Notes under the pieces: model-generated | What the model saw: the letters and a program-made list of their open reading frames with translations, nothing else | Databases searched by the model: none | Told to the model about the DNA's origin: nothing | Translations under genes and position numbers: made by a program | Source of the DNA: a virus | Lineage: Duplodnaviria > Caudoviricetes | DNA: 64,000 nucleotides | IMG/VR virus record: IMGVR_UViG_3300036987_000420 | Coordinates: 9,577-73,576 of that record | Strand: one strand, 5' to 3' | Shown here: piece by piece, positions 1 through 64,000 of the stretch | Layout of the letters: the number at the start of each line of letters is the position of its first letter | How positions within the stretch are numbered: position 1 is the first letter of the stretch

Positions 1-347
1 TTCGCGAGCCGCTCCTCTTCCTCGGGCGTCCAGGCGCGCGTCTCGCCGCGGGGCCGGCTCAGCCCGAGCAGGTGTGCCCGTCGGCGGATGTCCCAGCGCT
101 CCCGGCCGAGGCGCCGGGCGAGCTTCGTGATGGTCTCCGGCCGGCTGTCGTAGACGCGGCGCAGCTCGGCGTCCTCGTCGGCCGTCCAGGGCGCCCGCTT
201 CCGCCGGCGCCCGCCGCAGCCGCCCTTCTCGCCCAGCGCCTTCTGGGCGCAGGGGTTGCTGCAGTAGGTGCGCGGGTAGCCGGCCGAGTGCTCCGCCGGG
301 ATGGGCGCGCCGCAGAAGCCACAGGCGTTGTCGATGGCGGCGACCAC
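1..347 (-). CDS. Zn-finger plus Myb/SANT-like repeat protein (runs off window edge)
   Basis: Manual translation from GTG 347: CGFC...YCSNPC then WTADEDAELRR and WTPEEEERL repeats. Confidence 0.7.
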   Translation of the reverse strand, partial: MVAAIDNACGFCGAPIPAEHSAGYPRTYCSNPCAQKALGEKGGCGGRRRKRAPWTADEDAELRRVYDSRPETITKLARRLGRERWDIRRRAHLLGLSRPRGETRAWTPEEEERLA

Positions 348-350
348 GGC

Positions 351-1181
351 TCAGGCCTCCCCCTTCACGAGGCAGCGCACGCCGGCGCGGCGGCACTGCT
401 CGACGATGCTGGCGATCCAGCGCCGGTCGCAGGGGCGCCGGCGCGGCCCCGTCTCCGGACCGACGATGACGAGGTCGACAGCCGCCAGCAGATCCGGGAT
501 GAAGATCACCTGCTCGAGCAGCGGCTCCACGCTCAGCCAGCGATGCGACGCCGGGGTGTCCAGCAGGATCGACAGACGCCGGACGGCGTCGGCCTGCGTG
601 CAGATGCTGGCGCCCTCCCAGACGTTGGTCAGGGGCCAGCTCGCCGCATAGTACCCGCGCAGCACGATGCGGTGCGCATCGTGTCGTCGAGCCATCTGAA
701 CGCAGTGGTCGAGCGGGGTGAGCTTCAGATCGGTGCGCGGGCCTGTGTACTTGGCGAGACGCCGGGCACACTCGGCCGGCAGCCAGGCGTGAAACGCGTG
801 GCGCCTGACGACGTCCTTCGTGAGCGTCAGGAACGACACGTAGGGCTGTGCCGCCATCACCCCGTACACGGCAGCCCGCTGCTCGTCGGTGATGCCCGGG
901 TCGAACAGGTCGCCCTGGTAGGCGACAGCGACCACAGGCAGCCCCTCCAGGCGCAGCGGGACGTCCTTCCAGCGCTCGGGCCGCCAGTGCAGCGGATCCG
1001 CCAGGCGGTCGACGTGGAACGTCGGCGTGAACCCGTGGCCGGCGGTCACCTGCGGGAACCGTTCGGCGTTCGCGCGGGCCCAGCAGTTCGGACGGCACAG
1101 CTCGGTGGTGCACGTCCGCGGCGAACAGCCGGTGACCGGGTTCCAGGGCCGCCAGTAGATGCTCGTGCGCTCGGCTTCCAC
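351..1181 (-). CDS. DUF5131 / phage Gp37-Gp68 family protein
   Basis: WNPVTGCS...C..NCWA, GDLFD, LTK, NVWEGAS, WLSVEPLL, VIVGPETG motifs; GTG start 1 nt after the ASCH stop. Confidence 0.85.
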   Translation of the reverse strand: MEAERTSIYWRPWNPVTGCSPRTCTTELCRPNCWARANAERFPQVTAGHGFTPTFHVDRLADPLHWRPERWKDVPLRLEGLPVVAVAYQGDLFDPGITDEQRAAVYGVMAAQPYVSFLTLTKDVVRRHAFHAWLPAECARRLAKYTGPRTDLKLTPLDHCVQMARRHDAHRIVLRGYYAASWPLTNVWEGASICTQADAVRRLSILLDTPASHRWLSVEPLLEQVIFIPDLLAAVDLVIVGPETGPRRRPCDRRWIASIVEQCRRAGVRCLVKGEA

Positions 1182-1182
1182 G

Positions 1183-1647
1183 TCAGTCCTCCATCCGCGC
1201 CAGCACGTCGGCCGGCACGTCCCAGAAGCCGAGCCGACCCGCGCACGGGAAGGGCTCGGAGAACCGCACTGCATCGGTGACGAGCAGCGCCGTCAGGCCG
1301 CTCACGTCGTAGAGGTGGCGCAGCCGGTCGCGACCGGACTCCGGCATCCGCAGGTCGACGGCCGCGACCACGTCGCCGGCTCGCATGGGGCGCACGCCCA
1401 CGAGACGGACCAGGCCGACGATGCCCGGCCGGTACTCGGCGCGGCCGAGGTCGACGCCGTACTCCGCGAGGGCGCGGATGGCGCTGCGGTCGACGGCCTG
1501 GCTCGCGTGCACCGCGATCCGCTGCCCGACGAGGTGCCGCGCCTCGCGCTGGCCCGGGTAGCCGGGCGACCACTCGCGGGTCTCCACCGTCTTCCGGCCC
1601 GCGACGATCAACCACGCCCAGGGGTGCTTGATGCTCAGCGCCTTCAC
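1183..1647 (-). CDS. ASCH domain protein
   Basis: KALSIKHPWAWLIVAGRKTVETR...IAVHAS...GRLGFWDV. Confidence 0.9.
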   Translation of the reverse strand: MKALSIKHPWAWLIVAGRKTVETREWSPGYPGQREARHLVGQRIAVHASQAVDRSAIRALAEYGVDLGRAEYRPGIVGLVRLVGVRPMRAGDVVAAVDLRMPESGRDRLRHLYDVSGLTALLVTDAVRFSEPFPCAGRLGFWDVPADVLARMED

Positions 1648-1648
1648 G

Positions 1649-3418
1649 TCACGCCCCCATCTCCCGCACGAATCGACTGGGCTCGCACGGCTCCTCGGCG
1701 GCGCCGGGGTACGGCACGCGAATCGCGGGACTCGTGACGACGAGGTGGTCGCGCGCTCGGGTGCACGCGACGTAGAAGAGGCGCCGCTCCTCGGCCAGGT
1801 CGTCCGGGTTGCGGGCGGCGCTCGCCGTCGGCCAGGCGCTCTCGGCCGCGCCGACGACGTAGACCACCGGCCACTCCAGGCCCTTCGCACCGTGCACCGT
1901 CGAGAGGGTGACGGCGTCCTCCTCGCCGGCGCCGGCCGGCTCGACGTCGGAGAGCGCGGCGCGGTGCGCGAGGAACGCCGCCGGGTCCACGTCGACCGTG
2001 TCGTCGTCGAAGCGCTCGTCCGTCCACTCCTCAACGAGCGCGACTGCATCGGGCTCCTGGGCGCCCTGTCGCGCCGTCCACTTCCACGCCCAGCGTGCGA
2101 TCGTTCCGGCGGACACCGGACCGTTGGCGGCCGACTCCGCGGAGATGCCGGTGGTGAAGTCGCGCACCATCGGCAGGCACTCCAGCAACGGCCGGCGCTC
2201 CGTCGCGGCGCGCAGGCGGGCGGCGGCGACGTCCTCTCCGAGGGCGGCGCCGAGCGTCTCGGCGGCGAGGTCGTCGTGCGGGTCGACGCACAGGCGCAGT
2301 GCGGCGAGCACGACGCGGCCCTCCGGCGTCGCGAACGGGTCGGCCGGCCGGCGCAGGCGGCGCGTCGGGATGCCGCGGTCGGCCAGCGCCTGCTCGACGG
2401 CGTCGAGGTCGCGCCAGCGGCGGGCGAGGATGGCAACGTCGCGGGGCCGCGACAGCGCGAGCGACACATAAACCCACGCCGAGACGAGCGCGGGCTCGGC
2501 GCAGGACACGCCGGGCACGTCGACCCCGGCGCGCAGCGTGGCGACGCTCGGGTCGGTCGTCTCCTCCCGCGCCGCCTCGCAGTCCGGCAGCCCGAGCCCC
2601 ATCGCCCGCGCGATGCGGTTGGCCGCCTCGACGATGCCGGGGCGGCTGCGGTAGTTCGTGGCGAGGTGGTAGGTGTGCCAGTCGTCGCGGCCGAGCAGGC
2701 GCACGAAGGCAGCTGGCTCTGCCCCGCGGAAGCGGTAGATGCTCTGCCGCGGGTCGCCGACGCAGTAGAGGTGCCCGCGCTCGCAGGTGACCGCGACCAC
2801 GAACTGCCACTGGGCGACGGAGCAGTCCTGCGACTCGTCGACGAGCACGTGATCCCACAGCCCGTCGAGGTGGCCCTCCATCGCGGCGTGGACGACGGCT
2901 CGCTCCAGCTCGTCGTAGTCTACGGCGTTGGCGCGCTTCAGGATGTCGGCGTAGCAGCGTGCCGCCCGCTCGCTGCCGAGCGTCTTCGCGACGTCGACCC
3001 GCCGCGGGTCGCTGCCGCGCACGTAGGAGACCTTCGCGCCGGCGTCCCGGGCCGCCCGCTCGACGGCCGCCTCGACGTCCGACGTCTCGTAGAGCACCCA
3101 GCCCGGCCGGCGGCAGGCCCACTGCGGGTGGCGCTGCAGGAGCTGGTAGGCGAGCCCGTGGAAGGTGCCGATGTACATCGCCTCCGCGGCCTCGCCGCTG
3201 ACGAGCTCGCCGACGCGGCTGCGCAGCTCGGCGGCCGCGGCGCGGGTGAACGTCAACGCGACGATGCGCTCCGGCAGAACGGCGCGCTCGACGAGCAGGT
3301 GGCCGACGCGCTCGGTGAGCACGCGCGTCTTGCCGCTGCCGGCGCCGGCGATGACGACGACGCGGGCCTCCGCGGCCTCGACGGCGGCGAGCTGGGTGGG
3401 GCTGAGCTGCATCACCAT
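1649..3418 (-). CDS. UvrD/Rep-family SF1 helicase
   Basis: [64 protein letters not shown]. Confidence 0.95.
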
Positions 3419-3903
3419 CCTCCGTCATCCTCGGCAGCCGGCGCGCCGGTCGCGTTCGTGCGGGGCGCCGCGGGGGCCGAGGCCGGCCGACTCGGCGGCG
3501 GTCCGTATCCGCCACCGTAGCCGCCGCGGTCGTCGTCCTGCGGCGGCGGCGGGTCGTCCCGGCGCCGGCCGGCGCCCGGCGTGCCGCCCAGGAACTCGAC
3601 GTGCGACGCGACGACCTCGGTGGTCTGGTGTCGCTGGCCGTCCTTCTCCCACTCGCGCGTCTGCAGCTTGCCCTCGACGTAGACCTGCCGGCCCTTCGCG
3701 AGGTGCTCCTTACAGACCTCGGCGAGCCGCCCCCAGGCGATGACGCGGTGCCACTCGGTGCGCTCCTGGCGCTTGCCGTCGCGGTCCGTCCACACCTCGT
3801 TGGTGGCGACGCGGAGGTTCGCCACGGGCTGGTTGCTGGCGGTGTACCGGATCTCCGGGTCCGCGCCGAGATTGCCGATGAGGATGACCTTGTTGATGCC
3901 CAT
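3412..3903 (-). CDS. ssb: Single-stranded DNA-binding protein
   Basis: [21 protein letters not shown]...TEWHRV...[12 protein letters not shown]; acidic C-tail. Confidence 0.97.
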
Positions 3904-6368
3904 CAGGCCGCCTCGCCTTCCCCGGCCGCAGCCGCCGTCTCGGCCTGCGCCGCGAGCGCCGCGCGGACGCGCTTCTTCTTCGCGGTGTCGGCGGCGACCA
4001 TCGCCGTCGACTCGCGCTTCGCGGCCTCGCGGACCTCGGCGCCGCACTGGCAGCCGCGCGCCCGGTGGGCGTCGACGCGGATGCGCTGCCCGTCGCAGAA
4101 GACGTAGTCGGTGGGCTCCAGGCCGCCGGCCTCCGGCGGGTCCGGCACGACGGCGCCGGCCTCGTCGACCACGGCGGCCGGCGAATGCTGGTGCGCGTCG
4201 CAGACGAACACGGCAGGCGTCCGCGGGCTGTCGCGGTGCGCCTGGACGATGGCGACGCCGCTGCCGGCGAGCTTGTGCGCCAGGTCCGGCACGACGACGC
4301 CGGCGATGCCCTCGGCGACGTCGACCCGCATCGCGCAGAGCACGGCGGACAGTCGGCCGGCGCGCTGCTCCTCGGCGAGCACGCGCACCAGGCGGATGGC
4401 GCGGTCGGTCTCGAGCGCCTCGAGCCGGTCGATGACGACGGCGCGGAAGGGTGCTACGCTCGGATCTCCCTGCGACTGAAGGGATTGAGACGCGTACATC
4501 AGCGCGACGCCGCAGACGATCTGCTCGCTGTCGCTGAGCGCGGAGTAGGGGCGCCAGGCGTCCGACCCCTCCGGCCCGCCGGCGTCGAAGGTGACGAGAC
4601 CGAAGCCCCAGGCAGCGGGCTCGTCGCCGTTCGCGGGCAGCGGCCGGAACGCGAAGCCGCGCGCCAGCGGGTCGCCGCCGTACACCGGCCGGACGATCCG
4701 GTCGGCGTGCGCGGTCACGGCGGCCGCCGATCGCCGCGCCAGCTCGACGCCGAACGCGCCGAGCGCGCGCTCCAGGGCCCCCCAGGTCGCCCGCGCCAGG
4801 ATGGCCGCGTCGAGGTCGGCCTCGTTCGCGGCCCGCAGGCGCTCGGCCTCCTCGAAACCGGCGAGCCGGGCGACCTGGTCGGACACGGCGGTCAGATCCG
4901 CCTCGCGCTTGTCGCGCGCCCCCTCCAGGTCGCCGACACCCTCGAGCGGCGGCAGGGCGGCGAGCGCCTGCTCCGCGGCGACGAGCTCCGAGCGGGCGGA
5001 CGCGACGACCGCGGCGGCCTCGGACCGGGCGCGCTCCCCGGACGCGGCGCGCTGGGCGGCGGCGTGCGCGGCGCGCAGCGCGTCGGTGGCGCTGCGCTCG
5101 GCGTTCTCGGCCTCGCTGGCGGCGGCGTAGGCGTCGTCGGCCGCCCGCCGCGCGGCGTCGCCCCGCACCCCGAGCACCGCCTCCCGGCGCGCCAGTCCGG
5201 TGCGCTTCTCCTGGATGGCGGAGCGCGCGGCGTCGAGCGCGCCGCCGGTCGTGCCGCAGGTCGGACAGTGCCCGTCGGCGAGCGCGACGAGCGTCTGGTC
5301 GATGCGCGACAGGTCGCCACGCACGTCCCGCAGCTTCGCCTCGACCTCGGCCGCGGCGTTGTGCGCGGCGACCGCCGCCGCGCCGAGCTCCTTGCGGCGC
5401 GCGGTGGCGGCGTCGGCCGTCGCCTGGGCCTGCGCGACGGCGCCGGGGGCCGCCTCGGCTGGCGCCTGGGCGGCCGCGCCGGGCCGCTGCTCCGCCGCGG
5501 TGACCCGCTGCCGCGCCGTCTCGACGCGCGCCGCGGCCCGCTGGCGCTCGGCCTGCGCCTGGGCACGGGCGGCGAGCTTCTCGCGGACGGCGGTCAGCTC
5601 CTCGCGGACGCGGCGCTCCCGCGCCTGGGCGTCGGCCAGCGTCCCGGGCGGCAGGTCGTCGCGGCGCAGGTCGACCAGCCGGCCGCGGGCCTTCTCGGCC
5701 TCGGCCTTGCGCCTCTGCCACTCGTTCTTCTGGACGCGCGCGTGCTCCTTCGCGCCCTCCAGTCCGTCGGCGGCGAGCGCCTCGGCCACGGCGGCGAGCT
5801 GCGCCGCGTCCGGGCGGCCCTGGCGCGGCTGCCCGCGGGCGTCGTCGTACTCCACCTCGGTCCGGCGCAGGCGGTCGTCGAGGTCGGCGCGGATGGCCGG
5901 GTCGGCGAGCGTCACGCCGGCGACCTTCGCTACCAGCGCGGCCTGCTTCTCGGTCGTGAGGCTGATGAAGTCGGCGAGGTCGGTCGGCTGCATCCGCTGC
6001 GCGCCGAGGTGCGCGGCGAGACCCGCCTCGACCCCCTTCGCGTCCTTCACGAGCGGCTCGTCGCCGATGCTGAGGCGCGCCTCGTGCTTGGCGCCCAGGA
6101 TGCGGGTGAGGCGCAGCGGCCGGCCGTCGCTGGTCTCGCCCTCGACGCCGAGCTCGACGCGGCCGCAGTCCGCCGCGATGTCGCCGAGCTGCGCCGGGGT
6201 GGCGCTGCCACCGATGCGGGTGCCGAGGGCGAGATGGCAGGCGAGCAGGCGGGCCGACTTGCCGCTGCCGTTCGGGCCGACGACCAGCGTCGGGCGGGTG
6301 AGGTCGAGCACGAAGCGGCGGCCCTTGACGCCGTCGCCGTCGGCGATGATGGTGCGGATGGTGGTCAT
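3903..6368 (-). CDS. Rad50/SbcC-like SMC ATPase with zinc hook
   Basis: Walker A GPNGSGKS, long coiled coil with CPTCG hook, LSDSE signature-like motif, VVID Walker B, extra Cys/His C-tail. Confidence 0.85.
4468..4491 (-). repeat. CRISPR-repeat-like 24-nt hairpin, copy C (inside the Rad50-like CDS)
   Basis: Minus strand GTCTCAATCCCT-TCAGTCGC-AGGG; same architecture as copies at 31039 and 34755. Confidence 0.7.
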
Positions 6369-6679
6369 CGAGTCCCCCCTCGGTGCCGCAGTGCGGCGAT
6401 GATGGTCCGGGCGTCGGCGGCGCCGATCCTCGCGCCCTTCTCCCCTGCCTCGACGGCGCGCAGGCGGTCGATGGCCAGCGCCAGGTCGCTGTCGTCTCGC
6501 TGCTCGGCCGCGCGCACCACGGCCGACACCCGCTCCACGTCGCGCAGCGTCGCCGACACCGCGGTCATGTAGAGCGCGCGCGGCGTCGCCCGGGTCAGGT
6601 CGATCGCCCTGCGATGGTCGGCGTCCTCGGCGTCGGAAAGACGCAGGCGCACGCAGTGCGGACGAGGCGCTCTGTTCAT
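6365..6679 (-). CDS. Hypothetical protein
   Basis: ATG with GGAGAGGA RBS; stop overlaps the Rad50-like start. Confidence 0.65.
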
Positions 6680-6698
6680 CTGCAGAAGTCCTCTCCAG

Positions 6699-6891
6699 AA
6701 AAGGAGCGTCGTGCCTCGCCGGTCGGACGCGTCCAGTCGCGCTCTCGGGGCAGTCGGTGCGGTCCGTCGTTCGTACACCGCACAGGCACGTCGTTTTTCA
6801 GCGCCCCTCGCTCCTTGCGCCCCCGGGTGGAGTCGGACCACCCTGGCGAACCCGCTCCTGGACGCGCGGGCTGCCTCCCCGGTAGGGGCAC
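6699..6891 (-). ncRNA. Candidate structured RNA (tRNA-sized fold plus nested multi-stem)
   Basis: Acceptor-like GTGCCCC/GGGGCGC-A, T-arm GGGTGG-TCCGACT-CCACCC, then nested stems AAGGAGCG/CGCTCCTT, CGTGCCT/AGGCACG, GTGCGGT/ACCGCAC. Confidence 0.4.
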
Positions 6892-6923
6892 GCCGGGCCA
6901 CAACACGGGCCCGGCCGGCGCTG

Positions 6924-8246
6924 CTACGCCGCCCGCGTCGCCAGCGTCGCCAGGGCGCGCAGCGTCTCCTCGAGGATGGCGGCCTGGGCCTCGTCGGCCG
7001 CCCAGCTCCCGTCCTTCGCCGGCCGCGGGAACTCCGGGTCGTCGGCCCGGATCTCGTCGAGGGCCTCACGCAGACGCGCCTTCGCGGCGTCCATGTCGCC
7101 GCCCTCGAGCTCGAGCGCGACGCCGCGGACGTGCTGCCACAGCGGGGACGGCCCGGACCCGTTGCTCGGCGTCCGCGACTCGGCGGCCGGCTGCGGCGCC
7201 GGCGTCTCCGCCGGGAGCTGGTCCGCCGGCTCCTGGTCGGGCGCCTCGACCGCGTCGTCGACCTCCTCCACGTCCTCGACGTCTTCGATGTCCTCCTCGG
7301 GCTCCGACGGCAGGTCGGCGGCCGGGGTCGCGCGGACGAGTGGCTCCTCGACGTGGGCGGCGAGCTGCGCCAGGGGGCGGGCGCCGGCGCCCAGCACGCG
7401 GCCCGACTCGTAGGCGGACTGCGCCGCCTCGATCATCGCGAGGGCCGGGCCGGCGAAGCCGAGGTACACCGTCCAGACCCCGGCGGCGCCGTGGGCGGTG
7501 CGGCTGCGCTTCATGCGGAGCAGCAGCGGGACGGCGGAGAGCGTCGGGACCTTCTCCTCGTCGACCAGCCGCTGCAGCTCGTCGATGACGCCCTGCGTCT
7601 CGTCGAGGCCGATGATCGACTTGCTGCGGTAGCGGACGACGCCGAACGTCGACTCCAGCGCGGCGAGCTGCAGGCGCAGCTCCCACTCCGCGGCGCAGCG
7701 CGGGAACACCGGCTGCTTCCCGGTCGCGTCCATGCGGGCGTACCACGGGCACTCCGTGCCGTTGCAGACGACGGTCGTCGCGGCGCCGAGGTCGTTCTCC
7801 GCGCCGACGGGCTTGAAGCCCTGCGGCAGCGGCGCCACGACGCCGTCGTCGGACACGCGGTGCCGGTGGCACGCCGTCTGGCCGTCGCCCTGGCAGACGA
7901 CCGTGTCGCCGTCCTTCGTGCGGGCCCGGAACTGGCTGCCGAAGATGCCGTCCAGGTCGCGCGCCGGCGCGAGGTAGACGCGGATGGCGCGCAGCTTGGC
8001 CGTGGGCTCCTCGGGCGCCAGCCGCGCCTGCTCCTCGAGCAGCCGCGCCATGAGGGCGTCGTCGACCTGCCGGTTGCCGGCGGCGTCGTCGGGGTCGACG
8101 CCGGGCAGACAGACCTCCATGTAGTCGAGCCGCTCCGGGTAGGTCGGACGGCCGTCCTTCAGGCGCCGGCGGCCGATGCGGATGTGCCGCTCGGTCGGCA
8201 GCGTGCCCACGGCGCGGCCGGGGCGCAGGTTCACGATGCGGGGCAT
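6924..8246 (-). CDS. Gp3-like (recombination directionality factor-like) phage protein
   Basis: LPTERHIRIGRR...PERLDY, VVCQGDGQTA, C..EC...C..EWELRLQL, YRSKSIIG, VPLLLR pattern; acidic linker; GAGGAGG RBS. Confidence 0.6.
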   Translation of the reverse strand: MPRIVNLRPGRAVGTLPTERHIRIGRRRLKDGRPTYPERLDYMEVCLPGVDPDDAAGNRQVDDALMARLLEEQARLAPEEPTAKLRAIRVYLAPARDLDGIFGSQFRARTKDGDTVVCQGDGQTACHRHRVSDDGVVAPLPQGFKPVGAENDLGAATTVVCNGTECPWYARMDATGKQPVFPRCAAEWELRLQLAALESTFGVVRYRSKSIIGLDETQGVIDELQRLVDEEKVPTLSAVPLLLRMKRSRTAHGAAGVWTVYLGFAGPALAMIEAAQSAYESGRVLGAGARPLAQLAAHVEEPLVRATPAADLPSEPEEDIEDVEDVEEVDDAVEAPDQEPADQLPAETPAPQPAAESRTPSNGSGPSPLWQHVRGVALELEGGDMDAAKARLREALDEIRADDPEFPRPAKDGSWAADEAQAAILEETLRALATLATRAA

Positions 8247-8281
8247 GGTGTCCTCCTCTCGCGGCCGCTGGGCGGCCGGTG

Positions 8282-8467
8282 TCAGTCGTGGTCGCGCTCC
8301 CAGGCCGCGTCCGTGGCACGGTCCTCGGCGAGCGACTCGAGGTGCGCGATGCGGCGCTCCCGCGCCTCGTCGCCGGTGTCCTGGCACTCGTCGTCGCTGC
8401 GGTGGATCCCACCGCATCGATTGCACACGTCGGGCAGATCGCACCACTCGACGGCCATGCTCGTCAT
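8282..8467 (-). CDS. Small hypothetical Cys/His protein
   Basis: ATGA-coupled to upstream gene; CNRCGGIH motif. Confidence 0.6.
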   Translation of the reverse strand: MTSMAVEWCDLPDVCNRCGGIHRSDDECQDTGDEARERRIAHLESLAEDRATDAAWERDHD

Positions 8468-8748
8468 CCTCGCAGCTCGCACTCGTAGAGGTCGCGCAGC
8501 GTGCACACGCCGGCCGGACACTGCCCGGGGCTCGGGCACTCCACGAACGGCACGGCGCAGTCCGCCAGCGCCCCCGGGAAGGTGCGCACGGGCCGGCCGG
8601 CCACGCGGCCGCAGACGGCCACCCGGATGCGGCCCAGGCCGACGCCCGGGACGGCGTCGTCGAGCGGCGCGCAGGCGCCGGTCAGGGCCCACGGCGCGAC
8701 CACGTCGGGGTGCGGGTTCGTCTGGTAGTCGTTGGCCCGGTTGCGCAT
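8464..8748 (-). CDS. Small Cys-rich hypothetical protein
   Basis: GAGGAGG RBS; stop coupled to next gene. Confidence 0.6.
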   Translation of the reverse strand: MRNRANDYQTNPHPDVVAPWALTGACAPLDDAVPGVGLGRIRVAVCGRVAGRPVRTFPGALADCAVPFVECPSPGQCPAGVCTLRDLYECELRG

Positions 8749-8776
8749 CGCTTCCTCCTCCTCGAGCGAGAGGGGT

Positions 8777-8819
8777 GCCCCGGGCCGGCGGCAGAGTCGG
8801 CAGGCCGCCGGCCCGGGGC
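8777..8819. other. Perfect 16-bp hairpin
   Basis: GCCCCGGGCCGGCGGC-N11-GCCGCCGGCCCGGGGC. Confidence 0.7.
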
Positions 8820-9038
8820 TGGAGGAGGACACGGGCGCCGCATCCTGCTGGCGTCCCGGCAGGTCGCCGCGCCCGGCGTGACGAGAACGGCTCCGCTCGG
8901 CTCGCCGGTCCGGCGAGTCTTTGGGCCGTGCTCGCCACGCCGCGCGTGGCGACGGGCTCTGTCCTCCCCCCGTGCCCGGCAGGGTGGTCACGAGGCGCTC
9001 TCTGGCAGCCAGGTACGGAAGGAGAGGCGTACAAAGGC

Positions 9039-9117
9039 GGCCTCCCGGTCGGTGGTACTCTCGTCGTGCCACCGACGTCCCCGACGTGCGGGGATGAGAC
9101 ACACCGACAGGGAGGCC
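9039..9117 (+). promoter_or_regulatory. Inverted repeat enclosing an extended -10 box and pairing with the RBS (copy 1)
   Basis: GGCCTCCCgGTCGGTG / CACCGACaGGGAGGCC; TG-G-TACTCT at 9053-9061; ATG at 9121. Confidence 0.65.
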
Positions 9118-9120
9118 AGG

Positions 9121-9417
9121 ATGGACGAACTACGGATCCCATTCGTCGTCGCGTGCGACTGCGGCGCGAGTTTCTGGGTCGACGCCCAGCAGCTTGCGAC
9201 CCCGGGCCTGGTGTTCCAGTGCCCATCGTGCCTGACGTACCACCGGAATGTGCTGAGCCCGGCGCCAGAACTGGTACGGTCGTTCGCGGCCCGTCACGCC
9301 GCGCTCCGAGACGTCGTCAAGCGTGGAGGCCGCGTAACACAGGCCATCGAGAGCGACCTTCCGTTCGTGCGCGGCGAGCGGGAGTCGCTCGACGATCCGG
9401 GCTGCAAGCCGCAGTAG
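9121..9417 (+). CDS. Zinc-ribbon (MJ0042-like) small protein, paralogue 1
   Basis: CDCGASFWVDAQQLATPGLVFQCPSC; GGGAGG RBS. Confidence 0.75.
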   Translation: MDELRIPFVVACDCGASFWVDAQQLATPGLVFQCPSCLTYHRNVLSPAPELVRSFAARHAALRDVVKRGGRVTQAIESDLPFVRGERESLDDPGCKPQ

Positions 9418-9699
9418 CCAGACCACGAACAGCACCCGCCGCAGCCGAACCACCCGCCCGGTCGCCCGGCCCGCGTAGCGCAGAGACATGGCCCTCCCCT
9501 CCTCCGTCCTGGTTGCCACAGAGCGACCCGTGCCCGCCCTCTCCGCTCCCCCGCACCGTCGGTCGCGCGCTGGGTCATGGCCCGGCCGGCGGGGTCGGGC
9601 TCACGCGCCGGAACGCGCTCACCCGGTGGTCCGCGGCCGACGACGGCTGCGGTCGCCAGCGCGCTGCGGGGCTGTCAGAGATCGCCGAGCACGAGGGGG

Positions 9700-9752
9700 A
9701 TATTAGGAGCTGCCTAATCAGGCGTCAAGTGCAAAATTAGCCCGCCCCTAAC
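9700..9752 (-). promoter_or_regulatory. PL promoter with OL operators
   Basis: Minus TTGACG-N17-TAATAT; ATTAGG-N5-CCTAAT at 9702-9718 and near-copy at 9736-9752. Confidence 0.85.
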
Positions 9753-9818
9753 TGTTCGGCCGCGCCGGCCGGCAGCGGCCATCGGTGCGGCGAAGTGCGG
9801 CGGACGGGAGGGGTGGGG

Positions 9819-10037
9819 CTACAGCAGCGCGACGAACTCGTCGGCGGTCAGCTCGGCGGCGCGCAGGATGGCGGCCAGGGTGCCGCGGTCCAGCTCGTGG
9901 TGCAGGGGGACGGTGACGGGCGGACGGCCCGGACAGGTGAGGCGGGCGTGGCTGCCGCGCTGGCGCGCCACCACGTAGCCGAGGCGGCCCAGCGCGCGGA
10001 CGCAGACGCGGCCCGAGACGACGGGCAGCTCGGCCAT
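9819..10037 (-). CDS. hicA: HicA-family toxin (dsRBD-fold mRNA interferase)
   Basis: LGYVVARQRGSHARL...VTVPLHHELDRGTLAAILR. Confidence 0.92.
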   Translation of the reverse strand: MAELPVVSGRVCVRALGRLGYVVARQRGSHARLTCPGRPPVTVPLHHELDRGTLAAILRAAELTADEFVALL

Positions 10038-10258
10038 CAGGCCGCGACCTCCACCCGCACCACCTCCACCGTGCCGGGCAGCTCCCAGCCCTCGGCGGCG
10101 CGGTTCTCGAGGCACAGCGCGATGGCCTCGCGGATGCCGTCCAGCGCCTCCGCGCGGGTGCGGCCCTGCGAGACGCAGCCGGGGATGACGGGGCAGGTCG
10201 CGACGACCCAGCCGTCCTGGCCCGGGGTGAGGATCACGGGGAGCGACGTCGGCGTCAT
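10037..10258 (-). CDS. hicB: Short HicB-family antitoxin (no DNA-binding domain)
   Basis: DGWVVATCPVIPGCVSQGRTRAEAL...EAIALCL; GAGGAGG RBS. Confidence 0.92.
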   Translation of the reverse strand: MTPTSLPVILTPGQDGWVVATCPVIPGCVSQGRTRAEALDGIREAIALCLENRAAEGWELPGTVEVVRVEVAA

Positions 10259-10467
10259 GGGCACCTCCTCGACCGAGGATAGCGCCCGCACGGCACGGGC
10301 GCCAGGGGACGGTGCGGGCGGCAGCGCGCGGCGACGCGGCGCTCGACGCGCTTCGGGAGCGCCAGCAGGCGCGCGACCTCGGCGTCGGACAGCTCGGCCA
10401 CGCCCTCCTCCTCAGTCGCCCCGCCAGCCGCCCGGGCGCCGCAGGCAGGCGCCGCGCGCCCCGCAGA

Positions 10468-10965
10468 TCACGATCCGCGTCGCGTCCGCGTACCGGACCG
10501 CCGCCGCGCCGGCGGCTCCTCGAGGGCCGCGTCGTCCAGGTCCTCGTCCTCCGCCGGGTCCGACGCCGACGGCGCGGGCGGGGCAGGCTGCGCAGCCGGC
10601 GGAGAGGGGCGCGGCGAGGTGAGCGCCGCGGGCGGTGGCGGCGCGTCGGGACGATCCTGGGCGGAGAAGAGCAGCGCCTGGCGCAGCGACTCGGGCAGCG
10701 CCAGCACCCAACGGCCGACGTCGATCTCGTCTGTAGATGCGCGTCCCGGGCTGTCTGCGAGGCCGACGAGATAGTCCAGCGAGACGTCTAGTGCGCGGGC
10801 GAGTGAGACGGCGTTGGGGAGAGATGGACAGCTCTCGCCGTGTTCTATTTCCCAAAGGCTGGGCGGCTTTACACCCATCCGTCGGGCGATCTCGGCCTGC
10901 GGCACGTCATCACGTGCCTCGACGACCCGCTTGCTCAGGATGCGCTTGATCTCGTCCCTGTCCAC
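10468..10965 (-). CDS. CI-like XRE-HTH repressor, no S24 peptidase domain
   Basis: QAEIARRMGVKPPSLWEIEHG...LARALDVSLDYLVG; divergent from cro-like gene; start codon uncertain (GTG, apparently leaderless). Confidence 0.85.
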   Translation of the reverse strand: MDRDEIKRILSKRVVEARDDVPQAEIARRMGVKPPSLWEIEHGESCPSLPNAVSLARALDVSLDYLVGLADSPGRASTDEIDVGRWVLALPESLRQALLFSAQDRPDAPPPPAALTSPRPSPPAAQPAPPAPSASDPAEDEDLDDAALEEPPARRRSGTRTRRGS

Positions 10966-11005
10966 CCGGCCATCATGCAATCCAACGCCGCGATTTGTCA
11001 CGTGT

Positions 11006-11069
11006 ATTAGGCGCAGCCGCGAGGCCGCGCGACCTTGCTCTTGACGAATTAGGCGTTCCCTAATAGCAT
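11006..11069 (+). promoter_or_regulatory. PR promoter with OR operator
   Basis: TTGACG-N17-TAGCAT at 11041-11069; ATTAGG-N5-CCTAAT at 11048-11064; half-site at 11006. Confidence 0.88.
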
Positions 11070-11089
11070 GTCGTCCCGTGGAGGTCCCC

Positions 11090-11419
11090 ATGGAGCAGCA
11101 CCCTATCGCGCGCTGGCGCGCCCTCGCCCCGCCGGTCTCCCAGGCCGCGCTGGCGCGGGAGATCGGCATCGCGCAGCCGTCGCTCTGGTCGATCGAGCGG
11201 GGCGCGACGCAGCCCTCGGCCAACACCGTCCGCGCGCTGGTCGCGGCGACCGAGCGGCTGCGGCCGGGCCGCGGCCTGTCCGCCGGGCAGATCCTCGGCA
11301 CCGAGCTGTCTCCGTCCCCTCAGAGCGAGGAGGCATCGGCCGCGGCGAGCTCGCCGGCCGCGGCGAGCGCCCGCCCGGACCCTATCGAGGCCGCCGCGGC
11401 GGCCGAGGAAGCAGCCTGA
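11090..11419 (+). CDS. Cro-like XRE-HTH regulator
   Basis: SQAALAREIGIAQPSLWSIERG; first gene after PR; GGAGG RBS. Confidence 0.88.
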   Translation: MEQHPIARWRALAPPVSQAALAREIGIAQPSLWSIERGATQPSANTVRALVAATERLRPGRGLSAGQILGTELSPSPQSEEASAAASSPAAASARPDPIEAAAAAEEAA

Positions 11420-11420
11420 G

Positions 11421-11702
11421 ATGAGCACGACCAACGACCACGAGTTCAAGACCCTCAGCCCCGAGCACACCTTCTCCGACGCGTTCGTGGGGGCGCAGCG
11501 CCGCGAGATCGGCCCGCGCGCCGACACCTCCGTGGACGAACGCATGGATGCGCGCCTCGCCGCTCTCGGCGTCCGGATCGACCTGGTGCGCCAGACGAAG
11601 GCGCTGCTCCAGTTCCTCGGCAAGAACCGGTTGCGGATGGAGTTCCGCTTCGTCGTCGACGAAGGCTCTCGGCCTCAGTCGAGCGGGGAGAGCGGGTCGT
11701 AG
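11421..11702 (+). CDS. Hypothetical protein
   Basis: Starts 1 nt after cro stop; globular-looking composition. Confidence 0.65.
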   Translation: MSTTNDHEFKTLSPEHTFSDAFVGAQRREIGPRADTSVDERMDARLAALGVRIDLVRQTKALLQFLGKNRLRMEFRFVVDEGSRPQSSGESGS

Positions 11703-11731
11703 TCCTCCGGCTGCCCTGCTGCGCCAGGCGG

Positions 11732-11863
11732 CTAGATTCGCTGGAATGCCTCCTCGATGGAGGCGACGAGGTCCTTCGCATGCCGGGCGGCCTCCTCCTT
11801 CGTGGCCTTGCCGGTGGCGTACAGGATGACGGCCGCGAGGACGTCCAGTTGGCTCGAGGTCAT
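11732..11863 (-). CDS. Small counter-oriented helical protein (43 aa)
   Basis: GGAGGGG RBS within the hairpin element; MTSSQLDVLAAVILYATG... Confidence 0.6.
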   Translation of the reverse strand: MTSSQLDVLAAVILYATGKATKEEAARHAKDLVASIEEAFQRI

Positions 11864-11866
11864 GGT

Positions 11867-11919
11867 TCCCCTCCGTGGTGCGGTTGTTGGGTCGCACCGC
11901 GACGGTACCACGGAGGGGA
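11867..11919 (-). promoter_or_regulatory. 53-bp inverted-repeat promoter/RBS element (copy 2)
   Basis: 13-bp perfect stem TCCCCTCCGTGGT/ACCACGGAGGGGA, 27-nt loop; minus TG-G-TACCGT. Confidence 0.7.
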
Positions 11920-11967
11920 TCCTTCTTGGGATGCGGACCGACATGGCGGTCGAGGAGGATGCCTGAG

Positions 11968-12429
11968 ATGAACGAGCAGGTCGAACGTAGCCCGGGGCAG
12001 CCCGTGCCGGGCCGGTCACCGCGACGGTGGCACAACGTCCCGTACGCGAGACGCGTGCGCGACGATGAACCGGTAGGGAAGACGTACTTCGTCCTGCGGG
12101 ACAGGTACCCGCTCTTCCATCTATGGGTCGCGTACGGCCGTATCGAACGGCGCGTCGAGTCGCTACTTGCCGCTGCCTCGCGGCTCGTCGGCGTCGGTGA
12201 CCTTCCGGGCGAACGGTGGCTGTGGGCCCTGTCGGACCACCTGAGCTCCGCGCTGTACCAGTTTGCGGTGGAGGTTCGCCCTGGCTTCGGCGACCCGCGC
12301 CATGCCGGCGGGAAGGTCGAACTGCACGGCGCAGTGCGGGCAGGCGAGCAGGCCGGCGCCGACGTCCTCGGGACGGATCCTGACGGTCTCCCCGCACGCG
12401 GGGCACGGCTGTTCCAGGAACTCGAGTGA
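11968..12429 (+). CDS. Hypothetical protein (3' half antisense to zinc-ribbon gene)
   Basis: GAGGAGG RBS; aromatic-rich YFVLRDRYPLFHLWVAYGRIE segment, weakly WGR-like. Confidence 0.45.
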   Translation: MNEQVERSPGQPVPGRSPRRWHNVPYARRVRDDEPVGKTYFVLRDRYPLFHLWVAYGRIERRVESLLAAASRLVGVGDLPGERWLWALSDHLSSALYQFAVEVRPGFGDPRHAGGKVELHGAVRAGEQAGADVLGTDPDGLPARGARLFQELE

Positions 12430-12432
12430 CAT
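12163..12432 (-). CDS. Zinc-ribbon (MJ0042-like) small protein, paralogue 2
   Basis: CPACGETVRIRPEDVGAGLLACPHC; GGAAGGGG RBS. Confidence 0.75.
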   Translation of the reverse strand: MSLEFLEQPCPACGETVRIRPEDVGAGLLACPHCAVQFDLPAGMARVAEARANLHRKLVQRGAQVVRQGPQPPFARKVTDADEPRGSGK

Positions 12433-12439
12433 GGTCTGT

Positions 12440-12492
12440 CCCCTTCCGTGGTGTGGTTGCTGGTTGGCGCCGCGACTGTACCACGGAAGGGG
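12440..12492 (-). promoter_or_regulatory. 53-bp inverted-repeat promoter/RBS element (copy 3)
   Basis: 13-bp perfect stem CCCCTTCCGTGGT/ACCACGGAAGGGG, 27-nt loop 21/27 identical to copy 2; minus TG-G-TACAGT. Confidence 0.7.
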
Positions 12493-12513
12493 GCTTTCGG
12501 AAGGTGGGCTGAC

Positions 12514-12675
12514 GTGAACGGGTACACCGCGCTCTTCCTCGTGATCGCGCTCCTGACCGGCGGCTGGTCCGTCGCCGAGACGCTCCGGCGGCGGCGCCGT
12601 CGGACTCGCCCGGCGAACGTCCCGTCGGCGCAGCTTGCTGCCGTTCTCCGGGACCAGCAGGTCCGGCAGGCCTGA
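12514..12675 (+). CDS. Small single-pass membrane protein
   Basis: ALFLVIALLTGGW hydrophobic helix followed by poly-Arg. Confidence 0.6.
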   Translation: MNGYTALFLVIALLTGGWSVAETLRRRRRRTRPANVPSAQLAAVLRDQQVRQA

Positions 12676-12808
12676 ACGAACTCGCGGGCCCGGGCGCCGC
12701 CGGGGCTCGTCACAGCAGTGGACTCTGGGGCGGCAGGCACACCGCTCCACCTGGCACTGAGGTGCCCCGATGTTCACGGTCGACGCGCTGCGCTCGCTCG
12801 GGATCCGG

Positions 12809-13144
12809 TCAATCCGGACCCGGTTCTATCGGTCCATTGTCGCCGTCTTCGATCGCCTCGACATCCTGCTCGGTCGTCCCGACCAGCTGCAGCCCGGCGG
12901 ATGCCCGGGCGAGCGCCAGCATTTCGGCGCCGTAGCGGACCGACGGACCGCGCGCCACCTGACGTTCGAGGTGTTCGACGCGGTCCGCCGGTGTGACCCG
13001 GCGGCACCAGGGGCAGCGGACGCCATCCCCTACCTGAAGTTCGGCCTGCGACACCACGAAGGTTCGGCCGCAGCCGTCGGCGCAGCGCAGGTGGGCGCGG
13101 CGGTGAGTGCGCAGGGGCGGGCGCGGGTGGTCGGTCGAACCCAT
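12809..13144 (-). CDS. Zinc-ribbon small protein, paralogue 3
   Basis: CADGCGRTFVVSQAELQVGDGVRCPWC; AGGAG RBS. Confidence 0.65.
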   Translation of the reverse strand: MGSTDHPRPPLRTHRRAHLRCADGCGRTFVVSQAELQVGDGVRCPWCRRVTPADRVEHLERQVARGPSVRYGAEMLALARASAGLQLVGTTEQDVEAIEDGDNGPIEPGPD

Positions 13145-13271
13145 CGAGTGGCTCCTGCGCAACGCTCGTGTCGAACGTTCTGCGTGATTCTCGGTGCGTT
13201 GCTGCCGAGCATGCCAGGGAGCGCCGTGGACTTCACGCAGGATCGCAGCCGCCGGCTGCATGGAGCACAGC

Positions 13272-13811
13272 ATGCAGCCTGACGCCTCGCTGCCCGTGCT
13301 GCGCGAACTGCGCGGTCTCATCGACGATGCGCGACTCCGCGCCTGGTTGGAAGACGAGTTCGGGATCGACTCGGGTGGCGCGAGTCGCATCCTGCGCGCG
13401 GAGCGCGACGACGGGCAGGCGACACGTCCGACCGTCGGCCTCCTCGAGGCCGTGCTGCAACGGGCACTGGAAGACCGGGATGCGAACGGCCGGCGCTCCC
13501 GGATCGAGGCGTTGTTGTCGGCCCTGGTCGGCGGCCGGGCCGTCCGCCTTGCCACCGCCGGCCCAGCGGTGCCGCTCTCCGTCACGCCCACGCAGGTCCT
13601 CGACGCCGCGGCGGCGGGTGCCATGCCGCTCGCGACGGTCATCGACCGCGTGCGCCGGGCCGTCGCCGACGGCCGCATCGACACCAGCGAGCTGCGCGAC
13701 ATCCGGCAGGCAGCGGCGGCGCTCAAGGCCGCCGTCTGCCTCGTCGAGCAGACGGCCGAGGCCGCTGCACGGCAGGCCGGGCGCGAATCCAATCATCTGC
13801 GGAGGAGGTGA
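13272..13811 (+). CDS. CII-like phage regulatory protein
   Basis: Position after cro; C-terminal AVADGRIDTSELRDIRQA pattern typical of 186/P2 CII-like proteins. Confidence 0.55.
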   Translation: MQPDASLPVLRELRGLIDDARLRAWLEDEFGIDSGGASRILRAERDDGQATRPTVGLLEAVLQRALEDRDANGRRSRIEALLSALVGGRAVRLATAGPAVPLSVTPTQVLDAAAAGAMPLATVIDRVRRAVADGRIDTSELRDIRQAAAALKAAVCLVEQTAEAAARQAGRESNHLRRR

Positions 13812-13814
13812 ATC

Positions 13815-14753
13815 ATGCGTGATCTGGAAGACCTGACCGTCGAGGTGGGGCCCATCACCGTCGGCAAGCCCGACAAGGACGGGGCCGTGATGGTGACCCT
13901 CGCCGTCGAGGCGATCGTCATCCCCGAAAAGCTGGACGCTCTCGGCTACCCGCTGCCGTCGTTCGTCGGCGACGAAGGCCGGTGCGTCAAGAAGATCGTC
14001 ACCACGGGGGCGCTCGGCAAGGGCGGCACGGCCGGGGCGCACGTCACGTTCCGGGACGAGGCCGGTCACCCGGTCGAGCTCGACGCCGACGTCGCAGGCC
14101 TCGACTACGTGGTCAAGGAGGGCCTGCCGTACCTCGTCGCGAAGCTCCAGACGCGCCGCGACGTCGTGTGCCTCGACACGCTGGCCGCGCTCGTCGACCA
14201 GGCGGTCACCTTCGACCTCACGTGGCTCCAGCGCGAGCTCGACTTCGGGGGCGACATCGACCGCAACCGCAACAGCCGGAAGAAGGCGAAGCAGGGGAAG
14301 CTCGTCGCCATCTTCGGAAGCGGCAAGCGCGGCCCGCGCGACCCGGAGATCGAGACGCTGCTCGCCGACGCCGCGAAGCGCGAGCAGGCGACGCGCATCG
14401 TGTTCCGCCTCGCCGATCTGGCCGAGGACCCGGAGCGCGGCAAGGTTGCGCTCGGGGCCCTCTACGACGCCGTGCGCCGCGACCCGGACAACACCGCGCT
14501 TTCCGCGGCCCGCGACTTCCTTGCCGAGCAGCTCCGGCTGAAGGGCATCGTCGAGGCCGCGACCGTCCGCGGCAGGTCGTCGCGGCGCGCGGCGGCCGAC
14601 AAGGCCCGCGACCACCTCGTCGACCTCGGCACCCGCAACGGCGGGACGATGACGGTCGAGTTCAACGGCCAGTCGACGACGTTCACCGCAGAGGACGGAG
14701 ACGCCGCGCGGGCGCGCCTCGAGGACGTCGACCCCGTCGGCGGGGTGCAGTAG
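13815..14753 (+). CDS. Hypothetical protein
   Basis: GGAGG RBS, strong GC3 bias, operon-coupled. Confidence 0.8.
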   Translation: MRDLEDLTVEVGPITVGKPDKDGAVMVTLAVEAIVIPEKLDALGYPLPSFVGDEGRCVKKIVTTGALGKGGTAGAHVTFRDEAGHPVELDADVAGLDYVVKEGLPYLVAKLQTRRDVVCLDTLAALVDQAVTFDLTWLQRELDFGGDIDRNRNSRKKAKQGKLVAIFGSGKRGPRDPEIETLLADAAKREQATRIVFRLADLAEDPERGKVALGALYDAVRRDPDNTALSAARDFLAEQLRLKGIVEAATVRGRSSRRAAADKARDHLVDLGTRNGGTMTVEFNGQSTTFTAEDGDAARARLEDVDPVGGVQ

Positions 14754-14755
14754 CC

Positions 14756-16246
14756 GTGCGCCTGGTCGTCGACAGCGTCGTGCGTTTCCGCACGGCCGGC
14801 GCGCTGCCGGCGTTCCTCGGTGCGCTCCGGTCCGCGCTGACCTGGGACAACCCGGCGCACGCGAAGCTGGAGCGCCTCGGGAAGTCGACCTGGGACACGC
14901 CCCGCGAGGTCACCTGCTACGAGGAGCGCGACGGCGTCTGCCGCATCCCGCGCGGCGCCCTCGGAACGCTCCGCGATCTCGCGGCACGGCACCGCGTCCC
15001 GCTGCTCGTCGATGACCGGCGCGTCGTCCGGCCGCCGGTCCAGCTCGCCGCGGCTGGGACCCCCCGCGACTACCAGGCCGACGCCGCCGACGCGATGCTG
15101 GCGTGCGACGACGGCGTCGTCTGCATGCCGTGCGGCGGCGGCAAGACGCGCACCGCCGGGTGGGCGCTCGCCGCCCTGCGGCAGCCGACGCTCGTGCTCG
15201 TGCACACCCGTGACCTGGCCGAGCAGTGGTGCGACGTGGCCGGCGACGTCCTCGGCGTCGACCCCGGGCGGATCGGCTGCGGGCGGCGCCACGCCGGCGA
15301 CGGGCGCCTCACCGTCGCGACCGTGCAGACACTCGCGAAGATGGACGCGCCGGCGCTGTTCGACCTCGGTCGCAGTTTCGGTGTCGTCGTACTCGACGAG
15401 GCCCATCACGCTCCCGCGACCACGTTCTCGGGCGTGCTGTCGGCGCTGCCGGCCCGCTACCGCTTCGGGCTCACGGCCACGCCGGAGCGCGAGGACGGCC
15501 TCGAGCCGCTGCTCTACGCGACCATCGGCCCCATTCGCTACCGCATCGGCTACGGCGAGCTGCTGTCGCACGACCCGCCGTACCTCGTCCGTCCCGAGAT
15601 CCGCACCATCCGGACGGCGTTCCGCTACACCTGGGACCAGCGCGACGAGGAGGCGAAGGGCGACGCGCGGCGGGACTGGCACACGATGGCGACGGCCATC
15701 GTCGAGGATGCCCGCCGCAACGCGACCATCGTCGACCTGGTCGCCGAGGAGGCGCAGGCGGGGCACTGCGTGCTCGTGCTCTCCGGCCGCGTGCAGCACT
15801 GCGTCGACCTGCGGGATGCGCTGCGCGCCCGGGGCGTGCGCGCCGCCGAGCTGACCGGCGACGCGAAGCTCACCCCGGCGAAACGCCGTCGCGAGGTCCT
15901 CCAGGACTTCCGCGAGGGCCGACTCGACGTCGTCTGCTCGTCGACCGTCGCCGACGAGGGTCTCGACGTCCCGCGCATCGACCGGCTGGTACTCGCGTTC
16001 CCATCGAAGGCCGAGGGTCGGATTACACAGCGCATCGGACGTGCGATGAGACTGGCGCCCGGCAAGTCGGATGCCGTCGTGTACGACATTGCAGACCCAC
16101 TTGTTGAGTACATCGTGGACGACGGTCGCAAGACAGTCAACGTCTTGCGGAACCAACACACGAAGCGGATGCGGCTGTACCGCGCGCTGCTCGACGAGTG
16201 CGGCGTCGACGCGCGGCAGGGGCTGCTCGAGCTGGAGGCGGCGTGA
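14756..16246 (+). CDS. SF2 DEAD/DEAH (XPB-like) helicase
   Basis: RDYQ, MPCGGGKT, LDEAHH, GLTATPER, EGLDVP, QRIGRAMR. Confidence 0.93.
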   Translation: MRLVVDSVVRFRTAGALPAFLGALRSALTWDNPAHAKLERLGKSTWDTPREVTCYEERDGVCRIPRGALGTLRDLAARHRVPLLVDDRRVVRPPVQLAAAGTPRDYQADAADAMLACDDGVVCMPCGGGKTRTAGWALAALRQPTLVLVHTRDLAEQWCDVAGDVLGVDPGRIGCGRRHAGDGRLTVATVQTLAKMDAPALFDLGRSFGVVVLDEAHHAPATTFSGVLSALPARYRFGLTATPEREDGLEPLLYATIGPIRYRIGYGELLSHDPPYLVRPEIRTIRTAFRYTWDQRDEEAKGDARRDWHTMATAIVEDARRNATIVDLVAEEAQAGHCVLVLSGRVQHCVDLRDALRARGVRAAELTGDAKLTPAKRRREVLQDFREGRLDVVCSSTVADEGLDVPRIDRLVLAFPSKAEGRITQRIGRAMRLAPGKSDAVVYDIADPLVEYIVDDGRKTVNVLRNQHTKRMRLYRALLDECGVDARQGLLELEAA

Positions 16247-16950
16247 GGCGCGCGGCGGACAACGCGAAGGCGCGGTGGACGGATGTGTCCGCCGTTGTCT
16301 ACTCCGCGCACTCCGGGCTCACGCCGAACGCCCGGCAGCTTCTCGGCGCGCTGCATTGGCGCGCTGACGGGCGGACCGGCGTCGGACGGCGCAGCAACGA
16401 CCGCCTCGCCGAGGACTGCGGCTGGGGCGATCGGCGGACGGTTCAGCGCACCTGGCCCGAGTTGGAGGCCGCCGGCCTCGTCCGACGCGGCGATGCGCGC
16501 GTCGGCTCCCTGCCATACGAAATCGACCGGGACGCCGTTTCTGCGCTTGCGGAGCGGGTCCGCGCCGCCGAGGGTGTGACACCGAGTCGCAGTGCGACAG
16601 GGAGTCGCAGTGCGACACGGTGTCACGCAGGGGTGACACGGTGTCACCCCAGGTGTGACACCGTGTCGCACGATCCGGTGTTCTCTCCGGAGGATCTATC
16701 CGATCCCCCCCTGGGAGCCCCCCCCGCAAGCGGGGGGAGCGGCCCCCGGAAGGCTGCGCCTTCCTTCCCGGCCGGCCGGCCGGACGTTGCCCAGCCCGAG
16801 CGCCCTGCTCGCCACCGGCGGGGCCGTGCCGACGACGGCACAGACCAACGACTGCGCGAACTCGAGGAACAAGAGCCGGGCTCAACCGCGCGCGCCGTCG
16901 CCGCGGTGTTCCCGAACGGGTTGCGCGAACTGGCTGGAGGTGCGCCGTGA
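16243..16950 (+). CDS. Phage replication initiator (N-terminal wHTH, internal iterons)
   Basis: RSNDRLAEDCGWGDRRTVQRTWPELEAAGLVRR; repeat array mid-gene as in lambda O-type initiators. Confidence 0.75.
   Translation: MRRAADNAKARWTDVSAVVYSAHSGLTPNARQLLGALHWRADGRTGVGRRSNDRLAEDCGWGDRRTVQRTWPELEAAGLVRRGDARVGSLPYEIDRDAVSALAERVRAAEGVTPSRSATGSRSATRCHAGVTRCHPRCDTVSHDPVFSPEDLSDPPLGAPPASGGSGPRKAAPSFPAGRPDVAQPERPARHRRGRADDGTDQRLRELEEQEPGSTARAVAAVFPNGLRELAGGAP
16574..16671. repeat. Replication origin iterons (about 5 quasi-palindromic 18-20 bp units)
   Basis: GTG(T/C)GACA-N3-GTC(G/A)C units, e.g. GAGTCGCAGTGCGACA x2 and GTGACACGGTGTCAC. Confidence 0.75.
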
Positions 16951-17759
16951 CCGAGCAGGAGTTCGCCGCGGGTTGGAAGCTGCTGATGTCGAACCCGTGG
17001 CCGAAGGAGCCGCCACAGGGCGCCAAGGGGCTGTTCTTCGGCGCCGTCGCGCACCTGACCGCCGAGCAGTGGGGGCGGACGGTGCAGGCCGTGCTGCGGG
17101 CCTGCACGCACTTTCCGGCGATGGCCGAGCTGTTGAAGCACGTCCCGGGGGCGCCCGTCGGCAGCGCGACCGACGCTGAGTCCGCCTGGGAGCGCGTCTG
17201 TCGCAGCGCGCGCAGCGGGCCGCGCGGCCCCTACTCGCCGGCATCCGGCTCGCCGCCATCGGGTGCCGACCTCGACGAGCGCACGCTGGCCGCCGGCCGC
17301 AGCGTCGGCCTGCGGCGCATCGAGGCGGCGCTGTACGCGAACACCCCCGACGCCATCGGCTACGTCCGCCGCGACTTCCTCGCCGCCTGGGAGGCGCACC
17401 GAGACGCCGACCGCGCCGGCGTGCTGACCCCGTCGCAGGCCGACGTCCGCCGGCAGCTCGACGCGGCCCCGGAGCGGCTGGCCCTGCCGCCGGCGTTCAG
17501 CGACGCCGAGCGCGTGGCCAACGCGCGGCGCATCGCCGGCCTGCTCGGCGAGGCGCTCACCGACTCGCCGCCGTCGGCCCAGGACCCGCCCGACGTCGCC
17601 GGCCGCTACCAGCGTGCGCTCGACGGGGCCGACGAGGTGCCGGCCGAGGTGCGCGCCGCGGACAGCAGTCAGCAGCGCCTCGACCAGCGCGAGCGGTTCC
17701 GGCAGTGGCAGGCGGAGTTCGAAGCGCGGCAGGCCGCCGCGGACGGGAGGGCAGCGTGA
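16947..17759 (+). CDS. Helicase loader/inhibitor-like replication protein (G40P/P-like)
   Basis: Follows initiator; V...C.HFPAMAELL motif. Confidence 0.5.
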   Translation: MTEQEFAAGWKLLMSNPWPKEPPQGAKGLFFGAVAHLTAEQWGRTVQAVLRACTHFPAMAELLKHVPGAPVGSATDAESAWERVCRSARSGPRGPYSPASGSPPSGADLDERTLAAGRSVGLRRIEAALYANTPDAIGYVRRDFLAAWEAHRDADRAGVLTPSQADVRRQLDAAPERLALPPAFSDAERVANARRIAGLLGEALTDSPPSAQDPPDVAGRYQRALDGADEVPAEVRAADSSQQRLDQRERFRQWQAEFEARQAAADGRAA

Positions 17760-17995
17760 TGGCGCCCCGGGATGCCGACCACCCGAGCCGAGACCCTCGC
17801 GTCCTGCGCTGCGCCGCCGTGCGCCAGCCACGCGAGGCCGCGGCGCTGCTGCGGGCCGCCGCCCAGACGATGCGGGACCTCGGGCGCCCGGACCTCGAGG
17901 AGGCCGCCGTGCTCGTCGCGGCGAACGTCGAGCTGCTCACCAGCCAGGTCGCCCGCGAGCTGCGGGCCGCCGTTTTGGTCGGAGGCGATGCATGA
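17759..17995 (+). CDS. Hypothetical protein
   Basis: Translationally coupled, RBS. Confidence 0.6.
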   Translation: MAPRDADHPSRDPRVLRCAAVRQPREAAALLRAAAQTMRDLGRPDLEEAAVLVAANVELLTSQVARELRAAVLVGGDA

Positions 17996-18228
17996 GCGCC
18001 CGAACGGTCCAGAGCGCCCGTATCGTCCGCACGCCCGCCGGGCTCGCCTGGCAGCTCGGCGACGGCGCTGGCGGCAAGCTGCGGCGCGAGCTCGCTGTGC
18101 TGCTGCGGTTCCCGAAGGGCGGCGGGACGTACGCCTTGGCCAGCGTCCAGGCCGACCACTACCCCGAGGGCACGACGCTCGAGGTCGAGGGCCGCGGGCT
18201 CGTGCGGGACGAGCGAGGCGGGCGATGA
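17992..18228 (+). CDS. Hypothetical protein
   Basis: ATGA coupling. Confidence 0.6.
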   Translation: MSARTVQSARIVRTPAGLAWQLGDGAGGKLRRELAVLLRFPKGGGTYALASVQADHYPEGTTLEVEGRGLVRDERGGR

Positions 18229-18422
18229 GCCGGCTCGCCATCGTCCCGCTCGCGGTCGGCTACATGGCCGGCGCCTGGCCGGTCCCGGGCTGGCTGCTCG
18301 CGCCCGTGGCCGTGGTGCTCTCCGGGCCGCTCGCGCCGCTGACCCTGGCAGGTGTCGTGACGGGCGCCGCGGCGTGGGGGCTGTGGGCCGCTCGCTGCGT
18401 CTGGGCTGGAGGTGCCGCATGA
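18225..18422 (+). CDS. Small membrane protein
   Basis: Hydrophobic throughout; ATGA coupling on both sides. Confidence 0.6.
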   Translation: MSRLAIVPLAVGYMAGAWPVPGWLLAPVAVVLSGPLAPLTLAGVVTGAAAWGLWAARCVWAGGAA

Positions 18423-19141
18423 GCACCGCACACCTCGCCATCGACGCCGGGCCGTCCTGCGGCTGCGTCGCGATCGGCTGGCCCTCGACCTGCCAGCGCC
18501 CGCCCTACCTCGTCGTCGTGCGGGCCTGGGAGCGCCCCGAGGACGTCCCGGCGGCGCAGGACTGGGTGCGCCGGATGCTCGGGTCGCTGCCCTACCGGCT
18601 GGCGCCGGAGTGGACCTGCGAGCGGCCGTTCGTCACGAGCAACCGCCCCGCGGCCGGTGCCGCGCAGTGGGCGTCGCTCGAGGACTGGGCGCACCTCGCC
18701 GGCGAGCTCGGTGCGCGGCTGACGCACGTGGACGGCCGGTCCTGGCGGGAGCCGTTCGGCATCCCGTCGTCGGACCCCGCTCCAGCCGCACGCTCCTGGC
18801 TCACGCTGCTCTACCCCGGGCTGCAGCTCGGCGAGCGCGACCACACGAGCGACGCCGTCCGCGGTGTGCTCGTGGCGCTTCCTGGTGGCGCAGCGTGGGC
18901 CCAGGCCGAGCTCGCCGCGGCCGTCACGGCCGGACGGCCCGAGGCGCTGGCCGTCGTGGCGGCGTGCAGCCGCCGGAAACGGAAGGCGAAGGGCAAGAGG
19001 GCGGGGGCGGGGGGCAACCCGGCAGACATCACGCCGGAGCGCGCCGCACGGCTCACCGGCGACGTCCGGGAGTACCTGGAGCGGCGCGCCGCGGCCGGAG
19101 ACGCCCGGGCGGTGCGGGCGCTCGCAACCTGGGGAGGCTGA
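18419..19141 (+). CDS. RuvC-like Holliday junction resolvase
   Basis: LAIDAG, CERPF, SWREPFG, HTSDA acidic motif pattern. Confidence 0.65.
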   Translation: MSTAHLAIDAGPSCGCVAIGWPSTCQRPPYLVVVRAWERPEDVPAAQDWVRRMLGSLPYRLAPEWTCERPFVTSNRPAAGAAQWASLEDWAHLAGELGARLTHVDGRSWREPFGIPSSDPAPAARSWLTLLYPGLQLGERDHTSDAVRGVLVALPGGAAWAQAELAAAVTAGRPEALAVVAACSRRKRKAKGKRAGAGGNPADITPERAARLTGDVREYLERRAAAGDARAVRALATWGG

Positions 19142-19145
19142 CCCG

Positions 19146-19484
19146 ATGCACGAGGCGAGAGCGGAGTACCTGGAGCGGATGGGCGAGCACGAGCCGGCGA
19201 AGCGGGAGCGGGCCGCGGCCGAGGAGGGCTGGCTGAAGATGCTGGCCAACGGCACGCCGCCGGAGGTGGTCGAGCACCTCCAGGCCGAGGCGCGCCGGAT
19301 GGGCGCCGAGCACGCCCGGCGGCGGATGGAGGCGGCGGCCCGCAGGCTCGCGAAGCAGCGCGCCACGGCGAAGCGGCGGGCGTTCCGGAAGGGGCGTCGG
19401 CCGAAGCCCGTCGAGCCGTACCGGCCGGGAACGTTGCTGCCGGAGTACGCGGGCCTGTTCAACGCAGCGAGCGACGAGGGCTGA
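19146..19484 (+). CDS. Hypothetical helical protein
   Basis: GGAGG RBS, operon-coupled. Confidence 0.65.
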   Translation: MHEARAEYLERMGEHEPAKRERAAAEEGWLKMLANGTPPEVVEHLQAEARRMGAEHARRRMEAAARRLAKQRATAKRRAFRKGRRPKPVEPYRPGTLLPEYAGLFNAASDEG

Positions 19485-19487
19485 AGC

Positions 19488-20252
19488 ATGGCACGTCCGC
19501 CCGTCCCGACGACGAATCCGCTGGGCGCCCGCATTCGGTCGGCCCGCGAGGCGCGTGGCCTGAGCCTCGTCGAGCTGGCGGCGCGACTCGGCGTGAACCC
19601 GCGAACCGTTCGGGCCGCCGAGATGGAGGGGCGCGGCAAGGCCGTCCCGCTGGCGTGCGACATGCTCGGCGTCTCCTGCAACGTCGACGACGACTGCGAC
19701 GACGACTGCGACGCCGCGGACCCTCGTGCGTGCCAGGAACCCCGCGTCCCGAGCGGCCCGCCGGCCGCCTGTTCCTCTTTTGCGACCGAGAGTGAGACGC
19801 GGCGCGTCATGGAATCCGCCGCCAGCGCGGACCAGCGCGAACGCGGCCCAGACGCGTTTGCGCCGATGCCGACTGCGACGACGACTGCGACGACGGCGAC
19901 GACTGCACCGTCGGCCGGTGCGACCCCTGCACGTCTCCGCGTCGGCCGACGCGCCAACGGCTCGCTGCGGGGCGTCACGCTGAACATCAGGCGGATCGGG
20001 CAGGAAGTGCGCGTTTCTGGGCTCCAGCCGCCATCGATGCGAGAGATGCTGGCCGACCTGAGCACGCAGGCGCTGCGGGCCTGCGTCGTCGTCGCGCTGC
20101 GGCAGGACGGCTCCCGGTTCTGGGAGATCCAGATGGGCGCCGCACGGTCCCAGGCGGAGCTCGACGCGCTGGTCGCGGGGCTGCGGTACGCGGAGCACGA
20201 CCTGTTGAGCGAGTGCGCGCAGACGGTCCACGACACGGGCGGGAGGGGCTGA
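19488..20252 (+). CDS. XRE-HTH protein with low-complexity linker
   Basis: LGARIRSAREARGLSLVELAARLGVNPRTVRAAE. Confidence 0.8.
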   Translation: MARPPVPTTNPLGARIRSAREARGLSLVELAARLGVNPRTVRAAEMEGRGKAVPLACDMLGVSCNVDDDCDDDCDAADPRACQEPRVPSGPPAACSSFATESETRRVMESAASADQRERGPDAFAPMPTATTTATTATTAPSAGATPARLRVGRRANGSLRGVTLNIRRIGQEVRVSGLQPPSMREMLADLSTQALRACVVVALRQDGSRFWEIQMGAARSQAELDALVAGLRYAEHDLLSECAQTVHDTGGRG

Positions 20253-20947
20253 TGTCGGCGGCGCGGGCGATGACGACGAGCGAGCAGGAGCCGGCGCGTG
20301 AGTCTATCAGGCCGGCCTGCCCGCACTGCGGCGACTCCGGGCGGCGCTCCGTCCGCGGGCGTCCGGACGGTCACCTCGTCACCGCGTGCGAGGCCTGCGG
20401 CCACGACGTCGAGGACCTCGGCATCTACGACGAGATGCTGCGCGCCGCGGAGAAAGCGCGGCTGCGGGCCGTGGGCGGCGGCGACATGCCGTTGTTCGGC
20501 AGCGTCGGCGCGGCGATCGGCTGGTATCTGCGGCAGCGCGAGCGCCTGATGGGGTCGCGCTCGCTCGACGACATGCTGGCCGAGCGGCTGGCCTACGGCT
20601 GCGCCATCAAGGGCGGGAGCGGCTCGACCCGGGAGCCGCGGGTGCTCCAGGTCGCCCGCATCGCGGCCTGCCTGCCCGACACGACCGACACGAGCGGCCG
20701 GCCCGTCGTCGAGGCAGAGGTGGCGCTCGCGATGCTGCTGCTCACCACGGGGGGCGGAGGTGGCGGGTCGGGGGCGGGGAGCGGAGGAGGAGGGCTCGGC
20801 CGCGAGGCCGCCGCGGCGTTGTGCCGCGAGCGGTGGGGGGCCGAGTGGGGTGACCAGCGGTGCCGCGCGCTGCTCCAGCGGGCGCTGGCCGAGACGAGGG
20901 CGCGGATGCAGGAGCGCGGCATCCTGCGGCGGGGGTGGGGGGGATGA
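20252..20947 (+). CDS. Zn-ribbon protein, candidate late-gene regulator
   Basis: CPHC...CEACG; last large early gene before the late promoter (Q position). Confidence 0.5.
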   Translation: MSAARAMTTSEQEPARESIRPACPHCGDSGRRSVRGRPDGHLVTACEACGHDVEDLGIYDEMLRAAEKARLRAVGGGDMPLFGSVGAAIGWYLRQRERLMGSRSLDDMLAERLAYGCAIKGGSGSTREPRVLQVARIAACLPDTTDTSGRPVVEAEVALAMLLLTTGGGGGGSGAGSGGGGLGREAAAALCRERWGAEWGDQRCRALLQRALAETRARMQERGILRRGWGG

Positions 20948-20948
20948 C

Positions 20949-21173
20949 GTGACCCGCCGCTGCAATAGACCGCGTCAGCGGCGTTACGTCTGCGCGCAGT
21001 GCGGCGCTCCGGCCTCTTACTGGTCGTGGAAGCTGCGGCGCCGGCGGGCAAGCGCCGACCACGACCTCTGCGAGCGTTGCTGGCAGGCCGAGGAGGACGC
21101 CCTCCTCGCCGCGCAAACGCCCGCCCAGCGCGGCCCGGACGGGCGCACCGGGGACAGCCGGAGGGGGTCATAG
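20949..21173 (+). CDS. Small Zn-finger protein
   Basis: CAQCG...LCERCW. Confidence 0.55.
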   Translation: MTRRCNRPRQRRYVCAQCGAPASYWSWKLRRRRASADHDLCERCWQAEEDALLAAQTPAQRGPDGRTGDSRRGS

Positions 21174-21213
21174 AGGGGCCGCCCGAGGGGGGCTCGGGGA
21201 AACATGCAGGGGT

Positions 21214-21258
21214 GGATCCGAAAAAAGTGCTTGCGCTGGATCCGGAGATCCGTATGTT
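21214..21258 (+). promoter_or_regulatory. Late promoter (pR'-like) with RGATCCG repeats
   Basis: TTGCGC-N16-TATGTT; GGATCCG at 21214 and 21238, AGATCCG at 21246. Confidence 0.55.
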
Positions 21259-21283
21259 TCTGTCATGCTCTGATTCGTGTGAG

Positions 21284-21319
21284 AGGCGCCCGGGATTCCC
21301 GCGGCGCCTTTCGTGTTTT
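21284..21319 (+). terminator. Intrinsic terminator just downstream of late promoter (tR'-like)
   Basis: AGGCGCC...GGCGCCT stem followed by TTCGTGTTTT. Confidence 0.65.
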
Positions 21320-21351
21320 CAGGCACTTACGTGACTGGAGGTCGCGACGGT

Positions 21352-21960
21352 GTGGCGGAGCGAACGACACCGGGGCGCCCTCACCGCGCGAAGTCGCACA
21401 AGACCCCGCGCGCGCAGTGGCGCCCGAAGCCGCACCATCGCCGCGCCGCCCTGCTGAGAGCGATCGGGAAGACCTGGGACCAAGTCGCCGCCGACCTGGG
21501 CTACCGGGCCGAGACCGTCCGGCACTACTCCACCCTCCCGGGCTGGGATGACCTGGTCGCCAAGCAGGTGGTCGGCGAGGGCCGCCGCATCCTCGACGAG
21601 GCCTTCATCCCGGTCGTCCGGGAGATGATCTCGCTGGCGCTCAGGCGGCCCGAACGGAAGAGCGCGGACGACGAGAGCGTCGTCGCGCCGAAGGACGCGG
21701 TGAAGGCCGCCGAGTGGCTGGCCGACGTCTGGAAGCGCCTGGGCCCGCTGCGCGAGAAGGACCCCGACGACGCGCCGCCCGATGGCGCTGCCCCATCCGG
21801 CACGCTCGGCACCGTGACGGTCGCGGGGAGCATCCGCTCGCGGGTGGCGCCGGCGCCCACGACCGCCGGCGCCCCCTCGTCGGCGCCTTCATCCGCCGGC
21901 CCGCCGCCGACCGCGAGGAGCCGCCAGCGTGGCGACGAGGACGGCGACGCGGAGGGGTAG
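21352..21960 (+). CDS. terS: Terminase small subunit (HTH)
   Basis: KTWDQVAADLGYRAETVRHY HTH; directly upstream of terL. Confidence 0.7.
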   Translation: MAERTTPGRPHRAKSHKTPRAQWRPKPHHRRAALLRAIGKTWDQVAADLGYRAETVRHYSTLPGWDDLVAKQVVGEGRRILDEAFIPVVREMISLALRRPERKSADDESVVAPKDAVKAAEWLADVWKRLGPLREKDPDDAPPDGAAPSGTLGTVTVAGSIRSRVAPAPTTAGAPSSAPSSAGPPPTARSRQRGDEDGDAEG

Positions 21961-23626
21961 ACGCCCGACGCGCCTGCAGCCGGACCTCACTCGAGGGGCC
22001 TGGGGCTGGAACGAGGCCGGCACCGTCTGGGTGCCGCCGCAGTTCGCCGGGGTCGACGTCGAGGTCGACCTGTTCGGTGAGTACGCGCCCATCCCGCCGG
22101 CCGAGCGTCTCGCTGCGTCGGCCGCCCGCGAGCTGAACGCCTGCGCCAGCCGCGGCGGCGGGAAGAGCTACAACACCGGCCGCGTCGCGGCCGAGCGGAT
22201 GCACGAGGACTCCGTCCGCATCCGCATGGTCGGCGACCTGGTGTTCCCCAAGGGGCACTTCGACCGCTGGTTCGAAGCGGTCGTCGGGCGCCCAGGGCAG
22301 CCCGTGCCGCTCGCCCAGGAGCGGTTGAAGAAGGTCAAGGCGCCGTGCCCGTTCTGGGTCGTGGCGCCCGACTACGACCTGGCCGACATCCAGGCGCAGG
22401 AGCAGGACGAGGTCTGGTCGCGCTGGGCCGACGAGCTCGGCGTGAAGTTGTTCGGCCGCACCCTGTGGGTGCTCGGCCTGGGCATCCGGATCGACTTCCG
22501 CTCGGGCGAGAAGCCGAAGAAGCTGGTCGGCCGCAACCTCCTCGGGGTGCTCTACGAGGAGGCCGCGCGCCTCAAGCCAGCCGTCTTCGACAACGTCCAG
22601 CCGGCGCTCGACCGCCGCAACGGTTGGTCGATCAGCAACACGACCCCGGACGGCAAGAACGCCTACTGGGAGCAGCGCTGGGCGCGGGGCGACAAGGCCG
22701 CGGCCGAGGAGGCCGGTCACCCCGACCGCTACGAGCCGCCCGACTCCGACGAGGAGGCCGCCCGCCCGACGCCGAAGCGCCCCTGGCGCATCTGGGCGCA
22801 GGGCTGCCGCAACGTCCACTGGACGGCGGCCGAGAACACGGCCCTGCCGAACCTCGCCGTCGAGATGGAGCGGGCGCGGAAGCGCCTCGGCTCGCGGTCG
22901 CTGGCCTACCTGCAGAACTGGGCGGCGTCGTTCGACACGCCGACCGGCGCCATCTGGGGCGCGCTCAACCCGGCGGTCCACCTGCGGGACGTCGACGAGG
23001 CGCTGTTCGTCGAGCGCGTCGCCGGCTACGACCCCGGCTACGGACGGACGGGTTTCGCCGCCGGCGCCCTGGGCTTCTTCGGACGCCTGAAGGACGGCCG
23101 CTGGCACTGCTACTGGGCGATGCTGGCGCAGGGCGTCCTGTCCAGCCCGCCCATGGGCGTGCAGGCGCAGTCGACGCGGACCTGGCTGGGCATCGCGCTC
23201 GCCGAGATCGAGCGCGTCCGGGCCCACTACGGGCAGGACGTGCCGGTCTTCATCGACCCGAGCGCCCAGGACGACATCGCGAAGTGGGTGGCGTCGGGCA
23301 TCGACGCCCGCCCGGCGAACAACCACGTCCGCGGCGGCCTCGCCACGGTCGAGGAGCTGCTCGCGTACGAGCCGGACAGCGCCGTCTACGAGGAGCGCTG
23401 GCCGCACCTGACGTTCGCGACGGACATCATGGTCGAGGTTTGGCGGCAGCTCCTGCGCTACCGCTGGGCGCAGGACACGGCGGGCCGCAACCTGCCGTGG
23501 CCGCACAAGGAAGACGACCACTCCTGCGACATGACGCGCTACGCGATGCACAGCGTGGGCGCCATCGTGACCGCGGGCGGCGGCGGCCAGCCGGACGAGT
23601 GGGATCCGGTGGGCCACCTGATGTGA
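21929..23626 (+). CDS. terL: Terminase large subunit
   Basis: ASRGGGKS Walker A, LYEEAA Walker B, GYDPG, FIDPSA, DHSCDMTRY nuclease motifs. Confidence 0.92.
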   Translation: MATRTATRRGRRPTRLQPDLTRGAWGWNEAGTVWVPPQFAGVDVEVDLFGEYAPIPPAERLAASAARELNACASRGGGKSYNTGRVAAERMHEDSVRIRMVGDLVFPKGHFDRWFEAVVGRPGQPVPLAQERLKKVKAPCPFWVVAPDYDLADIQAQEQDEVWSRWADELGVKLFGRTLWVLGLGIRIDFRSGEKPKKLVGRNLLGVLYEEAARLKPAVFDNVQPALDRRNGWSISNTTPDGKNAYWEQRWARGDKAAAEEAGHPDRYEPPDSDEEAARPTPKRPWRIWAQGCRNVHWTAAENTALPNLAVEMERARKRLGSRSLAYLQNWAASFDTPTGAIWGALNPAVHLRDVDEALFVERVAGYDPGYGRTGFAAGALGFFGRLKDGRWHCYWAMLAQGVLSSPPMGVQAQSTRTWLGIALAEIERVRAHYGQDVPVFIDPSAQDDIAKWVASGIDARPANNHVRGGLATVEELLAYEPDSAVYEERWPHLTFATDIMVEVWRQLLRYRWAQDTAGRNLPWPHKEDDHSCDMTRYAMHSVGAIVTAGGGGQPDEWDPVGHLM

Positions 23627-23632
23627 GCGGCG

Positions 23633-25354
23633 ATGCGGTGGGTCGACGCAGCCCGTGGCCGGGTGTCGTCGGCCGCCGCGCGCGCCGCCGCTGTGGCGCT
23701 CGGCGCGCTGACGACGACGGACCTCGTTGGCTGGGAGGCATCGAACGCCGTGGCCGGAGGGACCGCCAGACAGCGCCGCATCTGGGACCTGGAGCGGCTG
23801 TACCTGGGTAGGCAGTACGCCGATCGCGCGCCCTGGGAGGCTCAGCCCGGGCAGCTCCAGGTCATCCCGGTCCGGCTGCGGAAGCCCTCCACGCAGAGCG
23901 GCCTCGGCGAAGAGATCGTCGACCGCTACACGGCGCTGGCAGGGCGCCCCCGCTTCGCCGTGCCGGACGACGACGACGCGACCGAGCTGCTCCAGCGTCT
24001 GCTGCGCGCCTCCGGCTTCGGCGGTGCCTGGTCGGACGCCTTCACGCTCGGCCTGTGTCCCGGCAGCGGCCCGCTCGTCTTCTCGTGGCGCTTCGGCGTC
24101 CCCCGGGCGCGCATCTACGGCCCGGCCTACTGTGAGCCGGTGTGGGCCGAGACGGCCGAGACGGCCGAGGACCTCGCCGCGGCGACGAAGTTCGGCATCG
24201 CGCCCGACGATCTCGTGCGCCTGTCGGTCCGCTACATCGACGAACGGGAGGAAGGCGGCCAGCCCGCCGACGTCTGGGTCCGCGAGGACCTGACGCCGAC
24301 GGCCATCGTCCGCTACCAGGAGCTGCGCGTCGTCTACGACACGCCGCAGACCCGCAGCGACCCGCGGGCGCCGCGCCCGGAGGACTGGAAGCCGGACGCG
24401 AAGCGGAGCATCGAGCACGGCTGGGGCTTCGTACCCGCCGAGTGGCTCCGCCCGCTGGGTGAGTACGGCGGGGCCGTGGACGGACCGTGCCTGCTCGGTG
24501 AGCCGGACGGGCCGCTGGCCACGCTCATCGCCGAGTGGGACCTCACGATGAGCCTGGCGGGCCGGGCGGCACACCGCAACGCGGCGCCCACGCCGTTCTT
24601 CGCCGGTCTGCCGATCGACCTGCTGAAGAAGTTCGACCCGGCCAAGCCGTTCGCCGCGCCCAGCAAGGACGCGACGTTCAAGTTCATGGAGTCGGCGGGG
24701 GAGGGGGTCGTCAAGGCCCACGCCCACGCCGACAAGCTGAAGGCGCGCGCCTACGAGCTCGCGCAGGTCGTCGTGCACAACCCGGAGGCCGGCGGCGAGC
24801 CGTCGGGCGAGGCGCTCCGGTTGAAGTTCATGCCGATGATCGTGCGTGTCGCCGAGTGGCGCGACGAGGTCGAGCCGCAGGCTGAGCGCTTCGCCGAGAA
24901 GATGCTGCGCGCGGCGCTCGCCGAGGCGAAGAAGGGCGGTCTCGCCGCGGCGCTGCTGCGCCGCGAGGGGGGCGCGGCAGAGACGGGCCGGGTCGGCGCC
25001 GACACGGCGGCCGGCTCGCCCCTCCAGCCGAAGCGCACCATCGTGCAGGCGACATGGGCGGCGCCCATCCCGCTCACGATGGCGGACCGCCAGCGGGCCG
25101 TGCAGACGGCGTCGCAGGCGCGCCTGGCGCAGCTCGTGCCGCAGGCCGAGGCCGTGCGCTTCGTGGCGCAGCACGCCTTCGAGGACATGGACGCCGAGAA
25201 GGCGCTCGCGGACCTCGAGGCCGAGGGCGGCGCCGAACGCGCCGCGTACACGGCGAGGGCCGGAACGGCCGGGCGGCCGGTCGCGGCAGCCGCCGGCGGC
25301 ACGGCCGAGACCGCCGCCTCCGGCGAGGCGGGAACGACGGTCACGACGGGCTGA
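23633..25354 (+). CDS. Portal protein
   Basis: Position after terL; LERLYLGRQY, HGWGFVPAEW, PSGEALRLKFMPM motifs. Confidence 0.85.
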   Translation: MRWVDAARGRVSSAAARAAAVALGALTTTDLVGWEASNAVAGGTARQRRIWDLERLYLGRQYADRAPWEAQPGQLQVIPVRLRKPSTQSGLGEEIVDRYTALAGRPRFAVPDDDDATELLQRLLRASGFGGAWSDAFTLGLCPGSGPLVFSWRFGVPRARIYGPAYCEPVWAETAETAEDLAAATKFGIAPDDLVRLSVRYIDEREEGGQPADVWVREDLTPTAIVRYQELRVVYDTPQTRSDPRAPRPEDWKPDAKRSIEHGWGFVPAEWLRPLGEYGGAVDGPCLLGEPDGPLATLIAEWDLTMSLAGRAAHRNAAPTPFFAGLPIDLLKKFDPAKPFAAPSKDATFKFMESAGEGVVKAHAHADKLKARAYELAQVVVHNPEAGGEPSGEALRLKFMPMIVRVAEWRDEVEPQAERFAEKMLRAALAEAKKGGLAAALLRREGGAAETGRVGADTAAGSPLQPKRTIVQATWAAPIPLTMADRQRAVQTASQARLAQLVPQAEAVRFVAQHAFEDMDAEKALADLEAEGGAERAAYTARAGTAGRPVAAAAGGTAETAASGEAGTTVTTG

Positions 25355-25376
25355 GCGGCCCGCGGACAGGTGAGCC

Positions 25377-26849
25377 GTGGCACGCGACGCTGGCGCCGAG
25401 GTCCGCGACGTCCTGCGGCGACAGCGGGCCCAGCTCGACGGGCTGACCGAGGACGCGCAGCGGAAGATTGCCGCGCTCCTCGAGGACACGCAGCGCGACC
25501 TCGAGCGCGAGCTGCGGCGCTACCAGGACAGCGCCCCGGACAGCTTCACGGCGCAGGACTACCGCGTCGCGATGGCGCGGGTCCGGACGATCGCGCAGGG
25601 CCTGGAGGACCGGCTGGCCGTGCGCGAGGCGGGGCCGGGCGGCAAGGGCCTGCTCGTCGACTTCGGAGAGCGTGCCCGAGGCCTCGGGCTCGACCACCTC
25701 GAGGAGCAGATCACGCGCTTCTCGGCGGTCTTCGAGGGCACGACGCGGCCGGTGAACCTGCGGGCCGTGGCCCGCACGCTCGACGAGGTGCTGCTCGAGC
25801 GCTTCGAGACGAGCGTCCGGAGCTACGGCTTCGACGGCGTGAAGGCGATCCAGCGCGAGCTCGCTCAGGCGCAGCTCGCGGGGCGCTTCCCGCGGCAGCA
25901 CGCCGACCGCGTGATGGAGGTCACGGGCTTCGGCGAGCGCGAGCGCTGGAAGGCGGACCGCATCGTCCGGACCGAGCTGGCGCACAGCTACTCGGCGGCG
26001 CACCTCGAGGGGCTGCGGGCGGCGAACGAGGCCGACCCGGGCTACCGGAAGAAGCTCGTCGCGACCCGCGACGACCGGGTCGGGTCCGACAGCATCTTCG
26101 TCGACGGCCAGGTGCGGGAACTCGACGAGCCCTTCGAGGACAACGAGGGCCGCGTCTACCAGCACCCGCCGAACCGCCCGAACGACCGCGAGGTCGAGGT
26201 GGCGACCCGGGCGGAGTGGGAGGACGAAGCGTCCGGCAGCGAGGCCGGCGAGGGAACGCTCGTCAAGGACGAGGACCCGGCCGGAACCGCAGCGGTGTAC
26301 GGCGACGCCCGCGAGAACCACCGCGAAGCGTTCGAGGCGGCGAAGAGCTACGCGGAGCGCGTCGGGGCCGGGTTCGATGTTGATGGCGCGCCGGGCACCG
26401 GGGAGTACGTCACGCCGTTCAGCCGCGGCAAGGCTCCGGCATCCGGCGGCATCCGGGTGGGAGACCCACCCGACATCTCGACCGTGGCGCACGAGACGGT
26501 CCACCTGCGATTCTTTGAGCGGGAGGGCTTCCCGAAGTACCACGACTTCCGCCGGGGGGCGACGACCGAGGCCCGTATCGAATCCGCGCGGCGCCTGCTA
26601 TTGAACGACGCAGAGGCCTATCGTGCCGAGCTCGTGCTGGCCGACCGGCTGCTGGCGGATCAGGCAGAGCTCGCGGAGACGAAGCGCCGCATCCTGCAGC
26701 TCGGCGAGCGGCGGATGCGCGAGGTGGCGGTCCAGCTCAAGCTGGATGCGCAGCACGTCGACGAGGCCGTCGCCGTGCTGCGGGGCGATGGCGAGCCTGT
26801 CGACCGTCTTGCCGAGGATGTGATTGAGATGCTCCTCGGAAGGCAGTAA
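25377..26849 (+). CDS. MuF/SPP1 gp7-like head morphogenesis protein with C-terminal HExxH metallopeptidase-like domain
   Basis: RIVRTELAHSY, RDDRV, HPPNRPNDR MuF core; extension with VAHETVHLR and NDAEAY. Confidence 0.85.
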   Translation: MARDAGAEVRDVLRRQRAQLDGLTEDAQRKIAALLEDTQRDLERELRRYQDSAPDSFTAQDYRVAMARVRTIAQGLEDRLAVREAGPGGKGLLVDFGERARGLGLDHLEEQITRFSAVFEGTTRPVNLRAVARTLDEVLLERFETSVRSYGFDGVKAIQRELAQAQLAGRFPRQHADRVMEVTGFGERERWKADRIVRTELAHSYSAAHLEGLRAANEADPGYRKKLVATRDDRVGSDSIFVDGQVRELDEPFEDNEGRVYQHPPNRPNDREVEVATRAEWEDEASGSEAGEGTLVKDEDPAGTAAVYGDARENHREAFEAAKSYAERVGAGFDVDGAPGTGEYVTPFSRGKAPASGGIRVGDPPDISTVAHETVHLRFFEREGFPKYHDFRRGATTEARIESARRLLLNDAEAYRAELVLADRLLADQAELAETKRRILQLGERRMREVAVQLKLDAQHVDEAVAVLRGDGEPVDRLAEDVIEMLLGRQ

Positions 26850-26850
26850 C

Positions 26851-27123
26851 ATGACGGACATGGCAGGCGTTCTACAGGGCATGACCGCCGAGCAGGTCGA
26901 CATGTTCCTCTTCGAGGCGACGCCCGAGGACGCGTCGCGGCTCCTCGCGGTATTCGATGACCCGGATGCCGTCCGCGACGACCTGCTACGCGCCACGTGG
27001 CGACTGCGCGAGCTCGGTCACCCGCTGTACGACGAGGCGGCCCAGCGCTACCTCAGCGATCCCCGGACGCAGATGCCCGGTCCGCTCGGAATGAGTGCTG
27101 AGTCTGAGCTGACCTCGTACTGA
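26851..27123 (+). CDS. Small protein, candidate immunity to the MuF tip
   Basis: Starts 1 nt after MuF stop, followed by a terminator. Confidence 0.55.
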   Translation: MTDMAGVLQGMTAEQVDMFLFEATPEDASRLLAVFDDPDAVRDDLLRATWRLRELGHPLYDEAAQRYLSDPRTQMPGPLGMSAESELTSY

Positions 27124-27155
27124 CGGCAGCCGCGACACGGATTCGGTTACGTCTG

Positions 27156-27195
27156 GGCCCGCCCCTCCCTGCGAGGGCGCGGGCCTTCGTGTTCT
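27156..27195 (+). terminator. Putative intrinsic terminator
   Basis: GGCCCGC/GCGGGCC plus CCCTC/GAGGG stem then TTCGTGTTCT. Confidence 0.55.
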
Positions 27196-27215
27196 CAGAC
27201 CCCGAGGAGCAGCCG

Positions 27216-27761
27216 ATGCCGGGCTGGAAGAAGCCGACCCCGCAGCCCGAGGGCGAGCGGATGGTCACGCCGTCAGCGCCGATCGACGTGCTGCTCGTCG
27301 GGGCGCGCGGCGCCACCGACTGGCGCGCGAAGGTCATCCCGGAGCTCGACGCGCTCGGGCTCGTCTGGTACGCGCCGGACGGCATCCCGGTCGCCTCCGA
27401 GCGGCTGCCGGAGATCGGCTGCACGCTCGTCGGCCTGGGCGACCCCGGCAGCGGCAACCACGGCCTCGACACGATGTTCCTGCTCGGGCAGCGCCTGGGC
27501 GGCGGCATGTACTACGGCGGCGGCTCGACCGTCGTCTTCCGCTTCGGCGAGCTGCCAGCCGGCGACGCCTTCACGCAGTACGACCGCGACGTCTACGCCG
27601 CCGTCCAGGAGGTCCTGGGCCGCAGCCGCGTGCACGTCGCCGCCGACCCGGGTGAGGCGGCCCGGGCCTGCGCGGTTCACCGCGCGCGCCGCTGGGACCC
27701 CGACGGCGAGGTCGAGGTCGAGACGGTCACGACGACGAAGCGCCGGCGCCGCGCGAGCTGA
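27216..27761 (+). CDS. Nucleoside deoxyribosyltransferase-like (flavodoxin fold) protein, tentative
   Basis: VLLVG...TDWRAKVIPELDALGLVWYAP resembles NDT-like N-terminus; GAGGAG RBS. Confidence 0.45.
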   Translation: MPGWKKPTPQPEGERMVTPSAPIDVLLVGARGATDWRAKVIPELDALGLVWYAPDGIPVASERLPEIGCTLVGLGDPGSGNHGLDTMFLLGQRLGGGMYYGGGSTVVFRFGELPAGDAFTQYDRDVYAAVQEVLGRSRVHVAADPGEAARACAVHRARRWDPDGEVEVETVTTTKRRRRAS

Positions 27762-27798
27762 GCGCCGCGCCGCCGCACACCGCAGGGAGACAGGTTCC

Positions 27799-28431
27799 AT
27801 GCCACTCAAGCTGTCCGACCACAAGGAACGCCTGGGCGACGCCTACGAGACCTTCAAGGCAGAGATGAAGGCGCTCGAGGACCGCATCAAGGCGGCCGAG
27901 ACCGAGCGCGACACCTTCAAGACGCAGGCCACCGAGGCATCGACGAAGGTGACCGACCTGGAGAAGAAGCTCGGCGCCGTCGACAAGACCGTCGACGAGC
28001 GCGTCCGGGCCGCCGAGGCGGAGCGCGACACCTTCAAGGCGCAGGCCGAGCAGATGAGGGGCCAGCACGAGGCGCTCACGAGGGACTTCGACGGCCACAA
28101 GCTGGACGTCGACATCTGGGAGACGGCCCGCGAGAAGGGCCTCCGCCGCCGCGCCTTCCTCTCGCACCTCGACCGCGCCAGCGTGAAGCGCGGCGCCGAC
28201 GGCAAGCTGGAGGGCGTCGACGACGCGCTGGAGGCGCTCAAGGCCTCCATGCCGGAGACGTTCGGCGAGGCCGCCCCGCCCGCCGTCCCGCCCGTCACCG
28301 ACCACGGCAGGGGCGTCAAGCCCCCCGCCACGCCGCCGGGCGCGGGCGGCGCCGAGGACATCCGGAGCATCGTCGCGAAGGGCCTCCAGGCCACCGGGGC
28401 CGTCCCGGCCGCGCCCGCCACGACGCACTGA
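27799..28431 (+). CDS. Head scaffolding protein
   Basis: Coiled coil, then LDRASVKRGADGKLEGVDDALEALKASMPETF (gp11/GP20-like). Confidence 0.8.
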   Translation: MPLKLSDHKERLGDAYETFKAEMKALEDRIKAAETERDTFKTQATEASTKVTDLEKKLGAVDKTVDERVRAAEAERDTFKAQAEQMRGQHEALTRDFDGHKLDVDIWETAREKGLRRRAFLSHLDRASVKRGADGKLEGVDDALEALKASMPETFGEAAPPAVPPVTDHGRGVKPPATPPGAGGAEDIRSIVAKGLQATGAVPAAPATTH

Positions 28432-28553
28432 GCCGACACCGACGCAGACACGCCGGCCCGTCCGGCTGAGCCGCAGACACGCCGCACGCCGCGGGGCGCG
28501 CGGGGACGCACACATCCGCTCGGGCCAGTAGCCCGGCAGGGGAGGGCATCGCC

Positions 28554-29192
28554 ATGACCATGGGCGCAGGCCAGGGGCCGTTCGTCATCAACCACGGGAT
28601 CGAGTCGGACGTCGTGTGGCGCCTCAACGACCACGGCGAGCTCGCCGCGGCGCGCCCCATCATGGTCGCGTCGGGCAACGGCACGACCCCGTTCGGCAAG
28701 ATCGCCGGCGGCACCATCATGGGCAAGATGTCCTCGGGCACGAAGAGCGGCATGTACCGCCCGTGCTTCAAGGGCCTCGTCAACGGCAACCAGGCGGCGG
28801 TCAACGAGGTCCTGCTCGTCGCCGGCCAGGCCGCGAACGCCTACGTGGGCGACGTCGTCAAGGTCGTCCGGCCCTCGACCGGCGCCGTCGTCGCGAGCAC
28901 CCGGACGCTCTCCGTGGTCAACAAGACCACCCACAAGGTCACGCTCAGCGGCGCCGCCATCACCTTCGAGGACGGCGACCTCGTCATGCTCGAGAACGGC
29001 GCCGGGACGGCCAAGGCCGCGACGGACCGCGCCATCGTGACCACGTACCAGAACAAGGTCACGGGGCTCATCGCCGAGCAGGACCAGGGGCCCTGCAAGC
29101 TGTGGCCGGTGGCCATGGTCAAGGCGTCGAGCCTCCTGACCGGCTGGAACGCCTACGTGGCGGCCGACCTGCCCGGCTTCATCGTCGACTGA
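28554..29192 (+). CDS. Head decoration protein
   Basis: Between scaffold and MCP; IAGGTIMGK...GMYRPC motif. Confidence 0.7.
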   Translation: MTMGAGQGPFVINHGIESDVVWRLNDHGELAAARPIMVASGNGTTPFGKIAGGTIMGKMSSGTKSGMYRPCFKGLVNGNQAAVNEVLLVAGQAANAYVGDVVKVVRPSTGAVVASTRTLSVVNKTTHKVTLSGAAITFEDGDLVMLENGAGTAKAATDRAIVTTYQNKVTGLIAEQDQGPCKLWPVAMVKASSLLTGWNAYVAADLPGFIVD

Positions 29193-29305
29193 CCGCGCCC
29201 GGCGGCGCCCGCTCGTCATCGGCGCCGCGCCGCCGGCCGGTTCGCACTCGCATCGCATCGTCCCATGCTCGCGGGCGTTCCGACCCGCACACAGGAGGGG
29301 TCCAG

Positions 29306-30334
29306 ATGGCCTTCACGCTGCTCGCTCGCGAGACGCTCCGCGAGAACTTCGTCCAGATGCTCGTCGACACCGACGAGTTCCCGCTGTTCCCGCTGTTCGG
29401 CATCACGGCGCCCCCCGGCCCGGGCGGCTCGCTGGCGGCGCTGCAGTTCCGCTACGTCGCCGAGGGCGGCAAGCTCAAGATCCGCGTCCACAAGCCGGCG
29501 CAGCAGCTCCTGACCGTCCAGGACATCAACCAGGCGTCGCCGAAGCTCAACCGCGGCACGGTCGCCGAGACCGAGGTCGGCCCGGCGTTCGCGCGCGGCC
29601 ACATCGTGCTGACCGAGGCCGAGGCGTCGCTCTCCGAGATCGTCGCCGGAGCGGCGACCCCGGCGCAGTGGGCCGAGCTGCAGCGCCTGCTCTCCGAGGG
29701 CGACATCCGCGACGCGGTCCTCCAGACGCTGCACGCCTGGTGCGTCAACGCGCTGCTCGGCACCGCGACCTACAGCATCGACGGCCTGACGAAGTCGGCG
29801 AGCTGGGGCCTGTCGACCATCCCGCGGCCGACGACGAAGTGGTCGACCCTGGCGACCGCGACGCCGCTGAGCGACATCAAGGCCGCGAAGACCGTCTTCA
29901 ACCAGACGAACGGCGCGGACGCCGACCCCGACACGATCGTCTTCAGCCCGACGGCCTGGGACTGGGTCGACGGCGCGACCGACACGATCACCCAGCGCAA
30001 GTACGTCGAGGTCCTCCAGAAGGCGAGCCTCGAGGGCAAGCCGTACGACCTCATGGGCCTGCGCTGGCTGGCCGTGAAGGGCCGCTACGCCGGCGCCGAC
30101 CGCTGGCCGGCGAACCAGGTCGTGCTCGCCCGCTTCGGGAACCCGCTCGCCGGCGGCACGCCCACGGTGAAGTTCGAGACCTGCAAGCTCCGCGAGAACC
30201 AGTTCGCCGGCGGCGCCGCGGTCTACACCGAGGAGCAGAAGGACCCCGACCAGGTCAAGCTCATCAGCTCGCTGAACGGCGTCGCGGAGATCGTCCGCCC
30301 GTCGTTCGTGCAGACCTGGGAGATCAACTGGTAG
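29306..30334 (+). CDS. Major capsid protein (lambda E-like)
   Basis: 342 aa, AGGAGG RBS, W..LATATPLSDI motif, position. Confidence 0.85.
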   Translation: MAFTLLARETLRENFVQMLVDTDEFPLFPLFGITAPPGPGGSLAALQFRYVAEGGKLKIRVHKPAQQLLTVQDINQASPKLNRGTVAETEVGPAFARGHIVLTEAEASLSEIVAGAATPAQWAELQRLLSEGDIRDAVLQTLHAWCVNALLGTATYSIDGLTKSASWGLSTIPRPTTKWSTLATATPLSDIKAAKTVFNQTNGADADPDTIVFSPTAWDWVDGATDTITQRKYVEVLQKASLEGKPYDLMGLRWLAVKGRYAGADRWPANQVVLARFGNPLAGGTPTVKFETCKLRENQFAGGAAVYTEEQKDPDQVKLISSLNGVAEIVRPSFVQTWEINW

Positions 30335-30462
30335 TACCGGCCAGGGCCGGCGCCAGGGCTGCGGCCCGACGCCGGCCCGACCGGCTACCAGCGTCCCCCT
30401 GACCGCCACGTCCATCCCGCCTGCGCGTCCCTGCGACGCCGGCGGCGGAACCAGGAGCCATC

Positions 30463-30747
30463 ATGGCCGCACAGAAGCCGCCGGCGTTCGTCCGCTTCCT
30501 CGGCAACCACCCGCTCGGGCACATCCGGAGCGGCGACGTCTGCCGCAACCCGGACCCGAAGCACCTCGACGGGACGGTCGGCTTCGTCGTCATCGACGAG
30601 GCCGAGTTCCGTCGCTTCACGTTCATGACCTTCGACGCCACGCACCTCTCGCTGAAGCCGGAGCCCGAGAAGGCCCCGCCGGCGAAGGTGAAGAAGAACG
30701 CCGCGGACGCCGCCGACAGGCGGGACGACCCGGCCGCCGAGGGCTGA
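30463..30747 (+). CDS. Small post-capsid structural protein
   Basis: AGGAG RBS; position. Confidence 0.65.
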   Translation: MAAQKPPAFVRFLGNHPLGHIRSGDVCRNPDPKHLDGTVGFVVIDEAEFRRFTFMTFDATHLSLKPEPEKAPPAKVKKNAADAADRRDDPAAEG

Positions 30748-30788
30748 GCGCCTCGGCCCGCGCGTCCGCCGCCAGCCGGAGGTGACCC

Positions 30789-31022
30789 GTGCCGTACCCC
30801 GACTACACGACCACCGAGTGCGACGAGGCGATCGTCGCCATCGACGCCGAGATCGCCCGCCTGCGACCGCTGGCGGACGCCTACTCGCTGGGCGGGGGCC
30901 GGCACTTCGCGCAGGGCCAGAAGGTCCAGCGGCTCCAGGCCGAGCGCTCCGAGTGGGTGGCGCGCAAGCTCGCTGCCGAGGGCTCCGGCGCGCCGCTCCA
31001 GTTCGAGTGCGAGCTGACGTGA
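30789..31022 (+). CDS. gpW-like head-tail joining protein
   Basis: 77 aa helix-beta-helix: AIVAIDAEIA...YSLGGGRHF...VQRLQAERSEW. Confidence 0.6.
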   Translation: MPYPDYTTTECDEAIVAIDAEIARLRPLADAYSLGGGRHFAQGQKVQRLQAERSEWVARKLAAEGSGAPLQFECELT

Positions 31023-31024
31023 TC

Positions 31025-31062
31025 GTCTCAATCCCCTTGTCTCAATCCCCTCACGGGCGGGG
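31025..31062 (+). repeat. CRISPR-repeat-like hairpin copy A with tandem 14-nt partial copy
   Basis: GTCTCAATCCCCTT + GTCTCAATCCCC-TCACGGGC-GGGG. Confidence 0.75.
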
Positions 31063-31075
31063 TCCGCAGCGTACC

Positions 31076-31471
31076 ATGATCGACGCCGACGCCTACGCCG
31101 AGCAGGTGGCGATCCACCTCGCGGAGATCCTTCCCGAGGAGCCGAACGCGATCCGCGTGCGCCTGGCGGGCGGCACGCGCAACATCGTCGGCGAGCTCGT
31201 CGGCGCGACCGAGACGCGCCTCGACCTGCGGGTCGACATCCGCCCCTACCGGCGCGCCGAGCGTGGCGCGGCCGGCGAGGCGGAGCGCGGCGACACAGCC
31301 ATCGCGCTCCTGGAGGACGCGCTCGAACCCGGCGACCTGGTCGAGGCCGAGGGGCACCGCTACCGCGTCATCGCGGTGCAGCCCCGCTACCTCGCCGGGC
31401 GCGTCCACTGCTACGACGCGACGGCGGAGCGCCTCGACGTCGAGCGCGGCTCGCCGGTCGTGGACGGGTAG
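31076..31471 (+). CDS. Head-tail adaptor/stopper
   Basis: LEPGDLVEAEGHRYRVIAV motif; position. Confidence 0.7.
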   Translation: MIDADAYAEQVAIHLAEILPEEPNAIRVRLAGGTRNIVGELVGATETRLDLRVDIRPYRRAERGAAGEAERGDTAIALLEDALEPGDLVEAEGHRYRVIAVQPRYLAGRVHCYDATAERLDVERGSPVVDG

Positions 31472-31492
31472 CGCCGCCGGGAAGGCTCCGCC

Positions 31493-32047
31493 GTGCCGAG
31501 CTTCGTCCACAAGGTCACCGCCCAGCAGCGCGCCGAGCAGCTCCGGCAGCACGTGCCGAACGTCATCGCCGCCCAGCGCCGGGCGCTGTGGCGGGCGGCC
31601 GAGAAGCACCGCGGCGAGGCCGCCGGGGCGACGCCGGTCGACCAGGGCACGATGCGCCGCGCCTGGGACGTCCACGACGAACCGAACGCCGTCGTGCTCG
31701 AGAACGACGCGCCGCACGCGGCCATCGTCGAGCTCGGCCGCCGCCCCGGGAAGTGGCCCCCGGGGCAGTACAACCACCAGGCCCTGATGTGCTGGGGCGG
31801 TCCGATCTACGACTGGGTCTGGCGCAAGACCCGCGTCTCGATCCAGGCCGAGCTCGGCCGCGGGAAGCGAGCGACCGGCCAGCGGCGCCTGCGGGTCGCC
31901 CGGCTGGCGTACCTCATCGCGCGGGCCATCGCGATGCGCGGCATCGAGCCGCAGTTCATCGTCGAGCTGCGCCTCATCCCATGGGCGCAGGACGTGCTCC
32001 GGGAGATGGAGCGCGCCTACGCCGAGCTGCTCGGCCGCAGGAGATGA
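31493..32047 (+). CDS. HK97 gp10-like neck protein
   Basis: TPVDQGTMRRAW...NDAPHAAIVELGRRPG. Confidence 0.8.
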   Translation: MPSFVHKVTAQQRAEQLRQHVPNVIAAQRRALWRAAEKHRGEAAGATPVDQGTMRRAWDVHDEPNAVVLENDAPHAAIVELGRRPGKWPPGQYNHQALMCWGGPIYDWVWRKTRVSIQAELGRGKRATGQRRLRVARLAYLIARAIAMRGIEPQFIVELRLIPWAQDVLREMERAYAELLGRRR

Positions 32048-32050
32048 GCC

Positions 32051-32659
32051 GTGGCTGCGACCGACCACCTCTGGGATCACGTGGCCGGCGCGCTCGTCAC
32101 GGGCCTGCGGACCGCGCTCGGACTCGCGGCGGACCGCTGCCACGTCGGCTGGCCGGCGCCCGGGCAGGGCCCCGAGGCCGGCCCGTTGCCGGCGCTGTCG
32201 GTGACGCTCGCCTCCGCCCAGGTCGCGCTGCGGCGCGCCATCCGCGTGGCGAGCGTCGAGGGTGCCGTCCCGGCCGAGGCTGTGGCGACGTACCAGATCG
32301 GCCAGGGGACGGCGACGCTCCAGGTCGACCTGTGGGCGCCCAGCAAGACGGCGCGCCTGGCGCTCGCCGGGGCGGTTCGTGACTACCTGGTCGGTCGGCC
32401 GTCGACGGGGCTGACCGGCCGCATCCTGACGCTCGACCGGCTCTCCGAGCGAGCGCGCTACACGGCCGGCCAGACGACCTACGACGACGACGACGGGGCC
32501 GGGCCGCGGGCCCTGCTGCCCGTCTCCGTCCGGGTCCCGTACCTCGTCCGCGAGACGCTGGCGCGGGCGCAGAAGCTCGTCATCGAGTCGCAGCGTCCGG
32601 CTGGCTCGCCGCCGCTTCCGGGCCTCGGTCCGGAGACGCGGATCATTTTCGCGCCCTGA
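32051..32659 (+). CDS. Tail terminator/completion protein
   Basis: Position before sheath; LQVDLWAPSK motif. Confidence 0.65.
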   Translation: MAATDHLWDHVAGALVTGLRTALGLAADRCHVGWPAPGQGPEAGPLPALSVTLASAQVALRRAIRVASVEGAVPAEAVATYQIGQGTATLQVDLWAPSKTARLALAGAVRDYLVGRPSTGLTGRILTLDRLSERARYTAGQTTYDDDDGAGPRALLPVSVRVPYLVRETLARAQKLVIESQRPAGSPPLPGLGPETRIIFAP

Positions 32660-32699
32660 ACACGCACCGAGGCCCGGAGACGGGCCGCCGGAGGGGACC

Positions 32700-34229
32700 A
32701 TGTCCGAGCCCTACTACAGCAACAACCCCCTCGACTGGACGGCCCTCGACGGGCTCTACATCGACAAGCAGGACCCGCCGCTGCCGCTCACCGCGGGCGG
32801 GGCCGGCGTGGTCGGGTGCGTCGCCGAGCTGCCGTGGGGTCCGGTCGACACGCCGATCCTGATCGGCGCTCCGATCGCGCTCGTGCGCGCCTTCTTCGGC
32901 TACGACACCGACCCCGACTACTACTACGGCGACGGCGGCAGCAAGACCGGCTACAAGGGCTGCATCGGCCTCGCGAAGAAGCGGTGGAGCTCGCGCGGCA
33001 TCTACATCGTGCGCGTCGGCCACTCCGGCCAGGCGGGGGCCGAGAAGAACCTGATGGACGGCGCGACGCCGGCCAAGATCGCGCTCACCATCAAGGCGAA
33101 ATATCCGGGCAAGCTGGGCGACCGCATCCAGTACAAGGTGACCAACAACACGTCGAGCTTCGACCTGGAGGTCCGCTGGGGCGACCGCGCCGAGACCTAC
33201 GTGGGCCTGACGCTCACCACCATGGTCGAGCGCGTCGGCGGCAACTCCGATCTGGTCGTCGTCGCGGCGGGCGAGTCCGGCGCAGCGCTGCCGGTCACGG
33301 TCTCCTCGTGGACGAACCTGGCGGGCGGCTCCGACGGCACGCCGGCCGCGTCCGACTACGCGGGCAGCGACGTGTCGAAGGTCGGATTCCGCACGTTCGC
33401 CGACTACCCCGACGTCGAGCTGATGTTCGCGGCGGAGTTCGAGTCGGACACCCTCGACGCCGCCATGGACGCCTGGCTCCTCGAGCGTGGCTACGGGGTC
33501 TTCTTCGCCGGCTGCGCCATCGGCGACGCGCTCGCCGACGCGAAAGCGAAGCGCGCCGCGCTCATCGCCGCGTCGGATGGCTCGCGGACCCGCATCTGCT
33601 GGCCGGGCCTGCGGGTCACGATGCCGAACGACCGCGTCGTCGACACGATGTCGAGCGGCTGGCAGTGCGCCGCGGCGGCCCAGATCAGCCCGCACCGCGA
33701 CATCGCCGCGGCCGGCACGAAGAGCGCCTACACCGGCTGCATCGCGCTGGAGGACGGCGTCCAGATCACGCGGGCCGACTACATCGACGCGTTGAACCAC
33801 GGCATCGGCGCGATGGAGCAGCTGTCGTCGGGCGGCTTCAAGGCCCGCAGCGGCATCGTCGCGGACTCCGACGGCAGGCTGCTCCTCCAGGTCCGCATGG
33901 CCGACCTCATCCACCGCGCCGAGGCGAAGCGGCTGGAGAGCTACCAGAACGAGCCGATGGACGCGGAGTGGAAGGAGGGGGTCCGGGCGGCCATCTCCGA
34001 CTACCTGAAGTACCTGCAGGACCCGCCGCGCAAGATGCTCAAGGCGTTCAGCGTCGACGACACGTCGCTGAACACGGAGTCCTCCGAGGCGGCCGGCGAG
34101 TGGTACGTCGTGCAGAAGGTCCAGCTCTACCCGCCCGGCCGCTTCATCGTCGTGCGGTCGATGATCGGCACCACGGTCGTCATCACGACCGAGACGTCGG
34201 GCGGGGGCGGGGGCGGCATCTCCGTCTGA
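32700..34229 (+). CDS. Tail sheath protein
   Basis: GVVGCVAELPWGPVDTP, AKYPGKLGDRI, LAGGSDG motifs. Confidence 0.92.
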   Translation: MSEPYYSNNPLDWTALDGLYIDKQDPPLPLTAGGAGVVGCVAELPWGPVDTPILIGAPIALVRAFFGYDTDPDYYYGDGGSKTGYKGCIGLAKKRWSSRGIYIVRVGHSGQAGAEKNLMDGATPAKIALTIKAKYPGKLGDRIQYKVTNNTSSFDLEVRWGDRAETYVGLTLTTMVERVGGNSDLVVVAAGESGAALPVTVSSWTNLAGGSDGTPAASDYAGSDVSKVGFRTFADYPDVELMFAAEFESDTLDAAMDAWLLERGYGVFFAGCAIGDALADAKAKRAALIAASDGSRTRICWPGLRVTMPNDRVVDTMSSGWQCAAAAQISPHRDIAAAGTKSAYTGCIALEDGVQITRADYIDALNHGIGAMEQLSSGGFKARSGIVADSDGRLLLQVRMADLIHRAEAKRLESYQNEPMDAEWKEGVRAAISDYLKYLQDPPRKMLKAFSVDDTSLNTESSEAAGEWYVVQKVQLYPPGRFIVVRSMIGTTVVITTETSGGGGGGISV

Positions 34230-34326
34230 CCGACAGCCCGAGCGCATCGATCGTCCCTGACACGCCGGGAGCGCGGCCTCGTGTCGCGCCACCCCGCAGA
34301 CCACGCAGCAGCACCGGAGGGCTCCG

Positions 34327-34752
34327 ATGGCCGAGGATGTCGTCCTCAGCAGCGACGTGCAGATCCGCGTCTTCAAGGCCGGCGTCCCGATCGGCGCCAT
34401 CGACGCGACGGGCTTCTCCGTCAACCAGCAGGCCGAGGTGCGCACCCGCGCCCTGCTCGGCAGCCGCGAGAAGGACACGTACGTCGTCTACTCGGGGCAC
34501 AGCGGCACGGTGAGCGTCGAGCGGACGAACACCCGCGTCGATGACCTCATCGACAGCCTGGAGACGCAGTTCTTCGACGGCAAGCCGGTCGACGAGATCC
34601 AGATCGCGAAGACCGACGCGTACCCGGACGGCACGCGGCGGACCTACATCTACCAGCGCTGCCGCATCTGGGCGGACGACAGCGGCTCGGGCGACGCGGC
34701 CGCGACCATCACGCTGAACTGGCGCAACGGCAAGCCGCGCGTGAAGGCGTAG
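34327..34752 (+). CDS. Tail tube protein
   Basis: 141 aa beta-rich protein directly after sheath. Confidence 0.8.
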   Translation: MAEDVVLSSDVQIRVFKAGVPIGAIDATGFSVNQQAEVRTRALLGSREKDTYVVYSGHSGTVSVERTNTRVDDLIDSLETQFFDGKPVDEIQIAKTDAYPDGTRRTYIYQRCRIWADDSGSGDAAATITLNWRNGKPRVKA

Positions 34753-34754
34753 AC

Positions 34755-34778
34755 GTCTCAATCCCCTCATCGGCGGGG
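34755..34778 (+). repeat. CRISPR-repeat-like hairpin copy B
   Basis: GTCTCAATCCCC-TCATCGGC-GGGG, 22/24 identical to copy A. Confidence 0.75.
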
Positions 34779-34837
34779 AGCGCCGCCGCCCGGCCGCAGG
34801 GTAGACGACCACGCCAGGTCACGGGAAGCAGGACCCG

Positions 34838-35251
34838 ATGAGCGACGAGATCCTGGTCGAGTACACGACGACGAGCGGCACACGCGCCGTCCTGGCCGAG
34901 CCGGACATGGAGCTGACCGAGCGCGCGATGGCGCTCGTCCCGGCCTCCACGCCGGCGATGAAGGCCGTCACGCTCCAGCGCCGCGAGACGCTGCGGCTGT
35001 GCCTGCGTTCCATCAACGGCCGCAAGGTCACCTATCAGGAGCTGCAGGGCGCCGGGCTACTGAAGGCGTTCCCGGGCGCCCGCGGGCTGCGCGACGTGCA
35101 GCAGCTCGAGGCGGTCCTCGACAAGCTCGGCAACACGAGCCTCGCCGAGGATGCTGCGGTTTTCCGGACGGCCCGCCCCGTCGACGCCGCAACCGGCGTA
35201 CCGGCGGCGGGCCCGGCCGCGGCCGCAGAGGCGGAGGCTCCGGCGGCGTGA
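34838..35251 (+). CDS. Tail assembly chaperone
   Basis: Between tube and tape measure. Confidence 0.7.
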   Translation: MSDEILVEYTTTSGTRAVLAEPDMELTERAMALVPASTPAMKAVTLQRRETLRLCLRSINGRKVTYQELQGAGLLKAFPGARGLRDVQQLEAVLDKLGNTSLAEDAAVFRTARPVDAATGVPAAGPAAAAEAEAPAA

Positions 35252-35463
35252 AGCGCCTCCCGGCGAGCGACATGGGCGAGCTGCGCGAGGACTTCCAGCG
35301 CCGCATCGCCCAGGTCTGTCGCTACGGGTCGCAGCGCCGCGACGACGTGATGCGCTGGTCCTGCCGGGTGTTCCTGTCGTTCTACGAGGCCATCGCCGAG
35401 GTGGTCGAGGACGAGTCGCCAGACCCGACGAGCGGCCCGCAGGGACCCGTCGGGAAGCGCTGA
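35248..35463 (+). CDS. Second tail chaperone ORF (-1 frame; GT-like)
   Basis: GTGA overlap; frame open back to 34999. Confidence 0.6.
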   Translation: MKRLPASDMGELREDFQRRIAQVCRYGSQRRDDVMRWSCRVFLSFYEAIAEVVEDESPDPTSGPQGPVGKR

Positions 35464-35490
35464 CGTGACGGCGCCCGCGGGCGCCGCAGG

Positions 35491-37623
35491 ATGGGGCAGG
35501 CGACGATGAGTCTCTCCGCCGTCTACCACATCATCGAACGCTACGAGGCCGACACCGCGCGGGCCGAGCAGGCCGTGCAGCGCCTCGGGAAGCAGACCGG
35601 CGAGACCGGGTTCCGCGCCGAGATGCTGCGGAAGGACCTGGCCCGCCTCGACGCCCAGGCCGAGCGGCTCACGCAGCGATTCGGCGGGCTCAAGATGGCG
35701 CTCACCGCCGCGGTCGGCATCGGCGTCGGGCTCGGCATCAAGAGCATGGTGGCCGGGCTCTCGGAGCTCGAGCAGGCGACACAGGGCGTTGCCGGCGCCT
35801 TCCTCGTCAACGACGCGGTCCGAGACTTCGACGACGGCATGCGGCGCGCCGAGGGGGCCGTCCAGCGCTTTCGCCGGATGGCGAAGGACTCGCCCGGCGA
35901 CACCCGCGACTTCCTGAGCATCTACTCGACGATGCTCCCCGTGATGCTCCAGGCCAAGCGCGGCGACGCGGCGATGGAGGAGCTGGTCAAGCGCGGCGTC
36001 TTCCTGAAGGGCCTGGCTCCGCAGTCCTCGTACGACGAGATCGCCCAGTCCATGGGGATGGTCCTCGGCGGCGCCGCCGGGCAGGACACCGTCGTCTGGC
36101 GGATGCTGCAGAAGCAGCTCGGCGGCGACGTCCAGGCCTGGAACAAGATGGCCAAGGAGGACCCGGGCCGCGCGTTCGATCGGCTGTCGCAGGCGCTGGC
36201 CGGGCTCGACGCTGTCGCCGCACGCAGCGGCCAGTCGTTCGGCGGGCTTCTCGCGACCCTCTCGGACGTCAAGGACCAGACCCTCATGGCGGCCGGCGAG
36301 GGCCTGTTCGAGGCCCTCAAGGACGACATGCAGGACCTGGCCACCTGGGCCGAGAAGAACGAGGGCGCGATCAAGAACTGGGCCCGCAGCATCGGGCAGG
36401 ACCTCGTTGGGGCCTACAACCTGCTGAAGGGCCCGGCGCAGTTCGCGGCCGACAACGCCGGCGCCCTGATGGGCCTGTGGGCGCTCAGCCAGGGCCGGCA
36501 GATGGCCGGCGGGATGCGCGGCATCGGCATCGGCATGATGACCGGCGGCGAGCGCGACCCGGACAAGGCGGCCGCGCGGCTGGCCCGCGGCTGGCGCCTC
36601 GGCGGCATGCCGGGCGACGACGTCTCGTGGTCGCGCGAGCACGGCTACCACCGGATGGTGACGGAGCGGGACAGCTCTGGCCTCGTCGCCCGCGACGTCC
36701 AGCGCGCCGAGCGCCTGACCGGCATGGACCGTGCCCGGGCCGAATACATCGGGTTCAAGGGCGCCGCCGGACGCGGTCTCGACGTCGCCGGCAGGGCGCT
36801 CGGGGCCATCGGCACGATCGGCATGGCCGCAGACGTCATCTACCTCACGGGCAAGACCATCTACGACGCTGTCGACCGCGGGGCGTTCAACACCGGCGAG
36901 GGCGGCGAGTTGATGATCGCGCAGCTCAAGCGCATCGGCGAGACCGGCAAGGCCGACTGGCGCGAGCTGTCTGGCTTCGGAGTGCGGTCCCAGGCCGAGG
37001 CCGACTACATCGCCGAGGCCCTGCGCGGCTACATGGCGCCCCACACCGGCCCATTTGGCAGCGGATACCAGACCGACTCCATGGTCGTCGGCGAGAAGGA
37101 CGCGCTGTTCGAGCGCGTCCGGAAGGCGCAGCTCGGCTACCAGAAGGTCGAGGAGGACCGGATCGCCCAGGCGATGAAGCAGATCGCGCTGGTCGAGCAG
37201 TTGAACGCTGAAATCCTGAAGGCCGCCGGAGCCAACGCAAGGTGGGGCGAGCCCGTGTCCCGCTTCTCGGAGAAGCTCAGCGGTATCGGCGTGAAGTCGA
37301 TCGACGACTTCGCCAGCGCAGCGTCCGGCGCGGCCAGCAAGATCGCGATGTACAACAACGCGTTCAACCGCTTCGCCGAGATCGCCGACTCGCGCAACAA
37401 GTGGGCGGCCGAGAAGGCCGACGACTTCCTGTGGCGCTCGCTCGGCTGGATCAAGCCCCCGAAGGTCCACGTGGGCCCGGTGACCATCAAGATCGAGCGG
37501 GCCACGAACCCGGAGCGCATCGCCATCCTGACGCGCGACGTGCTCCTGCGGGCCGCCGTCGGCGCCCCCCGCACCCGGGCCGGTAACGGGCTCAACGCGA
37601 CCGAGATCCACCGCGGCTGGTAG
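35491..37623 (+). CDS. Tape measure protein
   Basis: 710 aa Ala/Gly-rich helical protein; position. Confidence 0.88.
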   Translation: MGQATMSLSAVYHIIERYEADTARAEQAVQRLGKQTGETGFRAEMLRKDLARLDAQAERLTQRFGGLKMALTAAVGIGVGLGIKSMVAGLSELEQATQGVAGAFLVNDAVRDFDDGMRRAEGAVQRFRRMAKDSPGDTRDFLSIYSTMLPVMLQAKRGDAAMEELVKRGVFLKGLAPQSSYDEIAQSMGMVLGGAAGQDTVVWRMLQKQLGGDVQAWNKMAKEDPGRAFDRLSQALAGLDAVAARSGQSFGGLLATLSDVKDQTLMAAGEGLFEALKDDMQDLATWAEKNEGAIKNWARSIGQDLVGAYNLLKGPAQFAADNAGALMGLWALSQGRQMAGGMRGIGIGMMTGGERDPDKAAARLARGWRLGGMPGDDVSWSREHGYHRMVTERDSSGLVARDVQRAERLTGMDRARAEYIGFKGAAGRGLDVAGRALGAIGTIGMAADVIYLTGKTIYDAVDRGAFNTGEGGELMIAQLKRIGETGKADWRELSGFGVRSQAEADYIAEALRGYMAPHTGPFGSGYQTDSMVVGEKDALFERVRKAQLGYQKVEEDRIAQAMKQIALVEQLNAEILKAAGANARWGEPVSRFSEKLSGIGVKSIDDFASAASGAASKIAMYNNAFNRFAEIADSRNKWAAEKADDFLWRSLGWIKPPKVHVGPVTIKIERATNPERIAILTRDVLLRAAVGAPRTRAGNGLNATEIHRGW

Positions 37624-37635
37624 GAGACGCACCAG

Positions 37636-38682
37636 ATGGCCGACGCCGCTGCGGTGCGCTTCCTCGACGCCGCGACGGGGGCGCTGCTCGCCGAGCTCGA
37701 CGGGCCGTTCCTGCCCGAGGCGCCGCTCCCCGTGGGCGCCAGGCTGCGCCGATCGCAGACCCACTACAAGGGCGCGCGGCAGCAGTCGGCGCAGGTGCTC
37801 GGGGTCGAGGAGGAGCCGATCCCGTTCGAGGGGCGGCTGGACGACACGTTCAGCGGCGGCGCCGCCGGGCGCGCGAAAACGTACGCCGAGGCGCTCGACC
37901 GGACGTTCCGCGCGGCCCGCCAGGTGACGCTCGAGTGGGGCGACCTGCGGCGCACCGGGCTCCTCGACGAGTGCCACATCGACCACGAGGACGAGACGGC
38001 GTTCGAGTACCGGCTGGTGTTCTGGCCGGACTCCGGGCCGGGTGTGAAGGTGGCGCCCTGGGTGCCGCGGCTGTGGCGCGACCAGGCGTTGAACCCCGCC
38101 GTGCTGCTCAACGACACGGCGGACGCCCGCAGCATCCTCGACCAGTTCCGCAGCGCGCGCGACCGCCTGATGGGCGCCTGGCAGGCGCTCAACCCGATGC
38201 GGTTGGAGCTGCTCCAGATCGTCTACGGCGTCGAGAACACGCTGGGCGACCTCGTCAACGCGGCCAACCTGCCGTTCGACGTCGTCGCGGCGTCGCTCGA
38301 CCTGCGGCAGCGCATCCTGCGCATCGGCACGGCCGCGCAGACCGGCTGGGCGAACCTCGCCGCCCGGGCGCGCGCCCTCGACGCGACGCCGGCCGTGGAC
38401 GACGAGACGCTCGACAGCATCCGGGATAGCGTCGTGCTGCGCGAGACGGCCGGCAAGGCGCGCCTGTCGCAGTCGCGCATCCTGGAGATGATCCGGTCCT
38501 TCCTCGCCGCGACCGACGGCGAGGCGACGGGCCGCAAGCACGAGGTCATCCAGGGCGACAGCCTGCCGGGGATCTCGCTGCTGTACTACCAGACGGCTGA
38601 CAAGTGGCGCCGCATCGCGGACGCCAACGGGCTCACGACGATGCGGCTCACCCCGGGCCAGCGCCTGCGGGTGCCGGAGTAG
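37636..38682 (+). CDS. Tail tube initiator/baseplate protein with C-terminal LysM
   Basis: HEVIQGDSLPGISLLYY...WRRIADANG...LTPGQRLRVP. Confidence 0.85.
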   Translation: MADAAAVRFLDAATGALLAELDGPFLPEAPLPVGARLRRSQTHYKGARQQSAQVLGVEEEPIPFEGRLDDTFSGGAAGRAKTYAEALDRTFRAARQVTLEWGDLRRTGLLDECHIDHEDETAFEYRLVFWPDSGPGVKVAPWVPRLWRDQALNPAVLLNDTADARSILDQFRSARDRLMGAWQALNPMRLELLQIVYGVENTLGDLVNAANLPFDVVAASLDLRQRILRIGTAAQTGWANLAARARALDATPAVDDETLDSIRDSVVLRETAGKARLSQSRILEMIRSFLAATDGEATGRKHEVIQGDSLPGISLLYYQTADKWRRIADANGLTTMRLTPGQRLRVPE

Positions 38683-38697
38683 GACGAGGCGCGGACG

Positions 38698-40002
38698 GTG
38701 GCGACCTACTACCCGAAGTGCCGCGTCGACCTCGAATTGTGGGGCGCGAGCGCTCCCCGCGAGCAGCTCGTTCCGAACCTGCGGTTCGACCGGCTCGTGC
38801 CGGTGTCGGCCACCGTCGAGAAGAACCCGCACGACACGGCCGACACGTTCGACCTGTCGCTGCCCCGCGACGCGTTCCCGGTCGATCCGCGCGCCCTGCG
38901 GGACATCCGCGTGCGGGTGTGGATGGGGGACGCCGGGAGCCTCGACGCCGAGCTGCCGCAGTCGGATCCGCTCATCGTCGGGTTCGTCGACGAGCCGCCG
39001 CTCGACCTCTCCGAGAGCGGCGAGTCGGTGTCGCTGAAGGGCCGCGACTTCACCCAGCTCGCCATCGACACGCCCTGGGGACGCGGCGACGGCGGCCGCA
39101 AATTCCGCGTCCGGGCCGACCGGCCGCTGCCGCTCGTCGTGGCGGACGTGCTCCGGAACTACCCGGAAACGCGCGCGCTCGCGACGCAGGTGGTCGTCCG
39201 CGGCGGCGGGACGGCGAACGTCCTGACGGCGCCCTGGCCCGGGACGGCGACCGCCCGCGGACGCTGGTTCCGCTGGAAGGCCGACCAGCCGGTCTGGAGC
39301 GCGCTCGCCGAGCTGTGCGCGCGGGTCGGCTGGACCATCTGGATCGACGGGGAGCAGGTCGTGCTGTCGGCCGCCGAGGCGGTCTACGGCGGCTCGCTGC
39401 TCGCGACGCCGCGGTTCGTCTGGGGCGAGTCGCTGACCTCGCTCACCATCACGCGGCGGCTCACCCGCGAGCGCGTCACGGGCGTCGAGGTCCGCTGCTA
39501 CAACGACCGCGAGGGCCGCGTCTACACCGCACGCTACCCGGCGCGCAGGGAGCTGATTCGCGGCGGTCAGCGCGAGTACACGCAGTACCGCCCGCGGATG
39601 GGGCCGCACTGGACGCAGGCGCGCGCGGACGAGGTCGCCCGCCAGGCCTACGAGCTGCTGCGCCGCCAGCAGATGACGGGCAGTTTCTCGACGATGGAGC
39701 TCCGCGAGGGGGCCCACGACCTGACGCGGCTCAATGCCGGAGACACGGTCCGGATCGCGGTCGACGCGGCGACCGAGGGGCTCATCGTCCAGGGGCTGCG
39801 CGGCAACGGGCCGCGCGACGCCGAGGCGCTCGACCTGCTCGTCTCGTCCGGCCTCGATCCCGACGTGGCCGGCGTGCTCATCAACAACTGGCGCGAGCTG
39901 CTCGTGCCCTGGCAGATCTCACGGGCAACCCACTCCTGGAGCCAGGACGAGGGCTACCGGCTCTCGGGCGACGTCGTCAACGCGCTGGCCGTGGAGGGCT
40001 GA
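38698..40002 (+). CDS. Baseplate hub (gpD/gp27-like)
   Basis: ADTFDLSL, VGFVDE, SLKGRDFT motifs. Confidence 0.8.
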   Translation: MATYYPKCRVDLELWGASAPREQLVPNLRFDRLVPVSATVEKNPHDTADTFDLSLPRDAFPVDPRALRDIRVRVWMGDAGSLDAELPQSDPLIVGFVDEPPLDLSESGESVSLKGRDFTQLAIDTPWGRGDGGRKFRVRADRPLPLVVADVLRNYPETRALATQVVVRGGGTANVLTAPWPGTATARGRWFRWKADQPVWSALAELCARVGWTIWIDGEQVVLSAAEAVYGGSLLATPRFVWGESLTSLTITRRLTRERVTGVEVRCYNDREGRVYTARYPARRELIRGGQREYTQYRPRMGPHWTQARADEVARQAYELLRRQQMTGSFSTMELREGAHDLTRLNAGDTVRIAVDAATEGLIVQGLRGNGPRDAEALDLLVSSGLDPDVAGVLINNWRELLVPWQISRATHSWSQDEGYRLSGDVVNALAVEG

Positions 40003-40003
40003 C

Positions 40004-40567
40004 GTGGAAGAGCACCTCCGCGCGCTGGCCGCCATGGCCGGCAACCTCGCCATCGGGACGGTCCAGGGCGTCGAGTACGACGCCGAGGGCGTGCTCGTGC
40101 GCGTGACGCTCGCCGCGGGCGGCGAGGATGTCACCTGCCGGCGGATGCTCGGCTACGGCGGGGCGACGTCCGGCGACGGCTACGGCGACTTCTGGGAGCC
40201 CGACGTCGACCAGGAGGTCCTCGTCGCGCTTCTGGGTGGCGACCCGAACGCGGCCATCCTCCTGGGGCCGCTGCAGACGTTGAAGAGCCCGACGCCGGCC
40301 GGGGTCGGCCCGGGCAAGCGCGTCATCGTCGTCCGCCACGGCGACAGCGTCGAGGTCCACGCGACGGGCGACGTGAGCGTCACGACGACCGGCACCGTCC
40401 GGGTCGAGGGCGCCGCAGCCGTGAAGCTCGCGAACAGCGACGCGCCGCTGGCGTACGTCGACGGCGTCGTGACGGGCGCCTGCATGTGCCAGTGGGGCGG
40501 GATGCACACCGATCACAGCGCCGGCGTGCTGGCCGAGAAGACGCCGCCGCCCGTCGGGAGGGGCTGA
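40004..40567 (+). CDS. Baseplate spike (gpV-like)
   Basis: WEPDVDQEVLVALLGGDPNAAILLG OB-fold motif; Cys/His tip CMCQWGGMHTDH. Confidence 0.85.
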   Translation: MEEHLRALAAMAGNLAIGTVQGVEYDAEGVLVRVTLAAGGEDVTCRRMLGYGGATSGDGYGDFWEPDVDQEVLVALLGGDPNAAILLGPLQTLKSPTPAGVGPGKRVIVVRHGDSVEVHATGDVSVTTTGTVRVEGAAAVKLANSDAPLAYVDGVVTGACMCQWGGMHTDHSAGVLAEKTPPPVGRG

Positions 40568-40569
40568 TC

Positions 40570-40785
40570 GTGGCGCTGACGAACGACACCGCCGACGCCG
40601 TGGTCGAGGGCATCCTCTCCGACCTGGGGCTGAACGAGGCGCAGGCGGAGATGGCGCGGTCGCGCTGGCGGGTCATCGTTCGCCGCATCTACGCCGGCAT
40701 CAAGGCCGACGCGGTCGTGCAGCCGACGGCGCTCGAGGCGCCGCCCGGCGGCGGAGCCGTGACGGGCACCGGGACGCTCGCCTGA
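40570..40785 (+). CDS. Small spike-associated protein
   Basis: Position; GGGAVTGTGTLA C-terminus. Confidence 0.55.
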   Translation: MALTNDTADAVVEGILSDLGLNEAQAEMARSRWRVIVRRIYAGIKADAVVQPTALEAPPGGGAVTGTGTLA

Positions 40786-40801
40786 GCGGGACGAGGGGCG
40801 C

Positions 40802-41194
40802 ATGTCGACGACGCTCGCACCGCGCAGCGACCTGCGCGTCCCGCTGGCCGTCACCTCGAGCGGCGACCTGTCGCTCGTCACCGGCACGGACGCACTGCGC
40901 CAGCGCCTCCGGCACCTCATCCTCACGGCGCCCGGCGAGCTGCTCCACCGCCCCCGCTGGGGCGCGGGGCTCCCCGACGAGCAGAACGAGGTGGCGGACG
41001 CCGCCTACCTGGCGCGCATCCGCGGCCGCATCCGCGAGGCGCTCGAGCGCGACCCGGCCGTCGAGGCGGTGACGAAGCTCGACGCGACGGTCGATGACGC
41101 CGGCCTCGTCGAGGTCACCGTCTGGGTGCGGGCGGCCGGGCAGACGTTCACCTACGACGGGCTGCGAATCAGCACGGGGGCGACGGGCGCATGA
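40802..41194 (+). CDS. Baseplate wedge gp25/gpW-like
   Basis: LRQRLRHLILTAPGELLHRPRWGAGL. Confidence 0.9.
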   Translation: MSTTLAPRSDLRVPLAVTSSGDLSLVTGTDALRQRLRHLILTAPGELLHRPRWGAGLPDEQNEVADAAYLARIRGRIREALERDPAVEAVTKLDATVDDAGLVEVTVWVRAAGQTFTYDGLRISTGATGA

Positions 41195-42318
41195 GCAGCT
41201 TCGACGACAGCTACAGCGCCTACCGCAGCGAGGTCGAGGGCCGCGCCCCGCAGCTCTCCGACTGGGCCGAGGGGAGCGCCAACGACGGCTACGGCGGCGG
41301 CGCCGCGCGCCTCGCCGAGCTGCTCTCGGTCGAGATCGCCCGGCGCTTCCTCGCGAAGTGGTTCGCGACCGCGACGGGCAGCGAGATCGACGCGCTCGCC
41401 GCCGACCTGTTCGGCGCCGAGGCAGCGCGCGGCGCCGCGGCGCAGGCGACGATCACGCTGGCCCTGTCGCGGGCGAGCGCCACGGCCGGCAACGTCGCCA
41501 TCGGCACGTCGCAGGTCATCAAGACGGACCTGGCGAACGCCGAGGACGCCGTCCAGTTCCGCCCGGTCATCGCCTACACGCTGATCGGGCTCGGGCCGCT
41601 CGCCGTGCAGTGTCGCGCCGTCACGGCCGGCAAGGCCGGCAACGTCGCCATCGGCGCGAGTTGGACGGCCGACCCGCCGCTCTCCGACCAGACGGTCGTC
41701 ATCGCCAACGCGGCGAAGGGCGCCGGCGGGGACGACGCGTGGTCTGACGACAGGTACAAGGCCTGGCTCTACGACTACGTCAAGACGCTCGCCCGCGGGA
41801 CCGTGCTCGCGCTCATCACGGGCGCGAAGAGCGTCCCGGGCGTCGCGGCGGCCGCCGTCGACGAGTCGGACGCCGGACCAGATGACGGCGGCCTCGTGCG
41901 CCTGCTCGTCGGGGACGTGGACGGCAACGCGACCGACCTCCTGAAGAATGCCGTCACGGCGGCCCTGGAGGCATGGCGAGGGGCGGGGATCCGGGTCGAG
42001 GTCGTCAAGGGCACGCGGACCGACGTCACCGGCATCGGCATCGTCGTCCGGATGCGGTCGACCGACTACGACTCCGGCGCCGTCACGGCCGACGCGCAGA
42101 CGGCCGGCTCGCAGGCCGTCGAGGACATGGCGCCCGACGAGCGGCTCTACCAGGAGCGGCTCGACGCGGCCGTCTACGCGGCCCTCGGCGGCGCCGAGAA
42201 GGTCTCCGACGTCGCATCCACGCACTCGGGCGGCTGGCCGGTCGTCCCGGGCGCCGGCCGGTCGCTGCGGCTCGCCGAGACCGCCATCACCGTGACCGCC
42301 CTTGGACCGGAAGCCTGA
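41191..42318 (+). CDS. Baseplate J-like protein
   Basis: ATGSEIDALA, AGKAGNVA, GGDDAWSDDRY..., ARGT motifs. Confidence 0.9.
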   Translation: MSSFDDSYSAYRSEVEGRAPQLSDWAEGSANDGYGGGAARLAELLSVEIARRFLAKWFATATGSEIDALAADLFGAEAARGAAAQATITLALSRASATAGNVAIGTSQVIKTDLANAEDAVQFRPVIAYTLIGLGPLAVQCRAVTAGKAGNVAIGASWTADPPLSDQTVVIANAAKGAGGDDAWSDDRYKAWLYDYVKTLARGTVLALITGAKSVPGVAAAAVDESDAGPDDGGLVRLLVGDVDGNATDLLKNAVTAALEAWRGAGIRVEVVKGTRTDVTGIGIVVRMRSTDYDSGAVTADAQTAGSQAVEDMAPDERLYQERLDAAVYAALGGAEKVSDVASTHSGGWPVVPGAGRSLRLAETAITVTALGPEA

Positions 42319-42321
42319 GCC

Positions 42322-43032
42322 GTGACGCTGCCGACCAACACGCAGCTCCACGACCAGGCGACGGACGGCGGCCTGCTGCCGTCGTGGCTGCGGGACGACC
42401 CGCTCGTCGACGTGCTCGTCTGGGGGCTCGCCGCGGCGCTGGGCGTCCAGCGCGACCGGGCCGCAGCGCTCCTGCTGCGCCTCGACGCCGCGACGGCGGA
42501 GACGCGCTGGCTCGACCTGCTGCTGCGCGAGCGCGGCACGGCGCGGCTCCAGGGCGAGACGGACGCGAGCGCCGCGCCACGCGCGAAGCTGAAGCCGCGC
42601 GGCGTGACGCCCGGCGGCATCGCCTCGGAGCTCACGCTCCTGCTGCGCACGGGCCAGCGCCTCTGGGTGGTCGAGGCGGACGCCGGGCCGCTCGGCGCGT
42701 CGTGCTACTGCAGCGACGACGGCACGGCGGCGACCGACAGCCGGGAGACGTACTGCGACCGGCCGATGGCCATCGTCGACGACAGCCCCTGGCACCGCCT
42801 GTGGGTGCTCGTCGAGGAGCCGCCGGTCGTGCAGCGCGAGGTCGCCTACTGCGACCGCGAGGACTTCTACTGCGACCGTGCCGTCGGCGACGGCTGGTGC
42901 GACACCGACCCCGGCGACCCGGACGAGAACGTGCTGCGCGCCATCGCGCTGGCCGTCCCGCGGCTGCGGCTCGCCGGCGTGCGTGGGACCGTCCGCATCC
43001 TGCCGAACCCGTACACCGACTGGGCGGCCTGA
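42322..43032 (+). CDS. Baseplate/tail protein I-like
   Basis: Follows J; WLDLLLRERG..RLQGETD; YCDR repeats. Confidence 0.7.
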   Translation: MTLPTNTQLHDQATDGGLLPSWLRDDPLVDVLVWGLAAALGVQRDRAAALLLRLDAATAETRWLDLLLRERGTARLQGETDASAAPRAKLKPRGVTPGGIASELTLLLRTGQRLWVVEADAGPLGASCYCSDDGTAATDSRETYCDRPMAIVDDSPWHRLWVLVEEPPVVQREVAYCDREDFYCDRAVGDGWCDTDPGDPDENVLRAIALAVPRLRLAGVRGTVRILPNPYTDWAA

Positions 43033-43103
43033 GCCCGGCGTCACCCGACCAACCCTGAGACCCTGTCACCGGCCGCCGCGGCCGCCGGACGAGGACTGCG
43101 CCG

Positions 43104-44675
43104 ATGGTGAACCCGCAGATCAGCCGCGTGCACCAGAACGAGGGCGAGCTCTACACCCGTACGCGCCTCGTCGACACGAACAAGGCCGCGACGCAGCGGG
43201 TGAACGACAGCATCCTCGGGCCGCTGCTGGCGCTCGACGACAGCGGAAACCCGATCACGGTCTGCGCCGACGACGGATTTCTCGTTGAGGCGACGGCCAA
43301 CCTGGTGGTGAAGGTCAACGCCGGCTGGGCGCTTCACTACGTGAACGAGGACCACAGCGCCGACCCCTACGCGCTCCTGTGGCGTCGGGCCGTGCTGGCC
43401 GCCGACGCGCTCCTGAGCGTGGACGGGGGCGGGGCCGCCGACCGGACGGACATCGTCCAGGTGCGCGCCGTCGAGACGCAGCAGGACGCGCTTACGGTGC
43501 CGTACATGGACGGCGCCGGGAACAAGTCGAACGTCAGCGTCTACACCCGCTACCTCGACAGCTGCGAGGTGCAGGTGAAGACGGGCGTCGAGGGCGGCCC
43601 GGTCCCGACGCCCGACGCGGGCTGGTTCAAGGTGGCCGAGATCTTCGTCGGGCTGGGCGCGGTCGCCATCGTCCCGGGCGACATCACCGACACCCGCACG
43701 GCGCCGCAGACCTCGTTCGCGGCGTCCGTTCTCGACCTGCTCGTGCGCAACAACCTGCTCGTGCGCAACGACCTCACGGTCTGGGACGACCTGACGCTCG
43801 GCGGTGACGGCTCGCCGGTGGAGAGTCGCGTCGTGTTCCGCCGCTCACAGGGCGCCGGCGGCCAGTGGGTCCTCGAGGTCCACGGCCGCGACGCCGGCGA
43901 GGGCGCGGCGGCCTACCAGATCTTCCTGCGTGCGACCCGGCGCACCTACGCCGGCGACGGCGTCGACACCGTCGAGTGGCGCGTCGCCGGCCCCGACGGC
44001 TACCCGAACGGCCCGGCCGACGACGGCGATGCCTGCGACGTCGTCCTCGGCGGTAGCGTCGGGATGCGGGCCATGCGCATCCGGGCGACGGAGGACGCCG
44101 GCGGCAACAAGCTCCTGCGGTTCATGCTCGACGACGCGCTCCCGGAGACGAACCCGCCGGCGGCGCTGCTCGACGTCTACGAGGACGGCCGGCTGGCGCT
44201 GCCGCAGAGCCCCAGCATCGCCGTCAAGCTCCCGATCAACAGCGGATCGGTGGACGCCGCGACGACGTCCAAGATCAACGCCAACGGCGAAGTGGTCATC
44301 ACCGACGCGGCCGTGCAGGCGACCTACCTCCTCGACGTCCCGGACCACCTGGACGCCGACGGCGTGACGCTCGAGCCCGTCACGGTGGACGTCTGGATGA
44401 AGACGCCCAACACGAACGGCGGCAGCGTGACGGCGCAGGTGATGCAGCTCGACGACCCGCTCGCCGCAGGCGCGACGACGCCCAACGCCGTGTCGGACGT
44501 CAAGAGCTGGGCGGGCAACCCCACCGGCGCGGTGTCGAAGCAGACGATCACGCTCAACGGGGCCTACGCGCCCGGGAGCGGCAAGCCCCTGATGCTGGTG
44601 CTCATCGCCGGCACCGGGGACGTGGCGCGCCTGCGGGCGGTCACGGTGAACTACACGCGGCACCGGCTGCCGTGA
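43104..44675 (+). CDS. Tail fibre-like protein
   Basis: Position after gpI-like; N-terminal GF.V...V.VNAG and RTDIVQV anchor motif. Confidence 0.65.
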   Translation: MVNPQISRVHQNEGELYTRTRLVDTNKAATQRVNDSILGPLLALDDSGNPITVCADDGFLVEATANLVVKVNAGWALHYVNEDHSADPYALLWRRAVLAADALLSVDGGGAADRTDIVQVRAVETQQDALTVPYMDGAGNKSNVSVYTRYLDSCEVQVKTGVEGGPVPTPDAGWFKVAEIFVGLGAVAIVPGDITDTRTAPQTSFAASVLDLLVRNNLLVRNDLTVWDDLTLGGDGSPVESRVVFRRSQGAGGQWVLEVHGRDAGEGAAAYQIFLRATRRTYAGDGVDTVEWRVAGPDGYPNGPADDGDACDVVLGGSVGMRAMRIRATEDAGGNKLLRFMLDDALPETNPPAALLDVYEDGRLALPQSPSIAVKLPINSGSVDAATTSKINANGEVVITDAAVQATYLLDVPDHLDADGVTLEPVTVDVWMKTPNTNGGSVTAQVMQLDDPLAAGATTPNAVSDVKSWAGNPTGAVSKQTITLNGAYAPGSGKPLMLVLIAGTGDVARLRAVTVNYTRHRLP

Positions 44676-44787
44676 CCCTGACCCTGACCACCTGACGCAC
44701 CGCGCGGGCGCCGCCCGCGCCGCTCCTGTTCCGACCGACGTCCCGTTCCCGCTCCCGCTGTTCCTGACCATCGAAGGAGGCTCGACC

Positions 44788-46443
44788 ATGCGCACGAATC
44801 GCGCGCCGCTGGGGCTGCTCGTCGCGGCCCTCCTCGCCCTCACGCTCGCCGTCACGACCGCGGCGCCGCCGCCCGCCCAGGCCGGCGAGGGAACGGAGGC
44901 CCGCGGCGTCGCCGCCGACACCTCCCGCGTCACGCCGATGGACCTGGCGCGCGCGACGCAGCTCGCCTCGAAGATGGTCCAGGACTGGCTCGGCGAGCTC
45001 TTCCGCACCGGCGAGGGCACCTACCAGGCCGGGTGCGTCAGCAACGGGTTCAAGTGCGTCGCCGGGACCGGCTTCGACGTCAACGTGACGGCCGGCCGCT
45101 GCCTCTACGACTACGCGACCGGCGCGTCCGCCTGGGTCTCCCGCACCCGCGTGCTGCACCTGCTCACGGCGGAGGCGGCGACCGACTGGGACGCCAACCC
45201 CGGCGCGGACACCTACTACGTGCACGTCGGCTACGGCGAGACCACGAGCGACGGCGTCGAGTGGCCGGACCCGGTCATCACGGTGGACACGGACGCGAGC
45301 CTCACCGGCACCTACACCGTCTGCTCCATCGTGGTCGGCGGGTCCGAGCCCGACGCGACGACCTACACGATCAACGACCTGCGCACCGTGCTCCCGGGGC
45401 CCGGGTACTTCCCGGGGGACATCTCCATCGGCGACGACCTGGCCGTCGGCGGAGACGCCAACGTCGTCGGGACTCTCACGGGCGGGCCCGTCGGCACCCC
45501 GATGTACAGCATCGACGGCGCGACGGGTGTCCCCACGTTCGGCGCCGCGGGCGCGGAGCTGGGTGGCGTGGTGGGCGGAACGGCGTGGTTCTTCGGCTCG
45601 CTGCCGACGCCGGGCGCAGTGATCGACGGGATCGCCGGCACGGCGGAAGTGGCGACGTCGATCGTCGTAGGGCCGCACGGTGCGACGACCATCCTGCTGG
45701 ATGGCGCGACGGGCTCCGGCGACTTCGACGGCCTCGTCACGGCCGCCCTGGGCGTCGCGGTGACGACGGTGGGGGTGGACCTCGAGGACGGCGTGCCGGT
45801 CCTCTTCGACACGGCCGACGCGGTGAGCATCGCGTACGACGCCGTCGGAGTGGAGCTGGACGTCACGGCGCCCACGGTCGACTTCTCCGGCGACGTCGAC
45901 ATCGCGGGCGACCTCAGCCCGGCCACGCTGACGATGACCGGGGCCGGCATCGGGGCCGCCGGCGACCTGACGGCGCGCACGGTGACGATTACCGTCCCCT
46001 CCGCGCCCGCGGTTCCGGCCGTGCCGGGCTTCGTTTCGAGCGGCTGGGCGTTCGGCAGACTCGACTGCACCCCGGCCGGCGCGCCGCTCGCCAACGTCTG
46101 CACCGCCGCGCTCTCGCCCGTCTCGCTGGGGCTCACGTTCCCGGCCGGCGCCATGCAGACGCACTGTGAGTACATCGTCACGACCGGGTTCACGAGCAAC
46201 GCGGGCTCGGACCTCGCCACCATCGCGCTGGACATCGGGGCGACCTCGCTCGTCGCGGCAACGGCGATCAACGTGGGGACGACGTGGGACGACGTGAACG
46301 CGCCCGAGCCGACGGCGGTGGACGGTACGCCGGCCAACTACGCCTACCTCGCGACGTCCGAGACCGTGGAGGCCACGATCGACGTCGAGGAGATCACGGC
46401 CGGCGTCCTCTGGGTCGCGTGTGAGTACGTGATCCTGCCGTAA
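44788..46443 (+). CDS. Signal-peptide-bearing tail-fibre paralogue
   Basis: n/h/c signal ending AQA; mature N-domain aligns with the 43104 protein; AAGGAGG RBS. Confidence 0.65.
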   Translation: MRTNRAPLGLLVAALLALTLAVTTAAPPPAQAGEGTEARGVAADTSRVTPMDLARATQLASKMVQDWLGELFRTGEGTYQAGCVSNGFKCVAGTGFDVNVTAGRCLYDYATGASAWVSRTRVLHLLTAEAATDWDANPGADTYYVHVGYGETTSDGVEWPDPVITVDTDASLTGTYTVCSIVVGGSEPDATTYTINDLRTVLPGPGYFPGDISIGDDLAVGGDANVVGTLTGGPVGTPMYSIDGATGVPTFGAAGAELGGVVGGTAWFFGSLPTPGAVIDGIAGTAEVATSIVVGPHGATTILLDGATGSGDFDGLVTAALGVAVTTVGVDLEDGVPVLFDTADAVSIAYDAVGVELDVTAPTVDFSGDVDIAGDLSPATLTMTGAGIGAAGDLTARTVTITVPSAPAVPAVPGFVSSGWAFGRLDCTPAGAPLANVCTAALSPVSLGLTFPAGAMQTHCEYIVTTGFTSNAGSDLATIALDIGATSLVAATAINVGTTWDDVNAPEPTAVDGTPANYAYLATSETVEATIDVEEITAGVLWVACEYVILP

Positions 46444-46479
46444 ACGGCCCCCCTCCGCTCCGGATCGTGAGGCGTTTCG

Positions 46480-46860
46480 ATGCTTCTGCTCCTGGCACAG
46501 ACCGCCGGCCCCTTCACTATCCCGCCTACGCCCGCGGACGGCGGGGGCACCCTGGCGACCTGGGCCCTGGGCGCACTCGTCGGTGCGCTCGTGCTCGCCG
46601 TGGGGGAGTTGTGGCGGCGCCGCATCGCGGACGAGCGCACCGCCCGCGCGGACCGCGAGAAGCGCGAGGAGCAGGAGCACGAGGCGGCCAACGAGCGGCT
46701 GGTCGTCACGCGAGAGGACGCCGTCAGTCGTGTGCAGCTCGCGGAGGCCCTCCGGGAGCTGAGCGCGTCGAACCGCGAGCTGGCGGCGGAGGTGCGTGCG
46801 CGCCTGCCGGCCCGGCCGAACGGGCAGACGCCGGCAGCAATGGAGATCGTCCGCGGGTAG
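46480..46860 (+). CDS. Holin-like protein (1 TM plus coiled coil)
   Basis: LATWALGALVGALVLAVG helix; upstream of endolysin. Confidence 0.55.
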   Translation: MLLLLAQTAGPFTIPPTPADGGGTLATWALGALVGALVLAVGELWRRRIADERTARADREKREEQEHEAANERLVVTREDAVSRVQLAEALRELSASNRELAAEVRARLPARPNGQTPAAMEIVRG

Positions 46861-46917
46861 ACCGCGAGCCCTGCCGCCCAGGCCAGCCGAGACCCAGAAC
46901 CACTGCGAGGTGCGCCG

Positions 46918-47898
46918 ATGACCGCCACCGCCGGCCAGCCGCTGTCGCTCGCCAGTCCCCTTGAGCGCGTCATCGCTGCGGCGCTGGCCGCGCGCGTGGG
47001 ACGCATCGCACGGGAGGTGCGCTACCAGGCGACGCTCCCCGGCGCGACCATGCTCCCGCTGCGGCGAGGCATGTACGGGCAGGAGGTGCGGCGGCTCCAG
47101 CGCGCGCTCGGCATCCCCGAGGCGCTCGCGGACGGGAAGTTCGGACCGCAGACCGAGGCGGCCGTCCTCGCTCGCCAGGAGCGCCTGCGCGGCATCCCGA
47201 CGGGCGTGGCCGACGCCGTCGTGCAGAAGGCGCTCGGCACAGAGATCCTCCTGGGGGTCGACGTCTCGCACTGGCAGGGCACCGTCGACTGGCCGCGGCT
47301 GCGTGCGAAGGGCGTCCGGTGGGCGGCGCTCAAGGCGTCGCAGCGGGGCACGGCGCGCCACTTCCGGACGAACCTGGAGGGCGCCCGGTCCGCCACGATG
47401 GCCACGACGGCCTACCACTTCGCGGACACGAACGAGACGCCGGGGTGGAACCGCGCGCAGCTCATGACCGCGTGCGGGCTTAACTACGACCTCGACCTGC
47501 CGCCCGTGCTCGACCTGGAGGACCGGAAGTTCAAGGACCCGCCGCGGCTCGTGCGCTGGGCGCTGGCGACGGGTCGGGAGTTCGCGGACGCGACTGGGCG
47601 CCGGCCCATCCTCTACTCGTCGTACTCGTTCCTCTGCGACCACCTGGCGGGCTCGAGGAACCCGGCGCGCTGGTCGGCGGAGTTCCGCAGCCTGCCCGAC
47701 CTCTTCCACCTCTGGATCGTCCGCTACAACGGAAAGCCCGACCCGGGCGATCTGGGCCCGTTCACGGAGTGGATCCTGTGGCAGTGGTCGAACCGTGGCG
47801 TCCAGGCAGCCGGACTGACGGGCTGCGTCGAGTCGAAGGGCCTGGACGTCAACTGGATGGCCGGCGGGCAGCTCCGCCGGCTCATGGGCCGGGACTGA
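46918..47898 (+). CDS. Endolysin: PG-binding domain plus GH25 muramidase
   Basis: LQRALG...DGKFGPQTEAAV; GVDVSHWQG, AYHF, PVLDLE, LWQWS. Confidence 0.93.
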   Translation: MTATAGQPLSLASPLERVIAAALAARVGRIAREVRYQATLPGATMLPLRRGMYGQEVRRLQRALGIPEALADGKFGPQTEAAVLARQERLRGIPTGVADAVVQKALGTEILLGVDVSHWQGTVDWPRLRAKGVRWAALKASQRGTARHFRTNLEGARSATMATTAYHFADTNETPGWNRAQLMTACGLNYDLDLPPVLDLEDRKFKDPPRLVRWALATGREFADATGRRPILYSSYSFLCDHLAGSRNPARWSAEFRSLPDLFHLWIVRYNGKPDPGDLGPFTEWILWQWSNRGVQAAGLTGCVESKGLDVNWMAGGQLRRLMGRD

Positions 47899-47960
47899 GA
47901 CAGAGACGCCCGCCGCGGCACGAGGCCGGGCCGCGGCCGCAAGAGGGGAGGCGATGCATC

Positions 47961-48320
47961 ATGGCAGCGACCCGCAAGGCCATCCCGCAGCGCCAGTCGA
48001 CCGGCATGATGGGCGGCGCCACGGCCATCGTGGCCGGCGTGCTGTCCGCGCTCGCGGCTCTGGCGGCCCTCGTGCTCGCGCAGCCGGTGTGCGGCGCGCT
48101 GCCCCCCTGCGGCGCCGAGGGGCTTGCCGCGGGGGCGGCCTGCCTCGCGCCTGGCGCCCTGTGCCTGCCTGCCGGCGCCCACTTCGTGGCGAACGCGATC
48201 GTCGTCCTGGCCGGGCCGGGCGGCGTCGGCGCCGTCGTCCTCGGGCACCTGGTCCGGCGCCGGCGACGCGCGAAGGGGGCGGCCCCCGACCACGTCCACC
48301 CCGAGGCGCCCATCGCGTAG
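47961..48320 (+). CDS. Two-TM holin-like protein
   Basis: Two hydrophobic helices, basic C-tail. Confidence 0.55.
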   Translation: MAATRKAIPQRQSTGMMGGATAIVAGVLSALAALAALVLAQPVCGALPPCGAEGLAAGAACLAPGALCLPAGAHFVANAIVVLAGPGGVGAVVLGHLVRRRRRAKGAAPDHVHPEAPIA

Positions 48321-48390
48321 CGCCGGCGCGCCGGGCCGGTCGACCAAATCCGAACCAGAAACGAACCAAATCCGAACCGAGGAGGCTCTC

Positions 48391-49017
48391 ATGCTCTCGT
48401 CCAGGGGACGCGTCGTCCTGCTCCGCGTGCTTCTGCCGTGCATCCTGGCGCTCGCCGCCTGCGGCACGACATCCACGAACGGCCCCGACGGCGGCCCGAA
48501 CCTGCAGCCGGCCTCGCCCACGGCGCAGGTGGTCGCCGGCGTCACGGCGGCCGGCCTCGCCGCGCTCGAGCCGCTGGCCGAGCGCGGCGCCGCGGTCTCC
48601 GCCGGCAGCGGCCAGACGGTACGCTGCTACCTCTTCAGCGCGGCCGCGGCCATCGCGCACACCGGCGGCGACTTCGCGGGGCGCGTCGCGAGCACCGGCG
48701 AGTGGTTCACGGCGGGCCCCGACATCCGCATCGACACCGCGGCGTGCCGTCCGAACGGCCTCGTGCCGAGGGTGTCGGCCGAGACGGAGGCCACCGTCCG
48801 GAAGCTGCTCGACCAGACGCTCGGGCCCGTCGTGGCGCTCACGCGGGCAGTGATGGGCGTGGCCGGCGTCGGCTGCCGCTGGCAGGCGTTCGCGGAGTGG
48901 GTCGAGCGCGAGGCCGCGGCGGTGACCGAGTCCGTCGTCCACGTGCTGGCCTACCCGGACGAGCCGTGGGTGCTCCCGGCGCTGCCGCTGCCGGCGTGCC
49001 CGGGCGAGGGCACCTGA
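48391..49017 (+). CDS. Lipoprotein (lysis module)
   Basis: Lipobox LAAC; GAGGAGG RBS. Confidence 0.7.
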   Translation: MLSSRGRVVLLRVLLPCILALAACGTTSTNGPDGGPNLQPASPTAQVVAGVTAAGLAALEPLAERGAAVSAGSGQTVRCYLFSAAAAIAHTGGDFAGRVASTGEWFTAGPDIRIDTAACRPNGLVPRVSAETEATVRKLLDQTLGPVVALTRAVMGVAGVGCRWQAFAEWVEREAAAVTESVVHVLAYPDEPWVLPALPLPACPGEGT

Positions 49018-49018
49018 C

Positions 49019-49225
49019 GTGAAGCGCCTCGTCTCCATCCTCGCCGCGGTCGCTGCGTTGCTCGCCCTCGCGCTGCTCCTGACGGGATGCGCGGCGCTCG
49101 GCCAGCAGGCATTCCGGCTGGAGGCACCCGGCGGCTGGGCCGCGGAGTACCGCTGCGGCATCCCGCCGCCCGACAACGACCGGGCGGCACGGATCGACGC
49201 GAACGCCGCGACCGGCCCACGATGA
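49019..49225 (+). CDS. Small lipoprotein (o-spanin-like)
   Basis: MKRLVSIL...LLTGC lipobox; Pro-rich. Confidence 0.65.
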   Translation: MKRLVSILAAVAALLALALLLTGCAALGQQAFRLEAPGGWAAEYRCGIPPPDNDRAARIDANAATGPR

Positions 49226-49370
49226 GAGTGGCGGCCTCTGTGGGTTGCGCCGAAGCAACCCACACGGCGACCCACAATCGGCTGGCTGCACGGTGCTCCG
49301 GGCGTCGCCCGGCATCGGTAAGTCGTTGAACTACAACGGGAGCAGGCCGCGCGCGGGCGGCCTGAACACG

Positions 49371-49412
49371 TTCACACGGTGGAAGTCACTGGTTCAAGTC
49401 CAGTATCGCCCA
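49371..49412 (+). repeat. att core = 3' half of tRNA-Val(CAC)
   Basis: TTCACAC anticodon loop, GGTGG, T-arm ACTGG-TTCAAGT-CCAGT, acceptor ATCGCCC-A; no 5' half upstream. Confidence 0.9.
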
Positions 49413-49423
49413 CTCGCCGCAAG

Positions 49424-49446
49424 GCCCGGTAACCCCGGGCTTTTTT
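49424..49446 (+). terminator. Host tRNA terminator
   Basis: GCCCGG-TAACC-CCGGGC-TTTTTT. Confidence 0.85.
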
Positions 49447-49527
49447 GTTGCCCGTGACCAGCAGATGGTCCCAAGTCCCACACGTTCTGGCCCCCAAACA
49501 GGCCAGATCCCACAGCAACTCCCATAG

Positions 49528-49740
49528 TTATGGCCGCTGGGCCAGCTCGACCAGGCGGGCCACGGCCAGCTCCTTGGCCTGGATCGGGATGCCGGAGTAG
49601 CGCTGGGGCATCTGCTCCGAGCAGTGCCCCATCTGGCTGCGCAGCACGATTCGGTCGATGCCCGCCTGGACCATCAGCGTGTTGAAGGTCCGACGGAGCA
49701 CCTGGGGCGGGACCCGAACGGCGAGCTTGGCGGCCTCCAC
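49528..49740 (-). pseudogene. Tyrosine integrase C-terminal fragment
   Basis: LRRTFNT...MGHCSEQM..RY catalytic motifs only. Confidence 0.85.
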
Positions 49741-49769
49741 GGCCAGGGGCTCGTGCAGCGACGCCGAGC

Positions 49770-49890
49770 TTCGGACGCGGGCGCGGGTGATGCCGTAGCG
49801 CTCAGCTAGCGCGGCGCGGTTCTCGACGCGGCCCGTGTCGAGGAGGTCCTGGAACTCGTGCGCGCGGGCGAGGGCGTCGGCGAGGCCGGA
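49770..49890 (-). pseudogene. Fragment of recombinase-associated HTH protein (copy 1)
   Basis: Manual translation LARAHEFQDLLDTGRVENRAALAERYGITRARV. Confidence 0.6.
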
Positions 49891-49911
49891 GGGGCGGCCG
49901 CGGCGGGACGG

Positions 49912-50110
49912 CGGCCTGGTCGAGGAAGTCGCCGCGGGCCAGTTTCTGGAGCTGCCGGGCCAGGGGCCGTGGCAACCGGTCGTCCGCGAACGTCGCGAAG
50001 GTCTTCGCCGGCGGGAGCTGCGAGGCGCGCCTCAGCCGCTGCACGCGGCGCTCCCCGCGGTCGTCCCGCTCGCTCTCCAACACTTCGAGCACGACGGGGA
50101 GCGCGTCCTC
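49912..50110 (-). pseudogene. istB: IS21 IstB N-terminal fragment
   Basis: ERRVQRLRRASQLPPAKTFATF...LARGDFL; no Walker A. Confidence 0.75.
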
Positions 50111-50639
50111 CTGGCCGGCGTCGATCAGGCGGCGGACCGTCTCGGCCGCCGCCGTCGGGTGGTGGTCCAGGCAGCCCGCGATGAGGCCGAGGAGCTGGCG
50201 CACGTCGCGCTGGTTCACGCGGTGCTTGTCGTCGGCCGAGGCGCCACGCGCGCAGGCGCCGCAGGCGCCGCAGGCGCAGGCGCAGGCGCCGCTGCGGGTG
50301 TGGGTGCGGGTGCAGATCGTCGTTGTGTGGTCCTTCTTCATGCTGCGCCTCCGTCCGTTCTGCCTTTGGTTTCAGTGCGTTGTCGCCCTGGATGTGCCTT
50401 CACATAGCCATCGCCCGCGGACGACTTCAAGGGCTTCATGCGAGAAAACCGAAGAAGATTAAGTGGTTGAGGTGATTTCAGCGCGGTCTCCTCGACCGGC
50501 GGGCGGGAACCCGCACGTGAGGGCCGCCTGCGCCTGGACTCCGCCGGGCGCGTGGGGTAAGGACCAGCGCGCCTCGTCGGCACCCGGCGTGCGTGAGCCG
50601 CACGACGTCGGCCGCCGCCCCACCCCCCAGGAGTGCGAC

Positions 50640-51206
50640 ATGGCCTTCAGGCAGTTCGTCGAGGAGGAGGTCCACCGGCGTGAGGCTGCATTGGTCTCCA
50701 AGACCTTGCGGGCGGCGCTGCGAGAGGCGGTGCCCCCGACCGCCACCGTTGGCGACGTCCTTGCCATGGCGCAGGAGGACGAGCGGCTCTGGGCTGCGTT
50801 CGAGGCGTTGACGATCGACGACCTGCGGCGGCTGTTCGGACGTCCCGGGAGCGGGGCTGGCGCGCGGCGGGCCCGGGCGCCGCATGAGGACTCCTCGCCG
50901 CAGCAGGCCGCGATGCCCCAGGAGCCCGCGGTGGCGGGAGCTGTTCCCGAGGTCATCGCACCGAGCCAGTCCGTCGAAGAGGACGTGCCCGCGGAGGTGA
51001 ACGGGCGAGGCCCCCTCATCCGCCGTCGTGTGGATGGCGAACGCGTCCTCGCGTACGTCCGCGCCCGCCCCGGTTGCACGTTCGACGACGTCGTGAAGGC
51101 CATCGGTGACCCGGATACGGCGGCCCTGCAGATCCGGGTGCTGCGCCGACGGGGCGCACTGCGGGTCTTCGCGGTGCGGGGGACGGAGCTGTACTACGTG
51201 ACGTGA
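50640..51206 (+). CDS. Putative DNA-binding protein with C-terminal wHTH
   Basis: VLAYVRARPGCTFDDVVKAIG...LRRRGAL; AGGAG RBS. Confidence 0.6.
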   Translation: MAFRQFVEEEVHRREAALVSKTLRAALREAVPPTATVGDVLAMAQEDERLWAAFEALTIDDLRRLFGRPGSGAGARRARAPHEDSSPQQAAMPQEPAVAGAVPEVIAPSQSVEEDVPAEVNGRGPLIRRRVDGERVLAYVRARPGCTFDDVVKAIGDPDTAALQIRVLRRRGALRVFAVRGTELYYVT

Positions 51207-51386
51207 TGCGGCGCGGCTGGATGCCGCCCCCGTCATCGCCCCAGCATCACGATCCCCGTGCCCGCGAGGCACGCGGCAAGTAGTTCCATGAGCAGCACCG
51301 CCAGCGCGCCCGACCACGTGCTGCGGCCCACCCGCGTCCCGCCTATCGTCCTGGCGCGTGCCATCCCGGTCTCCACTTTCTCATCG

Positions 51387-52434
51387 TCAGAACAGGCTCC
51401 GCCGGCCGGGATCCCAGACGCTGCCCGGCATCCCGGCCCAGGCGCTCCCTCGCGGCGCGACCGTCCGGGACCGCCCGACGCGCGTGACCCGGGCCGGGGC
51501 GCTGCCGCCCGTGCCCTTCGTCGCGGCCGCCGCCGGCGTCGCGGCGGACGGGGCGGGCTTCGGACGCCCCTCCAGCCGCACGCCCATGGCGAGCAGCGAC
51601 TTCAGCGCCGCCATCGCGTACACGCGGCAGTCGAGGGCCTCGTTGCGGCGGTTGTCGGGCTTCCACCAGAAGTAGACCGGGCGGCCGTCCTTGTGGCGGG
51701 TGCGGAGCTTCTCCGCGGTCAGCTGGAAGAAGTAGACCTCGTCGTTGTGTGGCTTCGAGAAGTGGCAGTAGCCCGGGCCGGGCCGGTCGATGAGCAGGCG
51801 CGCGAACAGCAGCTCCTTCGCCGTGTCGGTGCCGACGGCGTAGACGTCGTACTTGCCCCTCATCGGCTTGCCGGGCCGAACCGACCAGACCGGGTGGGGG
51901 CGAGTGCTGGGTGTTGATCGTGCCCTTCACCGCCCAGATGCGGCGGGCGGCCAGCTCGGCGGCGAGGCGGTCCGGGATCGCCATCATGCGTTTGCGGACG
52001 CCCTGGGCCAGCTCGAACCAGCGCCGCTCCACCTCGGCGGTCCGCGCGAAGGCGCCGGTGCGCGACTCGTAGTCGAGCTGGCGGAGCTTCGCCTTGAAGA
52101 GGGCGTCGGCGGTCTTGGCCTGGGCGTAGGTGCCGGCGGCCGGGGCGGGCGAGCCTGCGGTTCCGACGCCGGCACCGGCGTGTCCCACCGCCGGCGGGGC
52201 GCCGGCCGTGATGCGCTTCCCGGCCATCTCCGGCCCGGGCGGGGAGGCCGTGGCCGTCCACTCCCGGTCCGCGACCACCGGGTCGATCGTGCCCTTGTTG
52301 CCTCTGATTATCACTACCGCCAGAACCTCTGGACGGGGTCGATCGGTCCTGCTCGACACCCTGGTGGCCCCGATCCCGACCTCGCTGCGCGCCTGCCGAC
52401 GCCGGGCCCCGTCGCTGTCGAGCTGCCACGTCAT
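51387..52434 (-). pseudogene. Deleted lambda-type terminase locus (Nu1-like fused to gpA C-terminus)
   Basis: KAKLRQLDYESRTG...IPDRLAAELAA joined directly to RRIWAVKG, frameshift, then VGTDTAKE...QLTAE...RNEALDCRVYA. Confidence 0.8.
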
Positions 52435-52603
52435 CGCTCCTCGCGCAGGTCCGGGAGGGCAGGGCGGCCAGGCCAACGCCGGGCCCACCGCGCCCTCTTA
52501 CGTCTGCTCCTACGCCGCGGCGGGGACGGCTGTTGCAGGCGGGCGGGGAGGGGAGGCGGCGGGGGTCCGGTGCGGCCGTCGGCGGTCGGCGGGCGTCGGG
52601 ACA

Positions 52604-52647
52604 AAATTACCACAGTCGCTTACGGGTATGGTAACTTCGTCCCCATG
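52604..52647 (+). promoter_or_regulatory. AbiE operon promoter/operator
   Basis: TTACCA-N16-TGGTAA inverted repeat; TG-G-TAACTT extended -10 ending 7 nt before ATG 52645. Confidence 0.6.
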
Positions 52648-54682
52648 GTGCGTCCTGACGACAACGGCCAGCAGCTCGAATTGCCCTTCGGCGGCCGGCC
52701 AGGGTCACGCTGCGTCGGTTCAACGGGTGAGAGTCCCGTCCCGGTAGGCGCCGGAGCGCCGGGTAGCAAGCCCCAGGCGTCGGAGGAGACTCCGGCGGCC
52801 CGAGCGGGGCGTCGAAAGCCTCTTCGGAGGGAGCAAGCGCGCGGGCCGCAACATCAAGTGAACGCTGCAGCCTCGACAGATGAACAATGGGAGGGCCGAG
52901 CCGCTCATGTCACGGCGAAGGCGATCCCCGACGAGCCGATTCCGGAGCGCTCGCCGGGTCTCCCCGGGGTACGGGCGGCGGCACGTGCGCAAGGACCGAC
53001 GCGGAACAGGAGAGGCCCGTCTGCGCAGCCCGAGTCGGGGCAAGGCGCCTCGTATAAGCCGAGTGCGAAATCGAGCGCCGCGCAGCGGGAGTCCGAGGGG
53101 GTCGTAGTACTGCTGACCCCGGCGCAGCAGAACGCCGGGCGAGGGAAGGACCCCTACGGTGATCGTGCCGGAAGCGGGGCCACGTGCGAGGGCATGGCCG
53201 GGCAACAGAGCCGGTCCAACTCCCCCATCGGTCCATCGACCGACGAGAAAGCACGCCACCTCCAACGCCGGCTGTGGGCCGCGGCCAAGCGGTCCCCGGG
53301 GCGCCGCTTCCACGCCCTGTACGACCGCATCCACAGGGATGACGTCCTGTGGATGGCGTGGGAGCGGGTCAAGGCGAATCGTGGTGCGGCCGGCGTCGAT
53401 CGCGAGACGGTGGCCGACATCGAGCAGCTTGGGGTGGGGGGCATCCTTCGGGAGCTCCAGACCGAGCTGCAGGCGGGAACGTACCGACCGCTGGCGGTCC
53501 GGCGGCAGTACATCCCGAAGGCCAGCGGCAAGCTGCGGCCGCTGGGCATCCCGGCGGTGCGCGACCGGATCGTACAGGCGGCGACGAAGATCGTGCTGGA
53601 GCCGATCTTCGAGGCGGACTTCCTGCCGTGCTCGCACGGCTTCCGCCCACGCCGAAACGCGACGGGCGCGCTGGAGACCCTGCGGAAGCGGGCGTACCGC
53701 GATGATGCGGGGAACTTCTTGCTGGACGCGGACATCCGCGGGTACTTCGACAGCATCGACCACTCGAAGCTGCTGGAACTCGTGGGTCGGCGGGTCAGTG
53801 ACCGTCGGGTGCTCAAGTTGCTGCGGCAGTGGCTCCGGGCAGGGGTGATGGAGGAGGGCAGCGTGACCCGCAGCCTGGCGGGCACTCCGCAGGGCGGAGT
53901 GATCTCGCCGCTGCTGGCCAACATCTACCTGCACGTCCTCGACCAGCGGTGGACGGCCGAGCATGCCCAGTTGGGCACACTCGTGCGGTACGCCGACGAC
54001 TTCGTCGTCATGTGCGACACGGCGGAGGCCTGCGAGGAGGCCGAGCGGGTCATCCGGGGCGTCCTGGAAGACGAGCTCGGGCTGGAGCTGCACCCGGAGA
54101 AGACGAGGCGGGTCGAGCTGACCGGAGGCACGGAAGGCTTCGACTTCCTCGGCTGCCACCTGCACAAGCGGATGAGCGGACCACTCTGGGCGAAATACCG
54201 GCGGCGCCGGTACTACCTCCAGCGATGGCCCTCGACGACCGCGATGAAGCGGGTACGCACACGCGTGAAGGAGCTGACCGACAAGCGCTGGAACGGGATC
54301 ACGGACCTGCGCCAGATCATCGCGCGGGTCAATCCTGTCCTGCGAGGTTGGGGCAACTACTTCCGGACCGGGAACGCCGCCAAGAAGTTCAACCAGCTCG
54401 ACACCTACGTCTACCGCCGGTTCCACCGCTTCCTCGTTCGGCGGAAGGGACGGAACCTGAAGGCCGGCGAGGCTGACCGCTGGACGCGGGACTTCTTCTG
54501 GGGCCTCGGACTGCACCGTCTGCGAGGAACCGTCCGCTACCCGGAGGCTGCGTAATGCGACGACCCGAGAGATCACCCGTGAGCCGTGTGCGGGAAAACC
54601 GCACGCACGGTTCGAAAGGGGGCCGTACCGCCACGACAGCCGGCGAGGCATCGTCGGCGTCGGTCAGGTAAGGTCTACCAAT
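52648..54682 (+). mobile_element. Group II intron (5' end 52647 or 52648)
   Basis: GTGCG 5' end, RT ORF, domain V GAGCCGTGTGCGGGAAAACCGCACGCACGGTTC (54581-54613), DVI ending CTACCAAT. Confidence 0.93.
53194..54555 (+). CDS. ltrA: Group II intron reverse transcriptase/maturase (no endonuclease domain)
   Basis: GAAGVD, IPKASGKLRPLGIP, PQGGVISPLLANIYL, RYADD, FDFLG, domain X LRGWGNYF. Confidence 0.97.
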   Translation: MAGQQSRSNSPIGPSTDEKARHLQRRLWAAAKRSPGRRFHALYDRIHRDDVLWMAWERVKANRGAAGVDRETVADIEQLGVGGILRELQTELQAGTYRPLAVRRQYIPKASGKLRPLGIPAVRDRIVQAATKIVLEPIFEADFLPCSHGFRPRRNATGALETLRKRAYRDDAGNFLLDADIRGYFDSIDHSKLLELVGRRVSDRRVLKLLRQWLRAGVMEEGSVTRSLAGTPQGGVISPLLANIYLHVLDQRWTAEHAQLGTLVRYADDFVVMCDTAEACEEAERVIRGVLEDELGLELHPEKTRRVELTGGTEGFDFLGCHLHKRMSGPLWAKYRRRRYYLQRWPSTTAMKRVRTRVKELTDKRWNGITDLRQIIARVNPVLRGWGNYFRTGNAAKKFNQLDTYVYRRFHRFLVRRKGRNLKAGEADRWTRDFFWGLGLHRLRGTVRYPEAA

Positions 54683-55286
54683 GGGGCGACGGACCACAGA
54701 GCAGGTAGCCCGGGTCATTCGCGCGCACGGCGGCACGCTACGCACGTCCGAGGCCGAGCGGCTGGGCGTTCGCCGGCAGGCCCTCTACCGGCTGCGGGAC
54801 CTCGGGCTCGTCGTGCCGGTGAGCCGGGGCGTCTACCGCCTCGCCGACCTGCCAGACCTGTCGGAGCCCGACCTCGTGGCCGTGGCCACACGCATCCCGC
54901 GGGCCGTCGTCTGCCTCGTGTCGGCCCTGGCCCTCCACGAGATCACGAACGAGATCCCGCACGAGGTCCACGTCGCGCTGCCGCGGGACGTGAAGACGCC
55001 CCGGCTCGACTACCCGCCCCTGCGTGTCTTCCACTTCTCCGGCGCCGCGCTGACCGAGGGCGTCGAGACGCGAGAGATCGACGGCGTGGCGGTGCGCGTC
55101 TACGGCCCGGAGAAGTCCGTGGCCGACGCCTTCCGCTTCCGGAACCAGCTCGGGCTCGACCTCGCGATCGAGGCGCTGAAGCTGTGCCTGGAGCGGAAGC
55201 GGGCGTCCCGGGCGACGCTTCTGCACTTCGCCCGCATCTGCCGCGTGAACAAGGTGATGTTGCCGTACCTGGAGGCGCTGCAGTGA
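54681..55286 (+). CDS. abiEi: Type IV TA antitoxin AbiEi
   Basis: N-terminal wHTH (VSRGVYRL), VCLVSALALHEIT, PEKSVADAF. Confidence 0.9.
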   Translation: MGRRTTEQVARVIRAHGGTLRTSEAERLGVRRQALYRLRDLGLVVPVSRGVYRLADLPDLSEPDLVAVATRIPRAVVCLVSALALHEITNEIPHEVHVALPRDVKTPRLDYPPLRVFHFSGAALTEGVETREIDGVAVRVYGPEKSVADAFRFRNQLGLDLAIEALKLCLERKRASRATLLHFARICRVNKVMLPYLEALQ

Positions 55287-56197
55287 AGCCCCCGCCCAAG
55301 GATATGGCCGCGTCGGTCCGCGCGCGGCTGAAGGCGCGGGCCGTGCGGGACGGCCGGCCGTTCAACGAGGTGCTGCAGTACTACGCCATCGAGCGCTTCC
55401 TCTACCGCGTCTCCCGGACGCCGCATGCCGAGCGCGTCGTCCTCAAAGGCGCGCTCATGCTCCAGGTCTGGGGCGGCCCGCTGGTGCGTTCGACCCGCGA
55501 CATCGACCTCCTCGACCGAACCCCCGGCAGCGTGGACGAGCTCGTCGCGATGGTCCGCGAGTGCCTGGCCGTCCCGGTCGAGGACGACGGGATGGTGTTC
55601 GACCCCGCCCTGGTCGAGGGCCAGCGGATCCGCCTGCACGCACACTACGAAGGCGTTCAGGTTCTCTGCCGCGGGCGACTCGGCGTGGCACAGGTCACCG
55701 TGCAGGTGGACGTCGGCTTCGGAGACGTGGTGACGCCGCAGCCCATGCGCCTGAGCTACGGCTCGCTGCTCGACCTCCCGGAGCCGGAGCTGCTCGGCAC
55801 CACGCCGGAGACGATGATCGCCGAGAAGTTCGAGGCCATGGTCGTGCTCGACTTCCCGAACTCCCGGATGAAGGACTTCTACGACCTGTGGTTCCTCGGC
55901 CGGGAGCGCGGCTTCGACGGCGAGGTGCTCGCCAAGGCCATCGAGCAGACGTTCAAGCGACGCAGGACACCGCTCCCGACCGGGACGCCGATCGCGCTGA
56001 CCGCGGCGTTCGCGAACGACCCGACGAAGCAGACGCAGTGGCGGGCGTTCGTGCGCAAGGTCCGGCTGCCCGAGCCGGTGCCGACGTTCGAGCAGGCGGT
56101 CGAGGCTGTCGCCGCGCTCGTGCTGCCGCCGGTCGAAGCCCTCGTAGCCGGGCAGGCGTTCGAGCGGACCTGGGAGCCGGGCGGGCCGTGGCGGTAG
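55283..56197 (+). CDS. abiEii: Type IV TA toxin AbiEii nucleotidyltransferase
   Basis: VLKGALML, RSTRDIDL, QVDVGFGD, IAEKFEA, RMKDFYD. Confidence 0.93.
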   Translation: MKPPPKDMAASVRARLKARAVRDGRPFNEVLQYYAIERFLYRVSRTPHAERVVLKGALMLQVWGGPLVRSTRDIDLLDRTPGSVDELVAMVRECLAVPVEDDGMVFDPALVEGQRIRLHAHYEGVQVLCRGRLGVAQVTVQVDVGFGDVVTPQPMRLSYGSLLDLPEPELLGTTPETMIAEKFEAMVVLDFPNSRMKDFYDLWFLGRERGFDGEVLAKAIEQTFKRRRTPLPTGTPIALTAAFANDPTKQTQWRAFVRKVRLPEPVPTFEQAVEAVAALVLPPVEALVAGQAFERTWEPGGPWR

Positions 56198-56236
56198 CGG
56201 GAGGGCGGGCGCCGCCTGCGCGGCTCACCGAGAGGG

Positions 56237-56620
56237 TCACCGCGTCCGTCCCCTCGGCCGCTGGAAGTGCTGCACGACGCCGTTCACCAGGACGAGCTCG
56301 ATCGCCAGCTCGGTGACCTCGCCGACCCGCTGCCCGTGCCGCAGGAAGCAGACGAGGCCCCAGTCCGGCCCGCAGGGGAAGCGGATGCGGCCGCGGTTCT
56401 GCAGCAGGTCGTCGTCCGTCCAGCCGCAGGCGTTGGCTCGCTCCCGGATGCGCGCGACCTCAGCCAGGGCGTCGTCGTCGACGTCGACCGTGAAGCGGTA
56501 GTCGCCCGCGGGCGGGTGGAGGTGGCGGGCTCGTGCCTCGGGCGCGACAGCCGGAGGAGAAGGATCGACGGCGTGCGCAGCCCGGTCCTCCCTCGCCTCT
56601 GCACGAACGCCGGCGTCCAT
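56237..56620 (-). CDS. Hypothetical protein (primase-module tail)
   Basis: LQNRGRIRFPCGPDWGLVCFL segment; start uncertain. Confidence 0.45.
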   Translation of the reverse strand: MDAGVRAEAREDRAAHAVDPSPPAVAPEARARHLHPPAGDYRFTVDVDDDALAEVARIRERANACGWTDDDLLQNRGRIRFPCGPDWGLVCFLRHGQRVGEVTELAIELVLVNGVVQHFQRPRGRTR

Positions 56621-56689
56621 CCGTTGGTCCGGGGCGCCGTCGGGCGGACGTCGCGTTGCCGGCCCCTCGGTCGGGCGGACTCCAGCTCA

Positions 56690-57950
56690 CGACGTAGCCG
56701 AGCGTGGCCTGCGCCCGGTCGGCGTCGGCCCCCTCGGCAGCGAGGTCGGCCCACTGCGGCTCGATCGGGTCGCGGTACGCCCACGGCAGGTCGAGCGCCG
56801 CGTGGGCCAGGGCGGCGGTCACGTCGAACGCGGCCATGTACCCGGCGAGGCGTCCGATCACGGGATGGTCGGCGGCGCGTTCCACGTACTGCTGCTGGAC
56901 GCTGTGGTACTCCGCTCGCCACGCTGGCCATTAGTGCCGATGCGCCATGATGAACTGGATGAATCGCGGTCCGGCGTGGCCGTAGTTCTGCCGGACGGCG
57001 AGATCGAGACGCCCGACGAGCGCGGCCGTCTTGTCGTCGGCTCGCCCGAACGGCGGGCCCCAGAGCGTGAGCACCCGCCCTCGCGTGCCGCCGTCCTCGC
57101 TGAAGTTCACCGCCGGCTGCTCGCCCGTGGACAGCAGGACCGTCCGCCAGTTGCCTGAGCGGCGCGTTCCCTTGATGCTTCCGCGCCCGCGGCCGCGGCC
57201 GGATGCGACGTCGTACAGGGTCTGGGCAACGAGCTGCGGCTTCCGCGCCCGCTTGGTGTCGTCGAGCAGGAGCGGCAGCCCGCTCAACACACCGCTCGCC
57301 CGCTCGATCCAGACGCGGGTCACGTCCCAGGACCACAGCACGGTCGCGGCGAGGCGCTCGTCCGGGCAGCCCCAGCAGGACGCGCCGGTCCGCAGCGAGA
57401 TGGTCTTGCCGTGCGACGTCGCGAACGCCAGATCGAGTGAGCAGCGGGGGCGCGAGGGCGGCGTAGAAGGCGAGGAGCGCGCGCGGGCAGGGAGCGATCT
57501 CGGCCACCGCCTCCCGCCACGCTTCGAAGGTGCCGCTGGCGACGAAGCCGTCGGCCAGCTGCTCGTCGCCCGCGTCGGCGCCGTGGAACGTGATGCCGAC
57601 GGTGGTGCTCTTGCCGGCTCGCAGGTGCGTGCGGCCCCACAGGAAGCCAAGCGTGCCGTCGGGTCCCTGCCAGCCCAGCCGTTCCGACACGCTCGTGCGC
57701 GGCAGCACGCCGAGGTCGAGGTTCAGTGCCTCGAACTCGGCCAGGTACTCGACGAGCTCCTTGTTCGTGCTGGTCGTGACGGCGAGCCCCGCGTCGGCCA
57801 CCGAGACGAGCGCGCGCGAGTCGGCGATCGTCCCGCGGGGCAGGACGTGCTCCGTCCAGCGCCCGTCCCGCCGCCAGGCGAGCCGCACCCACTCGGAGCC
57901 GTCGTTGACGTCGACCAGGCGTCCCGCGACCACGGCGACCGCCGGTGCCG
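56690..57950 (-). pseudogene. DUF927-family primase/helicase, frameshifted
   Basis: LGWQG, GTFEAWR, frameshift, GKT, LLLDD, YDVASGRGRGR, WRTVLLSTGE, NYGHAG; internal stop. Confidence 0.8.
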
Positions 57951-58210
57951 CCACCCCGGTGGCCCCGCCGCCGCAGATCGGGTCGCAGACGACCTGGCCC
58001 TGGCGGGTGCAGCGCCGGACCAGGTCCAGCATCCCGTTCTCGACGGGACCCCAGCCCGGGAAGCGCGTCTCGTGCTCGCTCGGCTCGGGCTTGGCGACGT
58101 CGCCCAGCCACGGGCCGGCGTACTTGCCCTTCGTGAACCACAGCGCCGGTTTCCAGAAGGAGGTGACCTCCCGCTGGCCGAGCTGCACGGTCTCGCCGTC
58201 GGGCGTCGGG
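57950..58210 (-). pseudogene. DNA methyltransferase C-terminal fragment
   Basis: GQVVCDPICGGGATGVAA SAM-binding motif. Confidence 0.6.
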
Positions 58211-58381
58211 TAGGCGAGCGGAGAGCGGGACGACGACGCCGAGGAGGCAGCGTGAACGACGACACCCAGGAGCCCACGAAGCTCGTCACCGGCTGCTACC
58301 ACCGCGTGCGCGGGAAGGCCGTCGCCTTCCGGGAGGGCCCGCCGCCGAAGAAGCGCCGGCCCGTGCGCATGACCGGCGAAG

Positions 58382-58610
58382 GTGGCCTTGCTGCTGGCGC
58401 TCGCGCACCGGCTGCAGGAGGCGATCGATGACGGCATCGTGGAGCACGCGGCCGAGGCGGCGCGGCTGCTCGGCGTGTCGAGAGCGCGGGTGACGCAGCT
58501 CCTGGACCTCACGCTGCTGCCCGTCGCGGTGCAGGAGCGGGTGCTGTTCGCGAAGGCCGTGGACGGGAAGGAGCCGGTGACGGAGCGGGGGATGCGGCGG
58601 CGAGGCGCTG
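58382..58610 (+). pseudogene. Recombinase-associated HTH protein remnant (copy 2)
   Basis: LALAHRLQEAIDDG...AARLLGVSRARVTQLLDLTLLPVAVQE. Confidence 0.65.
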
Positions 58611-58653
58611 TCACCGCGCTATCCACCCGCACCCGCGTCGAGCCCCCCGCTCT

Positions 58654-59808
58654 CTACTCGACCAGCTTGCCCGCGTATCGCAGGGCCGCGAGCAGTCGAG
58701 GATCGGCGCGCGGGTCGGGGGGATCGCCCGGGCCGTTCGGGTAGCCGCCCTCGATGCGGAAGCCGAGGCGGTCGATCGACTCGACGACGACCACGGGATG
58801 GGGGAACGCCTCGGACGACACCATGGTCCAGAACGCACCAAGGTAGAGCCGCTCGTCCCCGGAGACGACCACGAACGGCAGCCCCTGGGTGCCGACCGGC
58901 GGCAGGGTGGCGCGGATGCCCTCGCCGCTCCGCCACGTCGGGAGCGCAACGCCGTGGGTCGCGAGTTCGTAGGACTCGACCCCGCTCAGGTCAACCACCG
59001 GCGCTGCGGCGAGCTCCAGGTCGGCCAGAGGCAGCGCGGCGGCGGCGACCGCCGTGGCCTCCGGATCCACCAGCAGATAGAGCGCGAAGCCCGCCTCGCC
59101 GCCGCTCCGCGGCACGAGTAGCCCGACATCGGCGGCGCTCAGGCGCAGCCGCTGGAAGGCGGCGCCGGCGACCGGGGCCGCTCGCTCGCCGGTCAGGCAC
59201 AGCGACACCAGGCGCCGCATCGGAGCCGCCCCGTCGTCTCGGACCGACAGCGTCCCCGCGAGGGTGCCGTCGAAGTCCCGCCAGCCGGCGTCCCCCTCGG
59301 CGGCCGGCGCCCCGCTCCGGACGAGCACCGGGATGCCGTCCGGCAGGCGGGCGAGATCGAGTTCGCCGACGAAGCTGTCGAGGCCGGGGACCATGAGGAG
59401 CACCGAGACGTCGATGCCGTCCGCGGACGCCGCGTGGAAGCGGGTGGCGAACCCCGTGCAGCAGTCCATCAGGTACTCGGCCGTCGTGACGGAGACCGGC
59501 GCGAAGCGCGCGTCGTCCAGCTCCACGCGGCTCTCGCTGCCACAGAATGCGGAGTCGGGCGGCGGCACGGCGTCCAGAGCGACGTCCAACGCCGCGTCTG
59601 GAGCCACGACGTCCGGCACCGCATCGGGCGCCACGGCGTCCGGCGCCAGGGGCCCGACGTCGGCCGCGGCCGCCGCGTCGACACCGCCGGCCGTGTCGCC
59701 CCGCGCCGGCGTCGGGAGCGGGTTGATGCTGCACGCCGCCGTGAGCAGAAGCAGGACGAACGCGGCCATGCGCCACAGGAGCAACGGTTGAGTGAGACGG
59801 GCTCGCAT
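58654..59808 (-). CDS. Lipoprotein with D/A/P-rich linker
   Basis: LLLLTAAC lipobox; PDAV repeats. Confidence 0.8.
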   Translation of the reverse strand: MRARLTQPLLLWRMAAFVLLLLTAACSINPLPTPARGDTAGGVDAAAAADVGPLAPDAVAPDAVPDVVAPDAALDVALDAVPPPDSAFCGSESRVELDDARFAPVSVTTAEYLMDCCTGFATRFHAASADGIDVSVLLMVPGLDSFVGELDLARLPDGIPVLVRSGAPAAEGDAGWRDFDGTLAGTLSVRDDGAAPMRRLVSLCLTGERAAPVAGAAFQRLRLSAADVGLLVPRSGGEAGFALYLLVDPEATAVAAAALPLADLELAAAPVVDLSGVESYELATHGVALPTWRSGEGIRATLPPVGTQGLPFVVVSGDERLYLGAFWTMVSSEAFPHPVVVVESIDRLGFRIEGGYPNGPGDPPDPRADPRLLAALRYAGKLVE

Positions 59809-59893
59809 CGGTCGACCTCGAAGAAGGATGGGACCAGTATGACGCGCCGCGGAGGAGGGCTCAACAGGACGACGCGGGCGAGGCACGGCGCCG

Positions 59894-59986
59894 GTCACGC
59901 CGATCCTGGACCTGGCGCTGCTGCCGGTCGCCGTGCAGGAGGACGTGCTGTTCGCGATCGCCGTGGTGGCGGAGCGGGGGATGAGG
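59894..59986 (+). pseudogene. Recombinase-associated HTH protein remnant (copy 3)
   Basis: VTPILDLALLPVAVQEDVLFA, nucleotide-similar to 58490-58597. Confidence 0.65.
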
Positions 59987-60185
59987 GGGGCGGGGCGGGG
60001 CGCGTTCGTTACCCGAACGTGACGCGCGGGACGTGAGTCCAGCGAGTGATGAGCGACGAATCGGCTGGCCCGACGGCGACCGCCTCGACCCGCGGCCCCG
60101 CCTCGGCTGGGTGGACCTTGCATCATCGTCGTGCCACGATAGAGGCACGGTGCGTGCGCCGGGACTGCACGACAAGAGTCGAACG

Positions 60186-61211
60186 ATGGCCAGATACCTT
60201 GATCGGGCGAGGGCGAAGAGCGTGGCCGTCCTGGCCGCGGTGCTGTCCGTCGCGGTGCTTCACTCCGCGTGCGCCGGAGAGCGGGACGGGGACGCCGCCG
60301 ACGCAGGGGATACGGCGCCGTCGGCGGACGTCGCCGCCGATGCTGCCGTGCCACCGGACGTGGCGGCGAGCGTCGACGCCTCACCGCCGCGTGACACGGC
60401 CGGGCCAGTAGACGTGCCCGAGACGTCGGACGCGACCGAGACGCCGGACGCGCCGACTCCGCCGGACGCGCCGGCCGACATCTGCGTCGCGGACTGCGCA
60501 GGGCTGCAATGCGGCTCCGACGGCTGCGGCGACGAATGCGGGACCTGCCCGGATGGCACGTCCTGCACGCCCGTGGGCACGTGCGAGCCGGACGTGGTTG
60601 GTCCGATCGTCCAGCGGTGCGACGCCCAGAACGCCTTCCTGGGCGTCCCCCTCGGCATCCATTGCATGGGCGAGGACGCGGCCGGGGCGTGGATCGAGGT
60701 CTTCGAGCTGGTGAGCGCGGACCTGGACGGGGTCTTCGTCGAGGGCAACGCCATCCTCACGGACCGGCCGCTCGACACCCCCGACCTCGGCCCTCACCAC
60801 TTCGAGATCGTGGGCCGGGACGCCGACGGCGCGGCGACGCCGGTCTTCGCCGTCGACGTGCTGGTCGAACGCTTCGAGGTGATGGCGAACATCCGGCACG
60901 GCGCGGCCGCGTCCCAGAGCAACTTCCCGAACGCCCTGTACGAACTGCTCGGGGCGGAGTGCGCCTTCGTGCAGTACACGCCGCTCGCCGACCTCGGCCT
61001 GGGCCAGGGCGACCGCGCCGAAGTGGCGGTCGACGCGACGAACGAGGCGGTGGCCGTGGATTGCATGACGGCCCTGCTGCGTTCGCTGCCCATGCACCGG
61101 CCGGACGTGTGGGCCTACGCCCGCCACTACGGCGCGGACTCCGTCACGTCCTGGCTCGACGGCGTGACCGGCTACCTGTTCTGGATCCGCGACTACCACG
61201 GCGGGCGATGA
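60186..61211 (+). CDS. Lipoprotein with Cys-rich myxobacterial-type repeat
   Basis: LHSAC lipobox; CVADCAGLQCGSDGCGDECGTC. Confidence 0.8.
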   Translation: MARYLDRARAKSVAVLAAVLSVAVLHSACAGERDGDAADAGDTAPSADVAADAAVPPDVAASVDASPPRDTAGPVDVPETSDATETPDAPTPPDAPADICVADCAGLQCGSDGCGDECGTCPDGTSCTPVGTCEPDVVGPIVQRCDAQNAFLGVPLGIHCMGEDAAGAWIEVFELVSADLDGVFVEGNAILTDRPLDTPDLGPHHFEIVGRDADGAATPVFAVDVLVERFEVMANIRHGAAASQSNFPNALYELLGAECAFVQYTPLADLGLGQGDRAEVAVDATNEAVAVDCMTALLRSLPMHRPDVWAYARHYGADSVTSWLDGVTGYLFWIRDYHGGR

Positions 61212-61217
61212 ACGCCT

Positions 61218-61673
61218 GTGCGTCCCGGACACGTCGCGGAGGAAGACAGCTCGGCGCGGCGGCGCTACATCACGACCGCGGCGCGGCACCGCCTGCACCA
61301 GGCCGCGTTCCGAGAGAAGGTCCTGCAGGCCTATCAGCAGCAGTGCGCCCTGTGCCGGCTGCGGCACGCCGAACTCCTGGATGCGGCACACATCGTCGCC
61401 GACGCGGAAGACGCCGGAGAGCCGGTCGTCGAGAACGGGCTGGCGCTCTGCAAGCTCCACCACGCGGCGTTCGATCGGCACTTCCTGGCGGTCCGCCCGG
61501 ACTACCGCGTCGAGCTCCGTCGGGACGTGATGGAGGAGGACGACGGGCCGATGCTGCGCCACGGACTTCAGGGCATGCACGGCGGGCTGATCCTCCTGCC
61601 GCGGTCGAGGAGTCTCTGGCCCGACCCCGAGCGACTGAAGGCGCGGTACGAGGAGTTCAGGCGGGCGTCGTAG
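61218..61673 (+). pseudogene. HNH endonuclease C-terminal half (type IV restriction-like)
   Basis: QAAFREKVLQAY..CALC...AAHI...NGLALCKLHHAAFD; N-terminal domain absent. Confidence 0.75.
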
Positions 61674-61749
61674 GCAGTGCGGCCGGTCCGAGAGCGGCAA
61701 CGATCGGCGGCGGTGCCCCCGAGGGCACGGACGAGGCAGGGCGCATACG

Positions 61750-62046
61750 AACCCGCCGAAGCTCCTCCTCACCGGCCCGCCCGGCTGCGGCAAGACGACG
61801 CTGGTCCGCCGCGTCGTCGAGGCCGTCCCGGACCTCCGCCCCGCCGGCCTCTACACCGCCGAGATCCGGGAGCACGGCGAGCGGCGTGGTTTCCGCGCTG
61901 TCGGGCTCGACGGGAGCGAAGCCCTCCTCGCGCACGTCGACGTCCCCGGGCGCCACCGCCTCGGGCGCTACTGCGTGGACGTGGCTGGCTTCGAGCAGTC
62001 CCTCGGCCGCCTCGACCTTGGCGACGCCGGCCTGGTCGTGATCGAT
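61750..62046 (+). pseudogene. NTPase (THEP1/NTPase_1) interrupted at Walker B
   Basis: LTGPPGCGKTTL...EIRE.G.R.GF...GRYCVD...LVVID then RIT end. Confidence 0.8.
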
Positions 62047-62149
62047 TCATGTGGAGCCCCGCGTCATGTGGAGTGCTCGCGCGATTCCTCGCCGCCGCGC
62101 GGCGGAGCACGGGCGTCGCTCCACATAACGCGGCACGCTGCCCAGGCGC

Positions 62150-63169
62150 TCAGAGCGCCTCGAGCCACTCGAGGATGCTCGCGTCGGTGCGCCACGAGGG
62201 GGCGGCCGGAACCGCAGGCCCGAGGTGGCCGGCCTTCTCGAGCGCCGCGCGCTTCGTGTCGAGGTCGATGGCGGCATAGCGGTTGGTCGTCTCGACGCTC
62301 GCGTGCCCGAGCCAGTGGCTGATGGTCACGAGGTCGACGCCGGCCTGGAGCAGATGTACGGCGGTCGTATGGCGCAGGATGTGGGGGTGGACGTGCTTCG
62401 TGGTGAGCGTCTTCTCGCGCTGCGCTGCGCGGCCGGCGTACTTGCGAAGCAGATACCCGATGCCGAAGCGGGTCAGCGGCTTGCCGACGTGGTTGCGGAA
62501 GAGCGGGGCGGCGGAAGCCGGGTCCGTGCCGTGTTCGTGAAGCAGTGCGCGGAGGGCGTTTCCGGTCTGCGACCACAGCGGGCAGAACCTCTCCTTCCGT
62601 CCCTTCCCAACGAGGCGGAGCTGTAGCGGTCTCACGAGCTGGAGATCTGCCGGGCGGAGGTCGAGGATCTCCTGCACCCGCGCGCCGGTGTTGAACATCG
62701 TCAGGATCAGTGCGTGGTCACGCCGGCCATCAGGAGTCCCACGATCGGGCGCCTCGAGGATGGCCTGCATCTCGGCGGTCTCCAGGTACTCGACGACCCG
62801 CAGGGAGGCGCGCTTGAATGGCACCGCGAGGAGCTGTTGGCACCGTTCGAGCTGCTCGGGATGGCTGGAGGCAGCGTAGCGAGCGAAGGCGTGCACGGCG
62901 GCGAGCCGCGCGTTCCGCGTCGTCGCGCAGTTTCGTCGATCGGCCTCGAGGTGCTCGAGGAAGGCGACGACGTGATCGGGCTCCAGATCGCCGAAGTCGA
63001 GGTCGATGACATCGCGCCCGTAGCGGGTTGCGAGGAAGCGGAGAAGTAGGGTGAACGCATCGCGATAGCTGAGCGAGGTGTGCGGGCTCACGCCGCGGAC
63101 TCGGGGGAGGTAGTCCGCAAAGAAGGCGCGGAGCGCACTGGCGAGTGCGTTCGGACGTTCGGTCTTCAT
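62150..63169 (-). CDS. Tyrosine recombinase (RitC-like)
   Basis: TGARVQE, GKGRKER, HILRHT, LGHASVETTNRY. Confidence 0.93.
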   Translation of the reverse strand: MKTERPNALASALRAFFADYLPRVRGVSPHTSLSYRDAFTLLLRFLATRYGRDVIDLDFGDLEPDHVVAFLEHLEADRRNCATTRNARLAAVHAFARYAASSHPEQLERCQQLLAVPFKRASLRVVEYLETAEMQAILEAPDRGTPDGRRDHALILTMFNTGARVQEILDLRPADLQLVRPLQLRLVGKGRKERFCPLWSQTGNALRALLHEHGTDPASAAPLFRNHVGKPLTRFGIGYLLRKYAGRAAQREKTLTTKHVHPHILRHTTAVHLLQAGVDLVTISHWLGHASVETTNRYAAIDLDTKRAALEKAGHLGPAVPAAPSWRTDASILEWLEAL

Positions 63170-64000
63170 CACACACCTCCGTCGCCATCGAAGGCGCCCA
63201 GCACCGGCGCGCAGTGGCGCGCGAAGCGCTCGCTCGCCGCCTCGGCGATCGGCGCGAAGAACGACAGGTAGTACGCGGTCGACACGATGGACACGTGGCC
63301 CATCGCTGCCGCGAGCGCCGGGAGCTTCGCTTGCACGTCGACGCCCGCGCGATACCAGCGCCACAGGGTGTGCACGGCGTACGTGTGCCGCAGGTCGTGC
63401 ACGCGCGGGGGCTTGCCGCGCGCCGTCCGGACACCGGCGCGCCGAAAGAGCAGGCGCATGCTCATGCCGAAGCTGGGTCCGGTGTACGCGTGTCGTCCGT
63501 GGAACCGGTTGGTGAGAAGCGGGGCATCAGCGGACCACGGCAACCGGCGACGGGCGGCGAGGTAGCGCTCCATCTCGCGGGTCGCGTCGTCGGAGAGGGC
63601 GACGATGCGCGACTTGTGGAACTTGGACGAGCGAATGAGCAACGTGTGTTCGACGGGGTCGTAGTCCGAGATCACAAGCCGGACTATCTCGCCACGTCGT
63701 AGGCCGGTCGTGTATAGGAGCACGATGGCAAGGCGGAAGACGGCCGAGCACAGCGGCGAGTTGGGCCGCGTGCGCAGGGCATCCGTGGTGCGCAACAGAA
63801 CCAGAATATCGTGCTCCGTGAAGATGTAAGGCTGCGACCGCGGGTGGGGACGTGGGAAGAGGGCCGGATCGGGCACGAAGTAGTCCGGGGCGGTACGGCG
63901 GCCCGTGTAGCGCAGATGCAGGAGAGCTACGGCCTCGACGACCTGCTCGCCGCCATCGGCCATGCCCTGCGCTACGGAGCGTACGACGCGCAGTCGATCG
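63169..64000 (-). CDS. Tyrosine recombinase (RitB-like), 5' end outside window
   Basis: TGLRRGE, SKFHKSR, HDLRHT, MGHVSIVSTAYY. Confidence 0.88.
   Translation of the reverse strand, partial: DRLRVVRSVAQGMADGGEQVVEAVALLHLRYTGRRTAPDYFVPDPALFPRPHPRSQPYIFTEHDILVLLRTTDALRTRPNSPLCSAVFRLAIVLLYTTGLRRGEIVRLVISDYDPVEHTLLIRSSKFHKSRIVALSDDATREMERYLAARRRLPWSADAPLLTNRFHGRHAYTGPSFGMSMRLLFRRAGVRTARGKPPRVHDLRHTYAVHTLWRWYRAGVDVQAKLPALAAAMGHVSIVSTAYYLSFFAPIAEAASERFARHCAPVLGAFDGDGGV

Follow-up and report, generated by a model that had tools for sequence, protein, structure and literature searches.

The DNA analysed here (the window) is a stretch of 64,000 nt, corresponding to positions 9,577-73,576 of the IMG/VR virus record IMGVR_UViG_3300036987_000420, and all coordinates below are those of the window. 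The whole record measures 73.6 kb at 74% G+C and carries no host flank. Its source is a myovirus-like prophage, with contractile-tail phage genes that include the sheath (32700-34229), a tube-like protein (34327-34752), a head closure protein (31076-31471) and a terminase. The terminase shares only 24% identity with actinophage terminases, and a search for a close viral relative of the sheath protein found none. The left 9.6 kb of the record hold an integrase, a methylase and genes of no known kind, and nothing else.

Several further elements were observed in the record. A group II intron lies in the 51387-54634 region (Rfam D1-D4 at 52721-52856 and domain V-VI at 54579-54634; its RT-maturase is encoded within 51853-54555) and adjoins a fragment of the terminase gpA nuclease domain (51387-51863, minus strand). 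Beyond it come an AbiEi/AbiEii toxin-antitoxin pair (54681-56197), an HNH gene (61218-61673) and, at 62150-63364, a second tyrosine integrase. Yet another integrase is found at the left extreme of the record (L128:383-1606), which probably contains two or more mobile elements. A strong palindromic hairpin of 58 nt (32619-32676) sits at the junction 5' of the sheath gene and yields a sub-threshold microRNA family match on both strands, surely a mere hairpin resemblance.

The element of interest is embedded in a gene for an SMC/Rad50/SbcC-like ABC ATPase, which is followed by ssb and a uvrD-like helicase gene, as the sequence-only reading of this DNA had proposed:

1649-3418, minus strand: uvrD-like helicase gene, after ssb and on the same strand as the ATPase gene
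3412-3906, minus strand: ssb, directly downstream of the ATPase gene
3903-6368, minus strand: SMC/Rad50/SbcC-like ABC ATPase gene (P0001, 821 aa), assigned on motifs and profile
4419-4442, minus strand: Walker B and D-loop of P0001, AVVIDRLE
4521-4538, minus strand: signature motif of P0001, LSDSEQ
5256-5267, minus strand: CPTC hook of P0001, in a long coiled coil
6255-6278, minus strand: Walker A of P0001

P0001 shares with SMC, Rad50 and SbcC ATPases the series Walker A, coiled coil with CxxC hook, signature, Walker B and D-loop, and displays it in this order. The profile of its family matches the head structures of SMC1A, Smc and Rad50, with LSDSE opposite LSGGE of SMC1A and the Walker B strand opposite its VLDQIDA, and the predicted structure of P0001 has a long helical hairpin between the two head halves. 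Unlike these ATPases, however, P0001 belongs to a rare and divergent family (27 relatives among 1.8 billion representatives), its Pfam matches remain below threshold, and no Mre11/SbcD-type partner was detected beside the gene among neighbouring ORFs and by Pfam. The ORF upstream (6365-7069) has no Pfam match and the next ORF matches only an RDF-like family. P0001 found no match in the phage collection, and related loci were found neither in viral contigs (with P0001 or the family alignment as query) nor in genome contigs (with the family alignment as query).

Between the signature motif and Walker B of P0001 lies a short stretch whose composition departs from that of the gene around it and which we refer to as unit C:

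4452-4460, plus strand: extended -10-like box TGNTACNCT, 7 nt upstream of the unit C stem
4452-4491, either strand: low-GC patch of 40 nt (GC 0.575), codons S627-A639 plus the last base of A626
4455-4491, plus strand: the full 37-nt CRISPR-repeat-like unit C, consisting of a 5' part, a hairpin and ATTGAGAC, in crRNA-like orientation and antisense to the gene
4468-4491, minus strand: the 24-nt core of unit C, with the complement of the tag, then a stem of 4-5 bp with an 8-nt loop

The 24-mer is present on the minus strand exactly as first described; it is in frame with ORF 3903-6368 and reads A-SQSLQSQG (residues 627-638), flanked by LSDSEQ and AVVIDRLE. On the opposite, crRNA-like strand the hairpin comes first and is followed by the 8-nt tag ATTGAGAC, and box (4452-4460, plus strand), 7-nt linker, hairpin and tag together cover the whole 40-nt patch, the GC minimum of the ATPase gene (0.55-0.58 vs 0.78). 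The atypical codons reported by the sequence-only reading are equally real. In a gene with a GC3 of ~0.91 and strong pressure toward G/C-ending codons, 7 of the 13 codons at unit C end in A or T, which makes this the top such window among all gene bodies. All seven are rare in their synonymous sets (CAA, 0.6% of Gln codons or 2/324; TCT, 1.7%; CTT, 1.6%; GTA, 0.9%; GGA, 5.5%; GAT, 5.1%; GCA, 3.6%).

Unit C is solitary, with no second copy within kilobases, and is a real member of a repeat family of four, the other members of which are dispersed through the window:

9066-9100, minus strand: unit D, degenerate (tag one base short, loop shorter)
31039-31075, plus strand: unit A, between genes and 37 nt long, with a 14-nt half copy in front of it (31025-31038) and a box at 31068-31076 on the minus strand
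34755-34791, plus strand: unit B, 2 nt past the tail tube stop, with a TACCCT box at 34798-34803 on the minus strand

A covariance model (R1) was built on four CRISPR repeats together with units A and B, with unit C excluded, and we searched with filters off. The best new match was unit C itself, aligned over positions 1-37 of 37 at 31.3 bits (E ~6e-7), in agreement with the earlier claim of a third repeat-like hairpin copy within the gene, and unit D was recovered at 18.5 bits (E 0.003). Two other candidate copies, at 11308 (plus) and 47901 (minus), were rejected as chance-level matches (R1 E 4.7 and 0.7), and the left 9.6 kb of the record contained no further repeat copy. At the level of exact words, the AT-rich 11-mer GTCTCAATCCC occurs four times in the record, at 31025(+), 31039(+), 34755(+) and 4491(-), and reversed-pattern controls gave no occurrence. 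Direct repeats border two of the units, TGATCG (6 nt) on either side of a 57-nt block at unit A and GTAGACG (7 nt) on either side of unit B; at unit C a flanking duplication of at least 5 nt was looked for and none was found. The hairpins are unremarkable in stability, with z-scores of -1.6 to +1.4 across the units, and we do not count their stability in favour of the family.

A resemblance arising by chance in a G+C-rich gene must be considered at this point, the more so since the sequence-only reading had named a shuffled-codon null that often gives such a match as part of what would refute its claim. The outcome of that null depends on the measure. When synonymous codons were shuffled over 30 kb of CDS with proteins and per-gene codon usage kept, matches of at least 19/24 to the A/B consensus arose in 11.8% of the shuffles because the 3' half of the core is G+C-rich, so that the plain match count is one that chance can reach and is left out of the argument. 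The 11-mer, however, arose in 0/1000 shuffles, and the R1 E-value for unit C points the same way. Three further features fall on this very site: a lineage-specific indel (see below), the lowest GC in the gene and a TGNTACNCT box, of which there are only three. We consider coincidental resemblance to be extremely improbable.

The relationship of the units to CRISPR repeats emerged from a scan of a degenerate 24-nt core pattern against 596 Gb of genomes, plus metagenomes. Only five matches were obtained in these public collections (two in CRISPR arrays and two at contig ends). Those in genomes are confined to two places, both CRISPR arrays. One is a Nannocystaceae array (L123) of more than 30 repeats, a variant of which unit C matches in 20 of the 24 core bases. 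The other is a Bradymonadales array (L124) of 37-nt repeats, where an A+T-rich stretch separates the array from a primase-domain gene and cas1; this layout puts the leader on the side from which the transcribed repeat ends in the hairpin plus ATTGAGAC. Cas6-processed repeats that yield an 8-nt 5' tag usually take this form. In this locus (L124:549-3580, minus strand) the gene between leader and cas1 encodes a 655-aa protein with an archaeo-eukaryotic primase (AEP-TOTE) domain. Metagenomes contributed three matches, two of them at contig ends, which is where arrays typically break assemblies, and one contig-end match (L127, on a contig of 73% GC) is identical to unit B in 23 of 24 core bases. 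A single copy of the repeat core lies inside a 651-aa ORF of a metagenome contig of 53% G+C (L125:13462-13498, minus strand; R1 31.1 bits), on the strand opposite to the ORF, and this copy is either a chance match or another intragenic solitary repeat. A 14-mer scan of viral contigs returned mostly lone, chance-level matches and one array (L076).

With Cas6-type repeats (L124, L123 and Rfam CRISPR-DR10, with an ATTGA(A/G)AC-type tag) the units thus have in common the 37-nt length, the tag, a C/G stem, the 8-nt loop and conserved loop ends. CRISPR-DR10 aligns end to end with unit C (4455-4491, plus strand), although this and the other Rfam CRISPR-DR matches are sub-threshold (13-16 bits vs 39), and literature matches to the tag sequence were to primers only. 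In contrast to array repeats, the units are solitary, with neither spacers nor an array, and no cas genes occur among the annotated proteins of the 73.6-kb record. Their first 13 nt match none of the CRISPR repeats found, so the likeness is limited to the 24-nt core. Judged by sequence, A to D are solitary CRISPR-repeat-like units.

How unit C came to lie within the ATPase gene is indicated by an alignment of 16 family members, including P0001 and P0003, a 327-aa fragment 99% identical to it. Six residues are absent at the unit C site from all 14 other homologues (22-69% identity; in one of them five are absent), and the segment is otherwise present only in P0003. We conclude that the longer form is the derived one and that the segment was inserted in this lineage. 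We accordingly read the peptide as dictated by the inserted nucleotides and the rare codons as the unit's own bases, not as a choice among synonyms in an older loop. The earlier proposal that an overlapping RNA signal constrains codon choice is thus borne out in one respect, namely that the odd codons are due to an overlapping nucleic-acid element, but not in the other, since a constraint on an existing loop finds no support among 14 homologues that lack the segment; at the protein level, this absence gives a different answer to the proposed test of synonymous-site conservation. In the AlphaFold model (mean pLDDT 81), residues 627-631 end the signature helix (613-631), a coil follows (632-642) and the Walker B strand spans 643-646; pLDDT is 65 at residues 631-640, compared to 90-92 on both sides, and according to this model the insertion site is plausibly tolerant of extra residues.

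The bases in which unit C differs from unit A bear on whether the inserted copy does anything beyond encoding protein. There are five changes in the core, three in the loop and two that form a compensated stem pair (C-G to T-A), and five random changes would be as compatible with the structure in ~0.3% of placements. All five are non-synonymous and make the peptide more helix-friendly. One of them replaces Pro by Leu, the Leu being conserved in the helix of the homologues; on its own it would leave an A-C mismatch on the crRNA-like strand, and the partner change on the other stem arm restores pairing. The Nannocystaceae repeat agrees with unit C in the 3' stem arm, but its base at the paired position is a C, as in units A and B. 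The compensated pair is suggestive only, being a single pair, and may mean that the fold is under selection or that unit C descends from another natural variant of the repeat.

These same changes can be accommodated by a neutral scar, in which template switching or illegitimate recombination wrote a copy in frame into a tolerant loop and the copy has no function as RNA. The segment is lineage-specific, lies in a low-confidence loop and has no flanking duplication, and the five changes make the peptide more helix-friendly, with the conserved Leu restored. Intragenic matches have also been set aside elsewhere: SRUFinder masks ORFs, and its authors count intragenic repeat matches as probable false positives (PMC10651486). 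Conversely, tag, stem and box are all intact despite the pressure toward G/C-ending codons, and the change that restores the Leu is matched on the other stem arm, yet both observations would also fit a very recent event. On balance we regard a scar devoid of RNA function as a possible but rather unlikely account.

The promoter-like box argues for a unit that was inserted together with its own signal. In the 64 kb, both strands included, TGNTACNCT has three matches, each just upstream of unit C, D or A in the crRNA-like orientation. The shorter pattern TANNNT is found 11-25 nt before the stem in 4/4 units, unit B having TACCCT at 25 nt, and with a background frequency of 4.5e-4 per nt this pattern is so rare that its presence at all four units is far beyond chance. 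The bases that follow the box are common to units A and B and, with one gap, to unit C; correspondingly, the resemblance of the tail downstream of the core to that of copy A, first noted by the sequence-only reading, extends over 10/11 bases with one gap and a 3-nt offset. On the plus strand, unit D follows a box at 9053-9061 and precedes the Shine-Dalgarno sequence and ATG of ORF 9121-9417, so the module sits there where a promoter and leader should be. A sigma-70 scan requiring both hexamers found no promoter in the unit regions, and the box, as a consensus match only, is a candidate promoter; it could instead be the 5' part of the host's own repeat.

The strand on which the units lie is informative as well. 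In units A, B and C the complement of the tag is in the sense strand of the local genes and the crRNA-like strand is antisense. The message of the ATPase gene thus carries the complement of a CRISPR tag, and the proposal that cleavage there separates the Rad50-like message from ssb and uvrD finds no support, because the strand that a repeat-binding nuclease would recognize is antisense to the gene. The general form of this proposal is that a hairpin in the sense RNA serves as a cleavage or binding signal that limits the choice of synonymous codons and detaches ssb and uvrD from the ATPase message. The two genes do lie downstream and the sense RNA of unit C can form the same 5-bp stem; however, this RNA is the reverse complement of the crRNA-like strand, its fold is not exceptional (z = -1.55), and there is no conserved site to constrain since the homologues lack the segment. 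We consider a sense-strand signal very improbable.

A different role for the message would be that of a type III self mark. In the mRNA, the first 8 nt of the unit are exactly complementary to the crRNA tag. A guide directed at the 35 nt immediately before them (4492-4527) would pair tag to anti-tag as well and so count as self. Recombination through a matching spacer may be how the unit was acquired from a host array. Such a mark would be in keeping with the shared orientation of units A, B and C and with the half copy at 31025, in which nothing remains but the tag complement and the first arm of the stem. In addition, the sole residue differences between P0001 and P0003 (V618I and M624T, 4497-4517) fall within 26 nt upstream of unit C, but two substitutions are too few to weigh. 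A mark of this kind would moreover protect only against a guide that ends exactly at the unit, and it accounts for the box common to units A, C and D only if that box belongs to the host repeat. On this evidence we hold the self mark to be improbable, if less so than a signal in the sense RNA.

Taken together, these data lead us to conclude with high confidence that a complete 37-nt solitary CRISPR-repeat-like unit, along with a promoter-like box, was inserted antisense and in frame into the ATPase gene. The insertion replaced ~20 nt for a net gain of 18 nt, or six residues, so that both the signature helix, at its end, and the loop leading to the Walker B strand became longer, at a site that plausibly tolerates this. 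As with units A, B and D, transcription of unit C would start from its own -10-like box and run against the ATPase gene. The resulting small RNA would begin with the hairpin and include the 8-nt tag, and a host Cas6-type enzyme or effector would bind this RNA as a decoy, as in the Racr mechanism. The intact tag, stem and loop length of unit C reflect either recent origin or selection.

Viral solitary repeat units (SRUs) typically lie downstream of promoters, and some are RNA anti-CRISPRs (Racrs) that tie up Cas6 and Cas7 (PMC10651486); RacrIF1 is an example (Camara-Wilpert et al. 2023, PMC10651486, and Faure et al. 2019 as cited there). The units described here resemble viral SRUs and Racr RNAs as lone CRISPR-repeat-like units in a cas-free prophage, with hairpin and tag kept, placed after a promoter-like box and present as several dispersed copies. 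Unit C itself is CRISPR-repeat-like in sequence and fold (in its core only), solitary and carried by a virus free of cas genes. It differs from these RNAs in its position, within a protein-coding gene and not between genes, where it is in frame with the coding sequence and antisense to it, and in its 5' third, which matches none of the CRISPR repeats found.

As an overall explanation we favour, by a narrow margin over its negation, an in-frame solitary repeat unit that may give rise to a Racr-like decoy from the antisense strand. The functional part of this explanation, namely that unit C acts as an antisense-transcribed decoy RNA, is put forward tentatively, by analogy with the Racr RNAs, and we think it somewhat less probable than its opposite. 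A stronger version, which we rate as rather doubtful, has the 40-nt patch function as a dual-coding element, in which one strand would specify 13 loop residues and the other a self-contained promoter with an anti-CRISPR or crRNA-like RNA gene, the downstream part of whose RNA would be antisense to the phage's own message; both strands would be under selection, the Pro to Leu change repairing the helix and its partner change the hairpin. The same doubt covers its variant, in which the patch is an array-captured type III self mark beside a targeted protospacer.

Unit C is of a known kind, a viral solitary repeat and possible RNA decoy, in an unusual place, inside a coding sequence. That an intragenic copy exists is backed in four independent ways: by intergenic paralogues, by a model built without it, by a lineage-specific in-frame indel and by a co-inserted promoter-like box. 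Coding regions are masked in published surveys of phage CRISPR-repeat mimics, which discount intragenic matches as noise. If intragenic copies are expressed, the catalogue of RNA anti-CRISPRs would be incomplete, and phage genes would be able to bear anti-defence RNA genes on their opposite strand. Unit C is also a clean example of a short mobile unit that lengthens a protein loop.

Follow-up and report, generated by a model that had tools for sequence, protein, structure and literature searches.

Why does a groundwater phage with no CRISPR array carry a CRISPR-repeat-like motif at several separate places in its genome? In the 64,000-nt window (the whole stretch of viral DNA that was analysed), a sequence-only reading had placed three 24-nt copies of such a motif, and all three are where it put them: copies A and B at 31039-31062 and 34755-34778 on the plus strand, identical at 22 of 24 positions as it had counted, and copy C at 4468-4491 on the minus strand. 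With up to three mismatches allowed there is no further 24-nt match (chance expectation from shuffles, 0.01), and a 12-mer of the motif is present a fourth time, as a partial copy at 31025-31036. No Cas6 or RAMP genes were found in the virus record, in agreement with the earlier description of solitary, multi-site units on a cas-free and array-free phage. The phage genome is compact, with 73% GC.

The similarity among the units exceeds 24 nt. The 5' part of unit A is common to units B and C, which gives lengths of 36, 38 and about 50 nt:

31039..31074, repeat sense on the minus strand: unit A, a full 36-nt solitary CRISPR repeat
31025..31038, minus strand: partial copy, 12 nt of stem and handle followed by 2 nt, adjoining unit A
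34755..34804, minus strand: unit B, a repeat of about 50 nt that begins 2 nt past the tail-tube stop
4454..4491, repeat sense on the plus strand: unit C, a 38-nt repeat inside a Rad50/SbcC-like gene

In the alignment the hairpin and handle are the best-conserved part. The units have diverged from one another, with different 5' parts and loops, and in unit B about 15 additional nucleotides separate the 5' part from the hairpin.

The strict 24-nt pattern was run against 185,579 species genomes and matched in two, both times in true arrays of Myxococcota MAGs with a spacing of 73-76 nt. A looser pattern recovered an array of 4 repeats in a Nannocystales genome (G098) and one of 13 repeats on a viral contig (L036). 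The motif core is identical or nearly so to the repeats of five arrays, with 17 of the 24 core positions invariant in the repeat alignment, and the 3' 24 nt of unit A align with array repeats of L001, L002, G098, L019 and L020. A metagenome scan gave three single matches, of which those on L019 and L020 lie at contig ends and are likely array edges; the third, on L018, lies inside an ORF and is probably due to chance. In IMG/VR the strict motif had no match outside the phage's own record, a search of papers with an 11-mer of the motif returned unrelated primers only, and none of the searches found an array carrying the common 5' part of the units. Judged from these alignments, the units are complete, solitary copies of a repeat that belongs to a Cas6-type CRISPR family known from Myxococcota arrays; the array matches confirm the family membership that had been claimed from the window alone.

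Cas6-processed repeats of 36-37 nt ending in ATTGAAAC-type handles belong to types I-A/B/D and III, for example in the type III system of Thermus thermophilus. The phage units share their length and the small C/G hairpin right before an 8-nt handle, and have a variable 5' part; an 8-nt loop and the handle ATTGAGAC define a subfamily that, among the searched genomes, occurs only in Myxococcota arrays and one virus-borne array. Virus-borne mini-CRISPR arrays (Medvedeva et al. 2019, PMC6858448) are likewise repeats carried by viruses, and the array on L036 is a full one of the same family. In contrast, the phage has no spacer between repeats, unit A and the partial copy being only 2 nt apart. No second full repeat lies within about 100 bp of any unit, unit A being flanked by the 12-nt partial copy only, and nowhere do two or more repeats enclose the spacer of about 30-40 nt that marks an array or mini-array.

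The repeat orientation assumed in the sequence-only reading proved to be inverted. Repeats of real arrays end in the handle ATTGAGAC, and in array L002, with the repeat read in this direction, the first repeat is preceded by an AT-rich leader and a divergent cas1. It follows that the sense strand of the phage reads the repeat in reverse complement. The 24-nt motif, likewise reversed and complemented, corresponds to the 3' end of the 36-37-nt family, made up of a 4-bp hairpin and the 8-nt handle ATTGAGAC. All four GTCTCAAT sites are on the coding strand of their genes, just as the copies had been described, and the repeats of all units are antisense to the phage genes. Sense transcripts of the phage carry 24-36 nt complementary to the repeat family, and every mRNA copy starts with the anti-handle GUCUCAAU, which complements the 5' tag of the crRNA exactly. 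What had been described as a conserved 5' single strand is this anti-handle, so that the 8-nt handle, which had been taken as not conserved, is what it complements.

The units are found in or beside the following features:

3903..6368, minus strand: Rad50/SbcC-like ATPase gene of 821 aa (Walker A, CPTC zinc hook, LSDSE signature, VVID Walker B), which hosts unit C
30789..31022, plus strand: late gene of 77 aa (GC3 0.96), whose stop precedes unit A
31020..31025 and 31077-31082, no strand: the two copies of a TGATCG duplication flanking the unit A block
31076..31471, plus strand: head-closure (Hc1-like) gene, phrog_161, downstream of unit A
32700..34229, plus strand: tail sheath gene
34327..34752, plus strand: tail tube-like gene with its stop ahead of unit B; P0002, 63% identical, shares its C-terminus
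34749..34755 and 34801-34807, no strand: the two copies of a GTAGACG duplication flanking unit B

The tail sheath gene places units A and B inside a contractile-tail late operon; the 77-aa gene had no family match. The partial copy begins 2 nt past the TGA stop (31020-31022) of the 77-aa gene and runs straight into unit A, and this siting just past stop codons, part of the original description, stands for the partial copy with unit A and for unit B. It does not extend to unit C, which lies in frame inside the Rad50/SbcC-like ORF, an early-type replication/repair gene. Unit C encodes 13 residues in a loop of the ATPase where the homologues P0007 and P0008 have 7, and is absent from both Rad50/SbcC-like homologues compared (66% and 46% identity). 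The second TGATCG copy provides the ATG start of the next gene, and the second GTAGACG copy overlaps the unit's own GTAG end. As a base rate, at 2.65% of window positions the 6-mer found there is repeated 35-60 nt further downstream, and the corresponding rate for a 7-mer duplication is 1.0%. By these comparisons the units are insertions specific to the phage lineage, and the 6-7-bp duplications flanking units A and B look more like staggered-cut insertion than simple homologous recombination. A link of the motif to the target site of the group II intron was dropped, as the exon junction bore no resemblance.

What, then, might the inserted repeats do? In type III systems a match to the anti-tag spares the host's own arrays. 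Marraffini and Sontheimer reportedly described in 2010 this tag/anti-tag discrimination of self from non-self, by which antisense transcripts of an array leave the array untouched. The phage mRNA carries the exact 8-nt complement of the tag, as an antisense array transcript would, with the difference that the anti-tag here is in the mRNA of the invader and not in the host array. The explanation that we favour, tentatively and with rather less than even confidence, is that the repeats were captured from host arrays and may serve, by their anti-tag, as ‘self’ marks that counter type III targeting. They would have been copied from the host arrays, most simply via recombination or repair at a spacer that matches the phage, and copying at the matched spacer would put the upstream repeat right beside the former protospacer. 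A transcript that pairs with the crRNA tag through its 3' flank would then be taken for ‘self’ by type III effectors, Cas10 activation would be blocked, and the units would persist thanks to this reading. We propose that all units face one way relative to transcription because type III protection needs spacers complementary to mRNA. We know of no demonstration that an anti-tag protects a phage.

Type III systems are considered very hard to escape, because mismatches are tolerated and no PAM is needed. Phages find it hard to escape by point mutation, the spacers that protect show a strong strand bias, and known escapers carry in-frame deletions (PMC7515739). That phages evade type III immunity by copying a host repeat beside the targeted site, so that the transcript becomes ‘self’, is a possible but doubtful wider reading; in a variant of it the solitary repeats would themselves be mobile, inserting with 6-7-bp target duplications by an unspecified mechanism. 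If true, it would offer a natural escape route for essential genes, where deletion is impossible, and planting an array's own repeat beside the target would amount to a novel form of counter-defence. The orientation of solitary repeats in some phages, ‘wrong’ for an RNA decoy, would be explained as well. Surveys of solitary repeats should record strand relative to transcription and include intragenic copies, which pipelines now discard.

In favour of a link to type III, the repeat family is found in Myxococcota genomes that carry Cas10 and Cas6. In G098 one locus combines Cas10-palm, RAMP/Cmr3, CHAT-SAVED and Cas6, and the repeat of the genome's Cas3-linked type I array is another one, with a period of 61 nt; in G001, where Cmr2 and Cas6 are present, the Cas3-linked type I array again has a different repeat. 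Array L002 adjoins an AEP primase and Cas1. Several observations count against the anti-tag explanation. No cas10 lies beside arrays of the family among the fetched loci, and none of the arrays found has the common 5' part of the units. A spacer matching the sequence beside any unit was found neither in the fetched arrays nor in 31 Nannocystales genomes; the spacers of all fetched arrays matched the phage over 14 nt at most, and none was directed against it. Each unit would protect only one protospacer, and an 8-nt anti-tag would suffice, yet whole repeats are present. Moreover, the duplications are unlike products of simple homologous recombination, and three orientations would agree by chance in 1 case in 4.

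Searches with tail tube, tube alignment, sheath and P0004, a protein of a relative, gave no relatives in viral or metagenome contigs, tblastn with the sheath had no match among INPHARED phages, and an atlas search with the sheath returned nothing on the host. In the 31 Nannocystales genomes, sheath and DNA searches gave no prophage relative, no convincing spacer and DNA matches at noise level. No RNA run is listed that contains the phage DNA.

An account without any function is also conceivable, if somewhat unlikely: the units could be neutral scars, brought in from host or virus-borne arrays by illegitimate recombination or an unspecified insertion and tolerated where harmless. The sites are of a kind that tolerates insertion (2 nt past stops with a start codon regenerated, and an in-frame surface loop), the units have diverged from each other, and viruses do carry arrays of this repeat family. 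Such an account must explain how one 36-nt element came to be inserted three times independently, always in one orientation, in a compact, 73%-GC phage, and near-identical strains in several samples keep the units. Contigs of four groundwater or coal runs contained no variant lacking unit A or B; the joints in these contigs have short sides and may be noise, although one contig, in which 30865 is joined to 34755, might contain a spacer-repeat junction.

The nearest described elements are viral solitary repeat units (SRUs) and the RNA anti-CRISPRs (Racrs) among them (Camara-Wilpert et al. 2023, PMC10651486), which like the phage units are lone repeats without cas genes or array and with a conserved hairpin and handle. 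By analogy, a small RNA in repeat sense, transcribed antisense to the phage genes, might divert host Cas6 or effector subunits, which we regard as unlikely. In its favour, Racrs are defined by just such units, solitary repeats on phages that lack cas genes (PMC10651486), and the putative Cas6-binding part, hairpin plus handle, is what the units conserve best. However, this phage has three units and a partial copy in one genome, all antisense to their operons, so that every unit would depend on a separate promoter located within a late or early gene. Characterised Racrs have a promoter upstream or share a transcript with acr genes. A sigma-70-like scan found no promoter near the units on either strand, antisense to the operons included, an argument of little weight as the consensus may not be that of the host. 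Units A and B are intergenic, the location for which SRUFinder filters, and lie in very short gaps with short flanking duplications; unit C is intragenic and translated in frame. Any Racr activity of the units is putative.

The sense transcripts themselves could in principle act in trans, the 24-36 nt complementary to the repeat family, present in abundant phage mRNAs, pairing with pre-crRNA repeats in the manner of a tracrRNA anti-repeat, or with crRNA tags, and blocking Cas6 processing or effector loading. The position of one unit in an early-type replication/repair gene would suit such a role. We consider it improbable: effector complexes loaded before infection would be untouched, the differing 5' parts and loops would pair imperfectly with any one host repeat, and we know of no precedent for trans-acting anti-repeat RNA in phage mRNAs.

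Very improbable is the proposal of the sequence-only reading that host Cas6 binds or cleaves the hairpins of the sense strand, which would serve as decoys or in mRNA processing. The CCCC/GGGG stem is identical on both strands and units lie at gene boundaries, as that proposal would have it. However, the sense mRNAs carry the anti-repeat and not a Cas6 substrate, since the sense strand is the reverse complement of the repeat; the handle complement stands 5' of the hairpin and the loop is complemented, unlike the Cas6 substrate of an array, and titration or recruitment of Cas6 by these transcripts finds no support. The hairpin is also weak as a structure. The stem has 4 bp, and when units and flanks were folded the z-scores were near 0, no stabler than shuffled sequence. 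The C-G to T-A stem change in copy C, which had been taken as compensatory, is real, but it amounts to one double change in an alignment of 8 sequences, a level that 111 of 500 shuffles reach, so that the covariation is not significant.

That the motif is no CRISPR element at all, being instead a phage regulatory site (a nut/put-like site, terminator or operator) or a MITE-like host repeat, is barely credible in spite of the sites just past stop codons and of flanking duplications such as transposition leaves: there is neither a T-run nor a strong stem, one copy is read as protein, and the reading is largely refuted by the array matches, as elsewhere the exact motif is found only as the repeat of CRISPR arrays.

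The 24-nt motif was confirmed at all three sites named in the sequence-only reading, within unit A (31039-31074), unit B (34755-34804) and unit C (4454-4491), and no further match was found in the window at ≤3 mismatches (chance expectation 0.01). A fourth copy, limited to its first 12 nt, lies at 31025 and abuts unit A. GTCTCAAT is present at three plus-strand sites and one minus-strand site, in each case on the strand that codes for the gene there, and none of the related 8-mers tested for occurs in the window.

A strict-pattern scan of one genome per species (185,579 species) returned two contigs, both with genuine CRISPR arrays: one in a Nannocystaceae MAG (>30 repeats, spacing 69-76 nt) and one in a Bradymonadales MAG (three repeats, spacing 75-76 nt). 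Both arrays have a 37-nt repeat whose final 24 nt, reverse-complemented, give the motif; this 3' end consists of a 4-bp C/G stem, an 8-nt loop and then an 8-nt handle (the crRNA 5' tag), ATTGAGAC or ATTAAGAC. When the Bradymonadales repeats are read handle-last, the first of them has an AT-rich leader and a divergent AEP-primase/cas1 operon upstream; hence this orientation is the transcribed one. Relaxed patterns gained two further arrays. One is a 4-repeat array (local GC 74%) in a 10-Mb Nannocystales genome, and the other a 13-repeat array of the same family at 13152-13702 of a virus contig that encodes capsid and tail-collar proteins (IMGVR_UViG_3300029258_003803, L036), which also stands on a second IMG/VR contig (L035/L037) and whose spacers gave no match to this phage. 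Two hits of a metagenome scan are probably array edges; in one of them, on a contig of 73% GC, the core is one base off unit B. Directly adjoining the Bradymonadales array, L002:549-3580 encodes a 655-aa AEP-TOTE primase-domain protein followed by Cas1, which looks like a primase-polymerase-associated adaptation module.

In the source virus record (73.6 kb, 73% GC; IMG/VR) the late operon is of the contractile-tail type, lies on the plus strand and comprises MuF-like, head closure, neck, sheath, tube and endolysin genes. The minus strand has an early replication/repair block encoding a UvrD-like helicase and an ATPase of Rad50/SbcC-like type. Relative to these genes the repeat sense is antisense at every site, and the phage mRNA reads GUCUCAAU, followed by the hairpin in complement and, last, the repeat 5' part, likewise complemented. 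The supposed conserved single strand on the 5' side is actually the anti-handle, and the claim that many repeats 'begin' with the motif reflects repeats listed in reverse. Sense-strand hairpins had been proposed to titrate or recruit host Cas6; with the orientation inverted, there is no longer a basis for expecting Cas6 to bind sense transcripts.

When phage units and array repeats were aligned in repeat orientation, 17 of the 24 core positions were invariant. The three units (A 36 nt, C 38 nt and B about 50 nt, with about 15 extra nt) also have in common a 5' part found in none of the sampled arrays, and are therefore whole repeats. They derive either from a single sub-family that the sampled arrays do not include or from one another.

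The Nannocystales genome has a type III-like locus (L025:11309-19899 and L026:774-1868, contig C22) with a CHAT-SAVED effector, a short Cas10-palm protein, a RAMP-Cmr3 fusion, further RAMPs and Cas6, and no array alongside. Its sole array with 36-nt repeats lies on a different contig, amid kinase and TSP3-repeat genes, and its Cas3-linked array has a different repeat (period 61 nt). In the Nannocystaceae MAG, which encodes Cmr2 and Cas6, the repeat of the Cas3-linked array is likewise a different one. Elimination leaves the Cas6/type III genes as the partners of the 36-37-nt family, a link that is probable, given that none of the family's arrays found here adjoins cas10.

The reading frame of the ATPase gene (3903-6368, minus strand) runs through unit C at a point between the LSDSE signature and the VVID Walker B motif, in codons unusually rich in A/T endings. 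At this site the ATPase has 13 residues and two homologues (66% and 46% identity) have seven (MQQLGAR or MLLLGRR), with perfectly aligned flanks; unit C is thus a replacement specific to this lineage that adds a net 18 nt. TGATCG stands on either side of the unit A block; removal of the block restores a GTGA stop/start overlap, and the present ATG is provided jointly by the second TGATCG copy and the insert's last base. Unit B has GTAGACG on either side. Words of these lengths recur at that distance at 2.65% (A) and 1.0% (B) of window positions, so a chance origin is unlikely, although at B the second word shares bases with the end of the unit itself. In near-identical phage strains from other groundwater samples, both the A and B sites are bridged without indels. 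Separately, a contig from a groundwater metagenome run (X1), at the depth of the phage, joins phage sequence up to 30865 to about 22 nt matching the start of unit B (34755). The joint may mark where spacer meets repeat in a host array targeting the mRNA of the 77-aa gene, or it may be alignment noise.

The anti-tag marks antisense array transcripts as self, and type III effectors then withhold Cas10 activation. A self-mark of this kind is our first-ranked explanation of the units, as it fits their orientation, positions and whole-repeat nature together. The units would have been copied out of host arrays beside sites targeted by host spacers: recombination or repair starting in spacer/protospacer homology may bring in the upstream repeat, so that the handle directly abuts the protospacer. 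Spacers of the arrays recovered here match the phage over at most 14 nt. In the mRNA a perfect anti-tag would then follow the protospacer, type III effectors would read self, and Cas10 activation would be withheld. Because in type III systems only mRNA-complementary spacers protect and point-mutation escape is rare (PMC7515739), selection would enrich exactly this antisense orientation, including where the sequence is essential, for example in the ABC signature region or at the ends of the tube and head-completion genes. The 6-7-bp duplications are unexplained under this mechanism, and staggered-cut insertion fits them better than homologous recombination.

We rank second a decoy of the RNA anti-CRISPR (Racr) type, in which the units are transcribed repeat-sense, as such decoys require (PMC10651486), because each of the three units would require an antisense promoter of its own within an operon, a search of both strands for sigma-70-like sites found no such promoter, and one of the three units is coding. 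The units may also be neutral scars or act as trans-acting anti-repeat RNA.

Solitary repeat units on phages are already known, and some are proven RNA anti-CRISPRs. To these, this phage adds the presence of several units in a single genome, their shared antisense orientation, an intragenic in-frame copy and duplications at unit flanks.

Other features of the window are as follows.
25377-26849, plus strand, MuF-like minor head protein gene (490 aa; Pfam MuF match at residues 157-269)
46918-47898, plus strand, endolysin gene
within 49802-51863, minus strand, 158-aa fragment of a GpA-type terminase nuclease domain
52721-54634, group II intron (Rfam D1-D4 and domain V/VI matches)
54681-55286, AbiEi-type antitoxin gene, directly downstream of the intron

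The exon junction of the intron does not resemble the repeat motif. Rightward of the endolysin gene the record is mosaic, with an IstB-like fragment accompanying the terminase fragment in 49802-51863, and this part is possibly flanking host DNA or a second-element remnant. The MuF-like protein has a long C-terminal extension past its MuF domain.
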